From NCBI GenBank assembly GCA_051715425.1, contig JBPXJS010000042.1, positions 17,805 through 81,804 of the forward strand: a stretch of DNA of 64,000 bases, given 5' to 3'. The notes under the pieces were generated by a model. It had not been told where the DNA came from, made no database searches, and saw only the letters and a program-made list of their open reading frames with translations. This DNA comes from Bacteroidota bacterium (GTDB lineage: Bacteria; Bacteroidota; Bacteroidia; UKL13-3). Below are positions 1 through 64,000 of this stretch, one piece after another (the first letter of the stretch is position 1; each line of letters begins with the position of its first letter). The translations under genes and the position numbers were made by a program.

Positions 1-1265
1 TGCTCATGCATTACCCTGGCCAAACGGTACTGGAATTCAATTTTCTGGTATTGGTTTATCAGCGTTTTCTCATTAATTCCGTTAAAAACCTGCTCTGCTT
101 TTTGCAGGTATCCGCCATCAAACAGCAACCGTCCTTTCAGGATCTGAACATGTGGGGTGTAAAGAAACTGAGATTCTTTTTCCGCCATTTTTTCCTCCGC
201 ACTCAGAGATGCGCCATATTTTTGGGACAAACCTTTGTAGATCTCGTATTTCTCTTTGTTATCGTGTATCAGGTAAAACCAGGAGAGGCGTTTGTAGGCA
301 TCTTTAATGGTTTCTCTTCCTTTATAGAATGAAACAAAACGCTTCAGATACATATCGGCATCGGAATCAAGGCGGTTCAGTTTGGCAATACCCAATTCGT
401 AATCCAGCAGCAAAAAAGGGACATACTCATTTCCTGTTGGTTTATTTAAAAGGGTATTGATGGCATCATCGTTATTACCGGTTTTAATGGCTACAAAGGA
501 TCTGATATAACAGGCACTCAGGTTTGTTGACACATCTTTGGTAAACTCTTCGCAATACTTCCATGCCTCTTCTTTGCTGTTGTAGTTTAACTCCAGCAAA
601 ATCAGGTACTGCCTGGCACTGTTTTTTTCAATAAACTGCTCATCGGGTATATTGCTGTTTAAATATGTTTTTACCATAGCAATCCCCTCTCTGATATTGC
701 CCTTAAATCCGGTAATACTCAGTATCCATTGATAATTATCTGGAACGGCACCAAGCACTGTTTTAAGCATACCCATTTCTTTAAGTGTTGGAAGAAACTG
801 AGGGAATTTTTGCTGATTGAGGTGGAGCAGGTTGTAGGCACTCCTGAACTCAATGGCAGCACTCACATATTTTTCGTGTTGTATATGTATGGTGGCCCAT
901 TGCAAATAGGTGAGCGCCTGAGCATACAAATGATAAGGAGAACTTACCGGTATTTTTTCATATTGCAGAAGCCTGGTATTTTTTTGTTTTTCCAAACGCG
1001 CCACTTCAACATCATCCTGATTGATCAGCATCAGGTAATAATCAATATAAGCCTCGAGATAAACCGGAGCAATATTATCCGGGTGTGATTTTTTTTCTGC
1101 AGCAAGTAATTGCCTGGCTTGTTCTATTTTCAGGTTCACTATATGTTTCTGCGCTTCAATAAGTGCAGGCGTGAAGCTAAAGTATGGTTGCGCTCCCTGT
1201 AATGAAAAGGCATAAAAAAAGAGCCAAAACAGCAATGCAGCTTTGGCTCTTTTAATCAATATCAT
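1..1265 (-). CDS. Partial CDS running off the window start. Secreted, helical-repeat (TPR-like) hypothetical protein whose N-terminus reads MILIKRAKAALLFWLFFYAFSLQ.
   Basis: My own translation of the reverse strand gives an uninterrupted ORF from the ATG at 1263-1265 to the window edge. It is absent from the ORF track, presumably because no stop lies inside the window. It has a signal-peptide-like N-terminus. Confidence 0.45.
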   Translation of the reverse strand, partial: MILIKRAKAALLFWLFFYAFSLQGAQPYFSFTPALIEAQKHIVNLKIEQARQLLAAEKKSHPDNIAPVYLEAYIDYYLMLINQDDVEVARLEKQKNTRLLQYEKIPVSSPYHLYAQALTYLQWATIHIQHEKYVSAAIEFRSAYNLLHLNQQKFPQFLPTLKEMGMLKTVLGAVPDNYQWILSITGFKGNIREGIAMVKTYLNSNIPDEQFIEKNSARQYLILLELNYNSKEEAWKYCEEFTKDVSTNLSACYIRSFVAIKTGNNDDAINTLLNKPTGNEYVPFLLLDYELGIAKLNRLDSDADMYLKRFVSFYKGRETIKDAYKRLSWFYLIHDNKEKYEIYKGLSQKYGASLSAEEKMAEKESQFLYTPHVQILKGRLLFDGGYLQKAEQVFNGINEKTLINQYQKIEFQYRLARVMHE

Positions 1266-1279
1266 GTAGGTAAACGTAT

Positions 1280-2032
1280 TTAAACAGTTACTTCTTCTAC
1301 CAGTTGAGAATCTACCAATACGCGTCCGCAATGTTCGCATACCAGAATTTTCTTACGTTGCTTAATATCTAACTGGCGTTGTGGTGGAATTTTGGCAAAA
1401 CAACCACCGCAGCTATCACGAACAATCTGGGCAACACCAATACCATTTTTTACGCTTAAGCGAATTCTGTTGTATGAGTGCAACAAACGATCTTCGATGA
1501 ATTTGTTAGCCTCATCGCGTGATTTGTTCAGTTCCTTTTCTTCTTTTTCTGTTTCTTCAACAATGGTATCCAGTTCACCTTTTTTATTTTTCAGGTCAAC
1601 TTTACGTCCTTCCAGTTCAGTTACAATACTTTCCATGCTTAAGTTTTTTTGTTCAATATCAAACTGAGCATTTTTAATACGTTTTTCAGCAGCCTGCACT
1701 TCAAGACCGGCAATTTCGATTTCCTTATTCAGGGCTTCGAACTCACGGTTGTTTTTTACGTTCTCAAGTTGCTTTTCGTATTTCTTAATATTGGCTTTGG
1801 AATCTAAAATTTTGGTTTTGTTGGTTGAGATGGAATCTTCCAGGTTTTTGATTTCTGTTTTGATGTTCTCAATACGGGTTTCTAATCCCACGATATCGTC
1901 TTCCAAATCTGCAACCTCCATTGGAAGTTCTCCACGAACTGATCTGAGTTTATCAATTTTTGAGTCGATAATCTGAAGCTTGTAAAGGGCTTTCAGTTTT
2001 TGTTCAACGCTAACTTCGGTAGCTACTGCCAT
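1280..2032 (-). CDS. Zinc-ribbon / coiled-coil protein (COG1579-like), usual partner of Nif3
   Basis: Long heptad-rich coiled coil followed by a C-terminal CGGC...CEHCGR zinc-ribbon. It sits immediately downstream of the Nif3-like gene on the same strand, a conserved pairing. Confidence 0.6.
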   Translation of the reverse strand: MAVATEVSVEQKLKALYKLQIIDSKIDKLRSVRGELPMEVADLEDDIVGLETRIENIKTEIKNLEDSISTNKTKILDSKANIKKYEKQLENVKNNREFEALNKEIEIAGLEVQAAEKRIKNAQFDIEQKNLSMESIVTELEGRKVDLKNKKGELDTIVEETEKEEKELNKSRDEANKFIEDRLLHSYNRIRLSVKNGIGVAQIVRDSCGGCFAKIPPQRQLDIKQRKKILVCEHCGRVLVDSQLVEEVTV

Positions 2033-2034
2033 GG

Positions 2035-3126
2035 TTAAATATATTTTATTGGATTAGTGTTTATTTCTGATAAAAGGACGGCAAATGTAGGGAATTTTTC
2101 GAGAATTATTTCTTTAAGTAGCTCTTTAGTAAAAAATTCACTCTCATAATGTCCTATATCAGCGATCATTACCTTGTTCTCGGCATCAAAAAACTCATGG
2201 TATTTGAAATCGGCTGATACATAGGCATCTGCACCGGCCGAAATCGCATGCCTGAGTAAAAAACTTCCGGCACCGCCACAAACGGCAACTTTACGTATGG
2301 GTTTATCTACCTCCGTATATCGGATGGCTTCAATATTCATTTTGATTTTCAGGTGCTTAAGGAAATTTATCGATTCCATAGGTTCCTGCAATTCACCTAT
2401 CAAACCTGCACCAACTCCGTTCCATTGGTTTTCAAGGGGGTAGATATCATAAGCCACTTCCTCATAGGGATGTGCCTGGAATAGCGCAGCTAAAACCTTG
2501 TTTTTCAGGTATGAAGGGAATATGGTTTCCAAACGGCTCTCGGGTTCAGTATGTTGCTGGCCTGGTTTCCCTGCTGCCGGGTTGCTGTTCTCATTTCCCC
2601 TAAAGGTTCCGTTTCCGGTTACGGTAAAACTGCACTCATCGTAGTTACCTATGTTGCCTGCACCAGCTTCAAATATGGCCTTCTTTACCTGCTCAAGCGA
2701 TGCGTGGGGTACAAAGGTTACCAGTTTATTTAATAACCCGCTTTTGGGTTGTAAAATTTGGGTATTTATTAGGCCCAGTTTTTCAGCAATTTTCTGGTTT
2801 ACCCCTTGTTGCACATTATCCAGGTTGGTATGGATGGCATAAATGGCAATATCGTTTTTTATGGCCTTTATAATGGTGCGTTCTACATAGGTTTTACCAT
2901 TTATTTTCTTGAGTCCGCTAAAAACGATAGGGTGGTGGGCTACCACCAGGTTGCATTTTTTGCTTATGGCCTCATCTATCACGGCTTCCGTGGCATCCAA
3001 TGTTACGAGCACACCTGTTACCTCCCAGCCTGATTCACCGGTAATTAATCCGGCATTATCGTAACTTTCCTGCAGTTGGAGAGGGGCCACCTGCTCCAGG
3101 CAATTCATTATTTCTGAAATCTTCAC
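2035..3126 (-). CDS. Nif3-like dinuclear metal centre protein (GTP cyclohydrolase 1 type 2 family)
   Basis: HHPIVFSGLKKI and HTNLDN motifs typical of Nif3/YqfO. 363 aa, consistent with the insert-domain architecture. Confidence 0.7.
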   Translation of the reverse strand: MKISEIMNCLEQVAPLQLQESYDNAGLITGESGWEVTGVLVTLDATEAVIDEAISKKCNLVVAHHPIVFSGLKKINGKTYVERTIIKAIKNDIAIYAIHTNLDNVQQGVNQKIAEKLGLINTQILQPKSGLLNKLVTFVPHASLEQVKKAIFEAGAGNIGNYDECSFTVTGNGTFRGNENSNPAAGKPGQQHTEPESRLETIFPSYLKNKVLAALFQAHPYEEVAYDIYPLENQWNGVGAGLIGELQEPMESINFLKHLKIKMNIEAIRYTEVDKPIRKVAVCGGAGSFLLRHAISAGADAYVSADFKYHEFFDAENKVMIADIGHYESEFFTKELLKEIILEKFPTFAVLLSEINTNPIKYI

Positions 3127-3238
3127 GCTTTTAACATTGATTAACCGGATTCAATTATAATAAAGATTTAAGCAAAACAGATAAAATGAATATTGCATAT
3201 TGCAAAAAACTTGAATTATATAATTTGACTTTACACGT

Positions 3239-3772
3239 ATGAAAGAATTAGGAATTGGTTCCAGGGTACGCCACACTCAGTATGGTGATGGTGTAGTAGT
3301 TAATACTAAAACAGAGTTTTATTCAGTAATGTTTATTAATGAAGGGCGAAAAGAAATCTCACGCAGCCAGAATGCGCTTGAAATAATAGATGCCGTAGAA
3401 CCTCCGGAAGATATCATCAGCAATGCAGAACTGGAGCGCACCCTGATAGGCATTTTACGCAGGTGGACCGATATACAGGAAGAAGTTAGCCTTGGAAGCA
3501 AATGGATTGGTGGTAAAATGATCCTTCAACCCGGAGATACCAATCTTCAGGGAAAAGAAATTCCCATCGATCAGTTTTTCCATAAAATAGTTATGCTGCG
3601 CGACAGGCTTCGGGTAATGGAACAAAGAATCAACGCACATGATCAGCTATCTGATGAAGATAAAGTGAATATGCAACAATATATCACCAGAATTTACGGT
3701 TCACTCACCACCTTTAATGTATTGTTTAAATACCCTCACGATCACTTTACAGGAGAAAAAGGAAAAGAATAG
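3239..3772 (+). CDS. Hypothetical cytoplasmic protein (177 aa)
   Basis: Clean ORF with no signal peptide and no motif I recognise. Two palindromes lie in its upstream region. Confidence 0.45.
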   Translation: MKELGIGSRVRHTQYGDGVVVNTKTEFYSVMFINEGRKEISRSQNALEIIDAVEPPEDIISNAELERTLIGILRRWTDIQEEVSLGSKWIGGKMILQPGDTNLQGKEIPIDQFFHKIVMLRDRLRVMEQRINAHDQLSDEDKVNMQQYITRIYGSLTTFNVLFKYPHDHFTGEKGKE

Positions 3773-4076
3773 TTGGGATTAGTGCTTGGTGCGCAGTGCT
3801 TGGTGCTCGGTGCTTAGTGGGATCGTATTGTTAAGTTAAGTTTGAAGTTGCTTTAGCGTTTTTGGGCATTGGTCATAGGACACGGGCATTTGTCACTGCC
3901 TGTCCCGCAAGGCGGGAGACATTAGACATTGGCTGGCTCACAAGAGGTGGGCACCTGTCTTTTGTGTGGAAGTAAGTTGTTTTATCACACCTCAACACCT
4001 CAACACTCAAAAAAGCACTTAAAACTTAACACTTAACATTTAAAACTAGAACACATCTGCACATTAATCGGTGGTT
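3773..4076. repeat. Repeat-rich, low-complexity intergenic region between convergent genes
   Basis: Left half carries tandem GTGCTTGGTGC-like units (agtgcttggtgcgcagtgcttggtgctcggtgcttagtggg). Right half carries CACCTCAA x2, then cactcaaaa, cacttaaaac, ttaacacttaacattt. A GC hairpin tgtcccgc-aag-gcggga lies at 3903-3917. Confidence 0.4.
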
Positions 4077-4988
4077 TTAATCGTGCTCCAGTTCCCATAG
4101 CATAATGGTTCTGTCATCGCTGCAGGTGAGGAGTTGGGTATTGTTTAGCCAGAGTGCTTTATTTACTGAGCTGATATGTCCTTCTGATTTTATTTTATCT
4201 GCCACTTTTAATAATTCGAACGTATGGCCCTCCCAAATTTTAAGGGTTTTATCCATGCTTACCGTAGCAAACAGTTCTCCTGCCGGGTTAAAAACAATGG
4301 CATTGATATGTAGGGTATGTGCTGGAATATCCTGAACCAATTCATAATTATTTTTACCATCCCAGCTTCGCAACATTACATCGCGTCCGCCTGAAATCAA
4401 GCTGTTGCCATCAGGTGTATAGGTTAAGGCAAATACGGAATTGTTGTGTGCAGCTATGGTTTGTGTTAAAGTGAAATCCACTGTACTAAATATTCTGATA
4501 TGAAAATCACTGTACCCAACTGCTATTTGTTGTTTTGTTGGGTGTAAGCTTAATACACGCGCGCTTTTTTCTGAGAAGGATAGTTCTTTTACAAGCGAGA
4601 GCATGGGAAGCTTCCATACCTTCACTTTCCCATCGCCTCCTGCGGTAATGAGTAAATCTCCGCTTATTTTTATATCGAATATTCCAAGTGTATGTGCTTC
4701 AATATTGCGGATTTCTTTTCGTTGCTTTAAATCAATAACGTGCAGGTTGCCGGATGCTGTTCCGCAAAATAAGAGTTGAGCCTCCTGATGCAGGCAAAAA
4801 GTGTATACCGGATTGGGTACCCGAACAAGCAGGTTTCCGTCTCCTCTTGTGATAAGGTTCCACTCCACAATATATCCGTCAGCCCCACCACTGTAAAAGA
4901 GATCCGGTGTAAGTCCGTATCCAAGCGCAAATATGGCGTCCTTATGACCGCTAAAATGTGCTATTTTTGAAATCTTAATTTTAGACAT
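4077..4988 (-). CDS. WD40-repeat beta-propeller protein
   Basis: Repeated GH...WD / WN / WK units (GADGYIVEWNL, GGDGKVKVWKL, DKTLKIWEG, DDRTIMLWEL). Confidence 0.7.
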   Translation of the reverse strand: MSKIKISKIAHFSGHKDAIFALGYGLTPDLFYSGGADGYIVEWNLITRGDGNLLVRVPNPVYTFCLHQEAQLLFCGTASGNLHVIDLKQRKEIRNIEAHTLGIFDIKISGDLLITAGGDGKVKVWKLPMLSLVKELSFSEKSARVLSLHPTKQQIAVGYSDFHIRIFSTVDFTLTQTIAAHNNSVFALTYTPDGNSLISGGRDVMLRSWDGKNNYELVQDIPAHTLHINAIVFNPAGELFATVSMDKTLKIWEGHTFELLKVADKIKSEGHISSVNKALWLNNTQLLTCSDDRTIMLWELEHD

Positions 4989-5613
4989 GCCTGTTTATTC
5001 AATAAAACATCCCGGCAATAATACAGTTTTAGCCATCTGGAAAATAACAGAATCGAAAGAAGATTTGTTATCCATGCTTGACAATAGTGTTACCGACAAC
5101 CATAGCAGCAACAAGGACAGTAAACATTGGCTGGCCAGCCGGCTGCTTATTAAAACACTCCTTCCTGAAGGAGAAATTGTATTGTTAAAGGATCAGTTTA
5201 ATAAGCCTCACTTGCTGGTAAACGGGGTAGAGCATTTCATTTCCATTACCCACTCACACGATTTTGCGGCTGTTATTATTTCTCAGGTAAAAAAAGTTTC
5301 ATTGGATATAGAACAAATAGATCAGCGGATAAACAGGGTGAGCCACAAGTTTACCCGGGAAGATGAGCAGGCATTTTTTGACGCGGATTACCTTACAGGA
5401 ATGCAAACAATTTTATGGTCGGCCAAGGAAACACTATACAAGTATTATGGATTAAAGGAACTTGATTTTAAAGAACACTTATCTATAGCGCCTTTTATTT
5501 GGCAAACCAGCCCTATGGAGATTAAAGGGTATATACATAAAAATGGCCTCCACATTGAACTAACCATTCATGTGGAGGCCATTGAAAATTATGTGCTAAC
5601 GTATAGCTGTTAA
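4987..5613 (+). CDS. 4'-phosphopantetheinyl transferase superfamily protein
   Basis: W-x-x-K-E-(A/T)-x-x-K motif (LWSAKETLYKY) and an ISITHSHD...SLDIE region resembling the PPTase metal-binding core. Size is about 208 aa. Confidence 0.5.
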   Translation: MPVYSIKHPGNNTVLAIWKITESKEDLLSMLDNSVTDNHSSNKDSKHWLASRLLIKTLLPEGEIVLLKDQFNKPHLLVNGVEHFISITHSHDFAAVIISQVKKVSLDIEQIDQRINRVSHKFTREDEQAFFDADYLTGMQTILWSAKETLYKYYGLKELDFKEHLSIAPFIWQTSPMEIKGYIHKNGLHIELTIHVEAIENYVLTYSC

Positions 5614-6005
5614 TTGTTTTTCTCTACGTTTACTTCTTCCAGTTTTCCGGTTACGGGGCTTATGGTAAAACGCACATACATGATGGCATCTTCACCTTTG
5701 TAAACGCCAAAAGTTTGAATCCATCCGTTATTGGTTTCGGAGGCTTTTTTTACCTGACTGTTTTTAGGAATATTGATGTAGGATTTCATTAAACTGTTCA
5801 ACTCTGCTGGTTTTACTTCCTTTTCAATGGTATCGCATACAAATACCACTTTATCCTGAGCAAAGGTTGTCATATCGAATTTTAAAAAGGCAGACTTTAG
5901 TTCTTTTTCTTCTTTAAAGCTATCATACTCACGCATTTGGGTTTGGGCGAAAGTTGATAAAAAGGTGAGTGCTGAGAAAATGGTGGTTAAAAATAATCGG
6001 GTCAT
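5610..6005 (-). CDS. Small secreted hypothetical protein
   Basis: N-terminal signal peptide MTRLFLTTIFSALTFLSTFAQ. Its stop overlaps the stop of the convergent PPTase gene. Confidence 0.45.
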   Translation of the reverse strand: MTRLFLTTIFSALTFLSTFAQTQMREYDSFKEEKELKSAFLKFDMTTFAQDKVVFVCDTIEKEVKPAELNSLMKSYINIPKNSQVKKASETNNGWIQTFGVYKGEDAIMYVRFTISPVTGKLEEVNVEKNN

Positions 6006-6203
6006 AAATAGTATAAAAGTTTGGTTGCGAAATTAAGTCAGATTTCATGCCAGCCTTGTCAATTAATTATTAATTTATTCACAACGCTTCACTCAAGTGT
6101 GTTTATTATCGCTTCAGCATGATAACATGGTTTCCGATCTCCTGGTGATTTTAAAATACATGCCCCGTCATTTGTTGTATATACAATTAATTAATACCTT
6201 TGT

Positions 6204-7082
6204 TTGGTGAATCGCAAAGAGTTTATACGGTCGGCATCTCTTTTAACTTTAACAGGTATGATGGAATTACGTTCTTTTGGCAATACGCTTCTGGGTGGTG
6301 AAAACTCGCCAAAGATGCCGGTTTTATTTATCGGTCATGGAAATCCGATGAACGCTTTATATGACAATGCATTTACCCGGATGTTAAATAAAACAGGTAA
6401 AACCTTGCCTAAACCCAAGGCTATTTTGGTGGTTTCGGCACACTGGCTTACCAGGGGAACTTATGTGGCTGATACCACCAACCCCAAAACCATTTATGAT
6501 TTCGGTGGGTTTCCCAAAGAATTATTTGAAGTAAAGTATCCGGCAAAAGGGTCGCCTGAATTTGCTGCAGAGGTAAAAAAAGAAGTGAAATCAGTAAATA
6601 TCCTGTCCGATCATGAAATGGGTTTTGATCACGGAGCCTGGACCATTTTAAAGCATCTTTATCCGGGGGCGGATATCCCTACCTTTCAGTTAAGTATTGA
6701 TTATGGGAAGCCTGCCTCTTACCATTATGCATTGGCAAAAGAATTACAGGCACTTCGCAACAAAGGATTGCTTATAGTTGGAAGTGGTAATATTGTGCAC
6801 AACCTGGGAATGTTAAACTGGAATGATCCCAACCCTAAACCATTTGACTGGAGTATTGAGTTTGATGAGAAGGTGAAGTTATACCTGAACAACCACAACC
6901 ATGAAGGACTTATTTCCTATGAAAAGATGGGAAAAGCGGCACAGTTATCGGTGCCCACCAATGATCATTATTTACCAATGATATATACATTAGGGTTGCA
7001 ACAAAAAAACGAGCATATTTCCTATTTATATGAAGGAATAGAAATGGGCTCAATCAGCATGAGATGTTTTTTGATCAGTTGA
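6204..7082 (+). CDS. Class III extradiol ring-cleavage dioxygenase (4,5-DOPA dioxygenase / YgiD-like)
   Basis: FIGHGNPMNA and VVSAHW motifs characteristic of the YgiD / LigB-type extradiol dioxygenase family. Confidence 0.6.
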   Translation: MVNRKEFIRSASLLTLTGMMELRSFGNTLLGGENSPKMPVLFIGHGNPMNALYDNAFTRMLNKTGKTLPKPKAILVVSAHWLTRGTYVADTTNPKTIYDFGGFPKELFEVKYPAKGSPEFAAEVKKEVKSVNILSDHEMGFDHGAWTILKHLYPGADIPTFQLSIDYGKPASYHYALAKELQALRNKGLLIVGSGNIVHNLGMLNWNDPNPKPFDWSIEFDEKVKLYLNNHNHEGLISYEKMGKAAQLSVPTNDHYLPMIYTLGLQQKNEHISYLYEGIEMGSISMRCFLIS

Positions 7083-7775
7083 TTGGTGTCCGCAATCTTT
7101 TACCATTGTTTGCTCATCTGATATTTTCGGACTCACATAAGGAATACCAAGCCCCATTCCCCTCAATATAAAAAGGCAGCCAATAAGCACTGCGGCATAA
7201 GGTACCATTTTACTTATTCTTGTTCTTATTTGAAGGGAAATAAACTGTCCGGCTAAGGAAACACCAAACATTAACGGAAAGGTGCCTGCCCCAAATAAGG
7301 CCATAAACAGTGCCCCTTTCCAGATTTCCTGTGTTGCCACTGATCCGATAAGTGCTATATATACAAAACCACAGGGTAATAAACCGTTTAATACACCAAT
7401 AAGAAAAAGCGATGAATATTTTTTTTGCTGAAACAAACGGCCCATTAAACTACCACTGATTTTGCGGAAAGTTTGACCAATTTTTTTCTCAATAAAGTTG
7501 CTGCTGAGTATGACTGTTATGATAATAAGTACTCCTGCAGCAATGCTTATACTTTGCTGAAATCCCGCAATGGCCAGCCCAAGTCCGAAAGCACCGGATA
7601 ACATTCCAATCAAAGCATACGTGCTGATGCGTCCGAGATTATAAATTACACGGCTTGTTATTTTTTGTGCAGGTGTTGTTCCAATTTGCGGCAATGCCAG
7701 TGCTATCGGCCCGCACATACCCACACAATGAAAGCTGCCCAATAATCCGGTAAGAAATGCGGTTAAAAAAATCAT
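7050..7775 (-). CDS. DsbD_2 / TauE-SafE-like polytopic membrane protein, last gene of the cbb3 maturation operon
   Basis: GSFHCVGMCGPIA motif (HCxxMCGP). About 7 predicted TM segments. The start overlaps the fixH stop at 7772-7775. Confidence 0.5.
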   Translation of the reverse strand: MIFLTAFLTGLLGSFHCVGMCGPIALALPQIGTTPAQKITSRVIYNLGRISTYALIGMLSGAFGLGLAIAGFQQSISIAAGVLIIITVILSSNFIEKKIGQTFRKISGSLMGRLFQQKKYSSLFLIGVLNGLLPCGFVYIALIGSVATQEIWKGALFMALFGAGTFPLMFGVSLAGQFISLQIRTRISKMVPYAAVLIGCLFILRGMGLGIPYVSPKISDEQTMVKDCGHQSTDQKTSHAD

Positions 7776-8233
7776 TCTATAAATATTTCTTTCTCGGCAG
7801 CCATTGTTTCATTGCCTGCTTTCCATTCAAAAGTTACTTTCCATGCACCTTTGGTCAGTTTATTGGTGGGGTAAGAAAAATGCCCTTCGTTATTAAGGGT
7901 AAACTCATCCTCAAAATCCAATGAAGAATCGGAGGGACGATAGAATTTTATTTTGCCTGAAATGTTTCCGCCAATGGCCGTGGTGAACGAAATACTTTGT
8001 TTAGAAGCAAGGTACTCAATATGGTGATCCATCCCTTCTGTTGCCATGTGTTTATCAATTTCCTTCTGATAATTCATGCCTTTTTCGTAGTAGTCTGTTT
8101 CAACCAATTCTACTTTTTGGCTAATCATAAAATAAACCATACTTACCACAAATATCATAAACAGTACGGTGAAAAAAACGAGCTTATGCCCCCAGTTTAT
8201 TTTCATATTATTATTTTTTGCTAAGGTAATCAT
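7772..8233 (-). CDS. FixH/CcoH family cbb3 oxidase assembly protein
   Basis: Single N-terminal TM followed by a periplasmic domain. It lies directly downstream of ccoG with an overlapping ATGA junction at 8233. Confidence 0.6.
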   Translation of the reverse strand: MITLAKNNNMKINWGHKLVFFTVLFMIFVVSMVYFMISQKVELVETDYYEKGMNYQKEIDKHMATEGMDHHIEYLASKQSISFTTAIGGNISGKIKFYRPSDSSLDFEDEFTLNNEGHFSYPTNKLTKGAWKVTFEWKAGNETMAAEKEIFIE

Positions 8234-9654
8234 CAGTTTGCTACCGGGCCAACAAAATTTGTTTTCATTTCTTCAAGCAATTTGCCATTGCTGTATATGC
8301 TTATTTTGGCAGGAATATTATTCTGCCTGATATTGGGTTTATCAATAAGAATAAAGAAAGAACCTTTAATAATTCCGTCCTCGGTAAGCAACATATCACT
8401 GCTCTCGCGGTCTACCATTTTTAAGGTGGCACCGGCAGGTTCGGTTAGTTTTACCTGAACATGCTGATCGGTAAAGGTTTTATTTACAATTTCGAAATTG
8501 TAGATATTACTTACCTGGTTGTTTTCCTGTTGCTGGTATAACATTCCCGGTGTACGCAGAATAGTGGTTTCAATATCTTTTCGCGTAACAATAAAGAAAG
8601 TAAGTAGTGACATGAGCAAGGTAAGCACAGTAAGATAGGCACCGCTTCTGAACGTTAAGCGCCTGCCAATTCCTTTTGCTATTTGCTCCTGAGAAGCGTA
8701 CCTGATTAAACCTTTAGGCTTATGAATTTTATCCATTACATCATCACACTCATCAATACAAGCCGTGCAGTTTACACATTCCAGCTGGGTTCCGTTGCGT
8801 ATATCAATTCCGGTTGGGCAAACCTGCACGCATCGGTGACAATCCACACAATCTCCCAGGTTTTGTTCAGCCCCTTTTTTTCTAAATCCCCTTGGCTCCC
8901 CGCGCACAAAATCGTAAGCCACCACAATGGAATTTTTATCGAGCATTAGCCCCTGCAAACGGCCATAAGGACAAATAACAATGCAGGCAATTTCCCTCAC
9001 TTTGGCAAATACAATATAAAATACAAATGAAAAAATAATGAGGGCTATAAACTGACCCATATGGGCTGAAGGTCCATCGGTTACCAGTTTTTTTACTTCA
9101 TCAATACCAATGAGGTAAGCCAAAAAGGTATTGGCAATGGCTACTGCTATAGCAAAAAAGATGGTATGCTTCAATCCTTTCTTTACTATTTTTTCTGTAT
9201 CCAATGGTTGATCATCCAGTTTTTTCTGTTGTTTAAAATCCCCTTCAATCAGGTATTCTATTTTACGAAACAACATTTCCATAAAAATGGTTTGAGGGCA
9301 TGCCCATCCGCACCAAACCCTTCCAAACATCACTGTGAATACAATAATAAATACCACAAAGGTGAGCATCAGCAATGCAAACAATGGTAAATCCTGTGGC
9401 CAGAATGGAATACCAAAGATGATAAACTTACGCTCCAGGATATTGAGAAGTAAGAGCGGGTGGCCATTGATTTTCATAAACGGACCACCAAACAACAAAA
9501 TCATTAATAAGATGCTGAACCATGTTCTGCCTTTGTATAAAGGCCCTTTTGGTTTTTTAGGATACACCCATTGTCTGTCACCGGTTTTTTTATTAACCAG
9601 TGATATCGTGTCTCTGTAAATCTCCCCATCCCCCGGTATCGCTTCGTTGCTCAT
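8233..9654 (-). CDS. ccoG: Cytochrome c oxidase accessory protein CcoG (polyferredoxin)
   Basis: Two 4Fe-4S cysteine clusters (CGWACPQ; CVDCHRCVQVCP ... CVNCTACIDEC) and TM helices. Conserved position after ccoP. Confidence 0.8.
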   Translation of the reverse strand: MSNEAIPGDGEIYRDTISLVNKKTGDRQWVYPKKPKGPLYKGRTWFSILLMILLFGGPFMKINGHPLLLLNILERKFIIFGIPFWPQDLPLFALLMLTFVVFIIVFTVMFGRVWCGWACPQTIFMEMLFRKIEYLIEGDFKQQKKLDDQPLDTEKIVKKGLKHTIFFAIAVAIANTFLAYLIGIDEVKKLVTDGPSAHMGQFIALIIFSFVFYIVFAKVREIACIVICPYGRLQGLMLDKNSIVVAYDFVRGEPRGFRKKGAEQNLGDCVDCHRCVQVCPTGIDIRNGTQLECVNCTACIDECDDVMDKIHKPKGLIRYASQEQIAKGIGRRLTFRSGAYLTVLTLLMSLLTFFIVTRKDIETTILRTPGMLYQQQENNQVSNIYNFEIVNKTFTDQHVQVKLTEPAGATLKMVDRESSDMLLTEDGIIKGSFFILIDKPNIRQNNIPAKISIYSNGKLLEEMKTNFVGPVAN

Positions 9655-9692
9655 AATCTTTAATTGAAATGTAACATATTCTTATAACGTAC

Positions 9693-9723
9693 AAAACCCC
9701 CTCAACTGGTGAAGGGGTTCTGT
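9693..9723 (-). terminator. Hairpin plus U-run between ccoP and ccoG (possible intra-operon attenuator)
   Basis: aacccc(c)tca-actgg-tga(a)ggggtt forms a GC stem of 6+3 bp, followed on the minus strand by TTTTGT. It is the only stable structure inside the otherwise contiguous cco gene string. Confidence 0.3.
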
Positions 9724-9736
9724 TTAAATGTTGTTG

Positions 9737-10615
9737 TTATTGTGCACTGGCAGTAGTATCGGTTGATGAGACGGTACTATCAGCAACAGCACCTTCTGGT
9801 GTATATTTATTGCCCTGAGGTTCTTTGCCTCCGGGAGGGTTGGTGCCCTGCATGGTTAGAATATAGCTGGCAAGTTCCTGCATTTCCAGGGCTTTAAGTG
9901 AATTACCCCATGCCACCATTCCTTTTGCCGGTACACCATATTTTATTGTTTTAAAAACAGATTTGATGTCGCCACCATGTATCCAGTATTCATCAGTAAG
10001 ATTAGGACCTACTTTGCCTTCTCCTTTTTCTCCATGGCATACGGCACATTTTTGGGTGTAAACAGTAGCTGCTGCTGCAAGTTTTGTTTTATCATCAATG
10101 GCTGTAACATTGGATTCATCAACAAGGTTACCCATTTTTTTCACATACTCTTCTTTTTGCTGCTCAGCCAATATCAGTTCGTTTTTATACTCCTGTGCCT
10201 GTAAAGGTGTTGATTCGAAAACATGGTAAAGCAAAAGGTATCCGAAAGCAAATACAATGGTACCGTAAAACAGCACGTTAAACCATGGTGGAATAGGGTT
10301 ATTCAATTCTCTGATTCCATCATAATCATGCCCAAGGTCAATATCCTTTTCGGCAGCAAGAGGTTTAAGGCTTAACATCTTTTCCCAGAAGCTGCGGTCT
10401 TCTTCGTAATGGTATTTCTCCCCAAGGGTTTCTTTTTTCAATACTGTTACTACCTGCTGAAGGGTAAATACAACAATCAGCATGACAAGTGCCAGGATAA
10501 TAATTAAAGTAATCAATACTTCAGAAAAAGACACTTTTGGCGATGATGCCGCTGTTTGAGCCATTAAAGGATGAGCTAAAAGCAGCATAAGTGCGGGAAC
10601 AATTATTTTTTTCAT
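9737..10615 (-). CDS. ccoP: cbb3-type cytochrome c oxidase subunit III (CcoP), c-type cytochrome
   Basis: N-terminal signal/anchor. The CcoP N-terminal-domain-like segment (PPWFNVLFYGTIVFAFGYLL) is followed by a CAVCHG heme-binding site. Confidence 0.7.
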   Translation of the reverse strand: MKKIIVPALMLLLAHPLMAQTAASSPKVSFSEVLITLIIILALVMLIVVFTLQQVVTVLKKETLGEKYHYEEDRSFWEKMLSLKPLAAEKDIDLGHDYDGIRELNNPIPPWFNVLFYGTIVFAFGYLLLYHVFESTPLQAQEYKNELILAEQQKEEYVKKMGNLVDESNVTAIDDKTKLAAAATVYTQKCAVCHGEKGEGKVGPNLTDEYWIHGGDIKSVFKTIKYGVPAKGMVAWGNSLKALEMQELASYILTMQGTNPPGGKEPQGNKYTPEGAVADSTVSSTDTTASAQ

Positions 10616-10627
10616 ATCGTCTGGTTA

Positions 10628-10798
10628 TTAATTGTTGTTGTCAGAATCTTCCAAAGGCATATTTTTCATCCTGTTGATGTAGTTCTTGTCTGCTCTGAAA
10701 ACCCACCATAAGAGGCCTACAAAGAAGAAGAAGAAGATCATCATGGAGAATATCAGGTAGTTCTCCATTCCTGTTACATTAGAAAGAAACTGTCTCAT
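10628..10798 (-). CDS. ccoQ: CcoQ/FixQ-like small membrane subunit (56 aa), not present in the ORF track
   Basis: My translation gives MRQFLSNVTGMENYLIFSMMIFFFFFVGLLWWVFRADKNYINRMKNMPLEDSDNNN, a single TM helix with an acidic tail. It lies exactly between ccoNO and ccoP, where ccoQ normally sits. Confidence 0.5.
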   Translation of the reverse strand: MRQFLSNVTGMENYLIFSMMIFFFFFVGLLWWVFRADKNYINRMKNMPLEDSDNNN

Positions 10799-10805
10799 AA
10801 TTTAA

Positions 10806-12938
10806 TTATTGGTTTGAGGCTGATTGTTGTTTTTTAATATCTGCACCAAGTCTCTGGAGGTATGCAATCATGGCCACCAGCTCTTTGTTGGCATCCAATG
10901 CAATACCATCTTTTTTCAAATTGGCACTTATCATTTCAGCCTGCAGCGCCAGGTTATTATTGGCATTTGTTATTTCATCATCGGTATAAGGCACACCAAG
11001 GCTTTTTAGTGCTTTCATTTTAGGCATAGTGCTTTCAGTGTTCAGACTCTGTTCGGCCAGCCATGGATATGGAGGCATTACCGAACCTGGTGACATGGTA
11101 CGTGGATCAATCATGTGATGATAGTGCCAGCTATCAGGATATTTTCCACCTATGCGGTGTAAATCTGGTCCGGTGCGCTTAGATCCCCAAAGGAAAGGAT
11201 GATCATACACATATTCTCCGGCCTTTGAATACTCACCCTGATAACGTTCTGTTTCACTCCGGAACGGACGAACCCATTGGGTATGGCATGCATTACATCC
11301 TTCACGTATATAAATATCGCGTCCCTGGAGCTCAAGAGGAGTGTATGGTTTTACACTGGAAATGGTAGGGATATTTGATTTAATAAGGAAGGTTGGAATT
11401 AACTCTACCGCACCACCAATAAGTATAGCTACAACTGCTAAAACGGTAAACATCACAGGTTTTTTCTCCAATACGGCATGCCAGAAATCGCCTTTTGCAA
11501 ACAGGGTCGATTTTTCAAGAGCAGGTGCTTCAGCGGCTTCATTGGCAGTAAACGAGCCTTGTTTCATTGTTTTTACAATATTGTAAATGAGGATAAGGAA
11601 ACCGGCAAGGTATAGGGTACCACCTACTGAGCGTAAAATATGCAATGGCAATATCTGAATGGTTATTTTTAAGAACTCAGGATATTGTAAAGTACCCTCA
11701 GGAGTGAATTCTTTCCACATTAAACCTTGGGTAAAACCTGACCAGTACATTGGAATGGCATAAAATACAATTCCTAAAGTAGCCAGCCAGAAATGGATAT
11801 TGATTAATTTTTTGGAATAGATGGTTGTATTATACATTCTTGGAATCATCCAGTATAATATAGCAAACGTAAGCAGCCCGTTCCATCCTAAAGCACCAAC
11901 GTGCACGTGAGCCACAATCCAATCGGTAAAGTGGGCAATGGCATTTACATTTTTTAATGACAGCATTGGTCCTTCAAAAGTGGCCATACCGTATGCAGTA
12001 ATACCAACGGCAAACATTTTCAGTACAGGCTCATCGCGAACCTTATCCCATGCACCACGGAGTGTTAGCAAACCATTGATCATACCACCCCATGATGGAG
12101 CAATAAGCATAATGGAAAATACCACCCCAAGTGATTGTGCCCAATCAGGGAGGGATGAATATAATAAGTGGTGAGGACCTGCCCAGATATAAATAAATAT
12201 AAGTGACCAGAAGTGAAGGATAGAAAGTTTATAAGAGTAAACAGGGCGTCCGGCTGCTTTAGGAAGGAAATAATACATCATTCCTAAAAACGGAGTGGTA
12301 AGGAAAAAGGCAACGGCATTGTGACCATACCACCATTGCACCAGTGCATCCTGAACACCTGCGTATACCATGTAACTTTTGAACATACTTACCGGAAGTT
12401 CAATAGAGTTTACAATATGCAAAACGGCAACTGTAACAAATGTGGCGATATAGAACCAAAGGGCTACATACATCTGTTTTTCCCTTCTTTTAATAATGGT
12501 TCCGATCATGTTTACACCAAATGCTACCCAAACCAATGCGATAGCAATGTCAATTGGCCATTCCAGCTCAGCATATTCTTTGGAGGTGGAAAGCCCCAAA
12601 GGCAGGGTGATGGCTGCACTCAGAATAATGAGCTGCCAGCCCCAAAAATGCAGGTTGCTCAGAAAATCGCTGAACATTCTGGCTTTGCATAAACGTTGCA
12701 GGGAGTAATAAACCCCGGCAAAAATGGCATTACCAACAAAAGCAAAAATAATGGCGTTGGTGTGTAAAGGCCTTAAACGACCAAATGAAGTGAATTGAAG
12801 GCCGAGGTTTGCTGCGGGCAGATACAACTGCACTGCAATAAGCAATCCAACGAGCATCCCTATTACCCCAAATATCATGGTGGCAATAGAGAAATTGCGG
12901 ACGATTCTGTTGTCGTAGTTAAACTTTTCGATTTGCAT
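10806..12938 (-). CDS. ccoNO: Fused cbb3-type cytochrome c oxidase subunits I+II (CcoN-CcoO fusion)
   Basis: 710 aa. The N-terminal 12-TM heme-copper oxidase core (His-rich helices; HFWLATLG, HHLLYS) is followed by a C-terminal monoheme domain CNACHTQWVRP typical of CcoO. Confidence 0.85.
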   Translation of the reverse strand: MQIEKFNYDNRIVRNFSIATMIFGVIGMLVGLLIAVQLYLPAANLGLQFTSFGRLRPLHTNAIIFAFVGNAIFAGVYYSLQRLCKARMFSDFLSNLHFWGWQLIILSAAITLPLGLSTSKEYAELEWPIDIAIALVWVAFGVNMIGTIIKRREKQMYVALWFYIATFVTVAVLHIVNSIELPVSMFKSYMVYAGVQDALVQWWYGHNAVAFFLTTPFLGMMYYFLPKAAGRPVYSYKLSILHFWSLIFIYIWAGPHHLLYSSLPDWAQSLGVVFSIMLIAPSWGGMINGLLTLRGAWDKVRDEPVLKMFAVGITAYGMATFEGPMLSLKNVNAIAHFTDWIVAHVHVGALGWNGLLTFAILYWMIPRMYNTTIYSKKLINIHFWLATLGIVFYAIPMYWSGFTQGLMWKEFTPEGTLQYPEFLKITIQILPLHILRSVGGTLYLAGFLILIYNIVKTMKQGSFTANEAAEAPALEKSTLFAKGDFWHAVLEKKPVMFTVLAVVAILIGGAVELIPTFLIKSNIPTISSVKPYTPLELQGRDIYIREGCNACHTQWVRPFRSETERYQGEYSKAGEYVYDHPFLWGSKRTGPDLHRIGGKYPDSWHYHHMIDPRTMSPGSVMPPYPWLAEQSLNTESTMPKMKALKSLGVPYTDDEITNANNNLALQAEMISANLKKDGIALDANKELVAMIAYLQRLGADIKKQQSASNQ

Positions 12939-13026
12939 AGGTATTCCGGTTATGTGTGATTAATGAAACAAAACTATTTACTGGTGAATGACGATAATAT
13001 GACAATGGTTAGGTTGATTCATGATC

Positions 13027-13209
13027 TTAATCATGTTTCTCAGTTTCCTCTTTTTTGGCAGCAGGTGCCGGGTAATTATCAAACAGGATCCTTACCGATG
13101 GGGTATAGTCATCATCCATCTGACCGGATCTTACGGTCCAGATAAAAGCAGCAAGAAATCCTATGGCAAGCAACAGGCTGCAACCTATTAATACATACAT
13201 TACACTCAT
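13027..13209 (-). CDS. ccoS: cbb3 oxidase maturation protein CcoS
   Basis: 60 aa, with one TM helix (MSVMYVLIGCSLLLAIGFLAAFIW) and an acidic tail. Its stop overlaps the ccoI start. Confidence 0.65.
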   Translation of the reverse strand: MSVMYVLIGCSLLLAIGFLAAFIWTVRSGQMDDDYTPSVRILFDNYPAPAAKKEETEKHD

Positions 13210-15626
13210 TTAAGTCCTCCTTTTTTAGCAAATATTGATGTTGTTATGGTGGTAAATCCAATCACCGTAATGGAGCTTAATGGCATCAGTACGGCAGCTA
13301 TAAGCGGAGAGAGAGTACCCTGAACGGCATAACTCAATCCCACTATATTATACATTAATGAAATAATAAAACTGCAATGAATAACGGTAAGGGTATTTTT
13401 ACTGAAACGGATAAAACGATCAAGCTGAGAAAATACAGCAGCATCCATAATCACATCAGCAGCAGGTGAAAAATGGGAGGTATCTTCGCTAACCGAAATA
13501 CCTACATCTGCCGCCTTCAGCGCTCCGGCATCATTTAGTCCGTCACCAATCATCATCACGTTTTTATTTTGGCCATGCAGCTTTTCTATAAAGCGCATTT
13601 TATCCTCTGGTGATTGCCTGAAATACAATTCCTCCTCATCACCAAATAAATGCCCAAGCCTGCTTTTTTCATTTTCGTTATCACCGGAAAGCAAATACAT
13701 CGCGTATTTTTTTCTGAATCCTGAAATAAGTTCTTTTAATCCTTGCCTGTAGGTGTGTCGTATGTTAAAATATCCTATTTCCTTGTTATCTATCTTGATA
13801 AATACCCTTGTAGCCAATTCAGCCGAAGGGATAAAAGGAGCAGGGGTTTCCGGAAAAAGAAAGGAATAAGAGCCAACCATAATATGGTGCCCTTCTGTTT
13901 TGCCTTCCAGTCCTTTTCCGCTGATTTCAAAAAAATCTGTAGCGGCTGCTACATTTATTTCATTAAACAATGACCTGATTTTTTTACTCAAGGGATGCAC
14001 GGAATTTTTTACAACAGATACCACCCATCTTTTTTCCTGTTCTGATAATTGATTTCCCTGCCAGGTAATCACCGATTCTGAAGGTTGCGTGATGGTGCCG
14101 GTTTTATCAAAAGCTATTGCACTGATGCGGGCAATATGTTCGACCGTTTCAGGAGATTTTACGTAAAAGCGGTATTTCCCTAAAATACGCATTGCCGTGC
14201 CAAGTGCAAACGGACTGGATAAGGCAAGTGCGCATGGGCAGGCTATGATGAGCACGGAGGTAAATGCGTTGAGTGATAATGATGGATCAAAAATGAGCCA
14301 CCAGCCTGCTGAACCAAATGCAGTGAGCAATAAGCCAATGGTAAAATACTTACTTACTTTTTGCTGAAAAGTTTGAATGCGGCTTTTATGTTCTTTTGAG
14401 AAATATTCGTTATTCCACAATTGGGTGAGGTAACTTTGCGAAACCTTTTTACATACCTCCAGTTCAATGGTGCTGCCGGCCTGTTTTCCTCCGGCATAAA
14501 TCATTTCTCCCAATACCTTATCAACAGGATTTGATTCTCCGGTAACGAAACTAAAATCGATATGTGCATTGCCTTTTAGCAGGATAGAATCGGCCGGTAT
14601 CAGTTCATTGTTACGTATAATGATGCGGTCGCCAATTTGGAGGTTGGTAACAGGTACTGTTGTTTCATTCCCGTCTTTTATTACACTAACCGCAACCGGG
14701 AAATAAGATTTATAATCCCGTTCGAAGGAAAGGGTGTCATACGTTTTTTGTTGAAACCATTTACCAATTAGCAGAAAAAATACCAGGCCTGCATGTGTAT
14801 CAAAATAACCTATACCGGTTTCGGAAATAACCTCATAACTGCTTCTTGCAAATAATACCAGAATACCCAGCGCAAGGGGCACATCAATGGAAATGAAATT
14901 TTTTCTGAGGCCTTTATAAGCATTGATAAAATAATCTCTTGCACTAAATAAGAATACAGGAACAGAAAGGAACATATTGAGGTAGCCGAATAATCTGGAG
15001 AAGGTTGCTTTGGTTAGGCTGTCCAGCCCGAAGTATTCCGGAAAACTGATGAGCATGATATTGCCAAAACAGAATCCCGCTACGCCAATCTGATATAAAA
15101 TTTTTCGACTTTCGTCTTTTTTTATAGTCGTTTCAATATCGTTGAGGTGAATGGCGGGTTCGTAACCAAGTGATGTAAGCAGTTCAACAATATGGCGAAG
15201 GGAGGTCTCCTGATGAATAAAGGTGACTGATAAACTTTTTTTCAAAAAATTAACACGGGAAGAAGAGACAGCAGGATTAAGTTTGTAGAGATTTTCGAGC
15301 AGCCAGATACAGGAACTGCAATGCATGGTGGGAATATGAAACTGTACCTTCATGATCCGCTCATCTTTAAAAGAGATGAGTTTAGCTATCACCGCTTCAT
15401 CATCGAGGTAGTTAAATTTATGTCCGGATACGGGAAAACGTTGCGTAATGCCAGGAGTGTTCTCCATATCGTAATACGCACAGAGGTTGTTTTGGGAGAG
15501 TAATTCGTAAACATTTTTACATCCAAAGCAGCAGAATTGATGCGATTCAAATTCAAGGATATCATCCTTGCATTCGTCTCCGCAATGGTAGCATGTTGTT
15601 TTTGATGTGGTAAGCGTTTCTGACAT
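13206..15626 (-). CDS. ccoI: Copper-translocating P1B-type ATPase CcoI
   Basis: N-terminal CYHCGDEC metal-binding region, the CPC transmembrane motif (IIACPCALALS), DKTGTIT phosphorylation site, and GDGLNDAGAL hinge. Confidence 0.8.
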   Translation of the reverse strand: MSETLTTSKTTCYHCGDECKDDILEFESHQFCCFGCKNVYELLSQNNLCAYYDMENTPGITQRFPVSGHKFNYLDDEAVIAKLISFKDERIMKVQFHIPTMHCSSCIWLLENLYKLNPAVSSSRVNFLKKSLSVTFIHQETSLRHIVELLTSLGYEPAIHLNDIETTIKKDESRKILYQIGVAGFCFGNIMLISFPEYFGLDSLTKATFSRLFGYLNMFLSVPVFLFSARDYFINAYKGLRKNFISIDVPLALGILVLFARSSYEVISETGIGYFDTHAGLVFFLLIGKWFQQKTYDTLSFERDYKSYFPVAVSVIKDGNETTVPVTNLQIGDRIIIRNNELIPADSILLKGNAHIDFSFVTGESNPVDKVLGEMIYAGGKQAGSTIELEVCKKVSQSYLTQLWNNEYFSKEHKSRIQTFQQKVSKYFTIGLLLTAFGSAGWWLIFDPSLSLNAFTSVLIIACPCALALSSPFALGTAMRILGKYRFYVKSPETVEHIARISAIAFDKTGTITQPSESVITWQGNQLSEQEKRWVVSVVKNSVHPLSKKIRSLFNEINVAAATDFFEISGKGLEGKTEGHHIMVGSYSFLFPETPAPFIPSAELATRVFIKIDNKEIGYFNIRHTYRQGLKELISGFRKKYAMYLLSGDNENEKSRLGHLFGDEEELYFRQSPEDKMRFIEKLHGQNKNVMMIGDGLNDAGALKAADVGISVSEDTSHFSPAADVIMDAAVFSQLDRFIRFSKNTLTVIHCSFIISLMYNIVGLSYAVQGTLSPLIAAVLMPLSSITVIGFTTITTSIFAKKGGLK

Positions 15627-15633
15627 ATTTCAA

Positions 15634-16473
15634 TCAATACATAAATATAGAGCGATTTCCTTCGAGAAAAAAGGAATGATGCTGGTTAAAAATAAGGTCT
15701 TCAATCAGGTCATTTCTGCTGATGCCACTTACCAAAAGAAACTCATCCGTGTCGCCTAAGAGTTTTAACAGATCAGAATAATAGTTTTCTGGGTAAATGC
15801 GGTGTATAGCAAAAAAGGGCTGGTACATCTTGAGGTATTCGCATGCCTGTTTTTCATGAATAATGGTATCTTCATTAATAACAGTATTTAAAATTACCCT
15901 ATGTTTCTTCAGTTGATCACCCATCAGGTAGGCAAACATTTTAATAGTTTCCATGCTCCGTTCTGTGCCATCAAAAAGGATGATAATATTTTTAAAAGGA
16001 TCAGCAGATTTGTTTAATATAAGTAACGGACAATCGGCTTTGCGCAAAACAGCCTCAACGGTTTGTGATGCTATTCTGTTTTTTTTCGCTGAACTGATGA
16101 GCGTTTCAGGAACAATCATCAGGTCGTAGAACCGGCTGTCGTCAATAATTCCAGCATGTTCATTTTCTCCGCGATATACTTTAGCCTTAATACCGTTTTG
16201 TTCGCAGGTTTCAATAAATCTATAAGTGATATCATCTACAGGAAGCAATTCCTGTTTTCTCATCACCTTTGAAAAAATGTCTTTATATGAATATTGGTTA
16301 TTTACCAATTGTTCATCAGTAAAAATAGACCGAAGTTGTTTTTGGGTAATTCCTTCCACAAAAGCACAGGTAAAGTGGTTATCTGAACTTTCACCAAATA
16401 GTTGAAATGATTGATCCAGCAAATGCCCTGATACAGAGGACTCATCTAATAGGATCAATGTGTTAATGGCCAT
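15634..16473 (-). CDS. Tandem universal-stress-protein (UspA-like) domain protein
   Basis: Two repeats of the Usp-like pattern (INTLILLDESSVSGH ... and NIIILFDGTERSMETIKMF ...). It sits directly upstream of ccoI, a common location for Usp genes near cbb3 loci. Confidence 0.4.
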   Translation of the reverse strand: MAINTLILLDESSVSGHLLDQSFQLFGESSDNHFTCAFVEGITQKQLRSIFTDEQLVNNQYSYKDIFSKVMRKQELLPVDDITYRFIETCEQNGIKAKVYRGENEHAGIIDDSRFYDLMIVPETLISSAKKNRIASQTVEAVLRKADCPLLILNKSADPFKNIIILFDGTERSMETIKMFAYLMGDQLKKHRVILNTVINEDTIIHEKQACEYLKMYQPFFAIHRIYPENYYSDLLKLLGDTDEFLLVSGISRNDLIEDLIFNQHHSFFLEGNRSIFMY

Positions 16474-16676
16474 TTGGTATGTTGTGGTTCAGCAATTCAA
16501 AAATCACCGGTCCCCCGATTTATTAATATGACAAACCTCAATCAGGGGTATGATTTTGATCATGTATTTGGCAATTATGTCTTAAAAACTAAGCTTATGC
16601 ACATTTCAATGTGTTTGTGTGGATTGTAATTGAACAAATTATTCGGATTTTAGCGTTCGTAAAAATTTTACAAACT

Positions 16677-17231
16677 ATGAAAAAATTATTATTATCATTA
16701 GCAGCAGTTGCCGTGGGCTTTGCTGCTTCAGCTCAGGTAAGCCAGGGAACAATTGCCCTTGGTGGTTCTGTATTTTTTGAAAGCAACGACAACGGTACTA
16801 CAAGTGGCAGTGTGTTTGGTCTTGGTGTAAATGGTGGTTACTTTCTTTCTGATGGTTTAGAATTAATGGCAATGGTAGGATTTACAGGAGAGGACAAAGC
16901 TGGCACACGTGGTGGTAACAAATCATCAATGGATTTTGGTGTAGGTGCACAAAAGTATTTTGAATTGGCAAGCAGTTTTTATTTAACAGGTGGTGCATCA
17001 TTTGCCTACAATTCAGGTAAAACAGCTGCAGACGTTAGCTTTTCGGGAATGAACATTGGTGTAGCTCCGGGATTTGCATGGTTTCCTTCAGAAAGCTGGG
17101 GTATCTCTATGTCAATGGGCAACTGGATTTATTACAGAAGCGCAGATAATGGTGCTAAAACCAGCGGTTTTGGAATAACTCCAAATCTGGGTGGTCTTGG
17201 ATTAGGCGTAAGATATTTCTTGTCTAAGTAA
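16677..17231 (+). CDS. Outer-membrane beta-barrel protein (OmpW/porin-like, small)
   Basis: The signal peptide MKKLLLSLAAVAVGFAASAQ starts at the ATG at 16677; the track ORF starts further upstream at a GTG. The protein is Gly-rich with alternating amphipathic strands and ends in the aromatic terminus RYFLSK. Confidence 0.6.
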   Translation: MKKLLLSLAAVAVGFAASAQVSQGTIALGGSVFFESNDNGTTSGSVFGLGVNGGYFLSDGLELMAMVGFTGEDKAGTRGGNKSSMDFGVGAQKYFELASSFYLTGGASFAYNSGKTAADVSFSGMNIGVAPGFAWFPSESWGISMSMGNWIYYRSADNGAKTSGFGITPNLGGLGLGVRYFLSK

Positions 17232-17246
17232 TCAACAATCATTTTA

Positions 17247-17278
17247 TAAAAAAAGCTGCTTTCGGGCAGCTTTTTTTA
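17247..17278. terminator. Bidirectional rho-independent terminator
   Basis: AAAAAAAGCTGC-tttcgg-GCAGCTTTTTTT: a GC stem flanked by an A-run and a T-run, placed between convergent genes. Confidence 0.6.
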
Positions 17279-18241
17279 TGCTGTAAAAAATCCCTTTAAC
17301 GTTTTTACGTTCAGTGGCAGTTCCATTAACACATGCAACATACTGAGGGAACTGATTACCCAAAAGCCTGATTGAGGGTGAATAAAATACCATACCAATA
17401 GTACAATCCACGCAGCCGCAATACTTCCCAGTCTGGAATAAGAAATGCGGTGCCAGCCGATGATTTCCGTTTTAGAAAACCAATTAAGGTAATGATAGAG
17501 ATAACTGAAGGTGATAAAACTCATGATCCTATACGATGTGGAATCGCTTAGTACACTCTCTTTGTTGCTGATATTGCCAATATGGAAGAGATCGGATAAT
17601 ATTTTATTGAGGGCATGAAGTTTATAATTTACCGATACAAAAGAGGAGGGTACATACTCTTGTTGAAAAGGACCCATCATGAGTGTAAGAAGGCTGCAGA
17701 TAATAAAAATGGCTACTGATAAATAACCACTGGCATTTTTTTGTTTAAGCACACCTGTAACAAGAAAAGTACCTGTAAAAAACCAAACATGGATGATGGT
17801 TGGCAGCAGCAAAACAAAACCAATAGTAACAAGCGGGTAAGTATCCAATCCACTAAAACGAAGAAAAACAACTGTTGCCAGAAGGGTAATAACGGTTTTT
17901 ATCACCGATGTGGTACCAGCCAGCACAAATGCGTAAACAAAAGCGATGATCATCAGCAAGGTTGTTATGGATGATAATCCGGTATGTTTTATTACCTCCG
18001 GAAGCATCAATAACAGGCAAAGAGGAAGAAACAACCAGGCGGCTGTTTTGCTGTTGCTGTAAAAGTCTTTTTTTTCCAGCCACGAAATTTCGGTAAGGTA
18101 ATGAAGCGGACCAAGTATAATAAATGCCAATAAAAAGACCTCGAAAGGTTTATACATGGCAAGTACAGCCGCTATTACCATCAACAAGGAGTTGAGGTGA
18201 TTCATTCTTTTTAGAAAGGTTTCGGATGGAGGCATTTTCAA
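17276..18241 (-). CDS. Polytopic integral membrane protein, hypothetical
   Basis: 321 aa, about 8 hydrophobic helices, no motif I recognise. Confidence 0.45.
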   Translation of the reverse strand: MKMPPSETFLKRMNHLNSLLMVIAAVLAMYKPFEVFLLAFIILGPLHYLTEISWLEKKDFYSNSKTAAWLFLPLCLLLMLPEVIKHTGLSSITTLLMIIAFVYAFVLAGTTSVIKTVITLLATVVFLRFSGLDTYPLVTIGFVLLLPTIIHVWFFTGTFLVTGVLKQKNASGYLSVAIFIICSLLTLMMGPFQQEYVPSSFVSVNYKLHALNKILSDLFHIGNISNKESVLSDSTSYRIMSFITFSYLYHYLNWFSKTEIIGWHRISYSRLGSIAAAWIVLLVWYFIHPQSGFWVISSLSMLHVLMELPLNVKTLKGFFTA

Positions 18242-18272
18242 AAGTAATTAAATCAACATATCTTTCACGCGG

Positions 18273-19148
18273 ATGGCAGCATTAAAATTAAGTTACCCGT
18301 TTGATATAAAGTACCTTGAAATTCACGATCACATAAAAATAGCCTATTGTGATGAGGGAAAGGGAGAAGAAACCTTATTATTTGTGCATGGCCTGGCCAA
18401 TTACCTGCCTGTATGGAAAAAGCAAATAAAGGAGCTATCCCAAACATATCGTTGTATTGCTATTGATTTGCCCGGCAACGGACTTTCTTCCAGAGGTAAT
18501 TATCCCTATTCTATGTTTTTTTATGCGGAAAGTGTAAGGCGATTTATTGAAGGATTAAAAATAGAAAAGGTGGTGCTGGCAGGGCATTCAATGGGAGGGC
18601 AAATAGGCATAATCACTGCTCTGCGATATCCTTCGGTAATTGAGAAACTGATATTGGTGGCACCGGCTGGTATAGAGTACTTTCACCCACATGAGCGGCT
18701 AATGATGCAGCCTCTGATGAATCTGGGTGATTTTTTTTATTCCGATGAGTTTCATTTGGAACAGGCTATTAATGAAAGTTTTTTTAGTCATCATCAGGAG
18801 CGTGAAGTAATTATTGAAGAAGTGAAACAACTGATGAGGGCACACCCGCAGCAGAGATGGAAGGATATGGTCATGGCTTCTGTAAGTGGAATGTTAAATG
18901 AACAGGTTCAGCAATTTTTACCCCAGTTGGAGCAGCCTGTTTTATTATTATTCGGAGCTAATGATAAGCTTATTCCAAACAGAATTATTCATGCTGGCGA
19001 AACTCCTAAAACTATTGCGGTGAAAGGAGCTGCTATGATCCCTGACTGTGAAATGCACCTGGTTGAGAAATCAGGCCATTTTTTGATGATTGAGCAGTAC
19101 GGCATCGTAAACAACCTGATAAAAGGGTTTCTGGAAAAGAAAAAGTAG
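18273..19148 (+). CDS. Alpha/beta-fold hydrolase
   Basis: HGLANY oxyanion region, the GHSMGG nucleophile elbow, and a C-terminal His motif (SGHFLMIEQ). Confidence 0.65.
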   Translation: MAALKLSYPFDIKYLEIHDHIKIAYCDEGKGEETLLFVHGLANYLPVWKKQIKELSQTYRCIAIDLPGNGLSSRGNYPYSMFFYAESVRRFIEGLKIEKVVLAGHSMGGQIGIITALRYPSVIEKLILVAPAGIEYFHPHERLMMQPLMNLGDFFYSDEFHLEQAINESFFSHHQEREVIIEEVKQLMRAHPQQRWKDMVMASVSGMLNEQVQQFLPQLEQPVLLLFGANDKLIPNRIIHAGETPKTIAVKGAAMIPDCEMHLVEKSGHFLMIEQYGIVNNLIKGFLEKKK

Positions 19149-19151
19149 CAA

Positions 19152-19595
19152 TTAATTTGTTTCAACCGGCAACCCTTCACTTTGCCATTTTCTTATTCCA
19201 CCGTCCATATCATATACTTTTTTAAATCCTTTTTTCTGCATCAATTCTGCACATTCACCACTTCTTCCTCCCGTAGCACAATAAACAAAATAGGTGGCAT
19301 TTTTATCCAGCTTATCAATTTCTGCTTCAAAGTTATCACTGAAAATATCAAGCAACCTTGCTCCCTTTAAATGGCCTTTCTTATATTCTCCCGGTGTTCT
19401 TACATCTATTAATACACCTTTTTCCTTTTGTAATTTTTCATTAAATCCTGCCGGTGAAATCACCCCACCTGTTTGGGTATTGGAAGCAACTGTTTTCCCT
19501 TTTTGTTGTTGTGAACATGCAACAAAGCTGATCATAACCAGCGCCATCAGAAAAATATTTTTCATCATATGAGGTATATTTAAATGAAGGGTCAA
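19152..19595 (-). CDS. Secreted rhodanese-domain sulfurtransferase
   Basis: Signal peptide, then a rhodanese fold with the active-site loop YCATGGRSG. Confidence 0.65.
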   Translation of the reverse strand: MTLHLNIPHMMKNIFLMALVMISFVACSQQQKGKTVASNTQTGGVISPAGFNEKLQKEKGVLIDVRTPGEYKKGHLKGARLLDIFSDNFEAEIDKLDKNATYFVYCATGGRSGECAELMQKKGFKKVYDMDGGIRKWQSEGLPVETN

Positions 19596-19672
19596 AGGTA
19601 ATAAAAATGTAATAATGATAACCGTGTTTTAGTGAACATACATCCCACGGCTATCATTAAAAGTTACCGGTT

Positions 19673-19879
19673 TTATTTTTTTACCGGACAGGTGTTAAAA
19701 CCAAAAATGGAATAAAGCGGACAAAATCCGGTTAACAGGGTGAAGGTGAAAACACCGGCTGCTACAAGCAGAATAATGCCCAGTGTGCCGGTTACGGTTC
19801 CTGAAAAATAAAGAAAAGCAAATAGCGCTGAAACGATTAAACGAATAATACGGTCAGCATTTCCCATGTTCTTTTTCAT
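19673..19879 (-). CDS. DUF2892 (YgaP C-terminal-like) small membrane protein
   Basis: 68 aa: NADRIIRLIVSALFAF ... LLTGFCPLYSIFGFNTCP, the typical DUF2892 pattern. These proteins are commonly found next to rhodanese genes. Confidence 0.55.
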   Translation of the reverse strand: MKKNMGNADRIIRLIVSALFAFLYFSGTVTGTLGIILLVAAGVFTFTLLTGFCPLYSIFGFNTCPVKK

Positions 19880-20042
19880 AATTTATTTGTTGGTTAAGGT
19901 TTGAATAACTAATGCAATGCCGGTAATCATCAGCAAACATACCAAACAGATCAGGGTAAATTTTACGATGTTGTTTTTGAGCATTGCAGGAACAAATGTA
20001 GAACACAACAAACAGAACAAAGGTGACCTTGGTCACCTGTCA

Positions 20043-20675
20043 TTAAAATACTTCAATACCCTCCGGATGCTGGACGATTTTGTTATCCTGCTCCAGCCTT
20101 TTTAAAACACGCGTTACCACTTCTCTTGCTGTACCAAGGTCGGCAGCAATTTCCTTATGCTTAACAGGCAGTATTTTTTTGGAGTGGATAAGCTGTTTTT
20201 GTTTAAGGTAATCGTAAACACGTCCATCCATTTTGGCAAAAAGAAGAAGGTTAATCGTTTCCAGCAGTTCCGTGTATCGCTGGTGGTAAAGGTTGTAGAA
20301 TATGGTATTTAAAGCCGGGTACTTTTTTATCCATTCAGCCACTTTATTGGCAGGAAGCAGAACAAGGGTACAATCATCTTCAGCCATGGCTACTATTTTA
20401 CTTGGCAGGTTGTTTAGCCCCGCATTAAAAGACATGATACAACTTTGACTGGGCTTAATATAATAGAGCAAAATATCTTTCTCTTCAAAGCTGCCACTTA
20501 CCTTAACAGTTCCATTTATAACAAGCGGAATATACTGCACGTATTGTCCCTCTTTCAATATCACTGCATTTTTTGAGAGGTGAATGGTTTCGCATGATTC
20601 CGCAATTTCCACCAACAATTCTTCCCCTAATAAAGGAAAGTTTTTTCTAAGAAAGTGCAGGTCTGATTGGGGCAT
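20043..20675 (-). CDS. Crp/Fnr-family transcriptional regulator
   Basis: N-terminal cNMP-binding beta-roll and C-terminal HTH (IAADLGTAREVVTRVLKRL). No N-terminal Cys cluster, so not a classical FNR. Confidence 0.7.
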   Translation of the reverse strand: MPQSDLHFLRKNFPLLGEELLVEIAESCETIHLSKNAVILKEGQYVQYIPLVINGTVKVSGSFEEKDILLYYIKPSQSCIMSFNAGLNNLPSKIVAMAEDDCTLVLLPANKVAEWIKKYPALNTIFYNLYHQRYTELLETINLLLFAKMDGRVYDYLKQKQLIHSKKILPVKHKEIAADLGTAREVVTRVLKRLEQDNKIVQHPEGIEVF

Positions 20676-21319
20676 TACGAGGAGTAATACGCAAACATGG
20701 CTGCAAGCAGAGAGCGTTCCACGGGAGAAAGTTTATGGTGTTGTTCTTTGGTTAAGGTTTTTGCATCCGGCTCTTTAAAGAACAGCACAATAGGAGTAAA
20801 GAGTTCTTTAATCTCAGAGCGTTCGCTTACTTCTTTGCCAATATGAAGAATGGTATCCAGATTTTCTTCTGTAATTTCCTGATGTGTAATCAGGTCTTCA
20901 TAAATTCTGTGTTCATCCTGAAACTCGTCTTCATCTACCAGCAGAAACTCATAGAGGAAATCTTCCAGATCCACCGGAGATTCCGTATCATGGGCTTCAC
21001 TGATATAGAGGAGCATGTTTAGCAATTCTGTGCCCCGCTCAATGGTTTTATCTTCAATATCCAGCCACTCTTTCGAATCAAAATAATCTTCGTTGCTGTT
21101 GTTGTTTTCCAGGTGGTGGCACATTAACAGGTCAAAAGCATATTCTTCCAATTCAGCAAATGCCGGATGTGCAGCCATCAACTGGTCAAATGTGGTAACC
21201 TTTGAAAGAAAATCATTGTTATCATCAAACAATGCGAGAAGAGCTTCTGGTGCGCTGGTATCGCCTTTCTCTGAATAATTTTTGTATAGTGCCTTAAAGG
21301 CATTTATTGATCTGCTCAT
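20675..21319 (-). CDS. Highly acidic hypothetical protein (214 aa)
   Basis: Clean ORF whose stop overlaps the Crp start. Very rich in D/E, with no recognisable motif. Confidence 0.4.
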   Translation of the reverse strand: MSRSINAFKALYKNYSEKGDTSAPEALLALFDDNNDFLSKVTTFDQLMAAHPAFAELEEYAFDLLMCHHLENNNSNEDYFDSKEWLDIEDKTIERGTELLNMLLYISEAHDTESPVDLEDFLYEFLLVDEDEFQDEHRIYEDLITHQEITEENLDTILHIGKEVSERSEIKELFTPIVLFFKEPDAKTLTKEQHHKLSPVERSLLAAMFAYYSS

Positions 21320-22596
21320 GCGTTTTTTATTAGCTGGTCTTTATTAATAATGGCGATTACTTTGCCTGAAAGTGTTGTACCCCAAACCGGAGAATTTTTT
21401 GATTTAGACCGGTTTGTTTTTTCATTTAATTCCCAGGTACCTTTGGGATCGAATAATGTTAATTCTGCTTTACTTCCTTTGGTGAGGCTTATGTTTTCCT
21501 GTTTTAAAATTTTTCTGGGGTTTATAGATAGGGCACGCACAAGCATTTCCGTGGTTATGGATGCCGGCTTAAACATTTGAAGGAGGGAATATGCAGTTTG
21601 AAGTTGGGTCATGCCATGGGCGGCATATTCAAATTCCACCTCTTTATGTTCCGTATCTTCCGGCTGGTGGTCAGTGATGATGCAATCAATTGTTCCGTCT
21701 GCAATGCCATCCCAAAGTGCTTTTTGATCTGTTTTGCCGCGTAGGGGAGGAGATAGTTTATAATTGCTGTCAAAGGTACTGAGGGTGTCATCTGTAAATA
21801 TCAGGTTAGCTACTGCAACATCTGCGGTTACCTGTAACCCCTGCTTTTTTGCTTTGCGGATTAAATCCACGCTTCCTTTAGAGGATATATGAGAAAAATG
21901 GAGGGCATTGCCTGTATAGCGGATCAACTCCAGATCCCGTGCAATAATAATCTCTTCAGCAATATTAGGTATACCCTTTAAACCAAGGCTTACACTTACC
22001 TGTCCTTCATGCATGGAGCCACCGGCAGCAATATGCGGGTCATTGGCATGACTCAGGAGTAGTCCGCCAAAATTAGCGGCATACTGCATGGCACGCATCA
22101 TTATCCCTGCATGTGCAATGGTTTTATTGCCATCGGAAAATGCAATGGCACCTGCCTGATGCATATCAAACAGTTCATTTAACTCTTCACCTGCTCTGTT
22201 TTTAGTAATGGCACCGTAGGGCAAAATATTCACCGGAAGAGCGTCTGATTTTCTAAGTACATACTCCATATCAGCCTTAGATTGCATGGCTGGTTCCGTA
22301 TCAGGCAGGCAGGCTATGGTGGTAAACCCTCCCGCTGCTGCTGCTTTAGCGCCACTTTCAAGGGTCTCTTTATATTCAAGCCCTGGTTCCCGGAGAGAAG
22401 CCCGCATATCAAACCACCCGGGACTAATGAATTGTCCGTTTGCATCAAGTGATTTAATCCCGCTTTTGTTAAAGAATTTTTTTGTTGAAGGTTGTATTTC
22501 TTCAATCATACCATTGCTGATAAGCAAATCACATTTTTTGCCGTTCAGTGCCGATTGCGGATCGCATACGGTGGCGTTGAGAATAAGAATTTTCAT
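21316..22596 (-). CDS. Dihydroorotase-like amidohydrolase, apparently lacking the HxH metal ligands
   Basis: Overall DHOase-like layout with LREPG and GGFT motifs. Where the D-x-H-x-H motif is expected, the sequence reads FDMRASLREPG. Confidence 0.55.
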   Translation of the reverse strand: MKILILNATVCDPQSALNGKKCDLLISNGMIEEIQPSTKKFFNKSGIKSLDANGQFISPGWFDMRASLREPGLEYKETLESGAKAAAAGGFTTIACLPDTEPAMQSKADMEYVLRKSDALPVNILPYGAITKNRAGEELNELFDMHQAGAIAFSDGNKTIAHAGIMMRAMQYAANFGGLLLSHANDPHIAAGGSMHEGQVSVSLGLKGIPNIAEEIIIARDLELIRYTGNALHFSHISSKGSVDLIRKAKKQGLQVTADVAVANLIFTDDTLSTFDSNYKLSPPLRGKTDQKALWDGIADGTIDCIITDHQPEDTEHKEVEFEYAAHGMTQLQTAYSLLQMFKPASITTEMLVRALSINPRKILKQENISLTKGSKAELTLFDPKGTWELNEKTNRSKSKNSPVWGTTLSGKVIAIINKDQLIKNA

Positions 22597-22638
22597 TTGT
22601 TTACATCAGGAGGTTGGTGGTTTACCCTTGTTCCCGTG

Positions 22639-24705
22639 TTATTTAAGTTTTAACAAAAGTATTTCAAACGCCACAAAAAGCAAAGCCAATATTATACAAA
22701 TGCGCCATAACGGGGTACCGGAAACCTCATTTTTTAGCTCAAACGCAAGCACATCGGTATCACGGGTTCTTACCCTGGCATTGCCAAAAGTTCCTGCAAG
22801 CAATGCGAGTTCTTCTGCCGGGTATGATTGCAGGGCCGATTCATTGCGGTTAAAGTTAAAGGCAACCATTGCCACCTGTTGTTTGTTGTTTTGCGAGGTA
22901 AGCTGATATACCCCGGCATCTTTCAGTTCGTCACCAACAAAAGCTTCTGTAGAGCCATTTTTGTTCACCATATCTGTAATAAGCTCAGATTTGTTACCGG
23001 AAAAACGCAACAATTTTTCGCCTTCGATATCCTCCACTTCGGGTAGTTTTACCCATTTATTGCTTCCAATATGATAGGATAGCGGCAGTTGTTTGCCTGA
23101 CCCAAGGCCCAGCTTAAAGAATACAGGCACAAACAGGGAGTGCATTGGAAAATTACTCCAGGTTTCCTTTAATGGAACAGACAGGAGGTAGATCTGTCCT
23201 TTTTTGTATGTTGATTGCCATAAAAAGCTATTGCCATCATTGAGGGTAATGATTTTTTTCCCCCGGGCTTGTCCGCTGGTGTTAAAACTATAGGACTGGT
23301 GAATAACGGGTAGATCCATATTGCGGGGAATACTGCTGAATACAGCTTTAAACAGGTCGTCACGGTGATTGAGATCACTTACTTTAAGCTCCTGTTTGAT
23401 CTGTCGGGAATAGGACAAGGTACCACATGTGTTTAAGAGGGTGTTTAAACCACCTAAATCAGTTTCTTTTTCAGATGGAATGATAACCACCTGACCACCA
23501 TTTTCTATGTATTTTTTGAGTTCATCATTAAAACCTGAGGAATGTGATTTGGTTTCATTAAGAATAATCAGGTCAAATGATTTAAAAGCAGCGTAGTTTA
23601 TCTGATCCTGGCTGGTATTGGTTAACCTGAATGCAACATCGGTGGCAAAAAGGTGATTAAGGTATGAAGAGGGAGCGTAGCCGTTGATACAAAGAACCTG
23701 GTTCGACTCAACAGGTTTAAGAGCAAAAAAATACTTGTCGTCAAACGTAACCGGGTGGTCTGTAATGCTTACTTCTCCTTTAAGCCAGCCGGCATCCGAC
23801 ACCACCACATTCATTTCTGCGGTGGCACTTTCACCAGGCCCGCAGGAGACCGTCACAAGGCCCTTTTGAACATCGTTTATTTTCAGAGAAATGGCAAGGT
23901 TTTCAATGGTTTCTTTCCCATGGTTTTTAATTCTTACTTTTAAGGTAGCATTTTCTTTTAGCCTAACAACGGGGCTGGTTAACCAAACAGAATCAACAGA
24001 GAGGTTATTATATGCATTTGCCGCAAGAGGGATAAAATTAATAGCAAAGCTGCTGTCGGCTTTCAGTTCGGAAGTTTTGGTGGCACTTTTTTGGAAATCG
24101 CTGATATAAAAAAGAAGTTTTCCCTGATTGGTTTGACCTATAGTACTTTTTTGCCGGGTAAATACTTCAGGTATTGATCTGGATAAGGATGTGATGCGGA
24201 TTTCATCAATAGCCTGAGCGGCTTCCGACTTATTAATCAGCCGCATTTGTTTTCCTGTAAAATCATTGGTGAGGATATGAAAACGATCGGTATTTGAATA
24301 AGCCGATAATATAGCATGTGCTTTGTTTTTTGCCTCTTCGAGCAGTTGGCCATTTTTACCATCATTATTCATGGAAAAAGAATTATCAATGTATATGCTC
24401 ACCGTTTGCTGTTGTTTGATATCACTATCAGGTGCAGCAGGAATAAAAGGTTGGGCAAAGGCTAATACGATAAGAGAAACAGCCAATATCCGGCATGCCA
24501 GAATCAGCCATTCTTTCAGTTTTCTTTTGGCCTTGCTTTCCTGCTGTATTTGTTGGAGGAATCTGATATCGCTGAAAATGATTTTTTTATACCTGCGAAA
24601 ATGAAACAGGTGAATAATAATTGGAATACTGATGGCTGTTAACGCCCAAAGGAAATGAGGAAATAAAAAATGCATGAGTGGCAATATAATTAAGAAATAA
24701 CGCAT
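22639..24705 (-). CDS. BatA-N-terminal-domain, two-anchor membrane protein (688 aa)
   Basis: N-terminal double TM with the FRRYKK motif typical of the aerotolerance BatA N-domain. A large extracytoplasmic region is followed by a C-terminal TM anchor (LWRICIILALLFVAFEILLLKLK). Confidence 0.5.
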   Translation of the reverse strand: MRYFLIILPLMHFLFPHFLWALTAISIPIIIHLFHFRRYKKIIFSDIRFLQQIQQESKAKRKLKEWLILACRILAVSLIVLAFAQPFIPAAPDSDIKQQQTVSIYIDNSFSMNNDGKNGQLLEEAKNKAHAILSAYSNTDRFHILTNDFTGKQMRLINKSEAAQAIDEIRITSLSRSIPEVFTRQKSTIGQTNQGKLLFYISDFQKSATKTSELKADSSFAINFIPLAANAYNNLSVDSVWLTSPVVRLKENATLKVRIKNHGKETIENLAISLKINDVQKGLVTVSCGPGESATAEMNVVVSDAGWLKGEVSITDHPVTFDDKYFFALKPVESNQVLCINGYAPSSYLNHLFATDVAFRLTNTSQDQINYAAFKSFDLIILNETKSHSSGFNDELKKYIENGGQVVIIPSEKETDLGGLNTLLNTCGTLSYSRQIKQELKVSDLNHRDDLFKAVFSSIPRNMDLPVIHQSYSFNTSGQARGKKIITLNDGNSFLWQSTYKKGQIYLLSVPLKETWSNFPMHSLFVPVFFKLGLGSGKQLPLSYHIGSNKWVKLPEVEDIEGEKLLRFSGNKSELITDMVNKNGSTEAFVGDELKDAGVYQLTSQNNKQQVAMVAFNFNRNESALQSYPAEELALLAGTFGNARVRTRDTDVLAFELKNEVSGTPLWRICIILALLFVAFEILLLKLK

Positions 24706-25410
24706 TTATGAAAACTATCATCTAATATTTTCAGAATAATTTTACCAGACCAGAAAAGCATGGTTGAAGTGCTTCCTTTTGGCTATAAAATCAGGATTAT
24801 TTTAATGCTTTTTTAAGCTGCTATACCTGTGTGATATAGTGAAATGCTTTTTTAAAGTAACCATTGCTTTGAGTATAGGGGCACTTAAGAAGAGCATGAT
24901 AATAAAAAGAGTTATATCATCATCTTAAAACAGTTAAGGGGTATTGGAACTATTTGCCGGAACATTTTTTTTGGTGATAACCAAGGCAGAATTTGCGGGA
25001 GTACAGGTATTGCAACTTAATATTAAATGGCTCTTACAAACATAAAAAGTTGTTGGAAGTTTTACTAAAAGATGCTACGTAAGTAAACCATTTTTAAGAT
25101 TTGCGGAATACTAAGTTTAAGAAGGTTTAAATATTAAAGATGACTGTTCACGTTGTTAAAAAAGAACTCAAAATGCGGCAAGCTTCACCTATTTGAAAGG
25201 TGAGCAGCAGGTTTTGTTGAAGTATTCGTCTCAAAAAGTTAGACACGACTACTTTTTATATCCTGTTAAATGGCAATTTGTTTTAAATATTTACCACTCG
25301 TACAAAAAACGATAATTTTTATGGCCAGATATTAAGAATAAGCAGATTGTTCAATATTATGCCAATAATTAACAATAGTAAACCAACAAAACTATATTTA
25401 ATAAAAGCTT

Positions 25411-28400
25411 ATGATTACAACAATTACTCAACACATGCCAGATTTACAAATCAGGAATTACGCACAATGGCTAACAAAAACAGCACTTATTCTTACGATA
25501 TGGAGCGTTTGTATGATGAATGATTTATATGCTCAGAACATGGGCTATAGTTTTACTTCTTCTTCCGGAACATATACGCCTATTACCGGTGGCACCGTGC
25601 ATTCTTCAGGTGGTGCTATGGATGATGCTACCTTCTCCATTACGCTTCCATTTACCTTTACATTTAATGGAACAGCGTATACACAAGTATATGTGAGTGA
25701 AAACGGATATTTAAGTTTTGGAGCAACCAACCCGGGCACCACTACCCGCTCGGCTCTTTCATCAACCAATACAGGCTTTGAGGTGGCCACCAGCTTTTCA
25801 GCTGACCTGCAGGGAATAAACGCCTCCTCTGAATTACGCAGTCAGGTGATAGGTACGGCTCCAAACCGCACTTTTGTTGCACAATGGACCAATCTGCAGT
25901 TTTATCTGGCCAGTGGACAATCGTTTAATTTTCAGATTCAACTGGATGAGGCCAACGGTGTATTGATCAATCAGGTTGTACGCAATGTATATGGTACGGT
26001 AAGTAATGCAGGAGCGTCCTCTACTGCTATGGTAGGTTTAAGGGGGCTAAACAATACAATCTATCAAAACAGAACAACAACCACAGCCTGGGCATCTACA
26101 ACGGCAGGATCTTCAAATGGGGCTGCTTGCACTATATCGAGTACGGTGTTCCCTGCATCAGGGCTTACGTATACGTGGGCTCCAATACCAATGAGTTATA
26201 CTTCTTCTACAACTGTACAAAGCTCTACAGCACCCGTTATTCCTTCCAGCGTAAATCAGCAGATTATACAAGTACAGATAGTAGCAGGCGGAGGTACTGC
26301 GAATCCGCTTACGCTTACCCAGTTGAGTTTAAATACCAATGGTTCTACTTCTGCCGCCAATATTGCGAATACCAAAGTATATTATACAGGCACTACCAAT
26401 ACTTTTTCAACCACCACTCAGTATGGTTCTACTGTTACTTCACCAGCTGCAACTTACACCGTAACAGGTTCACAGGCGCTGGCACTGGGCACCAATTATT
26501 TCTGGGTAACTTACGATATTGTAGCAAGCCCAACTTTAGGCAATGTGGTTGATGGAGAATGCACGCAAATAACTGTTTCCAGTTCAAATTATGCCCCAAC
26601 CGTAACTGCTCCGGCAGGAACCAGAACGATCAGTTCACCACTTTCAGGAAACTATAATATTGGAGCATCCGGAAATTACCCTACATTGACAGCTGCTGTA
26701 ACTTCCCTTAATTCAAGCGGTGTATCAGGGCCTGTTACCTTCACATTAACCGATGCCAATTATTCAACAGCTGAAACATTTCCTATTGTTATTAATCAGT
26801 TTTCGGGTTCATCTGCTGTAAATACCTTAACCATTAAACCGGCATCAGGATTGGTAACTACTATTACAGGTTCGGCAACATCATTGATTACTTTAAACGG
26901 GGCAGATAATATCATTATAGATGGTTCTGCTTACGGAAATAATAGCCGCGAGTTGAATTTGATCAACAACAATACAGGCACCTCTGCTGTTATTTTTGTT
27001 AGCAGTTTAGGTATCGGTCTGGGTTCAAGAAATGTAACCATACAAAATTGCAATATTCAGGGAGGATCTTCTACAGCAACCGGTGTGTTAGGGATTTTTG
27101 CCGGTGGTACTACTATATCAACCACCGGAACCGGTGCTGATAATGATAAACTTTCCATTATCAATAACAGTGTTAGCAAAGCATATTTTGGCATTTATTG
27201 CCGTGGCGTTGCCAGCACAGGTATGAATGATACCTTGATCATTTCAAACAATTCTGTCGGATCTAATACAGCTTCTGCTGTTGTGCTTTATTCCGGTATT
27301 GATGTACAGAATGCAACACTTGCTACTATTAATAACAATACCATTTTTAATATGACCCAACCTAGTGGTATTTCTACGAGTTCTGTTGCTATCAATTTAG
27401 GAGGAACATTAGTTACTGCCAACGTGCACAGCAATGTAATTAACGGAGTGCGCAACCCCAGTTCAGGAGGATGGGGTGCTTATGGTATTAATGTGCTGGG
27501 AACCATTACTACTATGAATATTTATAACAACGCGATATCTGATATCTCAACCATGAATTACAGTAGCACCAGCACGACCTTTAATGCATTTGGTATAAGG
27601 ATTACTGTTGCAGGAACCTACAGAATATATAATAACTCTATTCATTTATTTGGGCCAGTTCCAAATGTGGGAACCACTCCTCATTTAAGTGTTTGTATGC
27701 TCTTTATTGCAGGTACCTCTGTAGATATGCGTAATAATATTTTTGTAAATTCTCAAACAGGGCTTGCTGGTGCAAAGAGTTTTGCAATTTACAGTACGAT
27801 TGCCAATACGGCATTTGCTACCACTTCTAATTACAATAACTACTTTGTAAGCGGTGCAAATGGAGTTTTAGGATATATAAGCTCTGCTAATCAGACTACT
27901 CTTACTGCATGGAAAACCATTATGGGCGCACAACGAGATTCCGTTTCTCTGAATGTGGATCCGGCATTTAATTCCAATACCATTATCAGGCCAACGGCAG
28001 CTTCACCAATTTTAAATACGGGAACTCCGGTAGCAATGACAGCCACAGACCTCCTTGGCGTAACACGAAATGCAACCACACCTGCTATGGGTGCTTATGA
28101 GCAAGGAGGAGAGTATATTCCTCCGGTAATTACCTTTACTCCATTAACCAATGTATTTGCCAGTTCAAACAGGTTGCTCAGTGCGTTTGCCAACATATCC
28201 GATACATCAGGATCGATAAACACAACTGCAGGTACCAGACCACGTTTGTATTTTAAGAAATCAACCAATGCCAACGCTTATGTTGGTAATACCAGTGCAG
28301 ATAATGGCTGGAAATGGGTGGAAGCAACCAATACCACTTCCCCATTTGATTTTAATATGAACTTTGCGTTGCTTACAGGTGGTTCTGTTACACCTGGTGA

Positions 28401-31400
28401 TCAAATTCAATATTTTGTATTAGCGCAGGATATGTCAGCAACGCCTAATGTAACAGTGGTGAATAATAATTTTATCCGCACCGTACCTTCATCTGTTGCA
28501 CTTACCGCCAGCAGTTTTCCTATATATGGTTACAATACATTTAATATTGTACAACTGCTCAGCGGAAACATAAATGTTGGTGCCGGACAAACATACACCT
28601 CATTAACTAATGCCGGAGGGTTGTTTGAGATGATTAATAACAATGCTGTTTCAGGTAATATCAATGTGTTTGTAAAATCAGATTTGGCAGAAACCGGAGC
28701 TGTGGCATTGAACCAAACCATTGAAAGTGGTGCAGGAAATTACAGCATCACCATTCAACCAGATTCCAGTCAAACACGCACCATTTCTGGATCATTTGCA
28801 GGAGGTTTAGTTCGTTTAAATGGAGCCGATAGAATTATTTTTGATGGACGCTATTTGGGTTCAGGTAATTTCCTTACGTTTCAGAACTTACAATCATCAG
28901 GGACTACCGCATGTATTCATATAGGCAGTTTAGGGAATAACCTTGGTGCGGTATCCAATACCGTGCGCAATTGTAATTTTGTGATGCCAAGAACAGGTGT
29001 CATATCAGTTGGGGTATCTTCAAGTGGAAGTACAGTAAGCGCATTTGGATCCGATAATGATTCCTTATCACTGCTCAATAATTATGTTAGATCGGCATCA
29101 ATCGGTTTCCAGGTTTTTGGTAATATAGGTTTTAACCACGATGCGGTAACTATTACTGGAAATGTTTTAGATACAATGTCTCGATATGGTATTTCAGTGG
29201 GATCTATCCGGTCATTTACTATTGCTTCCAATACTGTAAATAATATATTCGGCACAACCGGTATCACTTTATACGGTATCGTGGGGGCTGATGTAACAAA
29301 CGGAACTGTTTCTCAAAATACCATAACAAATGTGCAATCATTGAATCAAAATGCATGGGGTATTTATTTAGGAAGCAATGACTCTTCGATTGCTATTAGC
29401 CGTAATAATATCAGCCGTATTTTACATTCAGGTACAAGTGGATGGGGTGGGAAAGGTATTGGTGTAAATACCGGATTGGCGAATAGCAATATTGAACTCA
29501 GTAACAATTTTATCAATAACATTTCGGGTGATGGACTCAACACCATTGGATCAAATGCTATTGTGGGTATTCTCATTGCTGGCAATACAGGTGGGGTAAG
29601 AGTAAATCATAATACAGTGTATTTATACGGAAGCATTAGCCGGGTAGCTGCCACTAATGATGTGAGTGCAGCATTTGCGGTTTCTTCATCAACTACCTCT
29701 AACCTGGATGTAAGAAATAATATTTTCAGAAATGCGATTGTAAATACTACCGGGGTTCAAAAATCATATGCTATATACCATGCCGGTACCAATATCAGCC
29801 AGTTTTCTAACCTGGCCTATAATAATTATTTAGCTGAGGGGCCAGAAGCAGTGATGGGTTATTTAAATGCTGCAGATATTGCCAATATGGGTGCCTGGAA
29901 AACAGCAACGGTATCTGATAGCCTTTCCCAAAACCGGGTAGTTAATTTTATCGATTCATCAGATCTTCATTTAGCAGGTCCTTCAAATGGCGATTTATAC
30001 CTGAGGGCACCACGTATTGCTTCAATCAACGTTGATTATGACAATACCATTCGTGCTGCAGTTACTTATATGGGAGCTGATGCAGGCTCAACTTCCCTGG
30101 CAATGGTTGTAGATGCCGGTACAGATAAAACTACTTGTAACGGAAGTGGTGTAGGAATCGGTTCTCCTTCTATTGTTACTTCAGGCGGTATTTCTCCTTA
30201 CACCTATTCATGGAACCCAACTGCAAGTGCGGTTTCAAATCCAACAGTTTCTCCGGTTACCAATACTACTTATGTAGTAACAGTTACAGATACATTCGGC
30301 TTCTCCGGAACCGATACGGTTAATGTAACTGTAAATAATCTCGTTGCCGGTAATAGTGCAACAGCTGATCAAACCATTTGTACATCTTCAACACCTGCCG
30401 CCTTAACAGGTAGCACCCCAACAGGCGGTAACGGAAGTTCATATACTTATGCCTGGTTAAGCTCCACTACCAGTGCAAGTGCAGGATTTGCTGCAGCCAG
30501 CGGTACCAACAATACACAGAACTATACTCCGGGAGCATTAACACAAAACACCTGGTATAAACGCAGGGTAAGCTCTGGTGTTTGTAATGCAGATACATCA
30601 GCGGCAGTTGCCATTACGGTAAATGCAGCCGGCACCTGGATAGGATCTACCAGCACCGCATGGAACAATACAGCCAACTGGAGTTGTCCATTGGTACCAA
30701 CGAATACTACCAACGTAACCATCAACAGCGGAGCACCTAATATGCCTGTAATTGTAGATGCACAACAATGTAATAACCTGACCATAAATACCGGTGCAAC
30801 CTTAACCTTAAACAATACAGCATCACGTTTAGGTATTTTTGGTACCATCAGCAACAGTGGTACATTTACCAATACCAGCGGAACCATTGCCCTCTCAGGC
30901 AGCTCAGCGCAAACACTTCCTGCAGGTACATACAATAAATTGCAGGTAAACAACAGCGCAGGTGTAAATACAGGTGGAGCAGTGGTACTCAACGATTCGT
31001 TGATATTAACCTCTGGAGTAATTACCCTTGGCAGCAATAACCTTACGATGGGTAATGCCTCTTACAGCAGTACAGGCAGCGCCAGCAGTTATGTGCGTAC
31101 CAACAGCACGGGCAGGGTATTGGTAAATAATGTAGGCACAGCAGGTAAAACCGGATCAGTAATTATACCTGTTGGAAATACAACATACAATGGGGTAGTT
31201 TTAACCAATACAGGCACAGCCGATACCTATACGGTTTGGGTAATTGATAGTGTAACCAACACCTATACCGGCTCAACACCAACAGGAGCCAAAGTAACCA
31301 GCAATGCAGTAAACCGCACCTGGATTATTAATGAATCGGTAGCAGGTGGAAGCAATGCAACGGTAAGTCTGGTATGGAGCACAGGCGATGAGTTGGGAGG

Positions 31401-32127
31401 CTTTAACCGTGCAGCCAGTTATGTAGCAAGGCACAACGGAACTACCTGGATGGGCAATACGGCATCAGCAGCTATAGGAACAAATCCATACACCCAAACC
31501 CGCACAGGTATCACCTCCTTCTCACCATTTGGAGTGGGTAGCGGAGGAGTATTACCTGTTGAGTTATTAAGCTTTAATGCAGTGAAACAAAACAGAGCTG
31601 CCTTGCTTGTATGGGAAACAGCATCTGAGTTAAACAACGACAGGTTTGAAATAGAACGCTCAACCGATGGAAGAATGTTTACTCATATCCAAACGGTAAA
31701 AGGCCAGGGAACCACCAATAACAAATCGGCATATCAGTTGTTGGATGGAGAGGCTCAGGCATCAGCCAGCGCAGCAGGAGTGGATGTATTGTACTACAGA
31801 TTGCAACAGGTAGATATGGATGGCAGTATAACATACAGTGAAACCCGGATGGTGAATATGAGCAACGGAGTGAAGTTTGCACAGGTTCAGCCAAATCCAT
31901 ACAGCAGCAACGCCAGTGTTGTATTACAGGCAACAGCAGCAGGTAAAGCGGAGATAGTGATTACAGATATAAAAGGCAGTATCATCACCACACAAAGTGA
32001 AAACTTAAGTGAAGGGTACAATGAGATGGAGTTAAAGGGAATTAACAACCTGAAAGCCGGAATGTACTTTGTAACCATTAAGCAGGGTGATGAAGTGACT
32101 GTGTTGAAACTGACCCGCAAAAATTAA
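25411..32127 (+). CDS. Giant secreted protein (2238 aa): parallel beta-helix repeat modules plus a T9SS C-terminal sorting domain
   Basis: Signal peptide. Two internally duplicated right-handed beta-helix modules share a LNGAD.II.DG ... QNCN motif; many NNS/NNT repeats; a SPYTYSWNP Ig-like region. The C-terminus (KAGMYFVTIKQGDEVTVLKLTRKN) matches the T9SS CTD. Confidence 0.7.
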   Translation: MITTITQHMPDLQIRNYAQWLTKTALILTIWSVCMMNDLYAQNMGYSFTSSSGTYTPITGGTVHSSGGAMDDATFSITLPFTFTFNGTAYTQVYVSENGYLSFGATNPGTTTRSALSSTNTGFEVATSFSADLQGINASSELRSQVIGTAPNRTFVAQWTNLQFYLASGQSFNFQIQLDEANGVLINQVVRNVYGTVSNAGASSTAMVGLRGLNNTIYQNRTTTTAWASTTAGSSNGAACTISSTVFPASGLTYTWAPIPMSYTSSTTVQSSTAPVIPSSVNQQIIQVQIVAGGGTANPLTLTQLSLNTNGSTSAANIANTKVYYTGTTNTFSTTTQYGSTVTSPAATYTVTGSQALALGTNYFWVTYDIVASPTLGNVVDGECTQITVSSSNYAPTVTAPAGTRTISSPLSGNYNIGASGNYPTLTAAVTSLNSSGVSGPVTFTLTDANYSTAETFPIVINQFSGSSAVNTLTIKPASGLVTTITGSATSLITLNGADNIIIDGSAYGNNSRELNLINNNTGTSAVIFVSSLGIGLGSRNVTIQNCNIQGGSSTATGVLGIFAGGTTISTTGTGADNDKLSIINNSVSKAYFGIYCRGVASTGMNDTLIISNNSVGSNTASAVVLYSGIDVQNATLATINNNTIFNMTQPSGISTSSVAINLGGTLVTANVHSNVINGVRNPSSGGWGAYGINVLGTITTMNIYNNAISDISTMNYSSTSTTFNAFGIRITVAGTYRIYNNSIHLFGPVPNVGTTPHLSVCMLFIAGTSVDMRNNIFVNSQTGLAGAKSFAIYSTIANTAFATTSNYNNYFVSGANGVLGYISSANQTTLTAWKTIMGAQRDSVSLNVDPAFNSNTIIRPTAASPILNTGTPVAMTATDLLGVTRNATTPAMGAYEQGGEYIPPVITFTPLTNVFASSNRLLSAFANISDTSGSINTTAGTRPRLYFKKSTNANAYVGNTSADNGWKWVEATNTTSPFDFNMNFALLTGGSVTPGDQIQYFVLAQDMSATPNVTVVNNNFIRTVPSSVALTASSFPIYGYNTFNIVQLLSGNINVGAGQTYTSLTNAGGLFEMINNNAVSGNINVFVKSDLAETGAVALNQTIESGAGNYSITIQPDSSQTRTISGSFAGGLVRLNGADRIIFDGRYLGSGNFLTFQNLQSSGTTACIHIGSLGNNLGAVSNTVRNCNFVMPRTGVISVGVSSSGSTVSAFGSDNDSLSLLNNYVRSASIGFQVFGNIGFNHDAVTITGNVLDTMSRYGISVGSIRSFTIASNTVNNIFGTTGITLYGIVGADVTNGTVSQNTITNVQSLNQNAWGIYLGSNDSSIAISRNNISRILHSGTSGWGGKGIGVNTGLANSNIELSNNFINNISGDGLNTIGSNAIVGILIAGNTGGVRVNHNTVYLYGSISRVAATNDVSAAFAVSSSTTSNLDVRNNIFRNAIVNTTGVQKSYAIYHAGTNISQFSNLAYNNYLAEGPEAVMGYLNAADIANMGAWKTATVSDSLSQNRVVNFIDSSDLHLAGPSNGDLYLRAPRIASINVDYDNTIRAAVTYMGADAGSTSLAMVVDAGTDKTTCNGSGVGIGSPSIVTSGGISPYTYSWNPTASAVSNPTVSPVTNTTYVVTVTDTFGFSGTDTVNVTVNNLVAGNSATADQTICTSSTPAALTGSTPTGGNGSSYTYAWLSSTTSASAGFAAASGTNNTQNYTPGALTQNTWYKRRVSSGVCNADTSAAVAITVNAAGTWIGSTSTAWNNTANWSCPLVPTNTTNVTINSGAPNMPVIVDAQQCNNLTINTGATLTLNNTASRLGIFGTISNSGTFTNTSGTIALSGSSAQTLPAGTYNKLQVNNSAGVNTGGAVVLNDSLILTSGVITLGSNNLTMGNASYSSTGSASSYVRTNSTGRVLVNNVGTAGKTGSVIIPVGNTTYNGVVLTNTGTADTYTVWVIDSVTNTYTGSTPTGAKVTSNAVNRTWIINESVAGGSNATVSLVWSTGDELGGFNRAASYVARHNGTTWMGNTASAAIGTNPYTQTRTGITSFSPFGVGSGGVLPVELLSFNAVKQNRAALLVWETASELNNDRFEIERSTDGRMFTHIQTVKGQGTTNNKSAYQLLDGEAQASASAAGVDVLYYRLQQVDMDGSITYSETRMVNMSNGVKFAQVQPNPYSSNASVVLQATAAGKAEIVITDIKGSIITTQSENLSEGYNEMELKGINNLKAGMYFVTIKQGDEVTVLKLTRKN

Positions 32128-32151
32128 AACTGAATACCAATAAATAAACAG

Positions 32152-32188
32152 AAAAGGCTGTCTCTTCAAATGAGACAGCCTTTTCTGT
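32152..32188. terminator. Strong bidirectional rho-independent terminator
   Basis: AAAAGGCTGTCTC-ttcaaat-GAGACAGCCTTTT: a 13-bp perfect stem flanked by A/T runs, between the giant gene and a convergent gene. Confidence 0.7.
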
Positions 32189-32200
32189 TCCTATCAATGC

Positions 32201-32692
32201 TTATTTATTTTTCTGACTGAGCATACGCACGTAAGTGCTGTAAAATAAACTAAGTTCTTTTTTGGTAAAGTTACACTGGTTGCTGATGGTAGATTTTTCC
32301 CTGCACTGGCAACCAATAATCCGGCCATTTTCTTTAAATGCATTACAGGAATTGCAGGCTGCCGAAGCACAGGTAACATGCCCCATACCCTTTACAGCAT
32401 AATATGTTCTGGTAACAATATCGTATTGCAGCGCTACGGCAATCATTTTATAATAGTTCTTATAAGTTCCTTCCCCAATCAGGTAATGAAACTGGTTTTC
32501 AGAAACAATAAACAGTTTGTTAATGGTAGTGCCATCAGCAAGGGTGGCCTGCAGGCTCTTGCGCAATACGCTTGTATCTGCTGTAATCAGATAATCTGAT
32601 TGTACAGCTTTACCAATTTCCAGTTTTGACTGAGCGAAACAGGTGTAAGAAAATAAGGAGAAGAAGACAATAGCTAGAGGAGTTTTAAACAT
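32201..32692 (-). CDS. Small secreted cysteine-rich protein (163 aa)
   Basis: Signal peptide MFKTPLAIVFFSLFSYTCFAQ. The C-terminal region carries 7 Cys within about 35 residues (HVTCASAACNSCNAF...GCQCREKSTISNQC). Confidence 0.5.
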   Translation of the reverse strand: MFKTPLAIVFFSLFSYTCFAQSKLEIGKAVQSDYLITADTSVLRKSLQATLADGTTINKLFIVSENQFHYLIGEGTYKNYYKMIAVALQYDIVTRTYYAVKGMGHVTCASAACNSCNAFKENGRIIGCQCREKSTISNQCNFTKKELSLFYSTYVRMLSQKNK

Positions 32693-32696
32693 TATT

Positions 32697-32849
32697 TTAC
32701 CAGATTATATGGTATTGCTTTTCTGCCTGTGTGGTATCCTTATCCACGTTTACTTTGCTGCGAAACCAGTAACGTTGACCACAAGAGGAGTGAAGCAGCA
32801 CCATGAAGCTGCAAATAAGTATTATTTTTAGAAGGATAGACTTTTTCAT
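32697..32849 (-). CDS. Mini lipoprotein-like peptide (about 50 aa)
   Basis: Starts at internal Met MKKSILLKIILICSFMVLLHSSCGQ (signal plus Cys), followed by 25 residues. It sits between the VIT1 gene and the Cys-rich protein gene. Confidence 0.3.
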   Translation of the reverse strand: MKKSILLKIILICSFMVLLHSSCGQRYWFRSKVNVDKDTTQAEKQYHIIW

Positions 32850-32886
32850 CGCAACAATAGTCAACAGGGTAATGTGCAACGTTGCA

Positions 32887-33570
32887 TTAATTAATCAGGT
32901 GGGCAACATAAAATGCAGACGCAGCGGCAATGGCACCAATAAAAGTAATGCGAAGCGCCCCAAAGAATGGTGGTTGACCAATTACTTTGCTTTTAAGAAA
33001 CCCAAAAACAAACAGACACAAAGTGGTGATCACACAGGAATAAACTAATCCGGTATTGGCTGTATCAGTAAAAAAATAGGACGCAAGAGGTACTATTCCA
33101 CCGGCTATATAAGAAAAGCCTATGGTTAATGCACTTTGACGTGCGCGATTAATATCAGGTTTTTCCAGTCCAAGTTCAAAACGCATCATAAAGTTTACCC
33201 ACTTGTCTTTGTCTTTTGCCAATTCCTCTACAATCAGTTCAGTGGATTGCTTACTCAAACCGTATTCTTCAAACACTTCCCGTACTTCCTGTTTTTCGCG
33301 CTCGGGAAAAACCTCCACCTCATCATATTCCCTTTTCAGTTCAGAGTCGTAATGTTCTATTTCTGTTTTACCGGCAAGGTATCCGCCTAATCCCATGGCA
33401 ATAGATCCGGCAACAATTTCGGCCATACCTGCAGTGATAATGATATCATTGTTTTGAATAGCACCACTAAGGCCAGCAGCAAGGGCAAAAGGTACCGTAA
33501 GCCCGTCACTCATACCTATCACAATGTCTCTTACAGTAGCAGATCCTTCAAAATGTTTTTCCTCATGCAT
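32887..33570 (-). CDS. VIT1/CCC1-family iron/manganese transporter
   Basis: GMSDGLTVPFALAAGLSGA motif, a cytoplasmic acidic helix bundle (EEYGLSKQSTELIVEEL), and 5 TM segments. Confidence 0.7.
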   Translation of the reverse strand: MHEEKHFEGSATVRDIVIGMSDGLTVPFALAAGLSGAIQNNDIIITAGMAEIVAGSIAMGLGGYLAGKTEIEHYDSELKREYDEVEVFPEREKQEVREVFEEYGLSKQSTELIVEELAKDKDKWVNFMMRFELGLEKPDINRARQSALTIGFSYIAGGIVPLASYFFTDTANTGLVYSCVITTLCLFVFGFLKSKVIGQPPFFGALRITFIGAIAAASAFYVAHLIN

Positions 33571-33590
33571 GAGTAGGCAATTAGCAGTAG

Positions 33591-34607
33591 TTATTTTTTC
33601 AGGTCGAGATATAGAAATACCGGAAGGTGATCACTATACCCTCCGATATATTTTTTTCCTGCATAAGTGCGTTTTGGAGATCCTTTAAATTTCTGATCTG
33701 TTTCCAGCATCCATGGTTGCTTAAACATATCGGCCGATTCTTTTCTGAAAATGTATTTCTGATTCCCGATTACCAATCCATTGCTCAAAATAATCTGATC
33801 GAGCATGCTCCATTTTCCTCGGTACATATGTGATCCTAAACCTGCCTGCTGAATTTCAACCATTGGGTTATACAGGTTGCCACCATAAAGGTTATACATA
33901 CTTTCCTTTGCACGCAGCACTGAATCCATGCTGGCATCCGAAGGCTCGTCATTAAAATCTCCCATGAGAATGATGTTTTGATTGGGATTTTTTTCGAGTA
34001 TGGTATCTATCATATTTCTGAGAAGAGATGCTACGAAAATTCTTTTGGGTCTTGATTCTGCTTCGCCACCAAGGCGTGATGGAAAATGATTAACAAAAAT
34101 AACCAGTTGGTCTTTGTTTTTGGTTTCGAGTTTTACATATAAAATATCTCTTGTTTTAAAATCCGCATCATCAGGCATATTCACCGGTATAGCAGCAGCG
34201 TTTAATACTTTAAACTGATTTCCCTTATATAACAGCGCATTGTCAATACTTCTTTTATCGGGACCCTCAAAGTGGATGAATTTGTATTTTTCGCCCTTAA
34301 TATTTTGGTGAAGGGTAAGATCTGTCAGTACCTGTGCATTTTCAACCTCGCACATGCCTAAAATTTCCGGAGCTTGTCCTTCATTCATGGCAGCAATTAC
34401 AGCGCTCATATTGGCAAGCTTGGTTTTGTATTTTTCTGTATTCCATTCTTTTTCTGCACCTGGCAAAAACTCATTATCATCTTTTAGCGGATCATCAATC
34501 GTATCAAACAAATTTTCCTGGTTATAAAAAGCAATACAAATACCCTTTTGTGCGTGGGCAAATTGAACTCCGGCAATAAATAGGAATAACAGCGTCAGTT
34601 TTTTCAT
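33591..34607 (-). CDS. Secreted endonuclease/exonuclease/phosphatase (EEP) family protein
   Basis: Signal peptide, then the EEP signatures FYNQENLFD and GDFNDEP ... SDHLPV. Confidence 0.65.
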   Translation of the reverse strand: MKKLTLLFLFIAGVQFAHAQKGICIAFYNQENLFDTIDDPLKDDNEFLPGAEKEWNTEKYKTKLANMSAVIAAMNEGQAPEILGMCEVENAQVLTDLTLHQNIKGEKYKFIHFEGPDKRSIDNALLYKGNQFKVLNAAAIPVNMPDDADFKTRDILYVKLETKNKDQLVIFVNHFPSRLGGEAESRPKRIFVASLLRNMIDTILEKNPNQNIILMGDFNDEPSDASMDSVLRAKESMYNLYGGNLYNPMVEIQQAGLGSHMYRGKWSMLDQIILSNGLVIGNQKYIFRKESADMFKQPWMLETDQKFKGSPKRTYAGKKYIGGYSDHLPVFLYLDLKK

Positions 34608-34719
34608 GTTGGTAATATCAATAAAATTCAGGATTCAAACATACAATATTTGTGTAAAGGTAAAATGAAATATTCGGAGCTTTTATAAACTCTTTTTCTC
34701 CTATATTTGTTTACTGCGT

Positions 34720-35814
34720 ATGATAGGTTTCGGATTTACAAAATATATACCACAGGCTGAGGGAAATAAGTTTGATGAATTACTTAAACTGTTTCTTCAG
34801 CTGCTGCAATATACCAACGGTAATGTGGCCGAGGCACTGGAATGGATGAATCAGATTGATCACCAGTATCAGTTTACCAATAATCAATACGGTTTAGGTG
34901 ATTTTGTAGAAGACCTGAAAAAGAACGGTTATATCAATGAAGATCCTTTTGACGGCACATTTATGCCATCATCAAAAGCAAATGCAGATATACGTAAAAC
35001 CTCCCTTGATGAAATTTTCGGGAAGCTGAAAAAAACACCCCAGGGCAATCATAAAAGTGTGCATACCGGCACCGGTGATGAAATAAGTGCCGATACAAAA
35101 AGATACCATTTTGGCGATCAGCTTGATCAGATAGATTTAACCGCTTCTCTTCATAACGCTCAGGTTAATCACGGAATTGATGTGTTTAAATTAACAGAGG
35201 ATGATCTGGAAATACGTGAACGTGAACACAAGAGCCAAACATCTACTGTTTTAATGATTGATATTTCCCATTCTATGATACTATATGGGGAGGATCGCAT
35301 CACACCGGCAAAAAAGGTAGCCATGGCATTAGCAGAATTGATTCGGACAAGGTACCCAAAAGATACGCTGGATATTATTGTTTTTGGAAATGATGCATGG
35401 CCTATTGAATTAAAAGACCTGGCTTATCTTCAGGTAGGGCCTTACCATACCAACACATACGCAGGCCTGGAACTGGCTATGGATATGCTTCGTAAACGGA
35501 AGAATCCCAATAAGCAAATTTTTATGATTACCGATGGAAAACCAACCTGTTTAAAGGAAGGCAACCGGTATTATAAAAACAGTTTTGGCCTCGACAGAAA
35601 AATTATCAATAAAACGTTAACCATGGCTGCACAGTGCAGAAGACTTGGTATCCCAATCACAACCTTTATGATTGCCTCAGACCCATACCTGCAGCAATTT
35701 GTTAAAGAGTTTACTAAAACCAATAATGGAAAGGCTTTCTACAGTTCGCTTAACGGACTGGGGGAGTTTATTTTTGAAGATTACGAACGCAACAGAAGAA
35801 AAAAAGTAAAATGA
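34720..35814 (+). CDS. Cytoplasmic vWA-domain protein (CoxE-like) with an intact MIDAS site
   Basis: MIDAS D-x-S-x-S (LMIDISHSM), and downstream T/D (MITDGKPT). No signal peptide. The stop overlaps the next start (ATGA at 35811-35814). Confidence 0.65.
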   Translation: MIGFGFTKYIPQAEGNKFDELLKLFLQLLQYTNGNVAEALEWMNQIDHQYQFTNNQYGLGDFVEDLKKNGYINEDPFDGTFMPSSKANADIRKTSLDEIFGKLKKTPQGNHKSVHTGTGDEISADTKRYHFGDQLDQIDLTASLHNAQVNHGIDVFKLTEDDLEIREREHKSQTSTVLMIDISHSMILYGEDRITPAKKVAMALAELIRTRYPKDTLDIIVFGNDAWPIELKDLAYLQVGPYHTNTYAGLELAMDMLRKRKNPNKQIFMITDGKPTCLKEGNRYYKNSFGLDRKIINKTLTMAAQCRRLGIPITTFMIASDPYLQQFVKEFTKTNNGKAFYSSLNGLGEFIFEDYERNRRKKVK

Positions 35815-36290
35815 AATATTTGTTCTTATTGATTCTTACTACAGGTTTTTTACAAGCTACTCCTCAATCAATTCCGCTTGTAAATAAAGCATGGATTGAA
35901 GCGGTGAGAAACAATAAACAGAATGATACCTTGTACGTCATCAATTTTTGGGCAACCTGGTGTAAACCATGTGTAGAAGAACTTCCCGGTTTTGAGAAAA
36001 TTAATGCAGCATATGCCGGAAACAAAGTAAAGGTGATATTGGTGAGTAATGATATGAAAAAAGAATTGACAGGCCGCTTACCCAAATTTATAAATGATAA
36101 AAAAATACAGGCTCAGGTGGTATTTATGAATGAAACAAACCCAAATGATTGGATAGAGCTGGTAAATAAAACATGGAGTGGAGCCATACCAGCTACCTGG
36201 TTTGTGCGTGGGGCCTCTGCCAAAGAATATTTTCATGAGGGTGAACTTACCTACGATGAATTGAAAAACGTAATATCAACATTTAAATAA
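35811..36290 (+). CDS. TlpA/ResA-like periplasmic thiol:disulfide oxidoreductase
   Basis: Signal peptide and the thioredoxin fold WATWCKPCVEELP (WCxPC). Confidence 0.65.
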   Translation: MKYLFLLILTTGFLQATPQSIPLVNKAWIEAVRNNKQNDTLYVINFWATWCKPCVEELPGFEKINAAYAGNKVKVILVSNDMKKELTGRLPKFINDKKIQAQVVFMNETNPNDWIELVNKTWSGAIPATWFVRGASAKEYFHEGELTYDELKNVISTFK

Positions 36291-36291
36291 T

Positions 36292-36906
36292 ATGAAAAAG
36301 GCTACACTGTTTTTATTGTCACTCCTATGTTTTACTGTATACTCATTTAAAACGGGTGATCAAACCGGCTATAAACCGGGTGATATAGCAAGGGATTTTA
36401 GTTTGTTAAACGTTGACGGACGTAAGGTTGCCCTTAGTGATTACAAAAAGGCCAAAGGATTTATAGTGGTATTTACCTGCAACCATTGCCCTTTTTCTCA
36501 GGCTTATGAGCAACGGATTATTGATTTGCATCATAAGTTCGAATCTCAAGGTTATCCGGTTGTGGCAATTAATCCCAACGACAAAAACAGGGAACCGGAG
36601 GATTCTTATGAAAATATGCAGAAGGTGGCTAAAGAAAAAAAATATCCATTTGCTTATTTGTATGATGAGACACAGGAAATAGCCAAAACATACGGAGCCA
36701 CGCGCACCCCGCATATTTATTTGCTCAGAAAAACAAAAAAAGGAAATGTGGTGGAGTATATAGGCGCCATTGATGATAATTACGAAGAGGCTGCCGCAGT
36801 AAAAGAAAAATATGTTGAAACTGCCATTGCGGAACTATTGGCCAACAAACCAATTACTAAAATCCAAACCAAAGCCATTGGTTGTGGAATTAAATGGAAG
36901 AAATAG
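36292..36906 (+). CDS. Secreted thioredoxin-fold (redoxin-like) protein
   Basis: Signal peptide, FTCNHCPFS CxxC-type motif, and C-terminal AIGCGIKW. Its start lies 1 nt after the previous stop. Confidence 0.55.
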   Translation: MKKATLFLLSLLCFTVYSFKTGDQTGYKPGDIARDFSLLNVDGRKVALSDYKKAKGFIVVFTCNHCPFSQAYEQRIIDLHHKFESQGYPVVAINPNDKNREPEDSYENMQKVAKEKKYPFAYLYDETQEIAKTYGATRTPHIYLLRKTKKGNVVEYIGAIDDNYEEAAAVKEKYVETAIAELLANKPITKIQTKAIGCGIKWKK

Positions 36907-37552
36907 AAAAAGATTCCAGAGAATTTAATTGTTGATCTGCAATAATAAATCTGGGGTCGTTTTGGGTAGCTTCTTCAGGTACCGCAATACAATACATTCG
37001 GGCTGCTTTTGCCGCCAGCACCCCGTTTATTGAATCTTCAAACACCATACATTCCCCTGGTTGAACACCCAGTTTTTTTGCCGTGGAGAGAAATATGCCC
37101 GGATGGGGTTTGCCATAAGGTTCAAATTCTGCTGACCAAAGCACATCAAAATACGGCCGTATCTTTAGTTTCTCTGCCACCGCTTCAATTAATACCATAG
37201 AAGAGGACGAAGCAATAGCCATTTTTATTCCCGATGTCTTACCCTGTTCCAAAACTTTAATCACCCCGGGCATGGCGTCTGCATGGTTTATAATAAGGGA
37301 TTTTACGGTTTGTAAAATAAGTTCTTCGGTGGCTTTAAAATCAGCATCGGGCCAGGGTTGGTAATTGTACCAGTGTTGCACCACTTCACTTAGCCGAAAT
37401 CCCATCACCTGTCTCAGCAGATCGTCTGTAAGCGCAAGGCCGTAAGAACCGAACACTTGTTTCTCTGCTATTTTCCAATAAGGCTCTGAATCTATAAGAA
37501 GGCCATCCATGTCAAAAATAATGGCTTTGAATTGTTTTTTTTGTACATTCAC
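36890..37552 (-). CDS. HAD-IA family hydrolase (beta-phosphoglucomutase/phosphatase-like)
   Basis: IIFDMDGLLIDSE motif I, and the SS...K and EDS(xx)G motifs of the HAD superfamily. Confidence 0.7.
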   Translation of the reverse strand: MNVQKKQFKAIIFDMDGLLIDSEPYWKIAEKQVFGSYGLALTDDLLRQVMGFRLSEVVQHWYNYQPWPDADFKATEELILQTVKSLIINHADAMPGVIKVLEQGKTSGIKMAIASSSSMVLIEAVAEKLKIRPYFDVLWSAEFEPYGKPHPGIFLSTAKKLGVQPGECMVFEDSINGVLAAKAARMYCIAVPEEATQNDPRFIIADQQLNSLESFSISSI

Positions 37553-37555
37553 GGT

Positions 37556-38269
37556 ATGCGAAAGTACTTACTTTTTATATTACTTTCAGGAAGCTTGCCG
37601 TTTATACTCCAATCCTGCGGGGGAGGTGGTGATATGGGAGGTAGCAGCAGTTATTACGATGACTGTGAATATTACGGTTGCAAAAAGGCTCAATTGGGCA
37701 CTATACGATTATTGGATTCAAGCAGGGCATGGCTTGGTGATAGTACATTAACTTTTATTACATTGGTAAATGACAGTGGCCTGTCTTTTGACTATACATA
37801 TAAAAAGGAAAAAATAACGGTTTTTGATATTCCTGTAAATTTAAGAACAGAAACGTGCAGCAACGGAAGAACCAGAAAGTGTAATGACGATTTGGAAATT
37901 GAACAGCAGGCTGATTTGCTTACTGGTAGCCTTCTTCCTTTAACCATCAGGGTGGTACGTCAGAAATACACTGTTGGTATGCCCACCACCGGAATTAAAC
38001 GCGATTCGCTTCCCAAATTAAAAGATAAGCTTTTTATACAAATAAAGGATGCCACTTTCGATTTGCCTGTTTCCGCAGATACCATACCCCCGGGTGTAAC
38101 TTTTTATCCGGTTCTCACCTTAAATGGGATAAACTACAACAACGTCTATCAATGTGATAATAATGCTTCTCCAACCGGAGTACTCAAGGTGAAGGGGATT
38201 TACCACTCTTTAAAATCAGGCTTTCTTGGGTATTATTTGTCAAATGGCGAAAGATGGTTAAGAAAATAA
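37556..38269 (+). CDS. Lipoprotein, hypothetical
   Basis: MRKYLLFILLSGSLPFILQSCGGG lipobox, with the start at an internal Met of the track ORF. Confidence 0.45.
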   Translation: MRKYLLFILLSGSLPFILQSCGGGGDMGGSSSYYDDCEYYGCKKAQLGTIRLLDSSRAWLGDSTLTFITLVNDSGLSFDYTYKKEKITVFDIPVNLRTETCSNGRTRKCNDDLEIEQQADLLTGSLLPLTIRVVRQKYTVGMPTTGIKRDSLPKLKDKLFIQIKDATFDLPVSADTIPPGVTFYPVLTLNGINYNNVYQCDNNASPTGVLKVKGIYHSLKSGFLGYYLSNGERWLRK

Positions 38270-38910
38270 TCGGTTTGTTTTTTTGTGCTGCTCTGTTTTT
38301 TGCATGTGAACCATGTCCAGATGGAGAAACATTATTTAAGGCAGCATTTCCTTCTGAGAATGAGGAAATGTTTTTGTCAGTACCGGCAAGGATGACTGCC
38401 ACTTCAGGTAGCGGCATGAGTGAAGTTTTTAATACTTCAACAGCTACTGCCGAAATAAATGTAGAGGATGATGGAGACGAGTGTATCGAAACAAAGGGAA
38501 AAGTCAGAGCTGTAACCTATAAATCCGAATTGTATAATTATCAGTTAACGCTTTCCCTTCAGCATGAGGAACAGAAATTGATGCTCAGGTTTTCTGATGC
38601 ACTTCAACCGGGTTATTACTATTCATCAAAAAACCTGATGTATGAGAAAAATTTGCTTAATGCCAATGATGAAGGTACGTATAAAAAATCGGATGGATGG
38701 TACTGGGGGCCGTCTGTTTCTTCTCCCATGGTATTTCACCAAACATTTTTAAGCAATGGGAAATCATATAATCAGGTATATGAATTACCCCTTTACCAAA
38801 ATCCTGAAAAAAATCTGCTAAACATCAACCGTGTCTGGGTATCCAATAAAGAAGGGATTATCCAGTTTAGCACCACTGCAGGAGTTACCTGGTACTTGCC
38901 GGCTAAATAA
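38254..38910 (+). CDS. Lipoprotein, hypothetical (second of a tandem pair)
   Basis: MVKKIIGLFFCAALFFACEPC signal. It overlaps the previous gene by 16 nt. Confidence 0.45.
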   Translation: MVKKIIGLFFCAALFFACEPCPDGETLFKAAFPSENEEMFLSVPARMTATSGSGMSEVFNTSTATAEINVEDDGDECIETKGKVRAVTYKSELYNYQLTLSLQHEEQKLMLRFSDALQPGYYYSSKNLMYEKNLLNANDEGTYKKSDGWYWGPSVSSPMVFHQTFLSNGKSYNQVYELPLYQNPEKNLLNINRVWVSNKEGIIQFSTTAGVTWYLPAK

Positions 38911-39702
38911 TTATTTCCTGTAAGGGATAATGGTATCTTCCAGCAATGCTTTAAAGTCCTTTAATGGAATCATATTGGGCCCATCACTTTTTGCGTGATC
39001 AGGATCTTCATGCACCTCAAAAAAGAAACCATCTGCACCAACAGCAGCAGCAGCTTTTGCCATATATGGTGCATATTCCCTGTTTCCTCCGCTTTTACCA
39101 TCCAGTCCTCCGGGGCGTTGCACACTATGTGTTACATCCATGCATACCGGATAACCAAATGTTTTCATATCTACGAGGTTTCTAAAATCAACCACCAGGT
39201 TGTTATAACCAAACATGGTTCCACGTTCTGTAAGTATAATTTGATTATTTCCTGCTCCTTCTACTTTTTTTACGGCATATTTCATATCAAAACCGGAAAG
39301 GAACTGGGCCTTTTTAATATTTACAATTTTGCCTGTTTTAGCCGATTCAACCAATAAATCTGTTTGGCGGCAAAGAAATGCAGGTATCTGTATAATATCT
39401 ACCACTTCTCCAATTGCCTTGGCCTGATTGCTTTCGTGAATATCGGTGGTAACAGGTAAACCAAACTGATCTTTTACTTTTTGCAATATTTTTAGTCCTT
39501 CTTCCATACCACCTCCGCGGTAAGAATCGAGTGAGGTACGGTTTGCTTTATCAAAGGATGCCTTGAAAATATATGTGAGTTTTAGTTCATCTGCTATTTT
39601 GGATATTTTTTCTGCCAGGTTCATTACCATTGTTTCCCCTTCAATTACACAAGGGCCGGCTATTAAAAAAGTACCGGTTTTTATTTTTTCATATAAAGTC
39701 AT
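38911..39702 (-). CDS. kdsA: 3-deoxy-8-phosphooctulonate (KDO-8-P) synthase
   Basis: [10 protein letters not shown]-terminus, [11 protein letters not shown], and the overall DAHP-synthase-like TIM barrel. 263 aa. Confidence 0.8.
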
Positions 39703-39797
39703 GCTGCGAATTTAATACTTTAAACGGAATGAATAAGGTTTACTGAAAAGGGTAGTATTTACCCAATAAAATCAAGGTTTTGAATGGACGAAATGAG

Positions 39798-41561
39798 TTA
39801 TTTTAAAAATACCAGTTTTTTGGTTGAAAGAATCTGACCATCTACCTCGAGCGAATAAAAATAAGTGCCTGATTGACTAAATCCATGTTCATAAAGCACC
39901 TCGTTGATGCCACTCTTCAGTTCAAGGGGAAGTTTTTGTATTAGCCTGCCTTGTATATCTGCAATTCGGATGCAGGCGAAATTGTATTCAGGAATTCTGT
40001 TTACCATTACAGAAATGGTTGTGGTTTCATCAAATGGATTCGGACTTGCTGGAAGCAGTTCAAGTGCATTCGTTTTGGTCAGTTCTTCCGTACCGGTTGG
40101 CGCCTGCTGTACCGCTTTCACACTTTTTTCGGGAGCAAACCTGCTTTCAATACCATTAACATCAACGGCAGCCACCGAAATAAAATAGAAAGTATCCTTT
40201 TTCACGTTGTACAATTTTGTTTCTGTGATACCTGTTATAGTTAGTACCGTGTCAAAATCATTTCTGGTGGTGCGCACCCCAATTTTGTAAGTTTGTATTC
40301 CTGCAATTGGGGTTATTCTGATGGTAATGCCGTTTCCATCGTTTCCTGTAATAAATTCAGGAGCATTGGGTGGACCTGAGGCTGCCATGGCCATACCGGT
40401 AGCATTAACCATTGCATTTCTCTTCAGGTAGTTAAGGTTCACGTACAGGCTGTCGGGAATCTGGTCTCCGTTCAAATCCTTACCAAGTACATCTCTTGTG
40501 GTGTGTTGCCGGTCTGTGTATGACGGGCTAATCTGGGCATCACCATGTTCATGTGTTGATGTATGACGAATGGCAGGATATCCCTGCTGCCTGAAAGGAA
40601 TATGGTCACCACCGCGGCCTGTGCGGTCTTCCGCATTCATAATATGTAGCGTAAAAGGGATGTCAAGGAGTGCTGCTGCTTCATCAAAAAATTCCATTTT
40701 TACAAAACGTGCCAGGTTTTTTTGCAACGATAGATTGGTGCCAAAGGAGAAAATTCGCATGCTGCTGCTGTCAATGGTATTTTCACCGGGGCATCCCGGA
40801 GGAGAAGCCGTTTTGCCGCACAAAATGCCACCTATTACATCATTGTTTAGCACTGCTTCTATTTTTATTCCTTTGGCAGCACAGTATAATGCAAAAGCGT
40901 TTGCTCCGTCAAGCCCCTGTTCTTCTCCGATGGTGACGATAAATACAAGGGTATTTTTGTAGCTGTATGCACTCATTACCCTTGCCAGTTCTATCACCAA
41001 AGCAGTGCCGCTGCCATTATCTTCCATACCATTGGCCATACAGGAAGTATCGCAGGCATCTTCACAACGGCTGTCCATATGCGCTTCCACCATCACCACT
41101 GATTTATCGGATGTATCGGTACCGGGCAATACGCAATAAATATTTCTGTGTTGTGCCATTCCGCAAATGGATTTATCAAATTGCAGGTAAGATGGAATGA
41201 TTCTGTTTGATTGTTGGGAACTGAATTGTTTAAACTTCTCAAATACCCAACGCCTTGCTGCGCCAATTCCTTTAACAGGAGATATCGTATCCGATCCGGT
41301 ATTCCGGTTATAAAAAGATGCCAGGGTGTTCAGATAACTTAACATGGAATCCGTATTCAGGTTGTTCCAAAGCCCTGTTATGATTTGTTGTTTGGTATAA
41401 GTTGGGGTTGGGGTGTATAAGGATGGATTGTAGTTTCCTTTCAGAATGTCTTCGGCAACCGGATTGGTGCTTATGATATTTGTTTGCGCCATTGCCATCC
41501 CGGCAAAAAGCAGCATCAGGCAAGTGATCAGCGTTTTCATAGACTTACTCAAATGTAACAA
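39798..41561 (-). CDS. Secreted M28-family zinc peptidase with a T9SS C-terminal sorting domain
   Basis: Signal peptide; M28 metal-binding region (HMDS ... DNGSG ... EEQGL ... GGDHIPF); a C-terminal beta-sandwich ending YFYSLEVDGQILSTKKLVFLK. Confidence 0.65.
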   Translation of the reverse strand: MLHLSKSMKTLITCLMLLFAGMAMAQTNIISTNPVAEDILKGNYNPSLYTPTPTYTKQQIITGLWNNLNTDSMLSYLNTLASFYNRNTGSDTISPVKGIGAARRWVFEKFKQFSSQQSNRIIPSYLQFDKSICGMAQHRNIYCVLPGTDTSDKSVVMVEAHMDSRCEDACDTSCMANGMEDNGSGTALVIELARVMSAYSYKNTLVFIVTIGEEQGLDGANAFALYCAAKGIKIEAVLNNDVIGGILCGKTASPPGCPGENTIDSSSMRIFSFGTNLSLQKNLARFVKMEFFDEAAALLDIPFTLHIMNAEDRTGRGGDHIPFRQQGYPAIRHTSTHEHGDAQISPSYTDRQHTTRDVLGKDLNGDQIPDSLYVNLNYLKRNAMVNATGMAMAASGPPNAPEFITGNDGNGITIRITPIAGIQTYKIGVRTTRNDFDTVLTITGITETKLYNVKKDTFYFISVAAVDVNGIESRFAPEKSVKAVQQAPTGTEELTKTNALELLPASPNPFDETTTISVMVNRIPEYNFACIRIADIQGRLIQKLPLELKSGINEVLYEHGFSQSGTYFYSLEVDGQILSTKKLVFLK

Positions 41562-41635
41562 AATTCCGGAAACAGGATTTTAAATTCTGCCTGAGGGAAT
41601 GCAATTAAAAACGCTGTTTTAAAAAAAGGTATTAT

Positions 41636-42592
41636 TTACAGAGAAACACTGTATATCTGCGCCACACCTGCCAGTTTACCCTTTTCAGCAACCAACAAGG
41701 AAGTAATTTTATGTTTGGTCATTAATTCTTCAGCCTCTGCCATTTTCATGGTTTTGCTTATTGTTTTAGGGTTTGGAGTCATGATGTCTTTTGCTTTAAG
41801 GCTAAATAGTTTCTCTGCAAACTTGTCCATAGCTCTCCTGAGGTCTCCATCAGTAACTACTCCTTTAATATTGTTTTTGTCTTCAACAATGGCCAAACCA
41901 AGCCTGCCTGCACTCATGGTATTAATCACTGTTTTTATCGAATCGTTTAATGAAACCACCGGTAGGTTGTCTTTATACATGCAATCTTCTACTGTAGTTA
42001 ATAACCTGCGTCCTAAACTTCCACCGGGATGAAATTTGGCAAAGTCTTCCGATTTGAAATTGCGTGCCTTCATCAGTGCCACAGCCAATGCATCGCCCAT
42101 GGCTAAGGTAGCAGTTGTTGATGAGGTGGGTGCCAGTTCAAGCGGACAAGCCTCCTTGTATACTTTTACGTTTAAATGAAAGTTGCTGTGTTGTGCGAGT
42201 GTTGATTGAGGATTCCCACTCATTCCTATCAACGGAATTTTTGAAGCTTTGATAAATGGAATAATTTTAAGCAGTTCTTCTGTTTCACCTGAATATGAAA
42301 TACCCACTACTATATCTTCCTTTTTTAGCATACCCAAATCGCCATGAAAAGCCTCAACCGGATGCAGGAACATACTTGGCGTTCCAGTGCTTGCAAGGGT
42401 TGCTGAAATTTTTCGGCCAATTAATCCCGATTTCCCCACACCGGTTATTACCAACCTGCCTTTACTTTTAAGGATCGTATCTATCACTTTGCCAAAGTTA
42501 TCATCAATTAATTTGCTTAAATCACTGATGGATTTTGCTTCAATCTGAAATACTTCTTTAGCGTAATTGGTGTAGGTGCTGTGCTTACTCAT
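41636..42592 (-). CDS. kdsD: Arabinose-5-phosphate isomerase (KpsF/GutQ/KdsD family; SIS plus tandem CBS)
   Basis: SIS domain with GVGKSGLIGRKISATLASTG, followed by two CBS domains. Confidence 0.75.
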   Translation of the reverse strand: MSKHSTYTNYAKEVFQIEAKSISDLSKLIDDNFGKVIDTILKSKGRLVITGVGKSGLIGRKISATLASTGTPSMFLHPVEAFHGDLGMLKKEDIVVGISYSGETEELLKIIPFIKASKIPLIGMSGNPQSTLAQHSNFHLNVKVYKEACPLELAPTSSTTATLAMGDALAVALMKARNFKSEDFAKFHPGGSLGRRLLTTVEDCMYKDNLPVVSLNDSIKTVINTMSAGRLGLAIVEDKNNIKGVVTDGDLRRAMDKFAEKLFSLKAKDIMTPNPKTISKTMKMAEAEELMTKHKITSLLVAEKGKLAGVAQIYSVSL

Positions 42593-42777
42593 TGGTGCGA
42601 AGATAAGAATTGTGTACCTGATAAAAATATCATAAAGTCATTTCTGTATAGCAAAGCACAATTGGCTAAAGAAATGAGATGTTTTGTAAATAAAATGGAA
42701 CTTGAAATGAATAAAATTAATAATTTATTAAATAATATTAATATTTTAATTAGTTTTGTTTCATTATACCATGAGTA

Positions 42778-43071
42778 ATGGCTTTAACAACTGAAAAAAA
42801 ACTACCTCAGCTTTGTCCTAGTTGCCAGAATAAACTAAGTGTTAAAAAGCTGGTATGTATGAATTGTGAAACAGAAGTGGATGGTTTATACCAAATGCCA
42901 ACCTTATCTGCCCTTACCCCGGAGGAGCAGGCTTTCGTTATTGATTTTATGAAATCAAGCGGAAGCCTTAAAGATATGGCAAAGATCATGGGGCTTAGTT
43001 ATCCCAGCGTGCGTAATTACCTCGATGAGATTATTTCAAAACTCAATAAGCTCGAGAAAAACAAGAAATAG
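42778..43071 (+). CDS. DUF2089-like small protein (zinc-ribbon plus HTH)
   Basis: N-terminal CPSC...CMNC zinc ribbon and a C-terminal HTH-like segment (MAKIMGLSYPSVRNYLDEI). Confidence 0.55.
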   Translation: MALTTEKKLPQLCPSCQNKLSVKKLVCMNCETEVDGLYQMPTLSALTPEEQAFVIDFMKSSGSLKDMAKIMGLSYPSVRNYLDEIISKLNKLEKNKK

Positions 43072-43074
43072 CCT

Positions 43075-43656
43075 ATGAAAACGAACTACGAAACATGGTT
43101 GTTTAATCCGTTTAAATTGATTGCAGGATGGAGTGCGTTTGGCCTGGGAAGTTTTTTTATCCTTTTAATGGTGATACTGCTGTCATTTACACCATTAAGT
43201 CTGGATGGGGTGGTGGATGTGCATATCACAGGCATTAAACCTATCATCACTCATGCAGGAATGATGTTTATAAATGTCTTTTCCATGATATTATTTCTCC
43301 TTATTTCAGGCAGGGTTCTTTCCGGAAATGCCTTCAGGTTAATTGATATTGTAGGTACCCAGATGCTGGCAAAAGCACCTTTTTTGTTGGTGGTTATTAC
43401 CGGTTTTTTTATCGAACCTCAAACCGGAGAGGCAATTCTCAAGGCAGCCGGAAGTGGGAATATGAATGATGTGTTTTCAGGAAAAGTGATCTTGCTCATT
43501 GTTGTATCTGTTGTTGCAACGGTATGGTCTGTTATTCTCATGTACCGTTCTTATAGCATTTGTTTTCATATCAGCGGTACCAAATCCGTAGTATCCTTTA
43601 TTGTTTGTTTTCTACTCGCAGAGGTGGCATCAAAAATTCTGATTCTTTCCATTTAA
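43075..43656 (+). CDS. Integral membrane protein, hypothetical, partner of DUF2089
   Basis: 193 aa with about 5 TM segments. Its start is 4 nt after the DUF2089 stop. Confidence 0.45.
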   Translation: MKTNYETWLFNPFKLIAGWSAFGLGSFFILLMVILLSFTPLSLDGVVDVHITGIKPIITHAGMMFINVFSMILFLLISGRVLSGNAFRLIDIVGTQMLAKAPFLLVVITGFFIEPQTGEAILKAAGSGNMNDVFSGKVILLIVVSVVATVWSVILMYRSYSICFHISGTKSVVSFIVCFLLAEVASKILILSI

Positions 43657-43667
43657 ACTTAACCCCT

Positions 43668-44879
43668 ATGAAAAAAAGTATCTTATTGTTGATGGCCTGC
43701 GCCATGCTGTTAAACCTGAAAGCACAGGTATCAGTTGAAGTATCATTTGTGCATGAAGGTTTACAGTTGAATGGTACACTTACCAAACCTTCTTCTGTTG
43801 GTGTTTTTCCTTTAATTATTATTTGTCCGGGTTCCGGGGCGAATGACCGTAACGCCACATTGCCTTTGCTGGGTGCAACGGTGCAATGTTTTTATCCCGC
43901 TATTTATGGTGATACACTGAGACCATATAAAGACCTGGCTGAAGCATTAACAGCAAAAGGTTATGCTGTATTGCGCTATGATAAGATTGAGTATACCTAT
44001 CCGAATCCGGGCACTATTACTTTTCGCAAATTGTGGCTTCCGGTAATGAGTGCCGTTGATTATGCAAAAACAAGAAATGATATTGATGCGTCAAAAATTA
44101 TACTTGCCGGACACAGTGAAAGTGGCATGTTAATTCCCTACATATCAAAACAACGCAATGATATTTTTGCTTTGATAAACCTGGCCGGAGCCCGCACCTC
44201 ATTCGATTCTTTGCTTGCTTATCAGTATCGCACTTTCCCCCGTATGTGCAACAGCGATACCACCCAAACAGATCTGATAGCTTCACAGACGCTAGCCTAT
44301 TTTCAACTGATCAGGTCGGGCACATGGAATGGATCAACGCCTCCGTTTGCCGGAGTACCTGCAGCTGTTTGGGCAGAGTATACCCGCATAGGCGATTCTG
44401 TTGTTCACAACTACAACCTCTCGTTAAAACCATTATTATTTATTGGATTGGAAAAGGATATCAATGTACCTGTAACAACAGAGTACGAGCGGTTTAAAAA
44501 AGAAATTACCACACCCGCCACTTTTGTGCGTTTGCCTGATATTATTCATTACATGAACCCGTTTAATAATAAACGTATTAGTCCTTCGATACCTGATACC
44601 ATTGCCTGGTGGCTTCAAAGCAAAGGGGTAAGCGCTACGGGTAATTTATTAAACCTGGTAAAAAAGCTGAAAGTATTATATAAGGACAATCAAATAGAAC
44701 TTAATGTGCAAAATGAAACCATTACAGAAGTTGCTGTATACGATATGGCCGGTTCCTGTGTACTTCGTTTTGCAAAAGGGCAAACTTCTTTTTCTGCGGA
44801 GACCTTGCGCAAGGGTATGTATATTTTAAAGGTAAATTCAGGCATGCTGGTTTACACTGAAAAACTACTTGTGAGGTAA
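43668..44879 (+). CDS. Secreted alpha/beta hydrolase (dienelactone-hydrolase-like) with a T9SS C-terminal domain
   Basis: Starts at the internal ATG, with signal peptide MKKSILLLMACAMLLNLKAQ. GHSESG nucleophile elbow. The C-terminus (MYILKVNSGMLVYTEKLLVR) is T9SS-CTD-like. Confidence 0.55.
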   Translation: MKKSILLLMACAMLLNLKAQVSVEVSFVHEGLQLNGTLTKPSSVGVFPLIIICPGSGANDRNATLPLLGATVQCFYPAIYGDTLRPYKDLAEALTAKGYAVLRYDKIEYTYPNPGTITFRKLWLPVMSAVDYAKTRNDIDASKIILAGHSESGMLIPYISKQRNDIFALINLAGARTSFDSLLAYQYRTFPRMCNSDTTQTDLIASQTLAYFQLIRSGTWNGSTPPFAGVPAAVWAEYTRIGDSVVHNYNLSLKPLLFIGLEKDINVPVTTEYERFKKEITTPATFVRLPDIIHYMNPFNNKRISPSIPDTIAWWLQSKGVSATGNLLNLVKKLKVLYKDNQIELNVQNETITEVAVYDMAGSCVLRFAKGQTSFSAETLRKGMYILKVNSGMLVYTEKLLVR

Positions 44880-44885
44880 CTCTTC

Positions 44886-45803
44886 CTACAGTTGTGAGCC
44901 GAGATCATGAATGAGTAATCCGGTTCGGACACTCACTCCTTTTCCGTTCAGGTGATAGGGGGTATTAAATAGAAGTGAATCGGGCATCACGTATTTTTCC
45001 GGGGTTCCTAATACCTTAAATCCTCTTTGATGAAGGGCAGATTCAAGCTGTTTTATTTGTTTTCTGCTGTTTAAAAAAGACGTGAACTGAATGCCGGGAA
45101 ATGTGATAAATAGTATTGCCTTTTTCTGAACTAACTCCTTTTTAAAAGACGCAAGTTGATCTAACAGGACTGTATTCAGAGGTCTTTTTTCCGGGGGATA
45201 AGCTTTAAATGGCTGTGGCAATGAATCCCTGTGGGTATATACATCCCCATATACATTGAAGGCATCAACACCATACACATTCAGGTTCTTGTAATGAACA
45301 TATTCTGATGGATAAAATTTGCTTAAAGCATACCGGGGTAAATAGGGTAAAATATTTCTCCATTGTTTAATGTTTAAATTTGTTAACTCTGATGGTGAAA
45401 GGTCCAACACACTTTTTAGCAGGGCTTCCCCTCCGTATGCCGATTGGCCAAAATACTGCTGGTATTCTGAGGAGATAACCACCACATCCTTTTCTCTGAT
45501 ATACGGGAGTGTATGATTTAACATATATAACAAACCCAGAGAGGCCTGAATGCCCGTATTCACCGGAAACAGGTTTAATGAATCATGGATCATGCTGCTG
45601 TTTATTCCAAAACTCAGGTTCGATCCACCAATAAAAATTACTCTTGGGGATGGTGCATATTGCAATAAAGAGTCTTTACGGATGCGCGAAAACAATAAGG
45701 ATTCAGATGCCCGTGGTGTAGGTGGTAAAAATATGGCAGCCATTAATACCAACATCAGTATGAAGAAAAAGGTAAGGATATGCAGTATAAATTTCTTCAT
45801 CAA
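44886..45803 (-). CDS. Membrane-anchored extracytoplasmic protein, putative partner of MBOAT (DltD/AlgJ-like role)
   Basis: Single N-terminal TM and a 270-aa soluble domain. Its start overlaps the stop of the upstream MBOAT gene. Confidence 0.35.
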   Translation of the reverse strand: MMKKFILHILTFFFILMLVLMAAIFLPPTPRASESLLFSRIRKDSLLQYAPSPRVIFIGGSNLSFGINSSMIHDSLNLFPVNTGIQASLGLLYMLNHTLPYIREKDVVVISSEYQQYFGQSAYGGEALLKSVLDLSPSELTNLNIKQWRNILPYLPRYALSKFYPSEYVHYKNLNVYGVDAFNVYGDVYTHRDSLPQPFKAYPPEKRPLNTVLLDQLASFKKELVQKKAILFITFPGIQFTSFLNSRKQIKQLESALHQRGFKVLGTPEKYVMPDSLLFNTPYHLNGKGVSVRTGLLIHDLGSQL

Positions 45804-47236
45804 AACTGAAAGTAAATAAATTGTTGGTCTTTACCGAAATGAATGAGAATGGTTAAACTAAGAATAAGATAAACAGCCCAGCGTAAAGGCCTGTACCAGC
45901 TTGTGAATAAACCCTCCAATGCAAATTCTTTTTCCCTCCCTGCCCATTCTATTACCAGCAATAAACCAATAAAGAATAAAAGTTTTAGCGGAAGCAATAC
46001 AGGTACAGAAAATAAGTCAGGTGTAAAAAGGTTGCCTATATATGCCAATGCACTGGTTAATGATTCGGCTCTGAAAAATATCCAGCCAAAGGTGGTAAGT
46101 GTAAAGGTGAACAATATCTGTAACACTTCTTTTACAGATGGAAATACTTTTCCGGAGGCTACCGTATTCAGGTTTTTTCTGTTTGCTCCAAATAAAAGCA
46201 GGGGCAGAAAACACAGCGCGTGAAAAACTCCCCAAACAATAAAGGTAAGGTTGGCTCCATGCCACAAGCCGCTTAATAAAAAAACAATAAAGGTATTGCG
46301 GATGGTGGTGAAGTTATTTCCTTTACTTCCCCCCAACGGAATATAAATATAATCCCTGAACCAGGAGGTTAGTGAAATATGCCAGCGCCTCCAAAACTCA
46401 GCTATATCTCTGGAGAAATAGGGGAAAGCGAAGTTTCGCATCAGGTTAATCCCAAACAGACGCCCTGTGCCGATAGCAATATCAGAATACCCGGAGAAAT
46501 CTCCATAAATCTGGATGGCAAATAAAAAGGCGCCAAGTGCGAGGGTGCTACCTGTATATTGGTCACTGTGGTTAAACAGATGGTTTACATAACCTGCGCA
46601 AGTATCGGCAATCACTATTTTCTTGAAAAGGCCCCACAATATTTGTCTTAATCCGCTTACTGCATGTGTCCTGCTGAATATTCTTGGTTGGGTAAATTGC
46701 GGAAGCAGGTGTGCTGCACGTTCAATCGGACCCGCCACCAGTTGAGGGAAAAAACTCACAAAAGCGAAAAACGCTATCAGGTTATTGGTGGGTTCTGTTC
46801 TTTTGCGATATACATCAATAGCATAGCTTAAAGTTTGAAACGTGTAAAAACTGATGCCTACAGGAAGTACCAGGTGAAGTGTATAAGGTTGAAAAGTATA
46901 ACCAAGTAAAGAAAATCCGGAAACAAAGGATTGTACAAAAAAGTTAAAATACTTAAAGGTGAGAAGTAATCCGATATTAACAAGGATACTCAAGCCAAGT
47001 AACATCTTTCGTTGCCCTGGTTTTTCGGTTTTGCCTAAAAGAATACCAACAATGTAATCAGTAAGGGCACTGATAACAAGCAATGACAAAAAGCGCCAAT
47101 CCCACCAACCATAAAACACAAAGCTTGATAATACGATGAGGCTGTTTTGCAGCAATAAACTCCGGTTGGTAACAAACCAGTATAATATAAATACCAAAGG
47201 TAAAAATATACCGAAGTCAATTGAATTAAACAGCAT
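45800..47236 (-). CDS. MBOAT-family membrane-bound O-acyltransferase (AlgI/DltB-like)
   Basis: About 11 TM segments and a conserved His region (SGLWHGANLTF), the MBOAT catalytic-His context. Confidence 0.7.
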   Translation of the reverse strand: MLFNSIDFGIFLPLVFILYWFVTNRSLLLQNSLIVLSSFVFYGWWDWRFLSLLVISALTDYIVGILLGKTEKPGQRKMLLGLSILVNIGLLLTFKYFNFFVQSFVSGFSLLGYTFQPYTLHLVLPVGISFYTFQTLSYAIDVYRKRTEPTNNLIAFFAFVSFFPQLVAGPIERAAHLLPQFTQPRIFSRTHAVSGLRQILWGLFKKIVIADTCAGYVNHLFNHSDQYTGSTLALGAFLFAIQIYGDFSGYSDIAIGTGRLFGINLMRNFAFPYFSRDIAEFWRRWHISLTSWFRDYIYIPLGGSKGNNFTTIRNTFIVFLLSGLWHGANLTFIVWGVFHALCFLPLLLFGANRKNLNTVASGKVFPSVKEVLQILFTFTLTTFGWIFFRAESLTSALAYIGNLFTPDLFSVPVLLPLKLLFFIGLLLVIEWAGREKEFALEGLFTSWYRPLRWAVYLILSLTILIHFGKDQQFIYFQF

Positions 47237-47325
47237 GCATATGATGTGATTTGGTTATCCCAAATTGTGATGATGCTAATATAAGCATTACAGGCAATTT
47301 ATCTTCATTTGCCATGTATACAAAA

Positions 47326-47871
47326 TCAGGCCACTGTACTTTTATGAGGCATTAGCTGGTGAAATGCGGCCAATAGATTTTTTACCTGAGTGAATGTGTG
47401 CTCATCCGTGATGGTATTGTTATTGCCAATTTTTGTTTTCGCATACGAAATAACCAGTTGTGTTTCTTCTGTGATATTGGCTTCTATTATTTTCAGTGTT
47501 TCCATCAAAGAAGCGTGGCCCTTCAACCCCACAGATGAAGCCGTAATTAATGCGGTTGGTTTATGTGAAAATTCGCAGGAAGATACCGTCCAGTCAATGG
47601 CATTTTTCAAACTCCCGGGAACGCCCATGGCATATTCAGGTGTACAGATCAGGATACCATCAGCAGATTTTAATAACTGCCTGAAGGCCGCAACCTCAGC
47701 AGGTGGGGTATCTGTATAATCCAGGTCAGGATTAAAATGAGGAAGAGCAGCTATTTGGTCAAAAATAATCAGGTCAAAAATATCTGTTGTTAACTCTTTT
47801 ATTGCCTTTATCAGGCTCATATTGGTAGAAGCCGATTTAGTGCTTCCGGAAATAGCAACAATTTTTTTCAT
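47326..47871 (-). CDS. NADPH-dependent FMN reductase family protein
   Basis: MKKIVAISGSTKSASTN flavodoxin-like N-terminus. The start is chosen at the internal Met; the longer track ORF would overlap the OmpA gene. Confidence 0.6.
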   Translation of the reverse strand: MKKIVAISGSTKSASTNMSLIKAIKELTTDIFDLIIFDQIAALPHFNPDLDYTDTPPAEVAAFRQLLKSADGILICTPEYAMGVPGSLKNAIDWTVSSCEFSHKPTALITASSVGLKGHASLMETLKIIEANITEETQLVISYAKTKIGNNNTITDEHTFTQVKNLLAAFHQLMPHKSTVA

Positions 47872-47914
47872 ATACGTTAAAAAAAGGAAATGGTATGGTA
47901 GGAATGATAAACAG

Positions 47915-49819
47915 TTACCGGGCCAAAATTTTAAACTCGGTTCTCCGGTTTTGTTTGCGGCCTGCTTCTGTTTTGTTATCTGCAATGGGTTGCACCTCGG
48001 CATAACCTTTATAGCTTAATCGTGCAGCGTCAATTCCGTTTTGCTGTAAATAATCGTACACAGCTTTTGCACGGTTGTTGGAGAGGGCAAGATTTTTTTC
48101 TTTTACACCCGTATTATCGGTATGTCCGCCAATTTCTATTTTCATGGTGGCATTGGCTTTAAGGAATGCAATTAATTTATTCAACTCCACTTTCGATTCT
48201 GCTTTCAGTTCAAATTTATCTACATCAAAGAATATGTTTTTTAATACCACGCGTCCGCCTTCTATAATCTGATTTAGCGGTACATCCAGAGTAAGTGGTT
48301 CGGTGGCCGGCTGGTTTTTCAGAGAGAAGTTTTCTGAATAAAACAGATACCCTTCGCACGAAACATTAAGGGCATAATTTTTATTTCCCTGCAAACAAAA
48401 TAAAAACTGCCCTGTGAGTTTATTCGATACGGCTTCAATAACGGTTTTCTCTGTTTCCAGATCAATCAGTTCAATGCGTGCTCGTAGTTTTTTTAACGTT
48501 CTTGCATCGTAAACTATTCCCTTCACATAACCTGTTTTAATAGGACGTATTTTTTCATGCAATACAAACCCTAATATATCCAAACCTCCAAGTCCACCGG
48601 GTCTTTCAGTAGCAATATAAGCATCCACCCCGTTTGCAGCAATGGCCAGGCATCTCTCGTCTTTATGGGAGTTAATAGGAAATCCAAGATTCTCCGGTTG
48701 GCCCCATTTTCCATTGGCTTGTTTTCTGGAGATAAACAGGTCATTGCCTCCTAATCCCAAATGTCCGTCAGAAGAAAAATACAGGGTTTGATCATCCTTG
48801 GCGATAAAAGGAGATTCTTCGTTTCCGGGGGTATTGATTTCGGGACCCATATTAATGGGTGGACTCCAGCGTCCTTTGGTATAAGTGGTATACCATAAAT
48901 CCATTTCTCCGTATCCTCCGGGTCTGTTGCTGCTAAAGTATAAGGTACGTCCGTCAAATGAAACACTGGGTTGCGATTCCCAGGCCCGTGTATTTACCGG
49001 AAAGCCCAGGCTGCGTGGTTCCCGCCAAAGATCTCCGTCAAGTGCACTAAAATACAAATCACAGCTTCCCTCCGCATTCGCCCTGTTGCAGGCAGTGAAA
49101 AACACATATTGTCCGTCAGCAGAAATGGAAACCGTTCCTTCATTCTGATCTGTATTAATGGGCTGACCCATATTAAAAGATTTGGTCCAGTTTTGGTCAT
49201 TTCCTTTTTTGCTCACATAAAACTCCTCTGTCATATTCCCTTCAAGTCGGGTATAAATCAAGGTTTGTTCATCGGCTGTGGTTCCCGGGAAATACTCATC
49301 TAAAGGAGAATTAATAGCAGGGCCCAAATTTTTGGAATCAAAAGGTACAGGGTTTTTTACCGCATTGGTTCCAAAAGCGGCTATAGCTTCTGTATGAGCT
49401 ATTTTACCTGCATCAATCTGGTTGCCTTTTTTCTCCTTGTATTGTTTGATATAATTTAAGGCTGTTTCAAACTCACCATAACTCAATGCCGCATAGGCCA
49501 GTTTATAGTATGGTATCTGAAAATCGGGGTTAATCTCAATTACTTTCCGGTATAGGTTTATGGCTTCGGTAAACTGATCATTTTGTTCGCGCAGATCGGC
49601 AAGCAACATCATGGCATCAATAAATTTAGGATCCTCTTCGAGTATTTTATTCAGCAGTGGCAATGCCTTCTTATAATCCATGATGGTAAATGCCTGAAGT
49701 GCTTCTCCAAACAATTTTTCTGCTTTTTTATTGGTGGTTCCGGTAAATGGCCTGTCGGTTTGGGCTTTTACAGCACCAAGGCTAAGCAACAAAAGAAAGG
49801 AGATCAGTAGCTGTTTCAT
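47915..49819 (-). CDS. OmpA-family protein with N-terminal TPR repeats and a TolB-like beta-propeller
   Basis: Signal peptide, TPR helices, and repeated propeller blades (EYFPGTTADEQTLIYT ...). The C-terminal OmpA domain reads GHTDNTG ... NRRTEF. Confidence 0.7.
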   Translation of the reverse strand: MKQLLISFLLLLSLGAVKAQTDRPFTGTTNKKAEKLFGEALQAFTIMDYKKALPLLNKILEEDPKFIDAMMLLADLREQNDQFTEAINLYRKVIEINPDFQIPYYKLAYAALSYGEFETALNYIKQYKEKKGNQIDAGKIAHTEAIAAFGTNAVKNPVPFDSKNLGPAINSPLDEYFPGTTADEQTLIYTRLEGNMTEEFYVSKKGNDQNWTKSFNMGQPINTDQNEGTVSISADGQYVFFTACNRANAEGSCDLYFSALDGDLWREPRSLGFPVNTRAWESQPSVSFDGRTLYFSSNRPGGYGEMDLWYTTYTKGRWSPPINMGPEINTPGNEESPFIAKDDQTLYFSSDGHLGLGGNDLFISRKQANGKWGQPENLGFPINSHKDERCLAIAANGVDAYIATERPGGLGGLDILGFVLHEKIRPIKTGYVKGIVYDARTLKKLRARIELIDLETEKTVIEAVSNKLTGQFLFCLQGNKNYALNVSCEGYLFYSENFSLKNQPATEPLTLDVPLNQIIEGGRVVLKNIFFDVDKFELKAESKVELNKLIAFLKANATMKIEIGGHTDNTGVKEKNLALSNNRAKAVYDYLQQNGIDAARLSYKGYAEVQPIADNKTEAGRKQNRRTEFKILAR

Positions 49820-49921
49820 TCAGGAATAAATGTATAACGCAATATACTGTTTTCAAGGTATACCTCATGTGGCACTTTCATCCCCCGATGTTGAAATCTT
49901 TTGGCAGGCTTTGTGGTACAC

Positions 49922-51367
49922 TTAGCGTTGCCCGCACTTTACCAAAACCAGTTCGCCAGATTGTGCCACAACCACCGAATCCGGAACCTCACCCTTAAAG
50001 GCGATAAACCAACTGATTTGGTTATTGCAGGGCAAAAGAACGGAAGAAAAATGGAGGGCATGATGAAGTCTGGTGTTTTTATATAGGCATATTCCTATAG
50101 CACGGTTCCATGCAGCAGTGGTGGCGGCAATGTTACTTCCGGCCTTTATGTGATCTGAAAGGGTATATACATCTTTACCCGTATGTATTGATTGGATGCG
50201 CTGCGCCATAAACTGCACCATGGAGAAAAGCGAAATACAAATGATTAAAACAGTGTTCCATTTGTTTTGCCTGAGTACAGAGAAAATAATTCCAATAACC
50301 ACGAGTAAAGGAAATATCAGGTATCTCTTCTCTGTAAGTATCACAAAATAGCCCAGGGTAAACAGGAGGGTTATAATATATAAAGGAAACAGCATATCGT
50401 TTTTCTTTATCTGTTTTAAATACAACAGAGAAATAAACCATCCTGTAAGGAGAAGAAGGGGCGTTTTCCCCAGATGTTTGAGCAAGTTGTTTTTCAGGTA
50501 AAAACCAATATCCTCAAAGGAATAATAGGGCCTCCATTGTTTAATATGAAAGAGTGAAGGATCATCCCATTCACTGAATAAATGAAGTGGACTAAGAGAA
50601 GCACAGTCTTCAGGAATCAGCATGGGATAATTGGTGTAATCCGGGCCTGAAAGAAAGAAGTTAAATGAAGCCGCGTCACTAAACATAAATTGTTGGTATT
50701 TTGTAAAAATAATACCACACCAGGCCAAAGCAGCACCAACAATGATTAAACCGGCAGTACCGTATTTTTTCCAATGGTTGCGGTTCAGCACAACCATGAT
50801 GATCAGGCTTATGATCACCACGTATAAGTTATACGATTTGGAAAAAATGGCCATAACACCTGCTAAGCCCGTTTGAAGAGATTTACCCGGTTGCAATAAG
50901 TAATAAATAAAGGCAATACAGATACAGGTGCTTAATACATCAGGTGTGCTAAAGGCCAGTCCATATTGGAGCAGAACAGATGCCGAAAAGAGTAAATAAC
51001 CTAAAAGACGGGGAGGAGAATGTATAATCAGGCTAAAGAGCTTGTTTAACAGGATAAGGATGATGGCTCCGCTAATGAAATTAATCAGTTTGCATCCAAT
51101 CAAAACAGGAATACCGGTTGCAATAATCGGAACAAGCAACCAGGAATACAATGGCGACCAATACGAGTTAATGGCTTGTTCAAAATCACCGGAAATCCAT
51201 GACCAAGCAATTCCGGCATAACTTACCGTATCCGGATTAAACTGGTATTGATAGAATGGTAAAAAACAAATTGCACCTGTAAAGAAAAAGCTTAATGCAG
51301 TTACTAAAGGTTGTTTAGTTAAAACCGCAATAATATTAAGCAAGGGTTTCTGTAAACTCAACGCCAA
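49922..51367 (-). CDS. Polytopic membrane protein, paralog A (GT-C/ArnT-PMT-like topology, unverified)
   Basis: 481 aa, more than 10 TM segments. It shares the motifs F.NPD.V.Y, YWSPL.SWLL.P, K.IN.I and STPDV with the protein at 52706-54202. Confidence 0.5.
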   Translation of the reverse strand: MALSLQKPLLNIIAVLTKQPLVTALSFFFTGAICFLPFYQYQFNPDTVSYAGIAWSWISGDFEQAINSYWSPLYSWLLVPIIATGIPVLIGCKLINFISGAIILILLNKLFSLIIHSPPRLLGYLLFSASVLLQYGLAFSTPDVLSTCICIAFIYYLLQPGKSLQTGLAGVMAIFSKSYNLYVVIISLIIMVVLNRNHWKKYGTAGLIIVGAALAWCGIIFTKYQQFMFSDAASFNFFLSGPDYTNYPMLIPEDCASLSPLHLFSEWDDPSLFHIKQWRPYYSFEDIGFYLKNNLLKHLGKTPLLLLTGWFISLLYLKQIKKNDMLFPLYIITLLFTLGYFVILTEKRYLIFPLLVVIGIIFSVLRQNKWNTVLIICISLFSMVQFMAQRIQSIHTGKDVYTLSDHIKAGSNIAATTAAWNRAIGICLYKNTRLHHALHFSSVLLPCNNQISWFIAFKGEVPDSVVVAQSGELVLVKCGQR

Positions 51368-52715
51368 ATTGTTTAAGTTCCTCTAAAATGGGCTCATAAA
51401 ATTCGGCATGAACAGGCATTACCACACCGGTGCTTTTTATTTTCCCGCTTAGAATCAGTTTGGCTGCAATTCCCATTGGCAGTCCAACTGTTTTGGCCAT
51501 GGCCGTATGTATTTCATCTTCTCCCTTCACCACAAGGGAGCTTTGCAGGATATGGTTTTCGTTTTTTATAGCGTACTTCAATTCGTGGTGCATCACAATC
51601 ATATCCAATTCTCCTTTGTGCAGCTTCCATTTTTGCTGAAGCAACCATTGCAGGATCTGAGCTGGAGTTCCCTCGTTCAGCTTTATTTTTTCTTCTTCAA
51701 ATAAACCCAGCCATTGCAGTTTTTTAAACTCTTGCGAAGTGCTGTCTATTTCTAAAAAGCGACACACCCGTGTTTCCAGATTGTCTAACCCGGTTTCGGG
51801 CACAAATGCACTCACAAAATCCTTGTAGGTAAGTTTTGAGGCATTTTCAATCACAAAGGTATCATCTGTAAGCCCCATTTTTACAAGCATATTCCAGGCT
51901 TTGCTGTAGCCTTTTCGTCTCAGTGTTCCTCTCAGTACGGTATGCGCACTTTCTATTCCGTAAGGTTTTATATAACCCAAAGAGTCGCGGTTGGCATAAC
52001 TTTCAAAGTCGCCATAACCAGCTACCTGTATAGGTTCTGTTTGCGTAAAAATTCTTGATGCGGGAATAAACTTAAGTTCTTTTTGCTCCAGGTATTTCGC
52101 AGTTGCCTGTCCGGCCAGTACTACGTTACGGGGATTCCAGGTAAACTTATAATTCCAGGGATTATCATCAAACTCTGGCGCTACCAACCCTCCACAAAAA
52201 GATTTAAATGATTGAATGGTGCCTCCATGATGTTGTATGCGGTGAATGAGTTGCATAGCCGATAAGTGATCAATTCCGGGATCAAGGCCGCATTCATTCA
52301 GTAAAATGATATTTGCTTTCAATGCTTCCACATGGAGGTGGTGCATTTCTGGCGAGATATAAGATGCAGTGATGAGGTGTTTTTTGTTTTTTATACAGGT
52401 TTTAGCAACACCAATATGCATGGAAGGCGGTAACAGAGAAATAACCAAATCATGCGCGGCAATTACCTCATCCAGTTCAAAGGAATCGTTTACATCCAGT
52501 GAAATAGCTGTGGCATGGTTCTTTCCTTTTATTTTTGTTTCTGCCAATTGTTTGTCGGAATCGGCAATGGTAATTTGCCAGTTGTTTTTTCCGGCTTCAT
52601 CACATACATATTTTATCAGGTACGAAGAAGATAATCCTGCTCCTATAACAAGTATTTTTTTTACTATCATATTTCTGGTCTTGCAATCCTGACCTCCCTG
52701 TTGGTTCACTGCCAT
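51336..52715 (-). CDS. Saccharopine-dehydrogenase-family NAD(P) oxidoreductase
   Basis: Rossmann GxGxxS motif (ILVIGAGLSSSY) and the ECGLDPGIDH motif of the saccharopine dehydrogenase / homospermidine synthase / carboxynorspermidine dehydrogenase family. The probable start is at the internal Met around 52670. Confidence 0.7.
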   Translation of the reverse strand: MAVNQQGGQDCKTRNMIVKKILVIGAGLSSSYLIKYVCDEAGKNNWQITIADSDKQLAETKIKGKNHATAISLDVNDSFELDEVIAAHDLVISLLPPSMHIGVAKTCIKNKKHLITASYISPEMHHLHVEALKANIILLNECGLDPGIDHLSAMQLIHRIQHHGGTIQSFKSFCGGLVAPEFDDNPWNYKFTWNPRNVVLAGQATAKYLEQKELKFIPASRIFTQTEPIQVAGYGDFESYANRDSLGYIKPYGIESAHTVLRGTLRRKGYSKAWNMLVKMGLTDDTFVIENASKLTYKDFVSAFVPETGLDNLETRVCRFLEIDSTSQEFKKLQWLGLFEEEKIKLNEGTPAQILQWLLQQKWKLHKGELDMIVMHHELKYAIKNENHILQSSLVVKGEDEIHTAMAKTVGLPMGIAAKLILSGKIKSTGVVMPVHAEFYEPILEELKQFGVEFTETLA

Positions 52716-54202
52716 TTAATCAATACCGTCTCCTTGTTTTCTGCAATAATCCGGTAGGTCTGATCAATGGTGGCCAGCTCTTTTTGCGTGCAAAAGTAGT
52801 ATAATATCTGTCGCTCTTTTAAAACACCTGCATTTTCTTTTAACAAGTCGGGTTTTAGTGAGTCGTAAAATTTAGCCCCGGTAAAAAAAGCAATAGAAAC
52901 CGACTGATTCCAAAGCGAAGGACTGCTTGCGAAGGCTTTATTCTCAAGTGGTTCCGCAGATAAAATATTTTCTGCTGTTGCAAATGTTTCTTCTCCTTTA
53001 TTCGGGTAGTCAATTGTTCTATAAAGCGCAAAAGAACTCAGCAAAACCCCAAGAAAAACAGTATAAACCGTTTTACCTGCTCCGGCTGCCAGATAAAAGA
53101 GAAAGGTAATAGCAAGTATTTCACTGGCAATAAGATAACGGTATTCTGAAACAATGAGCATATAAAGTGCCGGATAAAGGAAGGCCGATAATAATTGAAA
53201 GGATGCGGGCCTCCATTTTTCAATTAGCCTGGAACGCAGCATTACCCATATCACCATAAATAAAAACAGCAGGTGGGCAAAAAATTGAAGGGTATGCCAG
53301 ATATTTTTGGGTACATGAAAACCAATATAGGTTTTAAAACTGCTGAAGTCATCAAAGGGTGTCCATTTGCTTACCGGGTAGGTTAATGGATTTTCAATGG
53401 AAGCGTAAGTAAAGGTGTGATAAGGCAGGTTTAAAAGGTGGTTACCTTCTTGTCCGGGTTGTGGCATATGCGCCTGCCGGAGCATCGACATATTAAATGT
53501 ACCCGCTGTGCTAAAGGTAAATTTCTGGTTGTTTTGCAGGTTCAGATAAGCCCAGGGCAGGCATAAAACAATAAACAGCAGGTATGAGCCGGCCAGAGCG
53601 GTTATTTTTGGTTTTATATCTTTTTGTTTAAGTAAAAGAAGAAAGGTTAGCAGGTACAATATAGAACACCCTGCAAGGTTATAATGTTTGGCATAAAATG
53701 CGATTGCGCTTATTATTCCTGCAAGTATCGAAATGGTTTTACTTTCAGGCTCAGCCATCAGTTGTTGCAAAAGAAGTAGTACCTGAATCATTATCGCAGC
53801 CGATACCACGTCAGGAGTGCTGGAACAGATTCCATGCATCATTGCGGTGATGTACACGGTTTGGGAGATCACAAATGGTAAAAGGGTACCCGACCGTAGT
53901 GCCGGAAAAATGCGTAAACACTTTGAAGCTGCAAAAAGGGCTGCTATATGGTTAATGATTTTGAAAGCAGTTATTGCCGGAACACCTATGATTAAGAAAG
54001 GTGCAAGCAGCCACGATATCAGTGGTGACCAGTAGCCGCTGAATGCAGCCTGAAAATTTCCGGAAGCATATTTTTCAGCAATGGCTATATATGCCACAGC
54101 ATCAGGATTTAGCTGGTGTTTAAAAAACGGGAATAAACACGCAAACAATCCTGTGCTGCTAAGCAGGAGCAGCCAAAACGGAAGGCCTTTTATTTTTAAC
54201 AT
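52706..54202 (-). CDS. Polytopic membrane protein, paralog B
   Basis: 498 aa, co-linear motif matches to paralog A, and more than 10 TM segments. Confidence 0.5.
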   Translation of the reverse strand: MLKIKGLPFWLLLLSSTGLFACLFPFFKHQLNPDAVAYIAIAEKYASGNFQAAFSGYWSPLISWLLAPFLIIGVPAITAFKIINHIAALFAASKCLRIFPALRSGTLLPFVISQTVYITAMMHGICSSTPDVVSAAIMIQVLLLLQQLMAEPESKTISILAGIISAIAFYAKHYNLAGCSILYLLTFLLLLKQKDIKPKITALAGSYLLFIVLCLPWAYLNLQNNQKFTFSTAGTFNMSMLRQAHMPQPGQEGNHLLNLPYHTFTYASIENPLTYPVSKWTPFDDFSSFKTYIGFHVPKNIWHTLQFFAHLLFLFMVIWVMLRSRLIEKWRPASFQLLSAFLYPALYMLIVSEYRYLIASEILAITFLFYLAAGAGKTVYTVFLGVLLSSFALYRTIDYPNKGEETFATAENILSAEPLENKAFASSPSLWNQSVSIAFFTGAKFYDSLKPDLLKENAGVLKERQILYYFCTQKELATIDQTYRIIAENKETVLIKWQ

Positions 54203-54265
54203 GGATGTTACGTGCAGGTAATTGAGTTTTGCAAAATAATTCTTATACTCGACTAATAATATATT

Positions 54266-54760
54266 TTGAGGATGGAAGAGATCAGAAAAGAGTCGGTTGT
54301 GAAAAAATATGACAGCTACACAGAGTTGGAGGAAGGGGATATGGCATTGCTAAAACTGGCCAAAGAAGCAGTTCATTCATCATATGCCCCATATTCAAAG
54401 TTTCATGTGGGCTGTGCGTTAAGACTTAAAAACGGAAAAATTATTAAGGGCAGCAATCAGGAAAATATCGCCTATCCCAGCGGATTGTGTGCAGAACGTG
54501 TGGCTATTTTTCATGCCGGATCAGAATATCCGGATGAGCCGGTAATGGCAATGGCAATAACTGTAAAGGCAGATGATTACGAAGTGAAAGAGCCCATCAC
54601 GAGTTGCGGGGCATGCCTCCAGAGCATGAGTGAGTATGAGTTAAAATTCAACCAGCCTATACGTGTAATTTTGCAGGGTGAAACAGGAGCTGTATGGATT
54701 GCCGAGGGATTACGCACATTTATGCCTTTTATGTTTTGGGTTGACGAATTAAGAAAATAA
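54266..54760 (+). CDS. cdd: Cytidine deaminase
   Basis: Zinc ligands in the CAERVAIF (C/H-A-E) and CGACLQ (PCxxC-type) motifs, with the flanking sequence [14 protein letters not shown]. Confidence 0.75.
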
Positions 54761-54761
54761 C

Positions 54762-56351
54762 ATGTTAATAGAAGCAAACCTCATTGATATTGAGGGCAGG
54801 CAAATATATGGGGCTGAAATAACGGTAACTGAAGGCATTATTACATCCATTGAAAAAACGGGAAAAACCTATAAGCAATATATTCTTCCTGGTTTTATAG
54901 ATGCACATGTACATATTGAAAGTTCCTTGCTGGTGCCTTCAGAGTTTGCCAGAATGGCTGTATTGCACGGAACCGTGGCAACTGTGAGCGATCCTCATGA
55001 AATAGCCAATGTGAATGGGTTGGAGGGAGTTGATTATATGATTGCAAATGGAAACCAAACACCTTTCAGGTTTTTCTTCGGTGCCCCAAGTTGTGTTCCC
55101 GCTACAATATTTGAAACCGCTGGTGCCATATTGGATAGTAATGATGTTGACAGGCTTCTTAAGCGCAGTGATATCTGGTATTTGTCGGAAATGATGAATT
55201 TTCCGGGAGTGCTTTTTAACGATGAAGAAGTGTTGAAAAAGATAAAGTCGGCTCATCATTACGGCAAACCAGTTGACGGCCATGCACCCGGATTAAGGGG
55301 AGATGATATCCGAAAATATATCGCTGCCGGTATCAGCACCGATCATGAGTGTTATATGATTGATGAGGCAAAGGAGAAACTTTCTTTAGGCATGAAAGTG
55401 CTTATCCGCGAAGGAAGCGCAGCACGAAATTTTGATGAACTTATTCCATTATTGGAAAAACATGCTGAACACCTGATGTTTTGCAGTGATGATAAACATC
55501 CCGATTCACTTATCGCAGGACATATCAATCAACTGGTGCAAAGAGCCCTTCAGAAAGGAAATGATTTGTTTAAGGTGTTGCAGGTGGCCTGTATCAATCC
55601 GGTTAAACACTACAAATTACCTGTAGGATTATTAAACATTGGTGATCCTGCAGATTTTATTATTACCTCAGATATTTCCGGTTTTCAAATTGATCAAACT
55701 TATATTAAAGGCAAGCTGGTTGCTGATAAGGGGAAATCCCTGATTCCTGCAACAGAAGTTAAACTGATTAACCAGTTTAACTGTTCGGAAAAAAGCCCCG
55801 GTGATTTTGCATATCAACCAAAAGAAAATGAATGGGTAATCGAATGTCTGGATGGTCAGTTGATAACAAATAAACTTTCTGTTACCGGAAAACACTGCAA
55901 GCCGGAAAACGATATATTGAAAATAGCCGTGGTAAACAGATATATGGATGCACCCGTTGCCGTGTCGTTTATTAAAAATTTTGGGTTAAAGGAAGGTGCC
56001 ATTGCCGGTTCGGTTGCGCACGACAGCCATAATATTGTTGCCGTTGGTGTTGATGATGAAAGTTTATGCAGGGCGGTTAATCATATCATTGCAAACAAAG
56101 GGGGCTTATGCGTAGTTAACAAAGAAGCTGATGAAATATTGCCGCTACCGGTTGGTGGATTAATGAGCAACCTAGATGCATGGGAAGTGGAGCGTAAATA
56201 CACCAGACTGGATGCCATGGCTAAGCAAATGGGCTCATCCCTAAGGGCTCCTTTTATGAGTTTATCCTTTATGGCTTTGCTGGTTATTCCACATCTGAAG
56301 TTAAGTGATAAGGGGCTGTTTGATGGCGACAGTTTTTCCTTTGTTTACTGA
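54762..56351 (+). CDS. ade: Adenine deaminase
   Basis: [14 protein letters not shown] metal-binding start of the amidohydrolase fold and a 529-aa length typical of Ade. Its start is 2 nt after the cdd stop. Confidence 0.75.
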
Positions 56352-57733
56352 TAGCAGGTACAAAGTATTTTTTTCACAGGTATGCTGTCCCGGTAATCAG
56401 GTAGGGTCATTTCCAGCATGTAAATTAACTCGAGCTTATTTATTTTTCTTTCCGGGTATTGGGTATTCCATTCCTTCAGTTTAAACCTGCAATAGTTATC
56501 TCTAAGCCAGTAGTAATGGTTGCTCACCAAATGCTCACCCAGTTTTCTCCAGCGGTCGGAGCTTATTTCACTCACAATTTGTTGTGGTTTTTGGAAAGAA
56601 ACCGGATGTCCGTTCCGGTAAATATCTATAACGGAGGAGTCTTTTGAATATCCTGCCAGAATAAACCAGCCATCTTCCTTATACACACGCGGGGCAAATA
56701 CCCCCCAGTTTTGATCAAGTCTTAGCCAATGTCCCGGTGTTGCAACCAAAGGTTTCATCTTATAAGGAAAAACAGGGGCGTTCCCCATATTCCAGGCAAT
56801 AATATAAACTGAAAGGAAGGCTATGGCAAACTTCTTTATCAATGGCTCTTCCTGTGGCGGTTCCTGTTCATCAATATGGCGTTTCGAAAACCAATCCATA
56901 GCCGGTGATGGAAGTAATGAAAGCAGCATGGTTATTCCTATAAAAGAAAATAATCCCACAAATAGGGTAATACCTGCAAAGGCATGAAATAATATGAGCA
57001 AAACAATTCCTGTAAGCCTGAACATATTGTTTTTGTATGGGACAAAAAGCAGCAGTGGGGCAATTAATTCTATATAATAAACCAGGTGGGTAAGTACAGG
57101 TAATACATCGTGGAATTGATAGAGCCATTTTCCTGCAGGGAATACGATCTGGTCAAGACTAAGTGCGTAATATAAGGCGGTGCCTTCGGAATGCCATTCA
57201 GGTGATGATTTTTGCAGGGCAGAAAATAAATACACGCATGCAATTTGTATCATCAGCCCTGTTGCTGCTATACTTTTAAAAGTGTATCCGCGGTTTGTAT
57301 TCTTTTTGCCAAACAAGGTGTAAAAATGATCAGTTGGTAAAAAAATTGACCAGAAGAATCCTAAGCGCAATAGGTCATCTCCACCTTGAAGAATCAGCGG
57401 GTTTCTGGTATTGAGGGAACTTAGGAGGAACCAGCATATTACTCCGGAAATTTTTGTTTGTACACCGGCAATAAATAATAAAGAAGCAATAACAAGAGCT
57501 GCGGTTAATAGCTGCTGATAGATAAGAGCCTCGCTAAAATGGTGGATAGAAAAATGAGGAAACGAAGTGCAAAAGGCCTTGTAAAAATGAACAGGAAGAA
57601 AACCCTCGTTTGTATAAAATGCCGATAGATCCGTATACCTGATAGATAAATCCAGAAGAACCAGCGAACCCAAAAGTATTCGCCATATTGCCAGGGCTCT
57701 TTTATCCAGGGTATATGCCAGATCTATTTTCAT
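56345..57733 (-). CDS. HTTM-domain (vitamin-K-carboxylase-like TM domain) membrane protein
   Basis: N-terminus [36 protein letters not shown] typical of the HTTM domain, plus multiple TM segments. Confidence 0.5.
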
Positions 57734-57739
57734 CTAAAC

Positions 57740-57767
57740 AAAAAAGGCTCCTTAAGGAGCCTTTTTT
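57740..57767. terminator. Perfect hairpin terminator
   Basis: AAAAAAGGCTCC-ttaa-GGAGCCTTTTTT, a 12-bp stem with flanking A/T runs. Confidence 0.65.
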
Positions 57768-57782
57768 AAATATGATTAAGGA

Positions 57783-58304
57783 TTAATTACAGCTGATTTT
57801 AGCTGATCCCAATGTATTTGGTTGTCCGGCTCTTACGAAAGTAAGATTCACACATTCGCAAGTGATTGTATTGTCGGGATTAATAGTAATCTGAGCAGTT
57901 CCTCCATTAGCAATCCATTTTTGTCCCACCTGTGGTTCTGTTGATATTTGCACGGAGTTTCCATCAGAAGGCGCACCAAGTGTTACATTATAGGTTTTGG
58001 TTGTCATTGGAGAACCAAAAAAGTAAAAGGTTACTTTGGCCGGATCCAGAGCAGCGGTGATAGAGTAAAAGCCACCTTGTCCTGCAGAGCAAAACGATAT
58101 CAAACCCGGGAAGTTCAGTTCACCAAAAAGCAACGATTGATCCTGAGCAGGACCAGGGCCGGTACTTGTTGTTGAGGTAGTAGAAGTGGTTGATGTGGTG
58201 GTAGTTGTTGTATTGTTATCATCCGAGTCTTTTTTATCACACGAGGCGAAAAATACGGTGCATGACAGAGCCAGAAATGAAAGTGAGTAAATTAGTTTTT
58301 TCAT
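57783..58304 (-). CDS. Lipoprotein with a Thr/Ser-rich linker
   Basis: Signal MKKLIYSLSFLALSCTVFFASC, then the low-complexity linker NNTTTTTTSTTSTTSTTSTGPGP, then a 110-aa globular domain. Confidence 0.45.
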   Translation of the reverse strand: MKKLIYSLSFLALSCTVFFASCDKKDSDDNNTTTTTTSTTSTTSTTSTGPGPAQDQSLLFGELNFPGLISFCSAGQGGFYSITAALDPAKVTFYFFGSPMTTKTYNVTLGAPSDGNSVQISTEPQVGQKWIANGGTAQITINPDNTITCECVNLTFVRAGQPNTLGSAKISCN

Positions 58305-58426
58305 GAGTTATTGATTTGTTCTTCGATTATATCATTTTAAATTTATAAATAAAAATAATTATTCACGGCCGTTCCGGAACTCTTCAGGCAGGTGCTTGTT
58401 AAAAAAGGCAAAATAGCAGATGCGTA

Positions 58427-59263
58427 CTATGGATTTCTCATAATTTCTGTCACACTCCTTTTTATATTTTGTGCTATTTCATCCATCGGCAGGTCATTTG
58501 AATCATTTCCGAAGGGGTCTTCAATTTCTTCTGCAATCATTTCTATGCTTACCAGTACATATAGCACAAATACGGTTAGCAGAATAATCCAGTACCCAAA
58601 GTCGCTGATAAATCCAAAGGGCATGGTCATGATATAAATAAAAATGAATTTCTTTATAAACAGGCTGTACGAATAAGGAATGGGGGTCTTTTTAATTCTT
58701 TCACAAGCTCCGCAAATATTTGCCAGCTCGCTTATCTCCGTATTGATAATGATGAGTTGATTGCCGCTAATCGTATTGTTTTTATAAAGGTTGTTTACGG
58801 TGTTAAAAATTTCTGATGCTATCAGATTCGGTTTATGGGGTTGGTTATTTTGTTTGGCAACATTCCTGCTGAGGTGATCCCTTAAAGCAACAGCATACTC
58901 TGACAAAAGATGGGATAGTTTATCTCTGCTTTCCATATCCGTTTGGGGAATAAATGCCTGAAGTTTGATGGCCATATTTCTGGAAATGTTTAAGAGATTC
59001 CCCCACATCTTTCTTCCTTCCCACCAGCGGTCGTAAGCAGTATTGGTTCGAAACACAAGCAACAGGGAGATAACAAAACCCAGCAACGAGTGCATGGCCG
59101 TGGTAGATCTAAACTTGAGGTGAAGGATTTCAATTTCAATATATGCAATAAGCCAGGAGTAAAGGGCCATGCTGCACATCAGCCAAAACAGTTTTCTAAA
59201 AGTATCGCTTTTATGAAAACGAAAAATAAGACTAAACCACTCTTTGGGGTTATACTTTATCAT
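58427..59263 (-). CDS. Bestrophin/UPF0187 (YneE-like) family membrane protein
   Basis: LLVFRTNTAYDRWWEGRKMWG, the characteristic RWWEGR motif of bacterial bestrophin homologs. Confidence 0.6.
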   Translation of the reverse strand: MIKYNPKEWFSLIFRFHKSDTFRKLFWLMCSMALYSWLIAYIEIEILHLKFRSTTAMHSLLGFVISLLLVFRTNTAYDRWWEGRKMWGNLLNISRNMAIKLQAFIPQTDMESRDKLSHLLSEYAVALRDHLSRNVAKQNNQPHKPNLIASEIFNTVNNLYKNNTISGNQLIIINTEISELANICGACERIKKTPIPYSYSLFIKKFIFIYIMTMPFGFISDFGYWIILLTVFVLYVLVSIEMIAEEIEDPFGNDSNDLPMDEIAQNIKRSVTEIMRNP

Positions 59264-59952
59264 TTGGAGAAGTAAGTTTTTATCTGGTAAATTAACTGCT
59301 GCTGATCCATTTTTTCAAACGGGTGCGCTGTAAAGGGAATTACCCATAAGGCTGCATTGTTCAGTTTTTTGCTTACCTCCAGCGTTTGTTCAATGCCCGA
59401 TGTTTTATCGCGGTCTCCTACCGCAAGCAATACCTCACAGTTTATTTTGCTATAATCATCATTGGTGAGCATCACGGTAGTAGAGAGTTTTTTCATCATA
59501 TCAGCGGTGGAATCCAATACCTGTTTCCACATATTAAGCCCGTGCTGTACCATTAGGTTATTGGCAAATCCGGGTACCTTCAGCATCATGTTTTCTGCAT
59601 TAAGCATGGCAATTTCTTTTTGCGTGCTGTCTGCATCCCAACTAAATTTTACATTGAGGGTAAATATTTTGTTTACCCTCTCCGGATAACGTTTTGCAAA
59701 ATAGAGTGCTGCATACCCACCCATACTGAATCCGAAAAGATTAAGCTTATCAATGCCGTTGCTGTTGGCATAATTCAAAATGTCATCAGCAAAGGAATTA
59801 AACGAATAACCTGAAGGAGAGGGGAGGCTACCTCCGTGCCCGTTGAAATTTATAGCATCTCCGGTAATCCCTTCAGGAAGCTCACGGATGATGGAGTCAA
59901 ATTGGGCTTTTGAACCCAATGCCCCATGCAGAAAAAGTACTTTTGTAGTCAT
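59260..59952 (-). CDS. Alpha/beta hydrolase (esterase/lipase-like)
   Basis: HGALGS oxyanion region, FGFSMGG nucleophile elbow, and a C-terminal His. Its stop overlaps the upstream gene by 4 nt. Confidence 0.6.
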   Translation of the reverse strand: MTTKVLFLHGALGSKAQFDSIIRELPEGITGDAINFNGHGGSLPSPSGYSFNSFADDILNYANSNGIDKLNLFGFSMGGYAALYFAKRYPERVNKIFTLNVKFSWDADSTQKEIAMLNAENMMLKVPGFANNLMVQHGLNMWKQVLDSTADMMKKLSTTVMLTNDDYSKINCEVLLAVGDRDKTSGIEQTLEVSKKLNNAALWVIPFTAHPFEKMDQQQLIYQIKTYFSK

Positions 59953-59959
59953 TTATATA

Positions 59960-60493
59960 TTACTTGTGTTTTAATGTTGCATTAAACTCATCCGATTTTC
60001 CCTTTGCAATCGACAATGTTTTCCATTGCCCTTTTCGCAACATTTTGGCAAGAAACACAATTTGGCCAACATGATAACTGTAATGGGCAATTTGCCTGTT
60101 GATGGCTTCCATTACGGAATGTGCTTCCCCTCTTATGGTGGTGATATCTCCCAGGTTGCTGCTGGTTAATGGGGTAATGGCATCAAATAAACAGGCCCAA
60201 CCTTTTTCCCACATCTTCATTACCTCTTCTTTTGTCATCATCACATTTTGTTCAAACTCTGTATCGCGGTTTCTCCATGGTTTTTCTCCATCCGAATTCA
60301 AAAAATCGCTCCAGCGGGATTGCATGTTTCCGCTCAGGTGTTTCATGATAAGAAAAATGCTGTTCGACTCCTCATCCGGCTTTGTAAATAGCTCTTCCGC
60401 ACTCAGTTGTTCAATAGCTCCTTCAGCCAGTTGTTTATACTGTTTAAACAAACGCAATGAACTTTGCAGGTGGTCTGTAGATGTTTTTGTCAT
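59960..60493 (-). CDS. DinB/DUF1572-like four-helix-bundle protein
   Basis: 177 aa with the helical His-containing pattern of DinB_2/DUF1572 proteins (HLSGNMQSRW ... HYSYHVGQI). Confidence 0.45.
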   Translation of the reverse strand: MTKTSTDHLQSSLRLFKQYKQLAEGAIEQLSAEELFTKPDEESNSIFLIMKHLSGNMQSRWSDFLNSDGEKPWRNRDTEFEQNVMMTKEEVMKMWEKGWACLFDAITPLTSSNLGDITTIRGEAHSVMEAINRQIAHYSYHVGQIVFLAKMLRKGQWKTLSIAKGKSDEFNATLKHK

Positions 60494-60570
60494 TTTAAAT
60501 TGTTTATGTCAATTGCTCAGCATGTTAAAAAAAATGTGGAAGTATGCTTACACAAATCTAATTTTAATTT

Positions 60571-60578
60571 TATTTTTG
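60571..60578 (+). promoter_or_regulatory. Bacteroidota-type -7 promoter box (TAnnTTTG) upstream of the riboswitch
   Basis: tatttttg matches the consensus and lies 15-20 nt upstream of the first conserved riboswitch helix. Confidence 0.25.
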
Positions 60579-60589
60579 CCTCAGTTAAT

Positions 60590-60795
60590 TGGTTCCTTCA
60601 TTCAATTTATTGAACAAAGGGATTAAAAGGGAATCAGGTGTAACTCCTGAACAGTTCCCGCTGCTGTAAGCTTCATTCGGGTTAAACCGAAAACTTCAGC
60701 TCCATTCTTTGTCACTGTACAACCATTGGTGTATGGGAAGACCGGAGCATAAGGAAGCAAGTCAGAAGACCTGCCATTAACAAACAATCATGTAG
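60590..60795 (+). promoter_or_regulatory. Cobalamin (B12) riboswitch
   Basis: Conserved core aagggaatcaggtgtaactcctgaacagttcccgctgctgtaagc (AGGGAA..GGTG.AA.TCC...CCCGC..CTGTAA), a B12-box-like gtcactg, and gggaagaccgg. It lies immediately upstream of the TonB-dependent receptor gene. Confidence 0.75.
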
Positions 60796-60888
60796 CTTTC
60801 GGGACAAAAAGCAAGATGATAAAATGCTGACCCTGTTTTTAGTCAACTTTTATCGCCAATCTTTCCCATAGCTATAACTTTTTTTCGT

Positions 60889-62781
60889 ATGCAAAGAGTT
60901 ATAAGTTATGTATGTTTATTGTTTGTATTTGTGTCTGCCAGGGCACAGGTATCCGATACTGCTGTTTGGATAAAGGAAGTAAACATAAAATCAAGCAGGT
61001 TTGATGTTTTTAATGCCGGTGTAAAAGTTACCGGGGTCGATTCCATCACACGTCTCACTTCCATACATGCAAATATTTCTGATTTGCTCTCCCTGTCAAC
61101 TCCGGTTTTTATAAAAACGTATGGCCCCGGCAATATTGCCACTCCTTCATTTCGTGGCACAAATAGCGAACACACGGCTGTTTTGTGGAAAGGGTTTAAT
61201 CTTCAAAACAGCATGATGGGTCTTGCCGATTTTTCTTTAATGCCCGTTGATTTTTTTGATCAGATAAAAGTGGAGCATGGGGGCAACGGTGCATTGTTTG
61301 GCAGCGGGGCTATTGGAGGTGCTGTAAGGTTAAATTCACTTCCGCAATATAACTCTGGCTGGCATGCCGGAGTTATGTTTACAGCAGCCAGTTTTGAAAA
61401 CTTCAGGGAAGCTTTTTTTCTTTCATACGGAGGTAAAGTATGGTACAATTCCTTTAAGGTGTATAAAAATGATGGGTTAAATAATTTCCCGTTTAAAAAT
61501 ACCTCATTACCCGATTATCCGCAACAACAGCAACAACATGCTAAAGTAAATATGCTTGGGTTGATGCATGAAAGTTACCTCCGGTTAAACAGGTATAATG
61601 AGGTGAATATGGCTGTATGGTATCAGGATGGTAAAAGGGATTTGCCTCCTACCATGTCTGCATCAGGTAGTATTGCAAAACAAACCGACAGGGCGTTGCG
61701 TTTTACCGGAGAATGGAAAAGGGGAAAGGGAATTTTTTCTACCTCATTGCGAAGCGGCTGGTTTGATGAGTTGCTGATTTATGAAGATGCTGTTACATCC
61801 ATTTATTCAGAAAGCAATATACATACCGCAATAGCAGAATTTGAGGTTACCATTAAAGCAGGCCAGCAACATAAATTGCTGGCAGGTTTTGGTAATACAT
61901 GGTCTCAGGGGTATCATGAATCTTACAACGGATGGAAAAGCTTAAACAGGTTTGCCCTGTTTACCTCATGGAAATACCAGAATAAAAAAAACAACCTGTT
62001 CACAACAGTAAGCCTCAGGCAGGAGTTCCCGGATAAACGCTCCGCACCGCTTATTCCATTTGCCGGTGCTGAATACAAGGTAAATAGTTGGTTTCGGTTA
62101 ACAGGAAATATTTCAGCAGCCTATCGTTTCCCTACCCTTAATGAAAGGTATTTTTCTCCTGGTGGAAATCCGGAGTTAAATCCGGAGTATGGCTGGGGTG
62201 AAGAGCTTTCAATGGTTTTTGCAAAAGGATTGAACGGGCATCATGTGTCGGTTCAACTTACGGGCTACAATCGCATTACAGATAACTGGATTGTGTGGGT
62301 GTCTGCCGGTTCTTACCCCTCCCCGCGAAACCTGAGAAAGGTACAATCTTCAGGGATGGAATCTTTGATAAGATACACAGCAACTGTCGGGCAACTATCC
62401 TTTCTTCTTCAATCAACAGCGACATTGTTGGAAACCACCAATCTTCGTTCCGCGTTAAGCAATGATGAATCCGTGGGAAAACAATTGATTTATATTCCGC
62501 GGCTTTCTCATCAGCACCTGTTCAGGATAAATCATAAAAGTTGGTTTGTTCAATATCAACAACAATACAACGGACTGCGGTTTACTTCAACGGATAATTC
62601 TTCCTGGTTAAATGATTACACCATTGGCAATTTGGGAGCAGGTTTTGGCTTTACGAGAAAGAAAATAAAATACGCCATCACTCTTCAGTGTTTTAATCTC
62701 TGGAATCAGACCTATGTGGTGCTGCCGGAGCGTCCAATGCCTGGAAGAAATTACACGCTTACACTATCAATTAAAATATAA
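60889..62781 (+). CDS. btuB: TonB-dependent outer-membrane receptor (BtuB-like cobalamin transporter)
   Basis: Signal peptide and a plug domain with a TonB-box-like N-terminus. The 22-strand barrel ends in an aromatic terminus (LTLSIKI). The gene sits under cobalamin riboswitch control. Confidence 0.7.
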   Translation: MQRVISYVCLLFVFVSARAQVSDTAVWIKEVNIKSSRFDVFNAGVKVTGVDSITRLTSIHANISDLLSLSTPVFIKTYGPGNIATPSFRGTNSEHTAVLWKGFNLQNSMMGLADFSLMPVDFFDQIKVEHGGNGALFGSGAIGGAVRLNSLPQYNSGWHAGVMFTAASFENFREAFFLSYGGKVWYNSFKVYKNDGLNNFPFKNTSLPDYPQQQQQHAKVNMLGLMHESYLRLNRYNEVNMAVWYQDGKRDLPPTMSASGSIAKQTDRALRFTGEWKRGKGIFSTSLRSGWFDELLIYEDAVTSIYSESNIHTAIAEFEVTIKAGQQHKLLAGFGNTWSQGYHESYNGWKSLNRFALFTSWKYQNKKNNLFTTVSLRQEFPDKRSAPLIPFAGAEYKVNSWFRLTGNISAAYRFPTLNERYFSPGGNPELNPEYGWGEELSMVFAKGLNGHHVSVQLTGYNRITDNWIVWVSAGSYPSPRNLRKVQSSGMESLIRYTATVGQLSFLLQSTATLLETTNLRSALSNDESVGKQLIYIPRLSHQHLFRINHKSWFVQYQQQYNGLRFTSTDNSSWLNDYTIGNLGAGFGFTRKKIKYAITLQCFNLWNQTYVVLPERPMPGRNYTLTLSIKI

Positions 62782-62785
62782 AATA

Positions 62786-64000
62786 ATGAAAAAACTATTT
62801 ACTCTTTTTGTACTCTGCCTCGCACTGCAATCAACCAATGCGCAACGGGTATCCCATTTTGAAAATATTTCTCTGAGCTCCGGATCTTATAAGAACGGAT
62901 CAGGGAAACCGGTAACCGGTAAGTTTTTAAGTGGCAATATTGAATTGCCAAATACTTACCAAAGTCAGTTTGGTTTCTGGAGTGCTGGCTGGGCTTACTC
63001 AAATATTAAAAACGACACCACAGCAGGGTTCAATAATTTATACGCATCGTACGCTGCAGAAGGAAATAACGCATCATCCAATTATGCAATCGGGCAGGGT
63101 GGGAGTATACTCCGTGTAAACAACGCAGGTTCCGGAGATACCGTTATGGGAGTTTATTTAACCAATGGTACTTACCCTGCTTTAAGTATGAAAAACGGAG
63201 ATGCATTTGCCAAAAAATTTGGAGGTACCAGCGGAAACGATTCTGATTATTTTCTTGTTACCATTAAAGCATGGCATAATGGTTTGTTAAAGAATGACAG
63301 TGTTAATTTTTATCTGGCCGATTTTCGGTTTGCAAACAATGCTCAGGATTATATTCAAAAAAGCTGGGCCTGGGTTAATTTATATCCACTTGGTAAGGTT
63401 GATTCACTACAGTTTTTATTGCGTTCTTCCGACAACGGACAGTTTGGGATGAATACACCTTCCTTCTTTTGTTTAGATGATCTGATCACAAAGTCTGATA
63501 CTGCCGATTTTGAAAATCTCAATCTGGGTACAGGTAAATTCTGGAACAAAAGCAATGCTACCTTAATCGAAATGTATCAAAGCGGGTTGGCTACATTTCC
63601 ATCATCATTTGCGGTGTCTTCCTTTGGCGATTATTGGAACGGTGGTTTTGCCATAAGCAGTGTTATGGATACAGTTAGTGCAGGTTATGGAAACTTGTAT
63701 GCAGCTTACTCCGGAATAGGGGTGGATTCCTCATCGAATTATGCTGTGGTGCAACAACGCTCCAAAGTAATGGTTGGATCTGCATTGCCGGAAAAACCTG
63801 TGTTGGCAGGTGTTTATGTAACCAATACCACCTATGCAGCTTTAAGTATGAAAAACGGAGATGCATTTGCAAAAAAGTTTGGAGGTGCAACCGGCAATGA
63901 TTCAGATTATTTTATTCTTACAGCCAAAGCTTACCTGAATGGAACGGTTAAATCAGATTCGGTTAATTTTTATCTGGCTGATTACAGGTTTGCCGATAAC
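62786..64000 (+). CDS. Partial CDS (runs off window end): secreted protein with at least two tandem ~220-aa repeats, DUF4465-like B12-locus accessory protein
   Basis: My translation from the ATG at 62786 gives MKKLFTLFVLCLALQSTNAQ... with no stop before 64000. The two repeats share GVYLTN.TY.ALSMKNGDAFAKKFGG..GNDSDYF ... DSVNFYLAD.RFA.N and a 30-nt stretch that looks identical (around 63182-63211 and 63841-63870). Confidence 0.5.
   Translation, partial: MKKLFTLFVLCLALQSTNAQRVSHFENISLSSGSYKNGSGKPVTGKFLSGNIELPNTYQSQFGFWSAGWAYSNIKNDTTAGFNNLYASYAAEGNNASSNYAIGQGGSILRVNNAGSGDTVMGVYLTNGTYPALSMKNGDAFAKKFGGTSGNDSDYFLVTIKAWHNGLLKNDSVNFYLADFRFANNAQDYIQKSWAWVNLYPLGKVDSLQFLLRSSDNGQFGMNTPSFFCLDDLITKSDTADFENLNLGTGKFWNKSNATLIEMYQSGLATFPSSFAVSSFGDYWNGGFAISSVMDTVSAGYGNLYAAYSGIGVDSSSNYAVVQQRSKVMVGSALPEKPVLAGVYVTNTTYAALSMKNGDAFAKKFGGATGNDSDYFILTAKAYLNGTVKSDSVNFYLADYRFADN

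Follow-up and report, generated by a model that had tools for sequence, protein, structure and literature searches.

A probable cobalamin-repressed B12 acquisition operon of an uncultured Bacteroidota encodes a tandem BtuJ-type protein with a T9SS sorting domain

The DUF4465/BtuJ proteins form a B12-binding jellyroll family, as established by crystallography and biochemistry (PMC13398666, PMC13616437). They bind B12 with nM to pM affinity, and in vitro they hand it over to both BtuG and BtuH (PMC13398666, PMC13616437, 10.1101/2025.07.01.662609). BtuJ1 (BT1491; 9FCT/9QPM) and BtuJ2 (BT1957; 9I2L) of Bacteroides thetaiotaomicron are SPII lipoproteins with a lipoprotein export signal and one domain per protein, and they are encoded in cobalamin-riboswitch-controlled loci beside btuB and btuG. 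A tyrosine of the HI loop (NTPAY) has been called critical and was reported to be retained in 97% of DUF4465 proteins. B12 binding has also been demonstrated for D5EK51 of Coraliomargarita akajimensis (9HMU) and other DUF4465 proteins (PMC13398666), which shows that even highly divergent DUF4465 domains bind B12.

The window analyzed here is a stretch of 64,000 nucleotides from a Bacteroidota contig (JBPXJS010000042.1), and the region of interest lies at its 3ʹ end (Table 1). This region is probably the 5ʹ half of an operon for B12 (cobamide) acquisition under cobalamin repression, from an uncultured freshwater-type Bacteroidota, for which a capture mechanism is proposed below. An earlier note on this DNA had read the riboswitch, the BtuB-like receptor and the tandem-repeat DUF4465 protein as a B12 capture locus; the families were confirmed, and DUF4465 has meanwhile been shown to bind B12 (PMC13398666, PMC13616437). 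The tandem protein shares with BtuJ1 and BtuJ2 the PF14717 family, the augmented beta-jellyroll fold and the riboswitch-controlled setting, at an identity of only ~28%. Two features set it apart from the characterized BtuJ proteins, namely predicted T9SS export in place of a lipoprotein anchor, and substitution of the HI-loop Tyr by Phe in both domains. This tandem variant is widespread among environmental Bacteroidota.

Table 1. Features of the locus, in window coordinates
Feature	Position	Strand	Basis or remark
Candidate Bacteroidota -7 promoter box TATTTTTG (TAnnTTTG)	60571-60578	+	position conserved in orthologous leaders
Cobalamin riboswitch aptamer (RF00174)	60572-60792	+	cmscan 95.7 bits, E 1.4e-22, model 1-189 of 189
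L5 loop UUCCCG	60655-60660	+	inside riboswitch aptamer
B12 box AGUCAGAAGACCUGCC	60760-60775	+	inside riboswitch aptamer
Hairpin GCUUU-CGGGACAA-AAAGC, candidate P13/L13 kissing-loop partner of L5	60795-60812	+	conserved directly 3ʹ of aptamer
BtuB-type TonB-dependent transporter, 630 aa	60889-62781	+	Pfam domains, closest solved relatives
Signal peptide (MKKLFTLFVLCLALQSTNA, then Q), SPI type, N-terminal Gln after cleavage	62786-62845	+	translation
DUF4465/BtuJ-type domain 1, aa 21-236	62846-63493	+	PF14717 stretch 61-233
Domain 1 DE-loop motif TNGTYPALSMKNGDAFAKKFGG	63161-63226	+	
Domain 1 HI-loop NTPSFF	63452-63469	+	
DUF4465/BtuJ-type domain 2, aa 237-405 of 237-456 (cut by window end)	63494-64000	+	PF14717 stretch 280-453 in P0001
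Domain 2 DE-loop motif	63821-63886	+	
T9SS CTD, aa 473-543 of P0001	past window end		Por_Secre_tail + TIGR04183

The leader contains a full-length cobalamin riboswitch, which scored far above the RF00174 gathering score of 31.5 bits and was the sole Rfam match within the window. The conserved core and the B12-box variant seen in the earlier note were thus both located, and its distance of about 90 nt to the receptor is 96 nt from the aptamer end to the ATG. A riboswitch preceded the cassette in each of the 15 related loci examined (16/16 counting the present one), and the tandem DUF4465 gene was the first gene after it in 6 of those 15. The TAnnTTTG box was present as claimed and recurred, as TATTTTTG, TAATTTTG or TACTTTTG, at an unchanged position in five orthologous leaders, though the motif by itself was not enriched over chance in the window (61 matches against 85 +/- 9 expected). 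The TATTTTTG box would be part of the promoter.

The hairpin directly 3ʹ of the aptamer was unchanged in five close orthologues and lay at an equal offset in 15/16 leaders. Its stems covaried among leaders (GCUUU/AAAGC, CACUUU/AAAGUG, CAACUU/AAGUUG), while the loop CGGG was constant and complementary to CCCG of L5; the hairpin was also present in the MFE fold of the leader. From established knowledge of cobalamin riboswitches, we take it to be the kissing-loop partner of L5. Transcription from the promoter would yield a leader with a classical cobalamin riboswitch, in which the hairpin loop could kiss the aptamer. When intracellular cobalamin is plentiful, the riboswitch would shut the operon down, presumably at the level of transcription or translation; no convincing intrinsic terminator was found on the + strand. 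Under B12 scarcity, the BtuB-type outer-membrane transporter, the tandem BtuJ-type protein and further downstream components would be made.

The receptor carries a signal peptide cleaved between ARA and QVSD, and it matched the Pfam domains Plug (45.6 bits) and TonB_dep_Rec_b-barrel (67.3 bits). Among solved structures, it is closest to BtuB1/2/3 of B. thetaiotaomicron (8p98_A, E 7.5e-63; 8p97_A; 8bmx_C), in agreement with the earlier btuB-like assignment. Compared with the BtuB-BtuG complexes of that species (8BMX, 8P97/8P98, 8BLW), the receptor was most similar to the BtuB chains (E 7.5e-63 to 4.6e-17), and it is shorter than them (630 vs 690-713 aa). The best NCBIfam match was TonB-B12, far under the equivalog cut-off (76 vs 600 bits), with the NCBIfam BtuB equivalog models aligning to the receptor only across the plug region. 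The window contains no btuFCD genes.

The tandem DUF4465 gene begins with an ATG 4 nt past the receptor stop, and the window end cuts it after 405 codons, both as previously stated. A database protein of 543 aa (P0001) is 100% identical, its residues 1-405 being exactly the window translation. Its Sec signal peptide is followed by exactly two DUF4465 domains and then by a C-terminal sorting domain (CTD) of T9SS type A. The suspected DUF4465 membership and the suggested two or more repeats of ~220 aa were thereby settled: PF14717 matched twice both in the window protein (E 3.3e-71) and in full-length P0001 (E 3.7e-94). The PDB sequence matches were B12-bound DUF4465 structures, namely 9hmu, 9fct/9qpm (BtuJ1) and 9i2l (BtuJ2), with 9hmu_A matching domain 1 at E 5.9e-20 (phmmer). 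In the AF2 model (pLDDT 89.8; above 90 across most of domain 1), residues 1-18 were unstructured and a disordered linker (461-467) lay between the domains and the CTD. The nine top Foldseek matches were all DUF4465/BtuJ chains, led by 9hmu, 9qpm, 4jqr and 9fct. D5EK51 was thus the best match in both PDB sequence (30% identity) and Foldseek searches; it differs in being a single-domain protein of Verrucomicrobiota, without T9SS, that keeps the HI-loop Tyr (PSY).

The two repeats resemble each other at the DNA level, being 79% identical over 134 nt at a spacing of 660 nt (220 codons). The near-identical stretch of ~30 nt noted earlier is an exact run of 32 nt (63179-63210 = 63839-63870), whose translation, ALSMKNGDAFA, is the pocket motif with the highest conservation. 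An exact match of this length is improbable from codon usage alone (P ~7.5e-5 for that segment), which favors the recent internal duplication proposed in the earlier note. The remaining evidence contradicts this proposal. The repeats are only 52% identical in protein, and their synonymous sites are near saturation, identical residues using the same codon only ~52% of the time (six orthologues), close to the codon-usage expectation. In 218/230 cases, the nearest neighbor of a repeat was its positional counterpart in the protein of another species. The two-domain architecture is common to the listed full-length homologues down to ~41% identity and occurs in more than 50 species-level genomes from several to many Bacteroidota orders, and synonymous changes break the 32-nt run in the relatives at 91-92% identity. 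Nor does the repeat look like an assembly artefact, as the window matches an independent Logan assembly that includes the start of the gene. The duplication is old, and a recent origin or an artefact is extremely improbable.

Both repeats retain the same 29 core positions at a conservation of at least 90%, among them those of the DE-loop Tyr region, of GD.F.KKF and of the HI-loop T-P, and the DE-loop Tyr and HI-loop N-T-P are likewise conserved in BtuJ1 and BtuJ2. Each domain probably binds a corrinoid, and because both keep the conserved core, multivalent capture is plausible. It is unlikely, though worth considering, that one domain alone binds the ligand while its partner serves either as a structural spacer or to dock the BtuH-like protein, BtuG or BtuB. 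Such a division of labor would fit the positions conserved in one repeat but not in the other (30 in R1, 13 in R2), which lie mostly in the N-terminal half shaping one side of the pocket, as well as the lower mean between-species identity of R2 (0.516, vs 0.561 for R1). However, the DE-loop Tyr is kept in both repeats (101/115 proteins in R1, 115/115 in R2), GD.F.KKF and the T-P of N-T-P are retained in all or nearly all of the 115 proteins, and neither domain shows pseudo-domain decay. Single-domain CTD versions also occur in the same cassette, and one domain therefore suffices for the basic job.

The HI-loop Tyr that contacts B12 (Y245 in BtuJ1) was kept in 5/5 solved sequences aligned, whereas Phe replaces it in both domains here (F227 in NTPSFF, F447 in NTPGFF) and in ~90% of the tandem clade. 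Because of this replacement, affinity or ligand preference may differ. The ligand of these domains might even differ from complete cobalamin, being for instance cobinamide, another incomplete corrinoid or a different tetrapyrrole; BtuJ1 is known to bind cobinamide as well (10.1101/2025.07.01.662609). We consider this quite improbable, given the cobalamin riboswitch at 16/16 loci and the neighboring BtuB, BtuG and BtuH-type genes; moreover, Phe preserves the aromatic packing. The free exchange between Phe and Tyr across the clade suggests a Tyr hydroxyl that is not needed rather than a switch in specificity.

The tail of P0001 matched Por_Secre_tail (PF18962; residues 473-541, 42.7 bits) and TIGR04183 (50.5 bits), both above cut-offs, and its fold matched the mirolase CTD 8qb1 (Foldseek). 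The same C-terminal beta-sandwich of 70 aa is found in T9SS type-A cargo such as gingipain RgpB, mirolase and F. johnsoniae NucA/RemA, which also share the N-terminal Gln after signal-peptide cleavage. A19 and Q20 of the signal peptide were nearly invariant among 60 homologues. A true lipobox was found in 0/84 related proteins, the three regex matches still ending in an A/G-Q signal-peptidase I site. The protein is a DUF4465 member, as suspected in the earlier note, but with its SPI signal and type-A CTD it is no Bacteroides-like surface lipoprotein. Other CTD cargo proteins are encoded in the same window. The tandem protein would thus pass the inner membrane by Sec and the outer membrane by T9SS, and would capture corrinoids, one pocket per domain, either tethered to the surface or released. 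Known type-A cargo consists mainly of hydrolases, adhesins and motility proteins, and no report of a vitamin-capture T9SS cargo was found in the literature searched.

One tentative possibility, which we consider rather doubtful, is that the protein is freed into the medium as a diffusible bivalent "cobalaminophore", similar to a haemophore, and returns loaded to the BtuH-like/BtuG/BtuB machinery of the same operon. In Bacteroidota other than Porphyromonas, many cargos with a type-A CTD are secreted as soluble proteins, which counts for release, as do the CTD itself and the disordered linker before it. Vesicle-borne BtuJ of B. thetaiotaomicron also acts at a distance (PMC13616437). However, the PorU sortase can equally attach type-A cargo covalently to anionic LPS, the sequence does not discriminate between the two fates, and a binder released into open fresh water would easily be lost.

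The window and the single matching Logan contig both stop inside the DUF4465 gene, and the downstream genes are read from relatives. L002 (92% amino acid identity), L087 (93%) and L003 (72%) all continue with X328-CTD, DUF5074 and DUF5522. By analogy with the B. thetaiotaomicron relay, captured B12 might pass from BtuJ, possibly through BtuH, to BtuG, BtuB and the periplasm. The further components of this operon, encoded directly past the window end in all close relatives, would be a BtuH-fold T9SS cargo, a BtuG-type beta-propeller surface lipoprotein capping BtuB, and a DUF5522 protein. X328-CTD has a T9SS tail, and its predicted fold corresponds to the B12-binding domain of BtuH. This match is one of fold and not of sequence: profile searching of the PDB sequences found the CTD alone, and Foldseek did not recover BtuH. 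Compared with BtuH2 (BT1956, 7BIZ) and the BtuGH fusion BtuG1 (8BLW chain B), X328-CTD has no detectable sequence similarity, lacks the N-terminal Ig/PKD domains and carries a T9SS CTD in place of the lipid anchor, and its gene lies outside the window. Natural DUF4465-X328 fusions exist. The DUF5522 protein is small and Cys-rich. The DUF5074 lipoprotein of the relatives, with a lipobox followed by an acidic export signal (LSSC, then DDKE), matched BtuG chains of the BtuB-BtuG complexes (E 9e-54); in contrast to B. thetaiotaomicron, two T9SS cargo genes lie between btuB and the btuG-type gene, or the genes are arranged J-H-B-G.

The end of the window carries a riboswitch-controlled B12 capture operon, in which a BtuB-type receptor is followed by a two-domain BtuJ-type binder. 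B12 is scarce and most bacteria are unable to make it, and competition for it shapes microbial communities; the host of this operon would be expected to be a B12 auxotroph. The cobalamin riboswitch core recognized in an earlier note was recovered by the Rfam scan over the full length of model RF00174, which was the sole Rfam match in the whole window at gathering thresholds. The receptor ORF begins ninety-six bases downstream of the aptamer, in agreement with the distance of about 90 nt proposed for the riboswitch core and B12 box. When related loci were scanned with Rfam, RF00174 lay ahead of the cassette's leading gene in 15 of 15, and in 6 of those 15 this gene was the tandem DUF4465 gene itself.

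Coordinates of the features in the window, in the full-length database protein P0001 (residues) and in related loci from other genomes (L-numbers); a slash within a sequence marks the predicted cleavage site
Feature	Position	Strand	Details
cbb3-type cytochrome oxidase cluster	8233-15626	-	
Predicted T9SS type-A cargo, 2,238 aa	25411-32127	+	BNR_assoc_N domain and C-terminal sorting domain (CTD)
Predicted T9SS type-A cargo, 439 aa	43560-44879	+	CTD match only
Lipoprotein-like ORF, 173 aa	57783-58304	-	..FFASC/DKKDSDD; long Thr/Ser linker TTTTTTSTTSTTSTTST
TAnnTTTG box	60571-60578	+	same position in five orthologous leaders
Cobalamin riboswitch aptamer RF00174	60572-60792	+	95.7 bits (gathering score 31.5), E 1.4e-22, model 1-189 of 189
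L5 loop UUCCCG	60655-60660	+	complementary to the CGGG loop of the hairpin
B12 box AGUCAGAAGACCUGCC	60760-60775	+	inside the aptamer
Hairpin GCUUU-CGGGACAA-AAAGC	60795-60812	+	directly 3ʹ of the aptamer
TonB-dependent transporter, 630 codons	60889-62781	+	PF07715 (Plug) 45.6 bits, PF00593 (barrel) 67.3 bits, above cut-offs
Tandem DUF4465 gene	62786 to window end	+	405 codons, cut; ATG four bases after receptor stop
P0001 signal peptide, SPI	residues 1-20		...TNA/Q
P0001 DUF4465 domain 1 (R1)	residues 21-236		
P0001 DUF4465 domain 2 (R2)	residues 237-456		
P0001 T9SS type-A CTD	residues 473-543		beyond window end; TIGR04183 50.5 bits (cut-off 23), PF18962 42.7 (27)
X328, 326-328 aa	downstream in L002, L087, L003		T9SS CTD
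DUF5074 lipoprotein, 344-345 aa	downstream in L002, L087, L003		lipobox then acidic residues, LSSC/DDKE
DUF5522 protein, 60-63 aa	L002 10206-10394; L087 3755-3946; L004 13658-13840		start overlaps BtuG-type stop
DUF4465-X328 fusions in one polypeptide	L019 5992-8268; L034 5003-8218; L074 143-1807		also database protein P0233

The hairpin directly 3ʹ of the aptamer did not vary in close relatives and recurred at an unchanged offset in 15 of 16 leaders; its stem covaried, and its CGGG loop was constant. Cobalamin riboswitches form an L5-L13 kissing loop, which this hairpin and the complementary loops resemble, and we infer that the CGGG loop pairs with UUCCCG of L5 in this way. The TAnnTTTG box, previously taken as a -7 element, is present and conserved in position, but the motif alone is not significant, as it occurs 61 times in the window, below the approximately 85 expected by chance. 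The sigma-70/terminator scan of the leader yielded only minus-strand sites at chance level and no plus-strand intrinsic terminator, so a simple intrinsic-terminator expression platform was not supported and was dropped. In the minimum free energy fold, the leader and first codons form a hairpin with the receptor start codon in its loop, for which conservation was not found. Ligand-dependent repression, by either transcriptional or translational control, is predicted.

The proposal of a TonB-dependent, btuB-like receptor was borne out by the Plug and barrel domains and by the PDB sequence matches. All 10 matches at E ≤ 1e-5 were BtuB transporters or receptors, led by three Bacteroides BtuB paralogues (8P98_A at 7.5e-63, 8P97_A, 8BMX_C, and 8BLW_A) and followed by E. 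coli BtuB; from the B. thetaiotaomicron BtuB-BtuG complexes, it was the BtuB chains that matched. The top NCBIfam model was a TonB-dependent B12 receptor, yet the score was well under the equivalog cut-off (TIGR01779, 76.3 vs 599.7 bits; NF007926, 47.6 vs 836), the best matched stretch covering the plug region only in both models. Because the BtuB structures lead but the equivalog cut-off was missed, the receptor is classed by homology and context as a putative Bacteroidota-type BtuB, not as an NCBIfam equivalog. The context comprises the riboswitch directly upstream and, in all close relatives, a gene of BtuG type within the operon, which suggests that the operon of this genome also has a BtuG-type gene and that the window ends before it.

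DUF4465 membership of the next gene product, previously raised as a possibility, was confirmed by two PF14717 matches in the partial protein (239.7 bits, E 3.3e-71, cut-off 25), and the gene start 4 nt after the receptor stop and its truncation by the window end were as described. A search of a 5.8-billion-protein collection returned the full-length version, P0001 (543 aa), whose residues 1-405 are 100% identical to the window translation and which scored 314.5 bits against the same cut-off of 25 in two stretches. The AlphaFold2 (AF2) model of P0001, built with 60 homologues, had a mean pLDDT of 89.8 and consisted of two beta-rich domains and a C-terminal beta-sandwich, with a disordered linker at residues 461-467. 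In the Foldseek comparison with the PDB, the nine best matches all belonged to the DUF4465/BtuJ family (target TM-scores 0.52-0.74), including 9HMU, 9QPM/9FCT (BtuJ1), 4JQR, 4E9K, and 9I2L (BtuJ2), and the C-terminal tail matched the T9SS CTD of mirolase (8QB1).

More than 70% of the DUF4465 family are lipoproteins and the remainder carry periplasmic signals (PMC13398666; 10.1101/2025.07.01.662609; PMC13616437). Whereas BtuJ1 and BtuJ2 of B. thetaiotaomicron are surface lipoproteins with a signal peptidase II lipobox and a lipoprotein export signal, the tandem protein has a signal peptidase I site (A/Q) and a T9SS CTD and lacks a lipobox. P0001 is thus predicted to be type IX secretion cargo and not a lipoprotein. 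The idea of a surface B12-binding accessory following btuB therefore stands as to the B12-binding BtuJ family, but the protein has a T9SS tail and no lipoprotein signal. A19 and Q20 were nearly invariant in 60 homologues. A mature N-terminal Gln is a hallmark of Bacteroidota and is associated with pyroglutamate formation; the signal peptides of the receptor, the tandem protein, and X328 (L002 8178), the T9SS-tailed protein encoded after the DUF4465 gene in relatives, all end in A/Q. None of the scanned ORFs of the window was identified as a T9SS core gene, and the two other CTD-bearing proteins encoded in the window suggest that the genome has a T9SS.

In the DNA, the two domains appear as direct repeats exactly 660 nt apart that are 79% identical over 134 nt, in line with the repeat unit of about 220 aa noted before; where at least two repeats had been counted, the domain layout of P0001 gives exactly two, not more. 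An exact 32-nt run (63179-63210 = 63839-63870) likewise corresponds to the near-identical stretch of about 30 nt from which a recent internal duplication had been concluded. Codon usage by itself would produce a run of this kind with a probability of about 7.5e-5. However, recent duplication, like an assembly artefact, is ruled out by the divergence of the repeats. R1 and R2 of P0001 share 52% of their residues. When 115 full-length homologues were split into 230 repeats, a repeat was closest to the repeat at its own position in another protein in 218 of 230 cases, and the between-species mean identity was 0.56 for R1-R1, 0.52 for R2-R2, and 0.45 for R1-R2. At residues identical in R1 and R2, the same codon was used in about 52% of cases in six orthologues, near the codon-usage expectation. 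The same-position clustering, cross-species identities, and codon mismatch argue for a duplication older than the spread of the clade through several orders. The 32-nt run encodes ALSMKNGDAFA, which lies within the motif TN.TY.ALSMKNGDAFAKKFGG; this motif holds the B12-contacting Tyr of the DE loop and is the most conserved stretch in both repeats. In relatives of 91-92% identity the run is broken by synonymous changes (AGT/AGT in the window, AGC/AGC in L087, and AGT/AGC in L002). The run is no evidence of recent duplication. At the synonymous sites of ALSMKNGDAFA, R1 and R2 tend to match within a genome and to differ between genomes, hinting that short-tract gene conversion may occasionally occur between the repeats.

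DUF4465 proteins make up the BtuJ family, whose augmented beta-jellyroll takes up B12 in a pocket formed by loops. Crystal structures with bound B12 have been solved for BtuJ1, BtuJ2, and D5EK51, and B12 binding was also shown for six additional, divergent members (PMC13398666). B. thetaiotaomicron BtuJ1, a surface lipoprotein, is required for growth at limiting B12 and loads BtuG2 and BtuH2 in vitro (10.1101/2025.07.01.662609; review PMC13616437). The Tyr of the DE-loop helix is present in both domains of P0001 (Y130 in R1 and Y350 in R2, aligned with Y146 of BtuJ1); across the clade (n = 115), this position was Tyr in 101 and Phe in 14 R1 repeats, and Tyr in all 115 R2 repeats. The HI-loop motif NTPAY contains a Tyr (Y245 of BtuJ1) that contacts B12, is called critical, and is kept in 97% of homologues (PMC13398666). 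In P0001, N-T-P is kept in both domains and this Tyr is replaced by Phe (NTPSFF, 223-228; NTPGFF, 443-448), in contrast to the solved DUF4465 sequences, which have Tyr in 5 of 5 aligned. Phe occupies this position in 104/115 R1 and 100/115 R2 repeats and Tyr in the others; as the two residues swap freely across the clade, the hydroxyl seems to be dispensable here. The missing Tyr is nevertheless the main reason for caution on affinity or ligand preference. Neither repeat looks degenerate by conservation among the 115 homologues: 29 positions were at least 90% conserved with the same residue in R1 and R2, and none was conserved in both with different residues. Repeat-specific conserved positions (30 in R1 and 13 in R2) lay mostly in the N-terminal half, the part that makes up the variable WX/YA side of the pocket in BtuJ crystal structures (PMC13398666). 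Both domains are predicted to bind cobalamin or cobinamide. The published test proteins include one from Bacteroidota, 'Fluta' of Fluviicola, which may or may not belong to the tandem/T9SS clade.

One Logan contig carries the receptor, and like the window it stops within the DUF4465 gene, at an earlier point. The downstream genes were therefore read from L002 (92% protein identity), L087 (91% DNA identity), and L003 (72%); an exact 60-nt search of GTDB representative genomes gave no match, and an exact look-up of P0001 returned no recorded contig. L002 has the same upstream gene order as the window, and all three loci continue identically with X328, a DUF5074 lipoprotein, and a DUF5522 protein. 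The DUF5074 protein matched the BtuG chains of BtuB-BtuG complexes at E 9e-54. The X328 family is very large (8,000 of 8,000 scored candidates at E ≤ 0.001), and its members, where sources name them, are called 'T9SS type A sorting domain-containing protein' or similar. The N-terminal 250 aa of X328 matched nothing in Pfam or among PDB sequences, also when searched as a profile, and BtuH1/BtuH2 (7biz and 8blw) were absent at E ≤ 10 when phmmer and a 58-sequence profile were run against PDB sequences. The AF2 model of X328 reached a pLDDT of 91.2, and its predicted fold, likened to BtuH, makes X328 a candidate BtuH-fold T9SS cargo. Natural DUF4465-X328 fusions, one of them a 1,071-aa protein without CTD from a Lentisphaerales MAG, support a functional link between the two proteins. 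The DUF5522 gene, which looks translationally coupled to the BtuG-type gene because its start overlaps the stop of the latter, was found in the close relatives L002, L003, L004, L006, and L087 and in 7 of 80 surveyed loci. Its product carries GFCCKSGCKHCPYG, a Cys-rich motif, and lacks a signal peptide; a protein of such cytoplasmic appearance is unusual in an operon for surface capture.

A pattern scan with one genome per GTDB species found relatives of the tandem protein at at least 585 loci, the best 80 of which were annotated with local HMMs. These contained 53 tandem and 31 single-domain DUF4465 proteins, a count that includes four reference loci, and all except those of L034 and L047 carried a CTD. 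They were usually accompanied by a receptor of BtuB type (B), X328 (H), and a gene of BtuG type (G), arranged as B-J-H-G or J-H-B-G, where J is the DUF4465 gene. Unlike the window, with B-J-(H-G), eight loci (L016, L017, L018, L021, L023, L028, L031, and L035) had the order J-H-B-G with the tandem DUF4465 gene first, and in the six of them scanned with Rfam (L016, L018, L021, L023, L028, and L031) the riboswitch lay directly before it. The source MAGs were labelled Saprospiraceae, Chitinophagales, Flavobacteriales, Crocinitomicaceae, Cytophagales, Prolixibacteraceae, Lentimicrobiaceae, and environmental Bacteroidales, and a Lentisphaerales MAG had a CTD-less version. Further, an exhaustive HMMER search with repeat 1 against 1.84 billion representatives (50% identity clusters) found 2,893 DUF4465 clusters, 837 of them at E ≤ 1e-30. 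In the best 150 of these, a ranking biased toward multi-repeat proteins, there were one (42), two (87), three (19), four (1), or five (1) matched stretches. Giant proteins of 1,500-3,000 aa with 3-5 DUF4465 domains (P0247, P0249-P0261, and P0301) included planctomycete ones; P0247 has five such domains, a planctomycete extracellular signal, and a dockerin, and P0301 (3,053 aa, T9SS cargo) combines MAM, CUB, BNR_assoc_N, and DUF4465 domains with a DUF5074 BtuG-type propeller.

The BtuJ-BtuH-BtuG-BtuB surface relay is known in detail only from gut Bacteroides, and there all the accessories are lipoproteins. What looks like the same parts list is found here in uncultured, apparently largely freshwater or environmental Bacteroidota, but with the BtuJ module doubled in one polypeptide and with T9SS sorting domains on both BtuJ and its candidate BtuH-fold partner. 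The published DUF4465/BtuJ surveys consulted mention neither tandem domains nor T9SS, and full-text literature searches on T9SS or type IX secretion with cobalamin or B12 gave no linking paper. No account of the T9SS-tailed tandem version was found in the literature searched, yet it is built wholly from recognizable parts. If confirmed, it would extend the functions known for the T9SS to vitamin capture and would offer natural two-site B12 binders, with Phe variants of the 'critical' Tyr, for the study of tight binding and hand-off. A more far-reaching proposition, which taken as a whole we consider improbable, is that in environmental Bacteroidota the extracellular relay for B12 known from gut Bacteroides has been rebuilt around the T9SS, a two-pocket BtuJ and a BtuH-fold protein being exported as cargo. 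BtuJ might then leave the cell as a diffusible bivalent 'cobalaminophore', and its domains, which are unlike each other in the N-terminal half that shapes the pocket and do not have the canonical Tyr of the HI loop, might have diverged for different corrinoids (complete cobamides vs cobinamide, or different lower ligands) or, alternatively, might hand the ligand from one to the other. If this long shot were true, vitamin scavenging would be a previously unrecognized T9SS function.

The annotation of the locus is otherwise ordinary, as every part of it within the window was recognized by standard Rfam/Pfam models; outside the operon, one Pfam scan of ORFs was used. Minus-strand ORFs of 62-89 aa within 60571-64000 were treated as spurious because they are short and nested in large plus-strand genes. 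The 173-aa lipoprotein-like ORF had no precomputed Pfam match and is conserved in L001-L003 beside a 462-aa protein that is likewise without a confident Pfam match. The cbb3 cluster encodes a fused CcoN-CcoO (COX1 and FixO, 710 aa), a FixG-like ferredoxin (473 aa), and a CcoI-like P-type ATPase (806 aa).
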